Assembly: GCA_018715585.1 (NCBI GenBank)
Contig: DVLH01000021.1
Location: 1-31,293 of the forward strand
Direction of reading: 5' to 3'
Origin: Candidatus Aphodomonas merdavium
Lineage (GTDB): Bacteria; Bacillota; Clostridia; Christensenellales; Aristaeellaceae
Length of the DNA: 31,293 nt
In this document: positions 1 to 31,293 of the stretch, piece by piece
Layout: the number at the start of each line of letters is the position of its first letter
Position numbering within the stretch: the first letter of the stretch is position 1
Program-made: the position numbers and the translations under genes
The notes under the pieces: generated by a model
Seen by the model: only the letters and a program-made list of their open reading frames with translations
Told to the model about the DNA's origin: nothing
Databases searched by the model: none

Positions 1-42
1 ATCATCGTCCGCCAGAGCGATATTCTGGCCGTCGTTGAATAA
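1..42 (+). CDS. groES: Co-chaperonin GroES, C-terminal fragment (5' part outside window)
   Basis: Frame 1 reads IIVRQSDILAVVE*, resembling the GroES C-terminus, 50 nt upstream of groEL. Confidence 0.85.
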   Translation: MIVRQSDILAVVE

Positions 43-80
43 GCGCGCAGCGCGCATAGTATTATTGGAAAATTTGCTAG

Positions 81-1721
<1,641 letters not shown>

Positions 1722-1753
1722 GCCGTCTTGCGGTAAAGAAAGCAAACAAAACG

Positions 1754-1795
1754 GCGCCTGTCTCCGGTTCCTTTCCGGAACAGGCGCTTTCTTTC
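1754..1795 (+). terminator. Intrinsic terminator of groESL
   Basis: GCGCCTGT-c-TCCGG / CCGGA-ACAGGCGC stem followed by TTTCTTTC. Confidence 0.8.
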
Positions 1796-1814
1796 ATACG
1801 CAAAGGAGGAAACG

Positions 1815-2717
1815 ATGGCAGGCAGGTTTTCCCGCAAGAACGTCGCGCTTGTTTTGCTCTTTACGTTGCTGCTGGTGCTGATCGTAGGCGCGTCGCTGCT
1901 GTTGACGCGCAAAGAATCACCCGTCGTGCTAGCGTTAGAGGCCGGCCCGCAGAGCTGGTGGGCGTGCGCCCTGCCGTCTTTTTCTGGCAGCGCCTACCGC
2001 ACAGCAATCTATCTGGACAATCAATCTGTCCTACAGGCGATGGAGGAAGAAACGGCCGACGCGGCGCTTGTACCCTATGAATCCCTCAGCGCCCTTCCTG
2101 CCGGCTACAAAAGCGCCGCCGTCGTCTCCTGCCTAACGCTCACCGCGGTGGAGCAAAGCGGTGCAAAGGCTGCAACGCTCTCCGCCTTTGCAGGGCGCAC
2201 GGCGCTCATCCCGCAAGCCCTGCGCGACACGCCTGCGTCGGCAATGCTCACCACCTTGTTAGAACGCTCCGGCGTCGCGTTGGACCTTCGCTACGTGGCG
2301 GAGGAAGAAATCCTTGCCGCCGCGCAAAACGGGACGCTCGAGCTAGCCTTCCTGCCTGCGGATCTGGCGGCACAGGTAACGTCCGCCCAGCCGGCGCTGC
2401 GCCCATCGCTCGACCTGGCGGACGCATGGGAACAGACGGCAGGCGCACCTCCGGCGGCATGGGTGCTCGTGCTGAGCGAGCGCGCAATGCAGCAAAAGCC
2501 AAACGGCGTCCGCGAGCTCCTCAGTGCCTGCGAAAGCTCGCTGGGATACGCGCACAAAAGCCATCAAAAGGCAGCCTTGCTCGCGGTGGAAGCCGGGCTG
2601 GACGGCGGCTATGATGCTGCGCAAATTCAGGCCATGTTGCCGCGCGCAGGGTATCGCTTTCTTTCCGGCGCCCAGGCGCGCACGTCTATCCAGGCGCGTG
2701 CCGCGTTGGAGCTTTGA
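1815..2717 (+). CDS. Membrane-anchored periplasmic-binding-fold protein, NitT/TauT (MqnA/MqnD/SBP)-like, divergent, 300 aa
   Basis: AAGGAGG RBS; N-terminal hydrophobic helix; segments ADAALVP, LELAFLP, LDLADAW...VLVL...P.GVRELL resemble clostridial NitT/TauT binding proteins. Confidence 0.65.
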   Translation: MAGRFSRKNVALVLLFTLLLVLIVGASLLLTRKESPVVLALEAGPQSWWACALPSFSGSAYRTAIYLDNQSVLQAMEEETADAALVPYESLSALPAGYKSAAVVSCLTLTAVEQSGAKAATLSAFAGRTALIPQALRDTPASAMLTTLLERSGVALDLRYVAEEEILAAAQNGTLELAFLPADLAAQVTSAQPALRPSLDLADAWEQTAGAPPAAWVLVLSERAMQQKPNGVRELLSACESSLGYAHKSHQKAALLAVEAGLDGGYDAAQIQAMLPRAGYRFLSGAQARTSIQARAALEL

Positions 2718-2775
2718 CGCGGCGGCATCAGCCGCGCAAACGCCGTACTTTCTTTGCATTCCGGCGAAAAAAGGC

Positions 2776-2804
2776 TTGCATTAACGGTGAAATAATGTTA
2801 TACT
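2776..2804 (+). promoter_or_regulatory. SigA promoter of rpmB
   Basis: TTGCAT (2776-2781), 17 nt, TATACT (2799-2804) with extended TG. Confidence 0.85.
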
Positions 2805-2837
2805 AACCTTCGCGACAAACTCAGGGAGGGGAAGAAC

Positions 2838-3029
2838 ATGGGCAAATACTGTCAGATTTGCGGAAAGGGCCTTATGAACGGCAACAACGTCAGCCATTCC
2901 GTGCGGCGTACGCATCGCCGCTGGGCTCCGAACACGCAGCGCGTGCGCGTTGTTGTGGAAGGTTCCGTTTGTCATATGAACGTATGCACCCGTTGCCTGC
3001 GCAGCGGCAAGGTGCAGCGCGCTCAGTAA
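2838..3029 (+). CDS. rpmB: 50S ribosomal protein L28 (zinc-binding C+ form), 63 aa
   Basis: CQICGK...GNNVSHS.RRT.RRW.PN...[11 protein letters not shown]; GGAGG RBS. Confidence 0.98.
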
Positions 3030-3061
3030 AAAGAGCGACCCGCAACGCAAAGCAAAAGATT

Positions 3062-3100
3062 CGGCGTTCCGCAGCAAGTGGATGCGCCGTTTTCTTTTTC
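3062..3100 (+). terminator. Probable intrinsic terminator of rpmB
   Basis: Imperfect stem CGGCG-t-TCCGC / GTGGA-tg-CGCCG followed by TTTTCTTTTT. Confidence 0.6.
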
Positions 3101-3104
3101 ACGC

Positions 3105-3128
3105 AAAAAAGCCCCGCTCCGGCGGGGT
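3105..3128 (-). terminator. Intrinsic terminator after the SpoVM-like ORF
   Basis: Minus strand CCCCGC-CGGA-GCGGGG-C then TTTTTT, about 10 nt after the stop at 3139; short T run on the plus side too. Confidence 0.75.
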
Positions 3129-3138
3129 CTTTTCTGCC

Positions 3139-3219
3139 TCAGCGCTTTCTGCGCGCCAATATCCTCAGTAGGCCGCGCAAGCCGCGCGGTGCGCGCAAGC
3201 AGATCATCCGTACTTTCAC
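3139..3219 (-). CDS. spoVM: SpoVM-like spore morphogenetic peptide, 26 aa (MKVRMICLRAPRGLRGLLRILARRKR); absent from the ORF track
   Basis: RBS GAGGAGGTGA 4 nt before GTG; PRGLRGLLR aligns with SpoVM PKFLGGIVR; same length as B. subtilis SpoVM; convergent with rpmB as in B. subtilis; own terminator. Confidence 0.75.
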   Translation of the reverse strand: MKVRMICLRAPRGLRGLLRILARRKR

Positions 3220-3255
3220 CGGCTCACCTCCTCGCGCCTTTTTGCAAGCTGCGCC

Positions 3256-3456
3256 CTACGACGCCCGGCAGACCAGGTAGCCCAGCAGGATGAGCAGCGC
3301 GCCCAAAAGCGCTAGGAAAAAGCCAAACACAAAGCTGAAAAAAATCAGCGCCACGCCCGCAACGATCAGCCCGATGCCCAGCCTGCTGGCCGGGTAGAGC
3401 CGCTCCTGCGCCGGGCCGCTGCGGCAGTTGCCGCAACCTCGCTTCCATCCGTCCAT
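3256..3456 (-). CDS. Small membrane protein, 66 aa, N-terminal CxxC and long hydrophobic C-terminal segment (likely two helices)
   Basis: GAGGTG RBS 6 nt before ATG at 3456 (track start 3465 lies inside the RBS); CGNCR then LGIGLIVAGVALIFFSFVFGFFLALLGALLILLGYLV. Confidence 0.7.
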   Translation of the reverse strand: MDGWKRGCGNCRSGPAQERLYPASRLGIGLIVAGVALIFFSFVFGFFLALLGALLILLGYLVCRAS

Positions 3457-3484
3457 GCGGACCACCTCGTTGCAGAATATGACG

Positions 3485-3522
3485 AAAGCCCCGCGGAAAG
3501 AACGGGGCTTTTTTTGTTTTTT
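3485..3522. terminator. Terminator-like hairpin between the CoA-disulfide reductase gene and the small membrane gene
   Basis: AAAGCCCCG-9 nt-CGGGGCTTT; long T run on the plus side, only TTT on the minus side. Confidence 0.6.
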
Positions 3523-3609
3523 CGCCGTGCCAGGCGAAAGCGCGAAGGCACGTCCATTTTTTGCGCCTGCAGCGCCGTGCGGTCGTTTTTTGTCGCAGCG
3601 CCGCGCCGC

Positions 3610-5289
3610 CTATCGGCACAATCCGCAGCCGCCCACCGCGCTTTGCGCCGCAAACGCGCCGTGGCTGTAAAACCCATATCCACCGGCAACGTTATAGCAA
3701 GCGATCCCGTTTTGCATGAGGATGCGGCAGGCCAGATAGCTGCGCAGCCCGCTTTGGCAATAGACGTAAAACGTCTTCCCCTGGGGCAGTTCGGATAAGC
3801 GCTGCCTCAGCTCGTCCAGCGGCAGGTGCAGCGCGCCCGGGATATGGCCGCTGCGGTATTCCCCGTCCGTGCGCGTATCCAGCAGCACAGTCCCTTCCGG
3901 CGGGCACAGCGCCTGCCGCCAGTGCACCTGGCGCACCTTGCCCGTCAGCAGGTTCTCGATGATAAACCCCGCCATGTTCACGGGATCCTTGGCGGAAGAA
4001 TACGGCGGCGCGTACGCCAGCTCCAGCTCCGCCAAGTCCATGCCCGTCATGCCCGCGCGGATGGCGGCAGACAGCACGTCCACGCGCTTGTCCACCCCTT
4101 CGCCGCCAACGGCCTGTGCGCCCAGGATGCGCCCGGACGGCTTTTCAAACACGACCTTCAGCGTCATGTTGGCCGCGCCGGGATAATACGTGGCATGGGA
4201 CGGCGGGCTTAAAAGCGCATAGTCGCACGCAATGCCGGCCTCCTGCGCCTGGCGGGCCGTCAAGCCCGTTCCGCCCACCGTCATGGTAAAGACCTTGAGC
4301 ACGTTTGACCCCTGCGATCCCCTGTATTCGCTGGCGATGCCGCAAATGTTGTCGGCAGCAATGCGCCCTTGCTTGTTGGCCGGCCCTGCCAGCGCGATCA
4401 GCGCCGGCTGCCCCGTCACCAGGTGGCTCACCTCCACCGCATCGCCCACCGCATAGATGTCCGGGTCGCTCGTGCGCATGTGCGCATCCGTGCGGATGGC
4501 GCCGCGCAACCCCAGCGCAAGCCCCGCCTCCTTCGCCAGCGCGCTTTCCGGCGCAACCCCGGCGGCTAAAATGACAAAATCGGAAACGATGGGCGTATCG
4601 TCCTGGATAAACGTGGCGATACGGCCCTCGCGCCTTTCAAACCCCGTCGCCGCCGTGTTCAGGCGCAGCGTGACGCCATGCCTGCGCAGCTGCTCATGCA
4701 CGAGCGCGGCCATGTCCCCATCGAGCGTGGGGAGCACCTGATCCGTCAGCTGAACAACCGTCACGTCCAACCCCCGGTTGCGCAGGTTTTCCGCCATTTC
4801 CAAGCCGATAAAACCGCCGCCGATCACCGTCGCCGTCCGCGGCGCTTTTTCGTCCACGAAACGGCGGATGCGCAGCGTATCTTCTACCGTGCGCAGCGTA
4901 AAGAGCAGCGGCCCTTCCACCCCGGGCAGCGGCGGCACAATCGGCCGTGCTCCCGGCGCAAGGATCAGCTTGTCGTACGCCTGGGTATAGAGCGTTCCAT
5001 CCTCCAGGCGGCGCACCTGCACCGTCTTGGCTTTGCGGTCAATGCGCACGGCTTCCTGGCGGATGCGCACATCGATGGCGAAGCGGCTCTGCAGGCTTTC
5101 CGGCGTCTGCACGGTCAGCTTCTCGGCCTCCTTGATCTCCCCGCCGATATAATACGGCAGGCCGCAGTTGGCATAGGAAACATAGCCGCTGCGCTCGAGC
5201 ATGATGATTTCCGCCTTCTCGTCCAGCCTGCGCAGCCGTGCCGCAGCGCTCGCACCGCCCGCAACGCCGCCAACAATGACAACTTTCAT
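3610..5289 (-). CDS. CoA-disulfide reductase family FAD oxidoreductase with C-terminal rhodanese domain, 559 aa
   Basis: GGVAGGASAA FAD motif, SYANCGLPYY redox Cys, GGGFIGLE NAD motif, LAYAPPYS, rhodanese YCQSGLRS; AAGGAGG RBS. Confidence 0.93.
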   Translation of the reverse strand: MKVVIVGGVAGGASAAARLRRLDEKAEIIMLERSGYVSYANCGLPYYIGGEIKEAEKLTVQTPESLQSRFAIDVRIRQEAVRIDRKAKTVQVRRLEDGTLYTQAYDKLILAPGARPIVPPLPGVEGPLLFTLRTVEDTLRIRRFVDEKAPRTATVIGGGFIGLEMAENLRNRGLDVTVVQLTDQVLPTLDGDMAALVHEQLRRHGVTLRLNTAATGFERREGRIATFIQDDTPIVSDFVILAAGVAPESALAKEAGLALGLRGAIRTDAHMRTSDPDIYAVGDAVEVSHLVTGQPALIALAGPANKQGRIAADNICGIASEYRGSQGSNVLKVFTMTVGGTGLTARQAQEAGIACDYALLSPPSHATYYPGAANMTLKVVFEKPSGRILGAQAVGGEGVDKRVDVLSAAIRAGMTGMDLAELELAYAPPYSSAKDPVNMAGFIIENLLTGKVRQVHWRQALCPPEGTVLLDTRTDGEYRSGHIPGALHLPLDELRQRLSELPQGKTFYVYCQSGLRSYLACRILMQNGIACYNVAGGYGFYSHGAFAAQSAVGGCGLCR

Positions 5290-5322
5290 CGCTTTTCCTC
5301 CTTCATTTATGCGCTTGCGGGC

Positions 5323-5952
5323 TTATTCCCAGCCCCGCACAATCTCTTCCAGCTCCAAGAGCGTAGCGCGCCCTTCCGTCGCGGACGTAATACGCTCGAA
5401 CACCGGTTCCTTGTCGCGCTTTCGCACGGTGAGCGTCGCCAACACGGCGGTAGAAAACTCGACGTCCTCGCGCACGACGGGCATGGACGCCAGCGCGTAA
5501 TCCAGCTTGTCCCACAGCGCGTAGGGCACCTCGGCATAAAAGCGCACGCTATCCTCCATCGTCACCACGCGCGCGGCGTCCAGCGCGCATTTGGCGCCCT
5601 GGGCGTACGCCCGCGCAAGGCCGCCCGTCCCCAGCAGAATGCCGCCAAACCAGCGCACGACGACGGCCGCGCAATCCACCACGCCCCTCGCCTTCATCGT
5701 TTCCAGGATGGGCAAGCCTGCCGTGCCGCCCGGCTCGCCATCATCGCTGTAGCGCATGATGCCAGCGTTGCGGCCGATGATATAGGCGTAGCAATGATGG
5801 TTGGCGTCCTTGGTTGCCGCGCGCACGCGCGCAAGAAAGTCCAGCGCCTCCTCCTGGGAGCGCGCCGGACTTGCATACCCGCAAAAGCGGGATTTTTTGA
5901 TAATAAAGCTGTCGGACGCCTCCCTGGCAAGCGTCTTGTATCCGTCCGTCAT
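5323..5952 (-). CDS. yigZ: YigZ/IMPACT family protein, 209 aa
   Basis: [45 protein letters not shown]; start overlaps the tyrS stop. Confidence 0.93.
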
Positions 5953-7172
5953 GCTTTGAGCAAAATGCGGTGGTAGTTCTTTTTGCCGCTGCGCAGCATC
6001 AGCCCGTCCTGGGGGATTTCCTCCGGGCGCAGGACCGCGTTGATATCCGTCACCTTTTCATCGTTGATGGAGACGGCGTTCTGCTCGACGAGCTTGCGCG
6101 CCGCGCTGTTGGATTTGGCAAGCCCCACGAGCGCCAGCAGCGTCGTGATGCGCCCGTCGTTCTCCAGCTGCTCGCGCGTCACCTCCGTGGTGGGCACCGA
6201 GCCGCCCATCGCACCGCCGCCAAAGAGCGCCGCCGCCGCGCCGGCCGCCTTTTCCGCCTCTTCCTGGCCGTGCACCAGCTTGGTCACTTCAAAGGCGAGC
6301 ACTTTCTTTGCCTCGTTAATTTCGCTGCCGGACAGCGCGCCCAGGCGGCGCACCTCGTCCATCGGCAGGAATGTCAAAAGCCCCAGGCATTTTTCCACGT
6401 CCGCATCGTCCACGTTGCGCCAGTACTGGTAGAACTCGTACGGCGTCGTCTTTTCCGCGTCCAGCCAGAGTGCGCCCTTTTCCGTCTTGCCCATTTTTTT
6501 GCCTTCATGGGTCAACAGCAGCTTAAACGTCAGCGCAAACGCGCGCTCCCGCTCCTTGCGGCGGATCAGGTCCGCACCGGCGAGCATGTTGCTCCACTGG
6601 TCGTCCCCACCCATCTGCAAACGGCATCCATAGCGGCGGAACAGCTCCAGGAAATCATAGCCCTGCATGAGCATGTAGTTGAACTCCAGGAACGTCAGGC
6701 CCCGCTCCAGGCGCTGCCGGTAGCATTCCGCCGTCAGCATCTGGTTGACGGAGAAATATTTGCCAATTTCCCGCAGGAAATCGATGTAGTTGAGGCTGCG
6801 CAGCCAATCGGCGTTGTTGGCGATGATCGCGCCGCCCTCGCCGAAATCGAGGAAACGGCTCATCTGCTTTTTGATGGCCTCCACGTTGGCGTCAATCGTC
6901 TCCACGGTCATCATTTTGCGCATGTCCGTTTTGCCGCTGGGGTCGCCCACCATGCCCGTGCCCGCGCCCATGAGCGCAATGGGGCGATGGCCCGCGCGCT
7001 GCATATGCGCCATGGCCATGATGGGGATATAGTGGCCGATATGCAGGCTGTCCGCCGTCGGGTCAAAACCGACGTAAAGCGTCGTCGGCTCCTTGAGCTG
7101 CTCGTACAGCTCGTCCTCAAACGTCACCTGCGCGATAAAGCCGCGTTCCTTGAGCAAATCGAGAATGTGCAT
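5949..7172 (-). CDS. tyrS: Tyrosine--tRNA ligase, 407 aa (start MHILDLL at 7172)
   Basis: [31 protein letters not shown]-terminal S4-like domain; GGAGGAGG RBS. Confidence 0.97.
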
Positions 7173-7177
7173 GGCGA

Positions 7178-8356
7178 TTACTCCTCCTCCATGGATTTCT
7201 TCAGCGCCGCAACGCCCTGAACGATCTGTTCCGGCGTGCTGTTGGAAAAGTTCAGCCGCAGCGTGTTGAGATGGCCGCCGTTGGCATAAAAATGCGTCCC
7301 GGGCACGTATGCCACGCCGTTTCGGATGCACTTTTGCAAAAGCGCAACCGTGTCCACGTCCGCCTTGAGCGCACACCAGACGAACAGGCCGCCTTGCGTC
7401 GGGAAAACCTTAACGGGCAGCGCCGCCAGCTCGCGCTGCATCGTTTGCAGCTGGCGCGCGTACATGCCCAGGATTTTTTCCATATGTGCGCCGAGCAGGT
7501 CGCGGGCCAGGTACTCCGCCACGAGCGCCTGGCTGATCAGCGGCGTGTGCAAATCCGTGCTCTGCTTGCCGATGACGAGCTTGCGCAGCAGCTGCGGGTT
7601 TTTCACCACGGCTGCGCCCACGCGCGTGCCGGGGGAAATCAGCTTGGAAAAGCTCGTCAGATAGACCACCAGTCCCTCCGTATCAAACGAGAAGATGGAC
7701 GGCAGGTGGTTCCCCGCATAGCGCAGGCCGCGGTAGGGGTCATCCTCCGCGACGACAAAACCGTAGCGCGCCGCCAGGCGGGCAATCTCCTTGCGCCTTG
7801 CCGTGCTGAGCGTAACGCCCGTGGGGTTTTGAAAGTTGGGGATGGTATAGAGCATCTTGGGCCGGTAGGCGATGGCGGCGCGCTCAAGCGCGTCAATGTC
7901 CAGGCCCTGCTCGTCCATGGGGATTTCCACCAGGTTCGCACCGTAAATACGCATCGCCTGCAGCGAGCCCAGGAACGACGGCCCTTCCACAAGCACCGTA
8001 TCGCCCGGGTTCACAAGCGCTTTCAGCAGCAAATCAACCGCCTGCGTGGACCCCGTCGTCGGCAGGATCTCGCTCTCTGCCACGTCGATTCCCACTTCCT
8101 CGCGCAAAAAGCGCGCCGTCTGCTCGCGCAGCGGCTTCCAGCCTTCCGTCGCGCCGTACTGCAGCAGCGCTTTGCCGTCCGGGCCTGCCAGCACATCGCG
8201 CGCGATCTGCGAAAGCGTCTCGTTGTCCAGCGCGTCCCAGGCGGGGTTGCCGCCGGCGAAGGAGATCATCCCCGGTTGGCCCAGGAGCTTAAAAATATCG
8301 CGGATGGCGCTGCCGGAAACGCCGTCAAACCTGCGGGCAAATTGAAGATCATACAT
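7178..8356 (-). CDS. PLP-dependent class I/II aminotransferase (LysN/aromatic type, no HTH), 392 aa (start MYDLQF at 8356)
   Basis: [45 protein letters not shown]-lysine, LRLNFS; AAGGAGG RBS downstream of the T-box terminator. Confidence 0.92.
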
Positions 8357-8387
8357 AAAGGCGAACCCCTCCTTCTGTGCGTTTACA

Positions 8388-8632
8388 GCCAAGAAAGCGC
8401 CCTCCCTTTGGGGAAGGCGCTTTAGGCGCTGTACCACTTCCATTCGGACGCCCCTGCGGGCGTTCCCTCGTGACGCGCTGTATCCGGCGCACCGGCGCGC
8501 GCTACGCACCCGTTAAGCCGGGCTTCCCGCGCGAGCTCCGGGACGTATTCCGCCGCCATCCGCCGGCCCCTCGCACCACCCGGGGCTTCTCTGGGACGGA
8601 CCCTGCCGCGTACTGGTTCCCATCATCGCAAT
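8388..8632 (-). ncRNA. T-box riboswitch, Tyr specifier (UAC)
   Basis: Minus strand: GCGATGA start, AGTA/GAA loop E, CAGAGAAG, GGTGCGAG, specifier TAC (8547-8545); antiterminator GGAAG-TGGTACA-GCG...CGC-CTTCC; terminator 8394-8423. Confidence 0.93.
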
Positions 8633-8638
8633 AAAGGC

Positions 8639-8667
8639 ATTATACCGGCCAAAAAAACGAATGTCAA
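8639..8667 (-). promoter_or_regulatory. SigA promoter of the Tyr T-box leader
   Basis: TTGACA (8667-8662), 17 nt, TATAAT (8644-8639); perfect consensus. Confidence 0.92.
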
Positions 8668-8781
8668 GAACAAAAACAGCGCGGCGTGTTTTGCCGGCAG
8701 AGACGGCAGCCTGCCATATCGCTTGATCTCTTCCAATGCAAACGCTTTTCGTCACATGCGGTTCCGCCCCTGCATCAGCGG

Positions 8782-9324
8782 CTATGCGCTGCGATATGCG
8801 CGCACGTAGAGCACCCCGCAAGCAAGCACGCAGCCGCACGCAACGGCCTGCATGGTGCTCACCACCGCTCCAGGAATTCTCGGAAAGAGCATCACCGTCA
8901 ACAGCGTCCCGTAAAGCAATGCGGTTGTTACCTTGCCAAACCAGCGCGCGCTATGCAGGCGGCCGCCGCGCCGCAAATAAACTGCGCACAGCGCGGCCAT
9001 TATCCCTTCCTTCACCACAAGGACGGCCACAAGCGGCCAAAGCTGCGCGCCGCCCATCGCCAGGCAGACGGCCAGCGCAACCAGCGTCAGCTTGTCGGCG
9101 GCAGGATCCAGCGCTTTTCCCACCCGCGTCACCGCGCCAAACCGCCGCGCAATCCGCCCATCCGCAACATCCGTCAGCGCCGAAAGCGCCACCAGGCATA
9201 CAGCCAGCACCGTATGCCCTCTCCAATACGCCGCGCAGAAAAATGGAATGAGCGCTATCCGCGTCAAGCTCAACAGGTTTGGCACTGTCCACACCCGTTC
9301 TTGCGCGTCACCTGCCTGCGCCAT
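8782..9324 (-). CDS. CDP-alcohol phosphatidyltransferase family protein (PgsA-like paralog), about 180 aa
   Basis: WTVPNLLSL.R and DVADGRIARR...GKALDPAADK signature; GGAGG RBS before ATG 9324. Confidence 0.92.
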   Translation of the reverse strand: MAQAGDAQERVWTVPNLLSLTRIALIPFFCAAYWRGHTVLAVCLVALSALTDVADGRIARRFGAVTRVGKALDPAADKLTLVALAVCLAMGGAQLWPLVAVLVVKEGIMAALCAVYLRRGGRLHSARWFGKVTTALLYGTLLTVMLFPRIPGAVVSTMQAVACGCVLACGVLYVRAYRSA

Positions 9325-9460
9325 TTTTTCCCCTCCATCCTGCCGTTCGTTTTGAACAGTATCGCGCGTTTGCGGCGCTTTCATCGCAGGAAATTTTTAC
9401 CGCAGCGCTAGCCGTTTGCCGCTTTTGCGCATGCCGGTGGATTCAGCGCAAGGAAGCGGT

Positions 9461-9485
9461 AAAAAAAGCGGCCGCTAGGGCCGCT
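9461..9485 (-). terminator. Intrinsic terminator after the beta-propeller gene
   Basis: Minus strand AGCGGCC-CTAGC-GGCCGCT then T run. Confidence 0.7.
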
Positions 9486-9581
9486 GATAAAACTGACAGC
9501 GCTGTAAAACCGCAAGGGGAAAAGGGCGGCTTTGGCTTTACGCCAAGCGCATGGGTGGAAATCGCCGCGTCCTCTCCTCGT

Positions 9582-11057
9582 TCATTCCCCCGTATCCGCC
9601 TTGACGCTCTGCGCGAGTTTGGCAAGCCATATTTCATTGACGATTCCCGTCGGTTCAGCCTGGCGGATCACCCCCAGAAGATATGCTCCCTCATCGCTTC
9701 GGTCAATGCTCACCGCAGAAAACTCCTCGCTGCCACCAATGAGGTCTACTGAAAGCAGGTTCCCATTGGACGCCAAATGTGCTAAGAATCCCGTGCGCAT
9801 GGACGGATGCGCGCCGATATCCCCATCCTGCGAAACGGTGCTTCCCAGGATGTACCAGCCTCCCATGCCGTCGCCAATCGCACCTGCCGGCGCAGACCAG
9901 CCGCTACCGCCCAGCGCCTGTTGCCACTGCAATGCGCCCGCCGCCGTCGTGCGCACCGCCCAGATGTCCTCAGCGCCATGCGTTCCGGAGACCTGTCCCG
10001 TTTTAGACTGCGTGCTTGCCAGGAACAAAAAACCACCTTCGTCCGCCGCATACAGCCCAAAGAGGTTCTCATTCGCCTCCCCGCCGTAGGTGCGCTGCAC
10101 GCTGATCGTCCCGTTCTGGCGCATTTGCAGCATCCACAAATCCATGCCGCCATGGCCTGCCGGCATCAGCGCAGAGGTGGAGTTCGTCTCTCCAGCAAGC
10201 AACCAACCGCTCTCCATTTCGCGGGCGGCCGTAACAATACTCACGCCTGTGCCGCCAAGCGTCTGCTCCCAAAGGATTTCCCCTGTGCCGTTGACGGCCA
10301 CGGCAATGGGCATCGTGCTTACGACAGGTTCCGCCCCTTCTTCCTCGCTCTCGCTAAAGACGGTCATCGTTCCCATAAAAATCCAACAATCATATTCCGT
10401 CAGAATCAACGAGAAAGCATCATCCCCCACATCGCCATAGCGGACGACCCACTGGGGCTTCCCGTCGGCCTCGCTCAGCAGCATCGCCCAAGCGTCCCAG
10501 CCGCCATAGTTCGCACCCAGGTCACCGTTGCGGCTCTTGGAGCGGCCGCAGACGAGGTATCCGCCCTCTTCCCAGAGCGTCACGTTCGTCAGCTCATCAT
10601 CGAGCGAACCGCCAAGGCATTTTGTCCATAGCAGATCGCCGTTTTCATCCACTCGCGCCAGAAACGCATCTTGCATGCCACGCGATGCACGGCACTGTTC
10701 GTCCTCCGAATTCGTTACGCCAAGCGCAAGGCAGCCACCGCCGAGCCCCTCAATCACACGCGTAAAACGCTCGTTTCCAGAACCGCCATAGCGGTGTTGC
10801 CACACCACATTTCCCTGCGCATCCACATACGCCAGATAGGCGTCCTGCCCGCCCAGCGCCTCACCGCAATCGGCCTCTCCTTCCACAAAACCAGCAAGAT
10901 ACGCTCCGCCATCGGGAAGCAAGCACATCGTTTCAGCGCAAAGGCTCCCCTCTGCTGCGATGCGGAGCGTCCAATCAAACGCAACCTCCGCCCTTACAGG
11001 TGCGGCAAAGGCAAGCGCCAAACAGGCGGTCAACATTACACAGGCAAATCGACGCAT
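9582..11057 (-). CDS. Exported beta-propeller-type repeat protein, 491 aa (start MRRFAC at 11057)
   Basis: GGAGG RBS; signal peptide ending VRA; about eight W-x-x-x-[YL]-G-G-[ST]-x-x-[DE]-like repeats. Confidence 0.8.
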   Translation of the reverse strand: MRRFACVMLTACLALAFAAPVRAEVAFDWTLRIAAEGSLCAETMCLLPDGGAYLAGFVEGEADCGEALGGQDAYLAYVDAQGNVVWQHRYGGSGNERFTRVIEGLGGGCLALGVTNSEDEQCRASRGMQDAFLARVDENGDLLWTKCLGGSLDDELTNVTLWEEGGYLVCGRSKSRNGDLGANYGGWDAWAMLLSEADGKPQWVVRYGDVGDDAFSLILTEYDCWIFMGTMTVFSESEEEGAEPVVSTMPIAVAVNGTGEILWEQTLGGTGVSIVTAAREMESGWLLAGETNSTSALMPAGHGGMDLWMLQMRQNGTISVQRTYGGEANENLFGLYAADEGGFLFLASTQSKTGQVSGTHGAEDIWAVRTTAAGALQWQQALGGSGWSAPAGAIGDGMGGWYILGSTVSQDGDIGAHPSMRTGFLAHLASNGNLLSVDLIGGSEEFSAVSIDRSDEGAYLLGVIRQAEPTGIVNEIWLAKLAQSVKADTGE

Positions 11058-11080
11058 GATCCCCTCCGGTAAAAAGTGGT

Positions 11081-11107
11081 AAAACAAAAGGGCCGCAAGC
11101 GGCCCTT
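11081..11107 (-). terminator. Intrinsic terminator of fba
   Basis: Minus strand AAGGGCCG-4 nt-CGGCCCTT then TTGTTTT. Confidence 0.75.
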
Positions 11108-11115
11108 CGCGCTTT

Positions 11116-12045
11116 TTAAGCCTTGCCGTTGCAGCCCAGCACGTCCACGATCTTATGGCGGACCATCTCGCGGATGCCGTTGCGGGCGTCCGTAAGATAC
11201 TGGCGCGGGTCAAAATGCTCGGGATGCTCATAGAGATGGCGGCGCAGCTCGCCGGTAAACGCCAGGCGCAGGTCGGAGTCGATGTTGATCTTGCAGACGG
11301 CCATGCTCGCGGCCTTGCGCAGCATCTCCTCGGGGACGCCCTGCGCGCCGGGCATGCTGCCGCCGTATTGGTTGATCATCTCCACATAGCTGGGAACGAC
11401 GGACGAGGCGCCGTGCAGCACGATGGGGAACCCGGGCAGGCGCTTGCCGACCTCCTCCAGGATGTCGAAGCGCAGCTTCGGCTCGCCGGTGAACTTGAAC
11501 GCACCGTGGCTCGTGCCGATGGCGATGGCCAGGCTGTCCACGCCCGTGCGCTCGACGAACTCCTGCACCTGCGCAGGGTCGGTATAGGACGAATCTTCCT
11601 TGGACACTTTTACTTCATCCTCCACGCCGGCCAGGCGGCCCAGCTCGCCTTCGACGGTGACGTTGAAGCGGTGCGCGTAATCGACCACCTTGCGGGTGAG
11701 CGCAATGTTCTCTTCAAAGGAATAGTGCGAACCGTCGATCATCACGGACGTAAAGCCGCCGTCGATGCAGCTTTTGCAGATGTCGAAATCGGCGCCGTGG
11801 TCCAGGTGCACGACGATGGGCAGGTCCGTATCCTCCACGGCGGCCTCGATGAGCTTCATGAGGTAGACATGCTTGGCGTATTTGCGCGCGCCTGCGCTAA
11901 CCTGCAAAATCAACGGCGCGTTTTCCTCTTTGGCTGCCTCGGTGATCGCCTGGATAATTTCCATGTTATTGACGTTGAACGCGCCGATGGCGTAGCCGCC
12001 TTCGTACGCTTTTTTAAACATTTCACGGGAGTTCACAAGGGGCAT
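11116..12045 (-). CDS. fba: Class II fructose-1,6-bisphosphate aldolase, 309 aa
   Basis: YAIGAFNVNN, VHLDHG, VMIDGS, LAIAIGTSHGAFK, LHGASS, KINIDSD; GAGGAGG RBS. Confidence 0.97.
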   Translation of the reverse strand: MPLVNSREMFKKAYEGGYAIGAFNVNNMEIIQAITEAAKEENAPLILQVSAGARKYAKHVYLMKLIEAAVEDTDLPIVVHLDHGADFDICKSCIDGGFTSVMIDGSHYSFEENIALTRKVVDYAHRFNVTVEGELGRLAGVEDEVKVSKEDSSYTDPAQVQEFVERTGVDSLAIAIGTSHGAFKFTGEPKLRFDILEEVGKRLPGFPIVLHGASSVVPSYVEMINQYGGSMPGAQGVPEEMLRKAASMAVCKINIDSDLRLAFTGELRRHLYEHPEHFDPRQYLTDARNGIREMVRHKIVDVLGCNGKA

Positions 12046-12090
12046 GACGGCACCTCCTCAGAGTTGTTATAGGTAAACCGATTTGAAAAG

Positions 12091-12119
12091 AGTATACCAA
12101 AAAGCGCTGCAAATGTAAA
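12091..12119 (-). promoter_or_regulatory. SigA promoter of fba
   Basis: TTTACA (12119-12114), 17 nt, TATACT (12096-12091) with extended TG. Confidence 0.8.
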
Positions 12120-12145
12120 GGCGTTTGCCGCTGGCACAGCTACCG

Positions 12146-13696
12146 TCACTGTTCAGTTTCTGCCATCTCATAAAGAAGCAGCAGCACGGAGGGCAGCTCT
12201 GCCAACGCCTCCTCGCCGTCCTCGGCGAGGTAAGGGAAGCTGTAGCTTTCGCCCGTCACCTCGCAGTAAACCGTCACCGCATCGCCTTCGCGCAGCGTCA
12301 CGGGTTCCCCGTCGCGCACGGCAATAAACTGCATGCTCAAATCCCCGTCGCGGGCAATCTGCACATACCACCGCTCGCCGCTTGACGAAACCTCCTGCAC
12401 AACGCCGTCGTATTGGATGATGCGCCCCACATAGCGGTCGCCTTTTTCGGCAAGGTTGGCATAGGAGAGGGATTGCACCTGGCCATCGAGGTATTTTGCG
12501 TACTCGCCCTCCTCCCAACAGCGGTTAAACGTGATGACAAAGCGCCGCTCACTGCATCCTTTTTTGCTCATCGCAAGCACGACCGTGCGCTCCCCCGTGA
12601 TGCCCTTGTCCAGCGTAAAGGAAAAATTGCCGCTGGAATCGGAATACGCGGTCTTGTTCGTCTCCCCTTCGATGCATTGGATTTTGACGCTGGCAAGCGT
12701 TTTGCCGGAAATCTTGAGCGTGGTGTCGTATACATCGCCGCTGAGGTAGGAGGTAAAGTTGACGGGGATCCAATCGTAGTCGCACGTAATCCATCCCGTC
12801 AGCGCGCTTTGGGCATACCCCTCCTTGGAGGCGACGAGCCGCAGCTGCCATTCCCCCTCGCCCGGCAGCGTCAGCGTCAGCTTGAACGAGCCGGAGTTAT
12901 CCGCCGTAGTGCTGCCCGCTTCGATCTCGTTCCCATCCGCGTCGATGAGCGATGCGGAGACGGTCGCCTGCTTTTCCGTCGTACCGCGGATGACGTTGCT
13001 CGCCTTGTTCGTCTCCTCCGGCAAGGACGCGCTCGTCGTCAACCCCACGGGCAAAAGCGGCATTTCCGATTCCTCCGCCGCAGGGAACACCGTGCTGCGC
13101 ACGAAGCTTTTAAACATCGACTGCGCCTCGTCGGTCATCTTTTCCGCGCTGCGGTATTCCAACATGAAGCGCTTGCCACCGCGCACGGTAAACGCCCACT
13201 GGCCACGCGCCACGGTCTCCTCCCCGTAACGCAGCGAATACGTCAGCCACAGCAGATATCCTTCCCCTTCGCGGTTCGTCCATTCTCCCTGCGTAAAGCG
13301 GTAGCCCGTCAACGACCAGGCGTCCTGGTCGAGAAAATCCGAACGGATATCGGAGCGCATTTGGGACGTATAGCGCGAGATATCATAGTAAAGGGCAGAT
13401 TCATCGTCCTCAGACATCATGATGCGCAGCGTCTCATCTCCCTCGGGCGAAAAGGCGATGGCCAGCACGCCTGCCGAAAGCAGGTTGTTGGCGGCAATTT
13501 CCGCGCTGGGCTCATCAAACCAGCGCATATTTTCCGCCGTCGTCTGCGGCGTGACGACCGTCCAGCCCTCGGGAAACATAGCCGTCACACCAACTTCCTC
13601 CAGCGGGAAGGGTTCAAACGCCACATCCGCCGCGGCCGGCGGTGCAATCGCACAAAGTAAAGCAAAAAGGCAGCAAAGCACAGCGGCGTGTTTCAT
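12146..13696 (-). CDS. Exported protein, 516 aa: signal peptide, N-terminal domain, two Ig-like repeats, TcdC-like OB fold
   Basis: GGAGG RBS; signal peptide ending AAA; two repeats of G.T...A.V...(T/S)D.SG.F...L; C-terminal LSYANLAE..DRYVG.....GVVQEV. Confidence 0.85.
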   Translation of the reverse strand: MKHAAVLCCLFALLCAIAPPAAADVAFEPFPLEEVGVTAMFPEGWTVVTPQTTAENMRWFDEPSAEIAANNLLSAGVLAIAFSPEGDETLRIMMSEDDESALYYDISRYTSQMRSDIRSDFLDQDAWSLTGYRFTQGEWTNREGEGYLLWLTYSLRYGEETVARGQWAFTVRGGKRFMLEYRSAEKMTDEAQSMFKSFVRSTVFPAAEESEMPLLPVGLTTSASLPEETNKASNVIRGTTEKQATVSASLIDADGNEIEAGSTTADNSGSFKLTLTLPGEGEWQLRLVASKEGYAQSALTGWITCDYDWIPVNFTSYLSGDVYDTTLKISGKTLASVKIQCIEGETNKTAYSDSSGNFSFTLDKGITGERTVVLAMSKKGCSERRFVITFNRCWEEGEYAKYLDGQVQSLSYANLAEKGDRYVGRIIQYDGVVQEVSSSGERWYVQIARDGDLSMQFIAVRDGEPVTLREGDAVTVYCEVTGESYSFPYLAEDGEEALAELPSVLLLLYEMAETEQ

Positions 13697-13720
13697 GCAT
13701 TTCCTCCATGATGCGTTCGG

Positions 13721-14980
13721 TCAGTTCACGAAATATGCGACGATTACAGGTGCGAGCGCTTCCTCTCCTTCCACCGGCAACGCATCGCCCCGGACGTCGC
13801 CGTAGATATTGTATACCTTTTCCAGTTCCACCTGGGATGCCGTCTGCAACAGCACCCAGAACGGATTGCGCCACACGCCCGTGCCCGGGTTGGAGCTATA
13901 GACGAGCGCACAGGGCAGCCCGTTCACATCGCGCATCGAAAACACTTTACCCCGCAGCGAAAGCGCCTGGCCCTGATAGGCGTCCGGGCTGGCGCAGATC
14001 TTTTCATACAGCGCCGTATCCAGCGCCTGTGCGCCGGCCTGATATGCCTTCGCCTGCTCCTCGCCCGTCAACTCGCGGCGGATTTCGATTTCCATCGTGG
14101 TCGGCTCGCGGCCTTCCGCCTGCACGGTAAGCGTATAGGCGTACACCTTCGTCTGCTTGGTGCTGAGCGTGAAGGCGTGGGAGCCGCCTTCGCCTGCCGT
14201 GGCGCGCAGCGAATCCGTAGGCGTTTTCAGCGTCAGCTCCGCGCCCGGAAGCGTCTGGATGGAAAGCGTATAGCTGTCCTCCAAGGAAATGCCGTCAAAG
14301 CCGGGCAGCATAACGGGTGTGACCACGCCGTCGTCCTCAACCGGCTGCGGAAGCGTCACGCTCTCCTCCTCCGTCTCGCCCGCAAGCGTCACGCGGTTCC
14401 CCAGGAAAGAAAGCGCGCCAAGCACTTCGATGTTTGCATCCGCCAGCGCATCCGCCCCGGCGTCCACGCCGCTTGCCGACAGGCAATACAGCGCGCCCTG
14501 GCGGACGCTGACAAGCCACGAAAACCCGACAGCAGTACCGTCCGCCTCCACGGCCCAGTCCACGCGCAGCCACTCCGTCGCTTGTTCGCTATAGGCCACG
14601 TTCTCATACGGCGCGTGGTCGTAGGAGGCAAGAAACGCATCGCGCTGCGCCTGCGTCATCAGCGCGGCCTCGGAGACCTCCTGCGCCAGCGCGCTTTCTA
14701 CGCAGTTGAGCCGCACCTGCACGCTGCCGGGCAGGAAAATTTCAAACACGGTGCCCTCCGCGGCCCAGTCCGCGCGCAGCACGTCCGCATCCGCCCCCAG
14801 GCGCGCCAGCAGTTCCTCCTCTTCCCCCAACGTTTGGGGGCAAAGCAACGTCCAATCCGGCTGCATTTCGACAAACACGCCCGCCGACGGGAAGCTGTAG
14901 CTCTGCGCCAGCGCCGCACAGGGCAGCACCAGCAACGACAGCGCCAGCAGCATGGCAATCCCTTTTCCGCCTCTGTTCAC
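13721..14980 (-). CDS. Exported protein, 419 aa, paralog of the 516-aa protein with one Ig-like repeat and a TcdC-like OB fold
   Basis: AAGGAGG RBS before GTG; signal peptide ending ALA; shared N-terminal pattern (F..P..WT...PQT) and YEKI..SPDAYQGQALSLRGKV. Confidence 0.85.
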   Translation of the reverse strand: MNRGGKGIAMLLALSLLVLPCAALAQSYSFPSAGVFVEMQPDWTLLCPQTLGEEEELLARLGADADVLRADWAAEGTVFEIFLPGSVQVRLNCVESALAQEVSEAALMTQAQRDAFLASYDHAPYENVAYSEQATEWLRVDWAVEADGTAVGFSWLVSVRQGALYCLSASGVDAGADALADANIEVLGALSFLGNRVTLAGETEEESVTLPQPVEDDGVVTPVMLPGFDGISLEDSYTLSIQTLPGAELTLKTPTDSLRATAGEGGSHAFTLSTKQTKVYAYTLTVQAEGREPTTMEIEIRRELTGEEQAKAYQAGAQALDTALYEKICASPDAYQGQALSLRGKVFSMRDVNGLPCALVYSSNPGTGVWRNPFWVLLQTASQVELEKVYNIYGDVRGDALPVEGEEALAPVIVAYFVN

Positions 14981-14996
14981 GCGCGCTATCCTCCTT

Positions 14997-16880
14997 TTAT
15001 TCTTCCACCGCAGGCAGCTCCGGCATCAGCTGGACGTTCCACGCGCCTTCGCCGTCCGCCCCTTCCAACAGCCGCGCAAACTCGGGCAGATCCGAAATCT
15101 GCGCGCTTTCCTCCCAAAGCAAAACCTCCCGCGCGTTCCAGCCGGCCACTTTGGCCGCCTCCAGCGCAGCAAAGCAGCCCGCCGTATCGCCCGCAAGCAG
15201 GCAGATCTTGGCGCGCACTTTTTCCAGCGCGATACGCCCATTCTGCGCCGCCAGGCCCGTCACCCCTTCCAGCAGCGCCTCACAGCCGCTAAGCGCCTCC
15301 TGCGCGCCGGCCGCATCGCCCGTAGAAGCGAGCAAATAAGCATAGGCAGCCATCGCCTGCAGGTTGCCCTGCGCCGTTTCCAGCGCATCTTGTGCCATGG
15401 CGAGCGCCTGCTGCGCATCGCCCACCGCGGCGGTTAAAACGGCACGGTCCATCGCAAAATCGCCGGCGAGGAAGGGGAACTTCTCGCAAATCTCCTCGCA
15501 GCAGGCAAGCGCCTGCTCGTCTTCGCCCACCGTTGCATGCAGCGTCATGGACAGCGACAGCGTCTCGTAGTAGCCGGGATACTGCCGTTCAAGCTCTTCC
15601 ACCGCCGCCACGACATCGTCCAGCCGTCCCGCTGTATAGCAGGCCACGCCCAATAGATATAAGCCGTCCGGTTCTTCCAATTCATATGCCAGTGCATAGG
15701 CGGCAAACGCGCGCGCAGCCTGTTCCAGCTGGCCTGTTTGCATGGAATATTCGCCCAGATAGCGCATCGCTTCGCCAAAGGAGCTCGTCAGCGCTCCTGC
15801 CGCAAACCCTTGTGCCAGCGCATCGTATGCCGCTTCCAGCTCACCGTATCCCTGCATGCACACGCACGCCTCATATAAGCGCGCCAAAGCATAGTACGGC
15901 GATTCTTCTCCGATTTGCGAAAGCGACTGCCGTGCTGTCTCCCAATCCGATTGATTGACCGCGATGATCGCCCGGAACAGCGCTTCGCGCTCGGCGTCGC
16001 CTTCGCTGGCGCGCTCCACCTCCGCGAGCGCATCGTCATAACGCTCCAGCATGATCAGCACATCCATGCGGAGCAGGCGCGCCTGCGTCCAGTCCGGATC
16101 ATAGCGCAAAAGCGCGTCCACCTCGTCCAAGGCCTGCGACGGCTGATACAGCCTGCGGTAGCGGATGTCAGCCCGCTCGAGCCACATGTCATCCCCTGCG
16201 CCGCCAAAGAGAAGCTTGTCGATGGTGCGGACAGCGCTTTCAAACTCGCCGCCGCACAGGTACGCCGTATAGAGCCCATACACCGGGCCGAGATTCTCCG
16301 GCCACGCCTGCGCAGCTTCTTGGTAAACGCCAATCGCCTCATCATAGCGGCACAGCCCCACAAAAAACGCGCCCCGCAGCATGCACAGCTGCAGATCCTG
16401 CGCGCCTTCCAGCATCGAAAGCGCCTCGTCGCTTTCTCCGCCATAGTACAGCGCCTCCGCCAGTGCGGCTGTAAGCGTCGCATCCTCTGGCGCCTGTGCG
16501 TACATCTCCCGCGCCAGCGGCACCATCTCCAGCGACCGTCCCGCTTCCGCCATCACCTCGACGCACTGCAAAAAGACCATGCTCTGCGCGTCCTGCGCGC
16601 CATCGAGCAGCATTTGCAGCACGCTGAAAAGCGCGTCCGCATACTGTCCTTCGGCATCGGCATAGGCCATCAGGCAAAAAGCGTCGAAAACGAGCGATAA
16701 ATCGCCGTCCTGCGCGCACTCGGCCGCCTGCCGTGCCAGCGAAACAGCCTCGGACAGCTCCTGCGATGCATACGCCTGCTCCAACAGCGCCTGGGCCTCG
16801 TCCGTCTCTTCCCCAGCAGCCACCGCCACCGTCAAAACCAACGCCAGCGCCACAAGCAGCGCAAGCAGTTTTCGCCTCAT
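14997..16880 (-). CDS. Exported tetratricopeptide-repeat protein, about 627 aa
   Basis: Signal peptide MRRKLLALLVALALVLTVAVA; many TPR-like helical pairs (e.g. YDEAIGVYQEAAQAWPEN, SQALDEVDALLRYDPDW); ATGA overlap with the upstream stop. Confidence 0.85.
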   Translation of the reverse strand: MRRKLLALLVALALVLTVAVAAGEETDEAQALLEQAYASQELSEAVSLARQAAECAQDGDLSLVFDAFCLMAYADAEGQYADALFSVLQMLLDGAQDAQSMVFLQCVEVMAEAGRSLEMVPLAREMYAQAPEDATLTAALAEALYYGGESDEALSMLEGAQDLQLCMLRGAFFVGLCRYDEAIGVYQEAAQAWPENLGPVYGLYTAYLCGGEFESAVRTIDKLLFGGAGDDMWLERADIRYRRLYQPSQALDEVDALLRYDPDWTQARLLRMDVLIMLERYDDALAEVERASEGDAEREALFRAIIAVNQSDWETARQSLSQIGEESPYYALARLYEACVCMQGYGELEAAYDALAQGFAAGALTSSFGEAMRYLGEYSMQTGQLEQAARAFAAYALAYELEEPDGLYLLGVACYTAGRLDDVVAAVEELERQYPGYYETLSLSMTLHATVGEDEQALACCEEICEKFPFLAGDFAMDRAVLTAAVGDAQQALAMAQDALETAQGNLQAMAAYAYLLASTGDAAGAQEALSGCEALLEGVTGLAAQNGRIALEKVRAKICLLAGDTAGCFAALEAAKVAGWNAREVLLWEESAQISDLPEFARLLEGADGEGAWNVQLMPELPAVEE

Positions 16881-17212
16881 AGCCATCTCTCCCACTCCTC
16901 CGGCCGGTAGCCCACCGTCGCCTCCTTGCCGTTTCTGACGATTGGCAGCACCAGCCTTCGGGGATCCTCCAGCAGCGCGTTAAAAACGGCTTCCTCCCCC
17001 GCCGCAAAGCGCGCGGGGCATTCCTTCCACGCCGCGCCCTCGCGGTCTACAAGCGCATCCAACCCCACGCGCGCCTTGACGGCCTCCAGCTCGCGCCGCC
17101 CCAGGCGCGCGCGGCCGAGGTCCACCAGTTGCACCGGCACGCGCCGTTCCTTAAAAAAGCGCTCCGCCTTTTGCACCTGGAAATTCTTTTTGCAAAAGTA
17201 AATCTGAATCAT
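16877..17212 (-). CDS. ArsC/Spx-like thioredoxin-fold family protein, 111 aa
   Basis: IQIY..KK....QKAERFFKER and PIVRNGKEATVGYRPEEW match clostridial ArsC-family proteins; overlaps the pepV stop. Confidence 0.85.
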   Translation of the reverse strand: MIQIYFCKKNFQVQKAERFFKERRVPVQLVDLGRARLGRRELEAVKARVGLDALVDREGAAWKECPARFAAGEEAVFNALLEDPRRLVLPIVRNGKEATVGYRPEEWERWL

Positions 17213-18597
17213 TTTCCTGCCAGCGCCGCAATTGCGTGCGCAAAGATGCGGATGTTGAGCATCATTTTGTCAACGGAGATATTCTCCTCCGCCTGGTGGG
17301 CCAGATCCGTCTCGCCCGGGAAGTTGCAGCCGAACGCCACCGTGTTCACCAGCTGGCGCGAATATGTGCCACCGCCGATGGCGATAGGATAGCTCTCCTT
17401 GCCCGTCACGCGGTGGTAGACATCCAGCAGCTCCCGCACGATGAACGAATCCGCAGGCACGTGCAGCGGTTCGCTGTCGTTTAGCAGCTCTGCGTGCAGC
17501 CCCGCCTCCGCAAGGCGCATGCCGATCATCTTGCAGATCTGCTGCGCACTGGCCAGCACGGGATAGCGGATATCCAGCGCGGCGCTGGCGCTTTGCCCGT
17601 TGATGCGCAAAACGCCCAGGTTCATCGTCAATTCGCCGGAAACCGTATCTCTGACGTCGATGCCCAGCCCGGCGCCGTCATACGTCATGCCAATCGTCTC
17701 GGCCAGCCGTTCGATGACGGCACGGCTGCCGCCGCCCGCGCCGATTTCCTTCAGGCACAGCAGCAGCTGGCCCGCCGCGTTTTTCGCATGATACGGGAAC
17801 GCCGCATGGCCCGTCACGCCTTTGGAAACAAGGCGCACACGCCCGGGCGCACAGGGCTCTATCGTAACGTCATATCCTGTCGCGGTGATTTTTTCCTGCA
17901 GCGCCTGCAAATCCTCGCAGCCGATCTGCGCATACGCCATGCCGGGCACCACGTTATGCCGCTCGCCCGCCTCGACGGAATAGACCGGGTATTCCGCGCC
18001 TGCCTCGCCGGGCAGCTCCGCGCTCAGCCCGATGGTGCAGATGCCCTTTTCCGTGTTGATGACGGGATAGTCCGCATCCGGCGAAAAACCAAACGCGGGC
18101 AGGTCCGCGTGCTGGCGGTAATACGCCATGTCCTCCATGCCGCATTCCTCGTCGCACCCCAGGATCAGCCGCACGCGCCGCTTGAGCGGGACGCCCGCAT
18201 CCTGCACGGCCTTCATCGCCATCAGCCCCGCCAGCGCCGGGCCCTTGTCGTCCGTCGTTCCGCGGCCGTACACGACGCCGTCCTCCAGCTGCGCGCCGAA
18301 AGGATCGTGCTTCCAGCCGTCGCCGGCCGGGACCACGTCCAGATGCGCCACGATGCCCATCACTTCGCCCGCCTCGCCCATCTCGGCGTCGCCTGCATAG
18401 CCGTCAAAGCTGCGCGTGCGGAACCCGAGCGCCGCCGCATCGGCCAGCGCCGTCTCCAGCATCTCCTTCAGCGGCGCGCCAAAGGGCGCCCCCTCCTGCG
18501 CGTCCTGCTTCTCGCTGGGGATACGAATCCATTTGCACAGCAATTCCGTCACCTGCGGGCGCAGGGCTTCCACAGCGCGATCAATTCTTTCGTTCAT
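17209..18597 (-). CDS. pepV: M20 family Xaa-His dipeptidase PepV/Sapep-like, 462 aa
   Basis: AHLDVVPAG, GRGTTDDKGP, GCDEECG, FSPDADYP, GGGTYSR, AHQAEE motifs. Confidence 0.92.
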   Translation of the reverse strand: MNERIDRAVEALRPQVTELLCKWIRIPSEKQDAQEGAPFGAPLKEMLETALADAAALGFRTRSFDGYAGDAEMGEAGEVMGIVAHLDVVPAGDGWKHDPFGAQLEDGVVYGRGTTDDKGPALAGLMAMKAVQDAGVPLKRRVRLILGCDEECGMEDMAYYRQHADLPAFGFSPDADYPVINTEKGICTIGLSAELPGEAGAEYPVYSVEAGERHNVVPGMAYAQIGCEDLQALQEKITATGYDVTIEPCAPGRVRLVSKGVTGHAAFPYHAKNAAGQLLLCLKEIGAGGGSRAVIERLAETIGMTYDGAGLGIDVRDTVSGELTMNLGVLRINGQSASAALDIRYPVLASAQQICKMIGMRLAEAGLHAELLNDSEPLHVPADSFIVRELLDVYHRVTGKESYPIAIGGGTYSRQLVNTVAFGCNFPGETDLAHQAEENISVDKMMLNIRIFAHAIAALAGK

Positions 18598-18675
18598 CTC
18601 CGCGTGCCTCCGTTTTGTTCTCGCGCCGCCAGAGCGCGTTTTTGTTCCAGCAGGATGCCATAAGCCTTTCGTTTC

Positions 18676-18704
18676 AGTATACCACCCGCCGCAAAGCGCG
18701 TCAA
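18676..18704 (-). promoter_or_regulatory. SigA promoter of the pepV operon
   Basis: TTGACG (18704-18699), 17 nt, TATACT (18681-18676) with extended TG. Confidence 0.8.
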
Positions 18705-18714
18705 ACGAGCAATT

Positions 18715-19719
18715 TCAGGCACGGACGCAAAAAACAGCATCGCGCAGGATGGATGCGTCCACGCGGTGGGCCAAGTCCCGGTACGGCGGCGAGTCCAGCG
18801 GCGAAAACCCCGCCCCGCGCAGCAGCGCTTCCATCGCCTCGCGCGCCAGCGTCGGCGCGTTCCAGCTCAGCGCCAGCACGCCGCCCGGGCGCAGGCATTC
18901 ACGCCATGCCGGCAGGCACGCGCCCAGCAGCGCGCGCGGCGTGCGCTCCCGCGCGGCGCCGCCCGCCACGCTGCCATGCTGCACGCCGTAGGGCAAATCG
19001 CCCAGCACGATATCAAAGCGGCCCTTGCCGAAATAACGGGGCGCCTGCGCGCTGTCGCCGCAGACAACCGTCAGCCGGCCCGGGCGCTGCGCCAGCGCTT
19101 CCTTCTCCCGCGCAAAGCGGAAATCCCATGTAGGCGCGCCAAAGCGCTTCTCCTCCCGGAGCGTATGTTTCCAGCGCTCCTGCTGCAAATATTTCCTGAA
19201 ATAAACGGCAGTATCGTGTGCAGGGACGCGCAGCAGCTCCACGCCCGCCGCTTCCCAGCCGAGCATCGCCGCCTCAAACAGCGTCGTCCCGCGGCCCGCG
19301 ACGGGGTCCAGTACGCGCAGCGGCTCGCTCTCTTCCCGCAGCGACAGCGCCGCCATCTGCAGCATCCATCGCGTAAAGAGCGCGTTTGTTTTGCCGGAGT
19401 ATTTTAAAATGGCGCTCAAATCCTCCCCGAAGGCGCGGCGGCGCAACAGCGGCAGCGGGCGCAGCAGCTCGCCTTCCAGGCAATAGAGCGCATACGCCCC
19501 GGACAGGCGGGAAAGGCACAGAAGGTCTGCCTCAAGCGGCGCCCGGGGCATGTCCACGGCATAATACTTTACGCCGCCGAGCATACACTCCCGCACGTTT
19601 TCGCCAGGCGCGTCCAAGCGTGCGGCGCACAGCGAAAGCTCGCTGAGAAACAGCTTGCGCGCCGCCTCAAAAAAGACGGCGTTTTCCCCGGGATGCGGCA
19701 AAATCACCACGGTCGTCAT
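18715..19719 (-). CDS. Trm11-like SAM-dependent amino-methyltransferase, about 334 aa (start MTTVVIL at 19719)
   Basis: Motif I VLDPVAGRGTTL, acidic GVELL, motif IV GDLPYG; GAGGTG RBS. Confidence 0.82.
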   Translation of the reverse strand: MTTVVILPHPGENAVFFEAARKLFLSELSLCAARLDAPGENVRECMLGGVKYYAVDMPRAPLEADLLCLSRLSGAYALYCLEGELLRPLPLLRRRAFGEDLSAILKYSGKTNALFTRWMLQMAALSLREESEPLRVLDPVAGRGTTLFEAAMLGWEAAGVELLRVPAHDTAVYFRKYLQQERWKHTLREEKRFGAPTWDFRFAREKEALAQRPGRLTVVCGDSAQAPRYFGKGRFDIVLGDLPYGVQHGSVAGGAARERTPRALLGACLPAWRECLRPGGVLALSWNAPTLAREAMEALLRGAGFSPLDSPPYRDLAHRVDASILRDAVFCVRA

Positions 19720-19791
19720 CGGTACACCTCGTTTCCGGCGGACGGTTAAAGCGCGCACGGCGCGGGCAAGCTAAACAGGGAGGGATGAAAC

Positions 19792-20034
19792 ATGCGCGTA
19801 CTCTATGAGCGCGGGCTTGCGCCGCTTGCGGCGGAGCTTTCCGCGCTGGGATTTGAAACGGCCGCGCTGGAGGACGGCGGCGAAGCGGACGCCGTGCTCT
19901 TTGCGGCAAGCGCGCACGCGGCGCTGCGGGCGCGGCCCGGCCCCGGCGGCGCGCTGCTGCTCAACGCGCGGGGGATGAACGCTGCGCAGGCGGCCAACGC
20001 GCTGCGCAAAAGGGCGCAGGGCCCGGTATTGTAG
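19792..20034 (+). CDS. ykuS: YkuS (UPF0180) family protein, 80 aa
   Basis: GGAGG RBS; L..EL..LGFE...D.V and LLLNARG......L..R pattern of clostridial YkuS-family proteins. Confidence 0.65.
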   Translation: MRVLYERGLAPLAAELSALGFETAALEDGGEADAVLFAASAHAALRARPGPGGALLLNARGMNAAQAANALRKRAQGPVL

Positions 20035-20050
20035 CCCTGCGCCCGCCGGT

Positions 20051-21115
20051 TTATTTGGCCGTCTTTTCGATGATCTCGATCACCTTCGCCGTGCCGTCAT
20101 GAAGCGGCTCTGCCTCCATCGCGCGGCGGCATGCCTCTCGCCCGTCATAGAGGGCGAACAGCGCCTCCGTCAGCGATTGCGGCGTCATCTCTTCCTGCGG
20201 CAGCACGCGCGAAAAGCCGCGCTTTTGGAACGAAGCGGCGTTTAAAATTTGGTCGCCGCGGCTTGCGCCCTTTGGATACGGCACGAGCAGCGCGGGCTTT
20301 TTCAGCGCCAGGATCTCGCTCAGCGCGTTTGCCCCGGCACGCGAGAGCATGCAGTCCGTCGCGGCGAACAGGTCCGGCAGCTCGTCGGAGACGTATTCCT
20401 TTTGCACATAGCCGCGCTTTCCCGCAAGCGACGCGTCCAGGTTGCCTTTGCCGCAGATATGCGCTACGTCAAAGCGCGGCAGCAGCGCATCCAGCGCCTC
20501 GCGCAGCGCCTTGTTGACGCTCGCCGCGCCGGAGGAGCCGCCCATCATCGTCAGCACCGGCTTTTTGCCGTCAAACCCGAGGAACGCAAGCCCCCGCTCG
20601 CGCTTGCCGCCAAACAGCGACGCGCGCAGCGGCGTCCCCGTATACACCGCCTTCTCGCCCAGCAGCTTTGCCGCCTCCGGGAACGTGGTGCAGACCACCT
20701 TGGCCATCGGCGCGGTCAGCTTGTTGGCAAGCCCCGGCGTGATGTCGCTTTCATGCAAAACGGCCGGGACCCTGTGCAGCCACGCGCCGTACACCACAGG
20801 CACGGATACGAACCCGCCCTTGGAGAACAGCACGTTCGGCCGCAGCTTGCGCATGAGCGCGGCAGCTTCCCCCGCTCCCCAGAGCACGCGGAAAGGATCG
20901 GAAAAATTCTTCAGGTCAAAATAACGGCGCAGCTTGCCGGAATGAATCGTATGGTACTTCACACCGTCCACCGCCTCGACGAGCCCGCGCTCCATGCCGT
21001 CTGCCGTGCCGATGTAATGCACATCCCAGCCCGCCTGCAAAAAGTGCGGGATCAGCGCAAGGTTGGGCGTGACGTGGCCGGCCGTTCCGCCGCCCGTGAA
21101 CACAATGCGTTTCAT
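20051..21115 (-). CDS. murG: MurG N-acetylglucosaminyl transferase, 354 aa (start MKRIVF at 21115)
   Basis: FTGGGTAGHVTPN, SKGGFVSVP, HESD, GGSSGA, SRAGAN, GDQ..NA; GGAGG RBS. Confidence 0.97.
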   Translation of the reverse strand: MKRIVFTGGGTAGHVTPNLALIPHFLQAGWDVHYIGTADGMERGLVEAVDGVKYHTIHSGKLRRYFDLKNFSDPFRVLWGAGEAAALMRKLRPNVLFSKGGFVSVPVVYGAWLHRVPAVLHESDITPGLANKLTAPMAKVVCTTFPEAAKLLGEKAVYTGTPLRASLFGGKRERGLAFLGFDGKKPVLTMMGGSSGAASVNKALREALDALLPRFDVAHICGKGNLDASLAGKRGYVQKEYVSDELPDLFAATDCMLSRAGANALSEILALKKPALLVPYPKGASRGDQILNAASFQKRGFSRVLPQEEMTPQSLTEALFALYDGREACRRAMEAEPLHDGTAKVIEIIEKTAK

Positions 21116-21145
21116 GGCAAACCTCCCGATGCTTTTTCGTGCTGT

Positions 21146-21175
21146 ATTATATTCCCCGAAAAAGGCGCGCGTCAA
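21146..21175 (-). promoter_or_regulatory. SigA promoter of murG
   Basis: TTGACG (21175-21170), 18 nt, TATAAT (21151-21146). Confidence 0.75.
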
Positions 21176-21213
21176 GCGCGGCGGCGGCAAAACGGCGCGC
21201 GGCTTTTGCGCGC

Positions 21214-21243
21214 AAAAGGCGGCGGGCTTTGCGCCCCGCCGCC
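21214..21243 (-). terminator. Intrinsic terminator after prs
   Basis: Minus strand GGCGGCGGG..GCAA..CCCGCCGCC then TTTTG. Confidence 0.7.
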
Positions 21244-21268
21244 AGTTTGTTCCTTTCCGGCCAATGCG

Positions 21269-22486
21269 TCACGGCCCCGGGATAATTCCCGATTCCACCT
21301 GCATGGCGTGATAGTTGCTGAGCAGCCGCTTGATGCGGTCCATCGGGTTGAGCAGCGCATGCAGGCTGTGGTCATGGTTGAGCGTGGCGATGATGTAGGA
21401 GATATATTTGGACATGTCCACCTCGATAAACCACTCGCGCTCGCGCAGCCCCTGCGGCAGGAAGTTCAAATTGCAGCCAAGCACCCTGCAGAACGCGCCC
21501 TCGTCATACGCCTTTTGGAAAGCGTCCATGCCGTTTGTAAAAAAGCAGAACGTGCCGGCGATGAAAATGCGGTTGGCCTTGCGGCTTTTCAGCTCGCGCG
21601 CCAAATCGAGGATGGATTCGCCGGTAGCGATGATGTCATCCGAGACGAGGATATCCTTGCCCGCCACGTCGTCGCCCAGGTATTCATGGGCGATGATGGG
21701 GTTGCGGCCGTTGACGACGCGGGAATAGTCGCGCCGTTTATAGAACATGCCCAAATCCAGCCCCAACACGGTGCTGTAGAAGATGTTGCGGCTGATCGCG
21801 CCTTCGTCCGGGGAGATAATCGTCATATGGTCCTTATCCAGGCGCAGATCCGAAATGGAGCGCAGGAGCGCCTTGAGCACCTGGTAGTACGGGTTGACCG
21901 ACTCAAACCCCATCAGCGGGATGGCGTTTTGCACGCGCGGGTCATGGGCGTCGAAGGTGATGATGTTGGAAACGCCCATGTTGTAGAGCTCCTGCAGCGC
22001 CATGGCGCAGTCCATCGACTCGCGGCCGGTGCGCCGGTGCTGGCGGCTTTCATAGAGGAAGGGCATGATGACGTTGATGTGCTGCGCCTTGCCGCGGATG
22101 GCGGAGATGATGCGCTTGAGGTCCTGGTAGTGGTCGTCGGGGGACATCGGAACGCTGCGGCCGTACATCGTATATTCCACCTGGTAAGCCGTCACGTCAG
22201 AGATGATGTAGATATCATAGCCGCGCACGCTGCCGCGCAAAAGCCCTTTGCCCTCGCCCGTACCAAAGCGCGGGCAGGATACGCCCAGCAAAAACGATTC
22301 GCGCTCGTATCCGGGGCTTGTATAAAGCTCGACGTCCTTGTTTTCCTTCAGGTCGCGCCAGCGCATCAGATATGCGTTCACGCGCTCGCCCAGCATTTCG
22401 CAGCCGGGCATGGCAATGATGCCAAGCGGGCCGCGCGGTGCGGTTTCAAACGGATCCCGATACAACCCCGGTTGTTTGCCCTCCAT
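21269..22486 (-). CDS. prs: Ribose-phosphate pyrophosphokinase (long clostridial type), 405 aa
   Basis: RFGTGEGK, PFLYESRQH, ITFDAHDP, ISPDEG, DDIIATGES PRPP-binding loop; AGGAGG RBS. Confidence 0.92.
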   Translation of the reverse strand: MEGKQPGLYRDPFETAPRGPLGIIAMPGCEMLGERVNAYLMRWRDLKENKDVELYTSPGYERESFLLGVSCPRFGTGEGKGLLRGSVRGYDIYIISDVTAYQVEYTMYGRSVPMSPDDHYQDLKRIISAIRGKAQHINVIMPFLYESRQHRRTGRESMDCAMALQELYNMGVSNIITFDAHDPRVQNAIPLMGFESVNPYYQVLKALLRSISDLRLDKDHMTIISPDEGAISRNIFYSTVLGLDLGMFYKRRDYSRVVNGRNPIIAHEYLGDDVAGKDILVSDDIIATGESILDLARELKSRKANRIFIAGTFCFFTNGMDAFQKAYDEGAFCRVLGCNLNFLPQGLREREWFIEVDMSKYISYIIATLNHDHSLHALLNPMDRIKRLLSNYHAMQVESGIIPGP

Positions 22487-22528
22487 AGGTTATCCAGCCT
22501 CCTATGCACTTCGTTCCATTCTTATGCA

Positions 22529-22557
22529 ATTATAGCATGTTTTTCCCTGCCGGTCGA
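22529..22557 (-). promoter_or_regulatory. Probable SigA promoter of prs
   Basis: TCGACC (22557-22552), 17 nt, TATAAT (22534-22529) with extended TG. Confidence 0.7.
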
Positions 22558-22586
22558 GCGGGCGGCGTGGAGTTTTTCCGTTTGGT

Positions 22587-23672
<1,086 letters not shown>

Positions 23673-23693
23673 GGATGCATACCCCTTCCGGTT

Positions 23694-24950
23694 TTATTCT
23701 CCCGCGTTCTCTTCCCTGCACGCTTCCAAAGCCCAGTGCATCGCGTGCAGCGCGGCCAGCGTGCGGATGCGCTCGCGGCTGCCCGTCAAATGTAGCGCCT
23801 TTGCCCATGCGCCCGCCTGCGAGGCCAGTCCCAGCCATACAAGGCCCACCGGCTTCTCCGGCGTGCCTCCGCCCGGCCCCGCCACGCCCGTGACGGAAAC
23901 GGCGAAATCCGTCCCCGCCGCCCGGCGCGCGCCTTCAGCCATCTCCAGCGCCGTCTCGCGGCTGACGGCGCCGTAAGCCGCCAGCGTCTCTTCCCGAACG
24001 CCCAGCGCGCGGACCTTCGCCTCGTTGGCATAGGTGACAAACCCCTGTAAAAACACATCCGACGCCCCGGTAACGTTGACGATGCGTGAGGAAATCATGC
24101 CGCCGGTGCAGCTCTCTGCCGTGGAAAGCGTTTTCCCGCTTTGCCGCAGCGCGCACACGAGCGCGTGCTCCATATGAAACTGCGAATCCTGCGTCACGGC
24201 GTAAATGACGTTTCCCAGGCGCGCGCGGATCTCCCTTTCCAGGGGGTCCAGCAGCGCATCGGCCTCCTCCCGCGTCTTGCAGCGCGCCGTCAGCCGCAGC
24301 TGCACCTCTCCCGTGGAGCAGTAGGGCGCAACGGACGGGTTTTCGCACGTCTCCATCAGATCTTGCAGGCGGCTGGCCACGCTGGATTCGCCCATGCCGA
24401 AAATGCGCAGGTAGCGCGAGACGATGACCGCCCCGCTGCGCTCCGCCAGATAGGGCATGACCGAGCTGTCAAAAATGCCCGTAAGCTCGTTGGGCGGCCC
24501 GGGCAGGTTGACGACGGCCTTGCCGTCCTTTTCGACGATGCAGGCGGGCGCCGTCCCGTTCGCATTGGGCAGGATGCGCGCGCCCTTGGCAAAGTCAGCC
24601 TGGCGCAGGTTGTTTTCGGTCATTTCCCGGCCGTTTTTTGCAAACCAGGCGCGCACCATCGCCTCCGCTTCCGGCCTGCGCTCCATCGCAAGGCCCAGCG
24701 CCTGCGCGCACGCCTGTTTGGTGATATCGTCCGCCGTGGGCCCCAGGCCGCCGGTCGTGATAACGATGTCCGCGCGGGCAATGGCGTCACGCACCGCCTG
24801 GCGGATGCGCTCCGGATTATCGCCCACGACGATCTGCCGGTGCAGCGTAATGCCTGCCTCGCTCAGCCGCCGCGCGATAAACTGCGCGTCCGTGTTGAGC
24901 ACTTGGCCCATGAGCAGCTCCGTCCCCACGGCCACAATTTCTGCAATCAT
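23694..24950 (-). CDS. cinA: Competence/damage-inducible protein CinA (MoCF-like domain plus PncC domain), 418 aa
   Basis: AEIVAVGTELLMG, TGGLGPTADDIT, LPGPPNE, TAESCTGG, VTGVAGPGGG. Confidence 0.96.
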   Translation of the reverse strand: MIAEIVAVGTELLMGQVLNTDAQFIARRLSEAGITLHRQIVVGDNPERIRQAVRDAIARADIVITTGGLGPTADDITKQACAQALGLAMERRPEAEAMVRAWFAKNGREMTENNLRQADFAKGARILPNANGTAPACIVEKDGKAVVNLPGPPNELTGIFDSSVMPYLAERSGAVIVSRYLRIFGMGESSVASRLQDLMETCENPSVAPYCSTGEVQLRLTARCKTREEADALLDPLEREIRARLGNVIYAVTQDSQFHMEHALVCALRQSGKTLSTAESCTGGMISSRIVNVTGASDVFLQGFVTYANEAKVRALGVREETLAAYGAVSRETALEMAEGARRAAGTDFAVSVTGVAGPGGGTPEKPVGLVWLGLASQAGAWAKALHLTGSRERIRTLAALHAMHWALEACREENAGE

Positions 24951-24978
24951 TTTCTTTCCTCCGCCGCCGTTGGCTTTT

Positions 24979-25551
24979 TCATTCCTCTTCCACCAGCAGG
25001 ATCTTCCAATTTTTGATGAGCAGCTCCGCGCCCGAATAGGCGCTCAGCGCGCCGCAAATCCACGTGAAAATCCAGCACAGCGCCGTAATCGGCGGCAACA
25101 GCGGCGCAAGCGCCGGCGCAAGCGTCAGGCCGATGGCCGTGCCCATCTGCACGCCCGTCTTGATCTTGCCCGATTGGTCCGCCGCGATGACGCTGCCGCG
25201 CGAAGCCGCCACCAGCCGGAAGCCCGATACGACCATCTCGCGCGCCACCATCACCAGCACGGGCAGCACGTTCCACTCCCATGGCGATTCCAGCGCGACA
25301 AAATAGATGAACGGCAAAAGCACCAGCAGTTTGTCGGCAATGGGGTCCATAAACTTGCCAAAGTCGGTAACGATATGCTGCTCGCGGGCAATTTTGCCGT
25401 CAAAGTAGTCGGTGATGCTGGCCGCAGCGAACACCAGCGCCGCCGCTATGCGCAGCACCGGGCCGCCCAGCAACAACAGGAAATAAACGGGGATCATCGC
25501 GATACGCGCCAGCGTCAACCGGTTGGGAAGGTTCATCGGCAATTTTTTCAT
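24979..25551 (-). CDS. pgsA: CDP-diacylglycerol--glycerol-3-phosphate 3-phosphatidyltransferase, 190 aa
   Basis: MNLPNRLT.AR, TDYFDGKIAR...TDFGKFMDPIADK, REMVVSGFR, GKIKT; ATGA overlap with rimO; canonical rimO-pgsA-cinA-recA order. Confidence 0.96.
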   Translation of the reverse strand: MKKLPMNLPNRLTLARIAMIPVYFLLLLGGPVLRIAAALVFAAASITDYFDGKIAREQHIVTDFGKFMDPIADKLLVLLPFIYFVALESPWEWNVLPVLVMVAREMVVSGFRLVAASRGSVIAADQSGKIKTGVQMGTAIGLTLAPALAPLLPPITALCWIFTWICGALSAYSGAELLIKNWKILLVEEE

Positions 25552-26858
25552 AGGATTTCCCCCGTCAAATCGTACGTGTCCGCGCCCGTAATGCGCGCTT
25601 TCACAAACTCGCCCGCCCGGTGCGACGCGTCCGGCGTCAGAATAACGCGGCCGTCGCCCTCGGGCGCTTCCTGGCGCGTGCGCGCAAGCCACCGGCCGCT
25701 TTCGTCCCGGCCTTCCAAGAGCGCCTCGCACACGCTGCCAACGCGCGCGCGGTTCAACGACAGCGAGATGCCCTGCTGGAGCGTCATCAGCCTGTCCAGC
25801 CGCTCCTGCGCCACCTCCTGCGGCACCTGGTCCTCCATCTGCGCGGCGGGCGTCCCTTCCTCGGCGGAATAGACGAACGCGCCCAGCCTGTCAAAGCGCG
25901 TCTCCGCCACAAAATCGAGCAGGCGGCGGAAATCGTCCTCCGTCTCGCCCGGGAAGCCCACGATCATCGTCGTGCGCAGCGTAATGCCGCGCGAGCGCAC
26001 CCGGCCGATCAGCGCGCGGATCTCCTCTGGCGTGCCCTTGCGGTTCATCCGCCGCAAAATCCGACCGTCGATGTGCTGCAAGGGCAAGTCCAGATAGGCA
26101 CAAATTTTCTCGTCGCCGCAGAGCGCGTCCAACAGCGCATCATCCACGCGGGTGGGATAGCAATACAGCGCGCGCACCCAGTGCACGCCCTCCAGCCGCG
26201 CCGTATCGCGCAGCAGCGTGGCCAGATTGCCCTGCGGCAGATCGTCCCCAAAGCGCGTGGTATCCTGCGCGATGTAGGTAATCTCCCGGACGCCGCGCTG
26301 CGAAAGCTCCCGCGCCTCCGCCAGCACGCGCTCATACGGCCGCGAGCGGTATCCCCCGCGGATAAGCGGGATGGCGCAATAGGCGCAGCGGTTGTCACAG
26401 CCGTCCCCCGTGCGCACAAACGCGGAAAAGGGCGCCGTCGTCAGCACGCGCGGCGCTTCAAACACATCGCGCGAACAACCGACGGCGACCGGCCGTTCCC
26501 CCAAAAAGGCGCGCGATAAAAGGGAACAGATCTGCGGATAGTCCGACACGCCCATGAGCAAATCGACCTCCGGCATCTGCTCCCGCAGCTCAGCCGCATA
26601 GCGCTGCACCAGGCAGCCCGTGGCCGCCAGCACGCGGCAGCGCCCGCTTTTTTTGTATTGCGCCATCTCCAGCAGCGTATCGATGCTCTCCTGCTTGGCA
26701 GGATCGATAAAGCCGCAGGTGTTGACGATGATCGCCTCCGCCTGCGCAGGGTCGGCCGTAATTTCCCATCCGCCCGCGCGCAGAAGGCCCAGCATTTGTT
26801 CCGTATCGATGCGATTTTTTGCGCAGCCCAACGAGACTACGCCCACCGTCCGCCGCAA
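25548..26858 (-). CDS. rimO: Ribosomal protein S12 methylthiotransferase RimO, 436 aa, TTG start
   Basis: SLGCAKN, NTCGFID, CDNRCAYC radical-SAM motif, IAQDTT, C-terminal TRAM domain; GGAGG RBS. Confidence 0.95.
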   Translation of the reverse strand: MRRTVGVVSLGCAKNRIDTEQMLGLLRAGGWEITADPAQAEAIIVNTCGFIDPAKQESIDTLLEMAQYKKSGRCRVLAATGCLVQRYAAELREQMPEVDLLMGVSDYPQICSLLSRAFLGERPVAVGCSRDVFEAPRVLTTAPFSAFVRTGDGCDNRCAYCAIPLIRGGYRSRPYERVLAEARELSQRGVREITYIAQDTTRFGDDLPQGNLATLLRDTARLEGVHWVRALYCYPTRVDDALLDALCGDEKICAYLDLPLQHIDGRILRRMNRKGTPEEIRALIGRVRSRGITLRTTMIVGFPGETEDDFRRLLDFVAETRFDRLGAFVYSAEEGTPAAQMEDQVPQEVAQERLDRLMTLQQGISLSLNRARVGSVCEALLEGRDESGRWLARTRQEAPEGDGRVILTPDASHRAGEFVKARITGADTYDLTGEIL

Positions 26859-26911
26859 TGTTCCGCCTCCGTTGTTTTTGTCCGTTCTTTTGCCGCATGG
26901 GACGGCAAATA

Positions 26912-26925
26912 CGAATTTGTGTTCG
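26912..26925. promoter_or_regulatory. LexA (SOS/Cheo) box candidate
   Basis: CGAATTTGTGTTCG vs Firmicute consensus CGAAC-N4-GTTCG (one mismatch in the conserved arms), 4 nt downstream of the rimO -10. Confidence 0.7.
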
Positions 26926-26929
26926 TATA

Positions 26930-26958
26930 ATTATAGCACACCCGCCTGCGACTTTCAA
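26930..26958 (-). promoter_or_regulatory. SigA promoter of rimO-pgsA-cinA-recA
   Basis: TTGAAA (26958-26953), 17 nt, TATAAT (26935-26930) with extended TG. Confidence 0.85.
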
Positions 26959-27819
26959 TCAGCTTTGCGCCTGTGCGCGCAGCAGATCTACAAACAGCGG
27001 GTAGGGTTCCACCGGGAAAACCCCCTGCGGATCGGCGCGCATCGCCGCTTCCATCGCGGCCGAATAGGAAGCAAAGAGCGCTTCCGGCGGCAGGAACGCT
27101 TCAAAGCGGGAGGAAACGCCGCGGTAGAACGCCTCGCAGCGGCGGCGGGCTTCCTCCGCCGCCCCGCCGCACGCCCCCGCGCGCACGTACGCCACATACA
27201 GCGACGCCAGGCATTGCTCGGCCCACAGCGCGCAGCGCTGCGGGGGCGCGCCCGCCTCCTCCAGCGCAACTGCCGCATGCTGCGGCAGGCCGCCGGGGAT
27301 TGCGCACGCGCACACGGGCGTTCCCGCCTGCGCCTGTGTTTCCGCTCCTACGAAACAAAGCGCCGCAAGCGCCGTTTCCTCCTTCGCGCCGGCGTCCAGC
27401 ACGGCCTGCCGCCGCCAGAGCTTTCCCTGCGGCGCCAGGAACGCCTGCGGCTCGTCCAGGCTGCCAAAGACGGCGTCCGGCCCGGGCGTCTCCCGCGTGG
27501 GGCGCAGCAGCCGCCAAAGCGAATAGGCGTCAAACAGCGCGTCGCCCTCCCTAAGCAGCAGCGCATACGGTGCTTCGCTCCGGCGCGCGCCCAGCATCCA
27601 GGCCGCGCATACGCCGTCCGCATCCTCCGCCGCAGCGCAGCTTGCCCCGGCAAGCGCTCCCAACGCCCAGGCTTGCCGCGGCGCAACCAGGATGGTTTCC
27701 ACCGCCTCCGCGCCGCACTGCATTGCCACGCTGCAAAGCGTGCGGCGCAGCGCCGCGCCGCCGTCCCGCGCCCATCCGGCAACGATGACCGCTGCGCGCG
27801 CCTTCTCTCCCCGCTCCAT
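26959..27819 (-). CDS. Degenerate GT2-like protein, 286 aa, paralog of the upstream glycosyltransferase, DxD motif lost
   Basis: AGGAGG RBS; LRRTLCSVAMQ aligns with LRRALLSVAAQ; PYALLLREGD aligns with PFIAFLDADD; GKLWRR with GNLYRR. Confidence 0.7.
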   Translation of the reverse strand: MERGEKARAAVIVAGWARDGGAALRRTLCSVAMQCGAEAVETILVAPRQAWALGALAGASCAAAEDADGVCAAWMLGARRSEAPYALLLREGDALFDAYSLWRLLRPTRETPGPDAVFGSLDEPQAFLAPQGKLWRRQAVLDAGAKEETALAALCFVGAETQAQAGTPVCACAIPGGLPQHAAVALEEAGAPPQRCALWAEQCLASLYVAYVRAGACGGAAEEARRRCEAFYRGVSSRFEAFLPPEALFASYSAAMEAAMRADPQGVFPVEPYPLFVDLLRAQAQS

Positions 27820-27830
27820 CGTTCTTCCTC

Positions 27831-28835
27831 CTAGCAGGCCGCGCGCACGCGCGCCAGATACGCGTCAAACTCCTGTTGAAGCGCTGCCAGATCGTTTCGC
27901 TTCATGCGCGTTGCAAGCATGCGCAGCTGCAAATCAACCGTTTTGCTTTCGATTTGACGCTCCACGGCCGCAAAAAACTCCCTGTAAAACCGCACGCCCT
28001 GGGCGAAGTTTTTTTCCGCTGTCTCCGGCAGCAGCACGGACGATTCCGCGTAGCGGCGGTAAAAATCCATCATCCCGTACATCGCCGTGGATAAAACGTC
28101 CTTTTGCTGCGCGCCGCGCTTTTGCGCAAGCGTCAGCGCATCCAGGAGCGTCTCGGTAAAATCCTCGGCGTTCCTATCATACAGGAAGCGCAGCGGATCG
28201 GCGTGCGTCGCGCTCTCTTGCAGCAAATGCCAACAATAGGCCGTGTGCTGATAGAGCGGAATGCGCGCGTTGCCGGCAATGAGGCGCACTTTGGTGTTAA
28301 AGCCGAAGTCCTCGCTGGTGCGCGGGGCGATGAAGCGGATGCCGTTTTCCTCCAAAAAAGCGCGGCGGTACAGGTTGCCCAGCAGCCACGTCATGTCCCC
28401 GCGGAACGCGGCGAACGCAACGTCGCCCCCGGTGCTTTCCTCGGCGGAGAAAAAATCGCCGGACACCATCGCAAGCGACGGATCGGCGAGCAGCATCGCG
28501 CGCATTTCCGCCAAGGAATCCGGCCCGGCAAGCGTGTCGTCCGCGTCCAAAAAGGCGATAAACGGGTTGGCCGTCGCATCCAGCGCGCGCTGGCGCGCAA
28601 GGCTTGGCCCGATGTCCTCCTCCAGCGTCAGTTCGCGCACGGACAGCCACGGCCGGAACTCGTCGATGATCGCGCCATACCCGCCCTTTGGCGAGCAGTC
28701 ATCCGCCACCGTCACGTCCACCTGTTCGGCCACCGACTGCGCCGCCACGCTCAAAAGCGCCCGCCGCAGCGTCGCATGCGCGTTGTAGGCGGGAATGATG
28801 ACGTCAATGCGCTGCTGTGCCTGTTTTTCCTGCAT
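27831..28835 (-). CDS. Glycosyltransferase family 2, 334 aa
   Basis: DVIIPAYNA, VADDCS, GPSLARQ, FLDADD, LYRRAFL, SEDFGFN. Confidence 0.92.
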   Translation of the reverse strand: MQEKQAQQRIDVIIPAYNAHATLRRALLSVAAQSVAEQVDVTVADDCSPKGGYGAIIDEFRPWLSVRELTLEEDIGPSLARQRALDATANPFIAFLDADDTLAGPDSLAEMRAMLLADPSLAMVSGDFFSAEESTGGDVAFAAFRGDMTWLLGNLYRRAFLEENGIRFIAPRTSEDFGFNTKVRLIAGNARIPLYQHTAYCWHLLQESATHADPLRFLYDRNAEDFTETLLDALTLAQKRGAQQKDVLSTAMYGMMDFYRRYAESSVLLPETAEKNFAQGVRFYREFFAAVERQIESKTVDLQLRMLATRMKRNDLAALQQEFDAYLARVRAAC

Positions 28836-28838
28836 AGC

Positions 28839-29303
28839 TTATTCCTTCCCCACGTCCACCCACGCCTTGGCGCGGGCGGCGCGAAAAAGTTCCTCGCACG
28901 TCATTTCCACGGCGCTGTTGGCGCTGCCCGCGGCGGGGAATACCGTTTCAAAGCGCTTCATGGATTCGTCCAGATATACCGGCACCGTCTCCGGCAGCGC
29001 AAAGGGGCACACGCCTCCCACCGCGTGGCCCGTCAGCCGCAGCGCGTCCTGCGGCGCGAGCATGACCGCCTTCATGCCGAAACGGTCCTTAAACTTGCGG
29101 TTGTCCACGCGCCGGTCGCCCGCCATGACGATCAGCAGGCAGCCCTCCCCCGCGCGGAAGGAGAGCGTCTTTGCAATGCGCGCGCTCTCCACGCCCACGG
29201 CCTGCGCCGCCAGCTCCACCGTGGCGCTGGAGACGGCAAACTCGCGCACGCGCTCTCCCAGGCCGAAACCGTCCAAATATGCCTTCACCGTTTCAACCGA
29301 CAT
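28839..29303 (-). CDS. YbaK/EbsC family aminoacyl-tRNA deacylase, 154 aa (start MSVETV at 29303)
   Basis: SSATVELAAQAVG, IAKTLSF, TGHAVGGVCPF, VFPAAGSANS. Confidence 0.92.
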   Translation of the reverse strand: MSVETVKAYLDGFGLGERVREFAVSSATVELAAQAVGVESARIAKTLSFRAGEGCLLIVMAGDRRVDNRKFKDRFGMKAVMLAPQDALRLTGHAVGGVCPFALPETVPVYLDESMKRFETVFPAAGSANSAVEMTCEELFRAARAKAWVDVGKE

Positions 29304-29370
29304 GGTAAAAAAGCCCTCTTTCCTCGCTTTGGGCAGGAAGCGGGCCGCCGCCCGCATCCCGCGCAAGGAC

Positions 29371-29399
29371 ATGGTAGTAGAAAACGGCAAGCCTGTCAA
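29371..29399 (-). promoter_or_regulatory. SigA promoter of ybaK-GT2-GT2-like
   Basis: TTGACA (29399-29394), 17 nt, TACCAT (29376-29371). Confidence 0.72.
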
Positions 29400-29412
29400 G
29401 CGCGCAAAAGAT

Positions 29413-29441
29413 TTGACAAGCAAATGCGCGCATGCTATAAT
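29413..29441 (+). promoter_or_regulatory. SigA promoter of the valS T-box leader
   Basis: TTGACA (29413-29418), 17 nt, TATAAT (29436-29441) with extended TG. Confidence 0.92.
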
Positions 29442-29464
29442 GCCTTCAATTCAATAAACGCAAA

Positions 29465-29712
29465 GACGATGACGAAGAGGGCCTATGCGTTTCGCCTCAG
29501 AGAAGCGGCGGTCGGTGCAAGCCGCTGGCAGGGCGCAGGTGGCCGGTCGCTTCCGAGTTGGAGAGCAGAAAGCTGCGGCAAGTAGAGCCTCCCGTGACGC
29601 TGCGTAAAGGCAAAGGGTTTGTCAGAACCCGCAAGCGGCGCATCGCATGCGCAAATTGAGTGGTACCGCGGACATCCGTTCGTCTCAAGTTTTCTTGAGG
29701 CGTTCTTTTTTT
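29465..29712 (+). ncRNA. T-box riboswitch, Val specifier (probably GUC)
   Basis: GACGATGA start, CAGAGAAG (29498-29505), GGTGCAAG, GTC at 29546-29548 above the GAAG/CTTC helix; antiterminator TTGAG-TGGTACC-GCG...CGT-CTCAA; terminator 29681-29702 plus T run. Confidence 0.92.
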
Positions 29713-29761
29713 CACGGGGCGCGGCACGAGGGCATCAAACCAGAAAAGGAAGGATACCGCC

Positions 29762-31293
29762 ATGAAGAACGAACTGCCAAAGCAATACAAACCGCAGCTG
29801 TTTGAAAGCGAAATGTACCGCGAATGGGAAGAGAAAGGCTATTTCATCGCCCACCGCGACCCGGAGAAAAAGCCCTTCACCATCGTCATGCCGCCCCCCA
29901 ACATCACCGGCCAGCTGCACATGGGCCACGCCATGGACGGCACCATGCAGGACGTGCTCATCCGCTACCACCGCATGAAGGGCGAAGCGGCGCTCTGGCT
30001 GCCGGGAACGGACCATGCCTCCATCGCCACGGAAGTAAAAATCCTCGAAGCGATGGCCAAGGAAGGCGTCACCAAAGAACAGCTTGGGCGCGAAGGGTTC
30101 CTCAAGCGGGCATGGGCGTGGAAAGAAAAATACGGCGGCCGGATCGTGCGGCAGCTGCGCCGGCTCGGCGCCAGCTGCGACTGGAGCCGCGAACGCTTCA
30201 CGATGGACGAAGGCTGTTCGCGCGCGGTGCGCGAGGCGTTTGTGCGCCTCTATGAAAAAGGGCTCATCTACCGCGGCAACCGCCTGGTCAACTGGTGCCC
30301 CTGCTGCAACACGCCCATTTCCGACGCAGAGGTGGAATACCAGGAGCAGCAGAGCTTTTTCTGGCATTTGCTCTATCCCGTCAAGGAGACGGGCGAGATG
30401 CTCGAGCTGGCCACCACGCGCCCGGAGACGATGCTGGGCGATACGGCCGTGGCCATCAACGGCGCGGACCCGCGCTATGCCCACCTGCACGGCTGCCACG
30501 TCATCCTACCGCTGCTTAACAAGGAAATCCCCATCGTCCTGGACGAGCATGCCGATATGACAAAGGGCACGGGCGCCGTCAAAATCACGCCCGCGCACGA
30601 CCCCAACGACTTTGAGGTGGGCCAGCGCCATCACCTGCCCATCGTGCGCGTGCTCACCTACGACGGGCATATGACCGGGCCCGCCGACAAGGCGGCCGCG
30701 GACGCCCTCTTTGCCTCCGGCCGCGCCACGGTGAACGAACCCGAGGTGCTCGATTGCGGCAAATATGCCGGCATGACGTCCATGCAGGCGCGCAAAGCTA
30801 TCGTCGAGGACCTCAAGGCCGGCGGCTACCTCAAGGAGATCGAGCCGCACGCCCACGAGGTCGGCACGTGCTACCGCTGCCACACCACGGTGGAGCCGAT
30901 GGTTTCCAAGCAATGGTTCGTCAAGATGGAGCCGCTGGCCAAACCGGCCATCGAAGCGGTGAAAAAAGGCGAGACGAAATTCGTGCCGGAGCGCTTCAGT
31001 AAAAACTACATGAACTGGATGGAGAACATCCGCGATTGGTGCATCAGCCGCCAGCTGTGGTGGGGCCACCGCATCCCGGCGTACTACTGCGACGCCTGCG
31101 GCGAGATGACCGTCTCGCGCGAGGCGGTGGAAAAATGCCCGCACTGCGGAGGGCCCGTCCATCAGGACGAAGACGTGCTGGACACGTGGTTCTCTTCGGC
31201 GCTGTGGCCGTTCTCGACGCTGGGCTGGCCGGATCAGACGGAAGATCTCCAATACTTCTACCCTACGGATATCCTCGTGACGGGATGGGATAT
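29762..31293 (+). CDS. valS: Valine--tRNA ligase, N-terminal part (runs off the window; not in the ORF track)
   Basis: ATG 29762: MKNELPKQY..., [54 protein letters not shown]. Confidence 0.98.

Follow-up and report, generated by a model that had tools for sequence, protein, structure and literature searches.

The minus strand of the window (the whole 31,293-nt stretch of DNA analysed here, from Candidatus Aphodomonas merdavium) carries at 3139-3219 a gene of 26 codons that very probably encodes a divergent ortholog of the sporulation peptide SpoVM, as judged by sequence comparison. The gene forms the second cistron of a two-gene module that lies convergent with rpmB, and standard annotation models miss it across a lineage of uncultured gut Clostridia. 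The locus is made up of the following features.

3139..3219, minus strand: spoVM-like gene with a GTG start, 26 codons (MKVRMICLRAPRGLRGLLRILARRKR) and a TGA stop, recognised by its orthologs and by RNA-library contigs
3224..3233, minus strand: Shine-Dalgarno region GAGGAGGTGA, with an equivalent Shine-Dalgarno sequence before every ortholog
3105..3128, both strands: intrinsic terminator common to the two convergent genes, with a GC stem at 3112-3127 and T-runs on either strand
2838..3029, plus strand: rpmB (ribosomal protein L28), the convergent neighbour, matched by TIGR00009 with an E-value of 1.7e-21
3256..3456, minus strand: first cistron, encoding a 66-aa protein of an uncharacterised family (alignment A4) with an N-terminal CxxC and two predicted transmembrane (TM) helices, each with a GxxLIxxG motif
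3462..3468, minus strand: Shine-Dalgarno sequence GAGGTGG of the 2-TM gene, 5 nt before its ATG at 3456
3474..3481, minus strand: candidate -10 box CATATTCT of the sigma-E/sigma-K type (CATAnnnT), 17 nt before the ATG of the 2-TM gene
3497..3503, minus strand: possible -35-like T-rich element GTTCTTT, weak in sequence, 15 nt upstream of the -10 box

The peptide gene reads from the GTG at 3219..3217 through 25 more codons to the TGA at 3141..3139, giving the product (M)KVRMICLRAPRGLRGLLRILARRKR. A 4-nt spacer, GCCG, separates GAGGAGGTGA from the GTG, and the GGAGG core lies 7 nt 5' of the start codon. Since other genera of the family have ATG at the equivalent position (MAVKMIC.., MAIRVIC..), the GTG is taken as the start and the proline as residue 11. 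A terminator scan found, on both strands, a 6-bp all-GC stem (3127..3112) enclosing a GGAG loop and followed by CTTTTTTG. The hairpin begins eleven bases past the stop of the peptide gene, and the same hairpin, read on the plus strand, can terminate the convergent rpmB, so that the two genes, 109 nt apart from stop to stop, have one terminator in common. The first-pass annotation of this DNA had described the ribosome-binding site, the GTG, the 26-aa frame, the TGA and the terminator at 3105-3128 on the minus strand, and all of these were found exactly as described.

We compared the rpmB loci of 40 relatives, several of which showed a gene for a small membrane protein followed by one for a 22-27-aa peptide, convergent with rpmB. 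A profile (A1) built from four such rpmB-adjacent peptides matched 15 of the 40 relatives, with whole-genome E-values from 1.8e-14 to 1.3e-5. Every one of these matches lay in a short frame that ended in a stop codon and had a start codon (ATG, GTG or TTG) preceded at 5-9 nt by a GGAGG-like site. The window peptide matched its own family profile with an E-value of 1e-10. Extending the search to 300 genomes of the class yielded another 16 loci, spread over 15 additional genomes. We also scanned a species-representative genome collection with a degenerate DNA pattern for C-x-[RK]-A-P-R-G-x-R-G-x-L-[RK], which returned 28 loci; 28 of 28 were such ORFs, with zero false matches, and all came from metagenome-assembled genomes (MAGs) of uncultured gut or rumen Clostridia. 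The orthologous ORFs total 58, each with a Shine-Dalgarno sequence, and many are away from rpmB. No copy was detected beside rpmB or elsewhere in G001, a genome of the same genus that is 88% complete. A possible second copy in the window's own MAG (G000:C217:19-51, minus strand, MGVYCLKAPRLKFQFEP..., E 0.08) lies at a contig end, has no Shine-Dalgarno sequence and diverges after PRL, and is probably a chance match.

Comparison with the congener G003 showed how the frame has drifted. Ten of codons 1-21 differ, with eight changes synonymous and two conservative replacements (L8V and I20M), and with blastn at default settings only rpmB itself aligns between the two loci, the DNA beside it being too diverged. 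Among the 28 pattern-selected genes the entropy at the three codon positions was 0.82, 0.24 and 1.48, values that are partly circular, as 13 codons have their first two positions set by the pattern. The habitat of the species is the chicken gut, and in a gut metatranscriptome (run X16) an assembled RNA-library contig spans 3134-3403 at a depth of 10 with 1 mismatch, while a contig from another library (run X15) spans 3190-3419. Each of the two contigs bridges the upstream 2-TM gene and the peptide gene. Within 2700-4200, run X16 covers nothing beyond 3134-3403, a restriction that speaks against DNA carry-over. These are assembled contigs of libraries without strand information, and they show neither timing nor sigma-factor dependence. 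Taken together, these results establish that the 26-codon frame is a real, conserved and transcribed small gene.

Assignment of the peptide to the SpoVM family was less direct. The window peptide and its congeners gave no match to PF08183, NF033436 or NF011327 even at E <= 10, and a search of all of NCBIfam with the window peptide returned nothing at the same threshold; the cut-offs of the three SpoVM models (20.6, 31 and 55 bits, respectively) were not reached. Over the whole of the window's own MAG, PF08183 gave just a noise match inside a 389-aa ORF and NF033436 gave none, and PF08183 found only noise across 41 genomes of the order. Direct BLASTP of the window peptide against B. subtilis SpoVM found nothing. 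Profile searches of PDB sequences with alignment A3, which holds 26 family members, and with the narrower alignment A2 did not retrieve 2MVH, and their sole return was a chance 'LRGLLR' match in NDUFA12. The B. subtilis SpoVM sequence that the first-pass annotation had quoted was verified as that of PDB 2MVH, which PF08183 matches with 61 bits.

A graded series of intermediates nevertheless joins the window peptide to accepted SpoVM sequences. NF033436 (SpoVM_broad) matched 18 of the 26 members of A3, start aligned to start, with 1 above its cut-off. Scores fell from 52 bits for an Acutalibacteraceae member, through 23-25 bits for other Clostridia and 14-20 bits for other families of the window's order, to 12-18 bits for three genera of its own family; the remaining members, including those of the window's genus, gave nothing. 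The 52-bit member (MEE0946396.1) bears the NCBI name 'stage V sporulation protein SpoVM', and it was the sole one present of 10 family peptides looked up in a collection of 15 billion proteins, the other 9 being absent. Alignment of A3 with B. subtilis SpoVM (2MVH) by hhalign gave a probability of 90.9% and an E-value of 1.2e-6 over 22 columns, with proline on proline, and A2 gave 84%. The member from G027 showed 43% identity to B. subtilis SpoVM over 21 residues (BLASTP E 6e-6). Homology to accepted SpoVM sequences is thus indicated transitively; because the direct searches and the PDB profile search miss it, it rests on intermediates and on one profile-sequence alignment of a 26-residue peptide of low complexity. 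The proposal that this is a divergent SpoVM ortholog gains support from the graded SpoVM_broad matches and the hhalign result, and the curated models miss the window peptide itself. Over the 41 genomes of the order, SpoVM_broad reached its cut-off in none, although 30 have SpoIVA, and the lineage profile recovered the peptide gene in 16. A separate observation was made in G038, where another sub-threshold SpoVM candidate (C24:21579-21626, 21.4 bits) is convergent with rpmB.

The residues that matter most in SpoVM are represented in the window peptide. Proline is the only invariant column among the 26 homologs, and Pro9 is the only fully conserved residue of SpoVM (Ribis et al., PMC5607322). 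In the hhalign register, the B. subtilis residues K2, I6, P9, I15 and R17 correspond to R4, L8 (V in congeners), P11, L17 and R19 here, so that the functionally critical K2, I6, P9 and I15 (roles from PMC5607322) are identical or conservatively replaced. Like its B. subtilis counterpart (PF08183; NF011327), the peptide is 26 aa long (below about 30), with only one invariant proline, which is preceded by a short N-terminus of basic and aliphatic character and followed by a putative amphipathic helix bearing P-[KR]-x-L-x-G-[IL]-[VL]-R and a basic C-terminus; both genes are convergent with rpmB in genomes that have sporulation genes. The first-pass annotation had pointed out the retained motif, the proline at position 11, the loss of the phenylalanines and the richness in arginine, and each of these was confirmed.

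The differences are nonetheless considerable. About 5 of 24 aligned residues are identical between the window peptide and B. subtilis SpoVM, and the proline is at 11 rather than 9 owing to two extra N-terminal residues, which are common to the whole family (f1). A cysteine invariant in this subfamily occupies the position of B. subtilis T5, PRGLRG stands in place of PKFLGG, Phe3, Phe11 and Phe23 are missing, and arginine substitutes for Gly13. Net charge is +10 as against +5, and mean hydrophobicity is much lower (0.20 as against 0.68 for the helix). Clostridial SpoVM (NF033436, for example C. difficile SpoVM and MEE0946396.1) forms one family with the window peptide by graded similarity, but the window peptide falls below detection by that model (cut-off 31 bits), has PRG[LIM]RG instead of PKFL[SG]G, and carries the invariant cysteine. 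The putative helix RGLRGLLRILARRK has L14, L17, L18 and L21 on its apolar face and R12, R15, R19, R23 and R26 on its polar face. Its hydrophobic moment of 0.52, compared with 0.58 in B. subtilis SpoVM, is not significantly above that of shuffles of the same residues, 7-9% of which reach it. Part of the arginine excess fits the 59% G+C of the genome. As a speculation that follows from these differences in charge, hydrophobicity and sequence, insertion into the membrane may be shallower and more dependent on anionic lipids.

The peptide gene starts 36 nt past the stop codon of the gene for the 66-aa 2-TM protein, and a 2-TM gene immediately precedes the peptide gene in about 22 of 26 loci across the class. 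Members of the 2-TM family are 49-72 aa long, with GxxLIxxG in both helices, a P-x-W-x-W turn in most and an N-terminal R-C-Y-P or CxxC. The 2-TM protein matched no family in Pfam or NCBIfam, and its database homologs are 'hypothetical' or unnamed in 57 of 57 cases. B. subtilis spoVM is not known to have such an upstream partner gene. The layout does resemble that of C. difficile, in which a gene for a protein of about 50 aa precedes spoVM near rpmB under a mother-cell sigma factor: spoVM there is sigma-E dependent and co-transcribed behind CD25622, which encodes 50 aa of unknown function and was called unique to Peptostreptococcaceae (Ribis et al., PMC5607322). CD25622 and the 2-TM gene are both small and immediately upstream of spoVM, and are positional counterparts; the 2-TM family, unlike CD25622, spans many families of Clostridia. 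Assuming that the two are related, the upstream small membrane protein would be far more widespread than 'Peptostreptococcaceae only'. Covariation of the peptide cysteine with a cysteine in the N-terminus of the 2-TM partner was also considered, and was dropped as inconsistent across loci.

In 15 of 26 loci the first gene of the module is closely preceded by a CATAnnnT box, against a background of 0.0011 per nt (binomial P 5e-12). In loci that have no 2-TM gene, the box is located 24-41 nt before the peptide gene itself. In B. subtilis, CATA-type -10 boxes belong to sigma-E (CATACAnT) and sigma-K (CATAnnnTA) promoters. The box in the window is a putative mother-cell element that would suit sigma-E and sigma-K alike. 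The GTTCTTT element is kept in the three genomes of the genus and sits in the loop of a terminator-like hairpin. This hairpin (aaaaaaaGCCCCG..CGGGGC, window 3482-3520, minus strand) follows the CoA-disulfide reductase gene (3610-5289) and overlaps the -35 region of the putative module promoter, which places a terminator and a putative promoter within about 40 nt.

We then considered the neighbourhood of the gene and the sporulation genes of the genomes that carry it. Proximity to rpmB is conserved among spoVM-carrying organisms (Ribis et al., PMC5607322), and the convergence with rpmB on which the first-pass annotation had drawn was upheld in the window. The same arrangement was seen in G003, G025, G026, G029, G030 and G038; overall, the peptide gene and rpmB converge at 6 of 16 order-level loci, as well as in G038 and at 4 loci found with the DNA pattern. 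On the far side of rpmB, between it and groEL, the window has a 300-aa ORF (1815-2717, plus strand) that matched no family except Pfam VitK2_biosynth, below threshold (E 0.0013).

SpoIVA (TIGR02836) scored over its cut-off in 30 of the 40 relatives. All 15 of the peptide-positive relatives were SpoIVA-positive and the peptide was found in 0 of the 10 SpoIVA-negative ones (one-sided Fisher P 0.004, although the relatives are not independent). The class-level carriers likewise had SpoIVA in 15 of 15 cases (P 0.011, the genomes again being related), a co-occurrence that weighs little because SpoIVA is common in the class sample as a whole (228 of 300). Altogether, each of the 30 other peptide-positive genomes that were tested had SpoIVA above its cut-off, and G208 has the peptide gene some 100 nt downstream from spoIVA. 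The MAG that contains the window (2.10 Mb in 319 contigs, 84% complete) has sigE (373 bits) and spoVAD (457 bits), both over cut-off, together with spoIIIAE (220 bits) and two full-length genes, one spoIID-like and the other spo0A-like. A search of this incomplete MAG for spoIVA found none, and all three congeners possess the gene; its absence most likely reflects an assembly gap. The suggestion that the organism sporulates is partly supported by these five genes, and spoIVA is the part of the expected set that was not recovered.

A further group of genomes of the same order drew our attention. G090, G153, G181, G208 and G338 (loci L090, L093, L094, L096 and L098) measure 0.8-1.0 Mb, are 99-100% complete and have SpoIVA over cut-off. 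Their SpoVM-like peptides have a charged N-terminal extension of 8-14 residues and a helix without glycine (..KIICIKAPKWMRPLLKPF..), and in 3 of the 5 the peptide gene is about 100-850 nt downstream of spoIVA. The presence of sporulation genes in genomes this small merits attention.

SpoVM is a very small peptide that marks the membrane of the forming spore, and the mechanism that we propose follows that of the established SpoVM of B. subtilis and C. difficile (PMC5607322; bioRxiv 10.64898/2026.07.09.737436). The two-gene module would be transcribed in the mother cell from the sigma-E/K-type promoter with the CATATTCT -10 box. The peptide would form an amphipathic helix after its invariant proline (P11 here, P9 in B. 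subtilis), and would help to tether SpoIVA, the ATPase of the coat basement layer, through its N-terminal aliphatic position (L8 here, I6 in B. subtilis). By analogy, we infer that the window peptide localises to the forespore and binds SpoIVA. A predicted complex of the peptide of G003 with its cognate SpoIVA (L134:194-1684, minus strand) scored 0.22 where the mark was 0.34, a value that counts neither for nor against binding. C. difficile can largely do without SpoVM (PMC5607322), and because of this the functional weight of SpoVM in Clostridia is uncertain.

Other explanations of the frame fared less well. That it is no gene, and merely a chance opening in the spacer between two convergent transcription units, might be imagined from its 26 codons and from the GC-rich DNA around it (62% in the window), in which short open frames are common; protein-level conservation with synonymous drift, 58 independent orthologous ORFs with Shine-Dalgarno sequences, many of them not beside rpmB, and RNA-library contigs covering the frame leave this virtually no room, and the profile, pattern and RNA results have already refuted it. 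We regard as highly improbable a cationic amphipathic peptide of the type I toxin or antimicrobial kind, unrelated to sporulation. A short, arginine-rich, amphipathic product with a strong Shine-Dalgarno sequence and a terminator would suit such a peptide, but the gene is single-copy (the weak look-alike with E 0.08 aside), syntenic and vertically conserved across the order, no antitoxin RNA or repeat context was seen, and the homology signals lead to SpoVM. The restriction of the peptide to SpoIVA-positive genomes, among the other carriers tested, also speaks against a role outside sporulation.

A closer competitor to a SpoIVA-anchoring SpoVM is a small cationic membrane peptide that descends from SpoVM, or merely resembles it, and no longer anchors SpoIVA, acting for example with the 2-TM partner in another step of envelope biology or sporulation. 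The failure of the curated models on the window peptide would be expected of such a molecule, as would its charge of +10 and low hydrophobicity, the invariant cysteine and N-terminal extension that canonical SpoVM lacks, the near-constant coupling to a 2-TM protein and the failure to find spoIVA in the 84%-complete MAG; the near-dispensability of SpoVM in C. difficile points the same way. Yet the sequence gradient to bona fide SpoVM is continuous, the equivalents of K2, I6, P9 and I15 are kept or conservatively replaced, SpoIVA accompanies the peptide in all 30 other carriers tested, with spoIVA adjacent in G208, and the upstream partner has a counterpart in C. difficile, where SpoVM also has a small upstream partner gene. 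We therefore think a loss of the anchoring role unlikely, and retain a divergent SpoVM as the preferred reading of the gene.

If the peptide is a SpoVM, its association with the 2-TM gene invites a broader suggestion, which we offer tentatively and which may well prove wrong. SpoVM in Clostridia might be half of an ancient and widely conserved two-gene membrane module rather than a stand-alone curvature sensor; the 2-TM partner would assist in the insertion, positioning or regulation of the highly cationic SpoVM at the forespore membrane, and the cysteine-bearing, arginine-rich and N-terminally extended subfamily would have co-evolved with it.

Neither SpoVM nor its position near rpmB is new, and its poor annotation was also known (PMC3533761). 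Listings of SpoVM give it for 'some, not all' clostridia, and the question whether distant versions had gone unnoticed was raised by Galperin et al. (2012; PMC3533761); the peptide described here appears to be a distant version of that kind. What is new is a divergent subfamily, marked by two extra N-terminal residues, an invariant cysteine and PRGxRG, that is invisible to the curated models throughout the order (0 of 41 genomes at cut-off) and largely absent from protein databases (9 of the 10 peptides looked up). The known mechanism of SpoVM is unchanged by these findings. They correct the phylogenetic profiles of sporulation genes for uncultured gut Clostridia, and they supply MAGs with a second sporulation marker, beside rpmB. 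They also widen the sequence space of a model curvature-sensing peptide, in which the proline is invariant while the phenylalanine and glycine positions can be replaced by arginine, and the conserved 2-TM partner gene provides a concrete lead for sporulation researchers.

Follow-up and report, generated by a model that had tools for sequence, protein, structure and literature searches.

SpoVM, an amphipathic peptide, holds SpoIVA to the surface of the forespore and is a textbook case of membrane recognition by curvature. C. difficile can almost do without it, and the anchoring of the coat in clostridia is poorly understood. The closest described system is the spoVM operon of C. difficile, in which spoVM is cotranscribed downstream of CD25622, the gene for a 50-aa protein, under sigE (Ribis, Ravichandran, Putnam, Pishdadian and Shen, mSphere 2017, PMC5607322). 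An insertion in CD25622 that is polar on spoVM causes the same mild defect as an insertion in spoVM itself, CD25622 was described as "primarily conserved among the Peptostreptococcaceae" and apparently unique there, and the proximity of spoVM to rpmB was noted to be conserved (PMC5607322). Among the papers searched, we found no further mention of CD25622 besides this 2017 study.

We have analyzed a locus of the same kind in a stretch of 31,293 nucleotides from Candidatus Aphodomonas merdavium, the whole of which is called the window here. An earlier examination of the letters alone (the sequence-only reading) had proposed a bicistron that pairs SpoVM with a small membrane protein, and this proposal is borne out by the synteny of the two genes, by a conserved CATAnnnT element and by co-occurrence with SpoIVA. 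The pairing upstream of spoVM had been reported once, in C. difficile; what is new here is its much wider conservation. We consider it highly probable that positions 3481 to 3102 of the minus strand constitute a sporulation operon of two tiny genes with a mother-cell-type promoter, in which a gene for a 66-aa integral membrane protein, assigned to the CD25622 family, would be followed by one for a diverged SpoVM. The features of the locus are collected in Table 1.

Table 1. Features of the small operon and its neighbours in the window, with the C. difficile locus for comparison (last line)
Feature	Position	Strand	Remarks
CoA-disulfide reductase/rhodanese gene, end of	5289-3610	-	upstream neighbour of the small operon
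Spacer, reductase gene to 66-aa ORF	153 nt	-	
GC-rich hairpin	3485-3511 (stem 3511-3502 / 3494-3485, loop 3501-3495)	-	between reductase gene and small operon
-35-equivalent position	3496-3502	-	reads TTCTTTC; poor match
Putative -10 element CATATTCT, sigE/sigK type (CATAnnnT)	3474-3481	-	
RBS GAGGTGG of the 66-aa gene	3462-3468	-	5 nt before ATG
Gene for 66-aa predicted small membrane protein, assigned to CD25622 family	3256-3456 (ATG 3456, TAG 3256)	-	E 5.4e-23 against family profile
Gap, 66-aa stop to spoVM-like start	36 nt	-	
RBS AGGAGGTG of spoVM	3225-3232	-	
Predicted diverged spoVM, 26 aa, GTG start, MKVRMICLRAPRGLRGLLRILARRKR	3139-3219	-	conserved downstream of small gene; profile-profile match
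Predicted intrinsic terminator of the bicistron, bidirectional, common to rpmB	3102-3127	-	-25 kcal/mol, z -3.4; strong terminator at 3127-3112, past spoVM
rpmB (ribosomal protein L28), convergent	2838-3029	+	Pfam 1.1e-21; TIGR00009 76.4 bits
C. difficile locus L112	CD25622 1924-2076; spoVM 1808-1888; then rpmB		

The arrangement of the two ORFs agrees with what had been read from the letters. The 66-aa ORF was said to have a ribosome-binding site of its own, which is the GAGGTGG at 3468-3462; its stop was placed 36 nt ahead of the spoVM-like start, and the coordinates agree; and no terminator had been seen between the two, where a terminator scan of the gap likewise found no terminator-like site. 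Upstream of the operon, the region 3470-3540 folds at -26.2 kcal/mol (z -3.75), and the hairpin at 3511-3485 overlaps the -35 position and has a weak U-tract in the minus direction. On the plus strand (3485-3530) a long T-run (TTTTTTTGTTTTTT) comes after this hairpin, which makes a strong terminator there, much better than in the minus direction, and the T-run of the rpmB terminator is weak (CTTTTCTG). Given this weak T-run and the strong plus-strand terminator, any read-through past rpmB would be antisense to spoVM and the 66-aa gene and would end at 3485-3530. Within the 66-aa coding region, at 3334-3364 of the minus strand, two further terminator-like hairpins with T-runs lie among Phe-rich codons and are probably a by-product of codon content.

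A single-sequence search with the 66-aa protein returned two clusters only, its own and that of a protein 65% identical to it. When the protein and 35 relatives were scanned against Pfam and NCBIfam, assorted membrane families came up, all below threshold, and the clusters retrieved from the ESM Atlas were all unnamed ones from Bacillota. When 60 related genomes were scanned, strong matches were confined to two congeners; the family was uncovered by reading the weaker genome matches by eye, where an ORF of 60-70 aa recurs with the same build and a good RBS each time, and then by building profiles (A1, A2). Profile searches found the small gene as a single copy in 119 of the 201 genomes of the organism's own taxonomic family, and likewise one copy per genome in 80/301 genomes of the order, 52/399 of the class and 71/401 of the phylum. 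Among 1.84 billion representatives the small-protein family accounts for 383 clusters, with lengths of 41-131 aa in all 150 of the matches listed from these 383. The named relatives are all labelled "hypothetical protein" (Oscillospiraceae, Eubacteriales, Candidatus Excrementavichristensenella, Caloramator and Fonticella); the gene is generally annotated in this way or left uncalled, and it has no Pfam or NCBIfam family. The sequence CGAGGTGGTCCG at the RBS of the small gene is kept in three congeners. A chance frame in GC-rich DNA was considered for the 66-aa ORF and rejected because the ORF is conserved, occurs once per genome and keeps its RBS; on these grounds it is judged to be a real gene.

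The window protein consists of a basic N-terminal tail of 25 aa followed by ~38 uninterrupted hydrophobic residues. The family consensus has a basic tail, usually with one Cys and often with C-Y-P, then ~18 hydrophobic residues, the motif P-x-W-x-W, a second hydrophobic segment of ~19 residues in which glycines are conserved, and basic residues at the end; the Pro-Trp motif is lost in the window's genus. An N-in/C-in helical hairpin would fit a hydrophobic run of ~40 residues better than a single helix, and is preferred because of the central Pro-Trp motif and the basic residues at both ends. AlphaFold2 modelled the window protein as one long helix (residues 25-65, mean pLDDT 77) and a typical family member likewise as one continuous helix. 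Since the expected hairpin is absent from the models of these two family members, the predicted topology follows from sequence logic only. The sequence-only reading had described a CGNC and a long hydrophobic hairpin: the CGNC is present at residues 8-11 and the hydrophobic stretch is there, but the hairpin was not reproduced by AlphaFold2. As a separate observation, 33 of the 36 aligned members (alignment A6) have a single Cys in the N-terminal tail and 10 of the 36 have one among their six C-terminal residues; given the hairpin, the two would share one side of the membrane.

The C. difficile locus was retrieved via the tail of primer 2149 from the supplement of Ribis 2017; primer 2148 of the same study matched none of the collected genomes exactly, since the reference strains carry a different sequence at that site. 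Against a profile of 42 members that included the window protein and left out CD25622, CD25622 scored 30.9 bits (E 8.6e-12). Direct comparison of the two proteins by BLASTP gave a weak match that is in register (31% over 32 aa, E 0.017). CD25622 resembles the window protein in being tiny and in having a basic N-terminal part before two hydrophobic halves, which in CD25622 meet at P-x-W-x-W (LPGWIW). Its gene, too, is the one immediately ahead of spoVM, shares the strand of spoVM and converges with rpmB. A CATAAACT element stands upstream of it, within the 77-bp fragment that complemented the mutant. The window protein differs in its length of 66 aa, in its CGNC/YP-containing tail and in the loss of the central Pro-Trp (SFVFGFF). 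By profile score, build and position, the window gene is assigned to the CD25622 family, and this family is, on the evidence of the profile searches, far wider than published: CD25622 was reported for the Peptostreptococcaceae, whereas the family found here extends across the whole GTDB phylum. The small membrane protein, which had earlier been called uncharacterised, is not wholly so: its homologue CD25622 was already known to be cotranscribed with spoVM under sigE.

The Pfam SpoV model (PF08183) does not match the spoVM of the window. This miss is uninformative because the SpoVM of C. difficile, which has been studied experimentally, fails the same model (13.5 bits against a cut-off of 20.6). 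One syntenic SpoVM-like copy (L058) passes Pfam at 33.9 bits. Aligned by hhalign with canonical SpoVMs including that of C. difficile, the peptides of the family and of the Oscillospiraceae type gave a probability of 96.2% (E 2.5e-9), and the single invariant proline (Pro11) is in register between the SpoVM-like peptides and the canonical ones. The window ORF shares with SpoVM the length of 26 aa, the invariant Pro, a basic amphipathic tail and the rpmB neighbour, and differs in a Cys7 and in Arg-rich replacements (ICLRAPRGLRG versus IKLPKFLGG). Judged by this profile match, the 26-aa ORF is a diverged SpoVM. Most clostridial SpoVMs are missed by PF08183.

The association of the two genes was followed across genomes at the best-scoring loci, which are not a random sample: a SpoVM-like ORF lies 4-77 nt downstream of the small gene in 29 of the 30 family loci, usually convergent with rpmB, and SpoVM follows in at least 18 of 27 loci from other families of the order (with rpmB directly next in 6 and other contexts in 3), in 13 of 29 loci of the class (rpmB directly next in ~10, tandem paralogues elsewhere in 6) and in 17 of 23 loci of the phylum, rpmB being convergent in most cases at these levels too. 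The full order rsgA-rpe-small gene-spoVM-rpmB is seen in one relative, an arrangement that corresponds to the spoVM neighbourhood of B. subtilis. A survey of spoVM neighbourhoods across Clostridia had been suggested as a check on the bicistron, and the pairing does recur at family, order, class and phylum level.

These same loci bear on whether the two proteins work together. The small protein may be a sporulation protein in its own right, which has its promoter and locus in common with spoVM but does not act together with SpoVM, serving for example in membrane or cortex events around the forespore; we regard this as a real possibility that falls somewhat short of an even chance. It is favoured by the loci at which the small gene stands beside rpmB without SpoVM, six at the order level (L055, L061, L064, L070, L071 and L076) and ~10 at the class level, and by one class-level family (L099, L100, L102, L104, L107 and L108) in which two tandem paralogues of the small gene lie away from spoVM and rpmB. 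Furthermore, five SpoIVA-positive genomes that are 96-100% complete (G011, G225, G393, G258 and G373) keep the small gene beside rpmB, and SpoVM was found nowhere in them with a 24-position profile, although such a profile can miss diverged copies. Since SpoIVA-positive genomes retain the gene without a detectable SpoVM, the role of the small protein cannot depend strictly on SpoVM. On the other hand, adjacency to spoVM with gaps of 4-36 nt is kept across the whole phylum, which would be unusual for unrelated functions. A direct functional partnership of the small protein with SpoVM is a tentative proposal and on balance doubtful; in C. difficile the phenotype did not go further than that of spoVM, and no separate role was seen (PMC5607322).

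The promoter supplies evidence for the two-gene sporulation operon. The sequence-only reading had placed CATATTCT upstream of the 66-aa ORF at 3480-3473; the element is present there, one base off, at 3481-3474. CATANNNT has 23 matches in the window against 19.4 expected and TGNCGAA has 20 against 20.8, so that both are at chance frequency and the mere presence of either motif means nothing. It is the comparison across genomes that rescues CATAnnnT and dismisses the 0A box. CATAnnnT lies 17-27 nt ahead of the start codon at 28 of 30 family loci, compared with 26 of 492 control ORFs (5.3%) in the same DNA, and its distance from the RBS is fixed across the family loci. Its variable bases differ among congeners (ATT, GGC, CCC) while CATA and T are kept. 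The leader, which would be only ~10-12 nt in the window, is short throughout the family; this and the poor -35 had both been raised earlier as caveats, and both are real features of the locus.

Promoters for sigE and sigK share the same -10 and differ in the -35, which has ATA for the former and AC for the latter (Saujet 2013, PMC3789822). When the family promoters were aligned on CATA, an upstream consensus GCATAtt appeared at -21 to -15, 14 nt before CATAnnnT; the family thus resembles the sigE promoters of B. subtilis and C. difficile in having CATAnnnT at -10 and a -35 that contains ATA. The window's genus departs from them, with TTCTTT(C/T) at this place: the ATA is lacking in the window (TTCTTTC, 3502-3496), and the congeners G002 and G003 read TTCTTTT. 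Six relatives have AC 16-17 nt upstream, which is the sigK pattern. A sigE promoter was preferred to a sigK promoter, given the ATA in the aligned consensus and the sigE dependence of the homologue in C. difficile. Outside the window's family (L055-L079, L082-L101) the presumed -10 is often CGTAnnnT(A), for example CGTATGATA, or GAATAnnnT, variants that may reflect lineage-specific preferences of sigE/sigK.

The distribution of the small gene follows that of SpoIVA. Among the family genomes, 111 have both, 75 have neither, 8 have the small gene only (these include the organism's own incomplete genome and three weak matches) and 7 have SpoIVA only; the relatedness of the genomes inflates any test on these counts, but there are whole genera without both genes. 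Neither SpoIVA nor a true Spo0A was found in the organism's own assembly (83.8% complete), whereas all three congeners carry both; the assembly does contain sigE, a second sporulation-type sigma factor, SpoIIID and SpoVAC/SpoVAEB. A Spo0A-like paralogue was the only such protein found in this genome (G000, 155 bits).

Transcription was examined in gut RNA libraries. Two of them yielded contigs, of 270 nt (3134-3403) and 230 nt (3190-3419), that bridge both genes, and in neither library does a contig lie on the stretch that separates the 66-aa ORF from the reductase gene. One of the two has a short, mostly unmatched piece on the reductase gene (3717-3753), and a third library has a contig over rpmB alone. 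The contigs, which are unstranded and shallow and may include DNA, are consistent with a separate bicistronic RNA and fall short of proof because of their lack of strand and depth. The pair could otherwise be transcribed mainly by read-through from the CoA-disulfide reductase operon, with no sporulation specificity in this organism, as the weak U-tract of hairpin 3511-3485 in the minus direction and the poor -35 of this genome would allow. We think this very unlikely: the upstream neighbour varies by genus (rpe-rsgA, hydrolases and others) and yet the CATAnnnT promoter stays, several relatives have terminators ahead of it, and the RNA contigs end short of the reductase gene. Expression of the small gene that is specific to sporulation and to the mother cell is very probable.

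A last alternative, that the N-terminal CGNC marks a redox-active or metal-binding membrane protein controlled by Spo0A, is scarcely credible and is largely refuted by comparison of the sequences because neither motif is conserved: the CxxC (CGNC/CANC) is shared by the three congeners and by another family of the order but is found in only 4 of the 36 aligned members, though the single N-terminal Cys is common, and the TGACGAA that overlaps the -10 element has a counterpart in 2 of 30 family loci and in neither of two congeners. The latter motif does lie at 3480-3486 of the plus strand, as had been read, and the accompanying warning that so short a match can be chance was well placed; of the two motifs whose conservation in orthologous promoters was to be checked, CATAnnnT is conserved and the 0A box is not. 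Both the Spo0A box and the CxxC look like chance, and the CxxC, which had been put forward as a feature of the membrane protein, is not a property of its family.

For the sporulation operon of two tiny genes, a working picture can be offered. The small protein would form a tight N-in/C-in helical hairpin, would sit in the mother-cell-derived outer membrane of the forespore, and may act at the same stage as SpoVM. A more ambitious version is that the CD25622-like protein belongs to the sporulation core of the clostridial lineages as an ancient membrane protein present throughout the phylum, which tethers the SpoIVA basement layer to the forespore membrane together with SpoVM and replaces SpoVM in those SpoIVA-positive lineages where its gene stands beside rpmB and SpoVM is undetectable; we consider this version unlikely.

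The range published for CD25622 is much too small. Genome surveys for sporulation genes count too few copies of the CD25622 family and of spoVM alike, the latter where they rely on Pfam, because PF08183 misses most of the clostridial copies. Across hundreds of genera the spoVM operon has retained a second tiny gene, which, within the organism's family, is lost together with SpoIVA. This retention in the operon and the joint loss make the small gene an obvious, and overlooked, candidate for a role in anchoring the spore coat.
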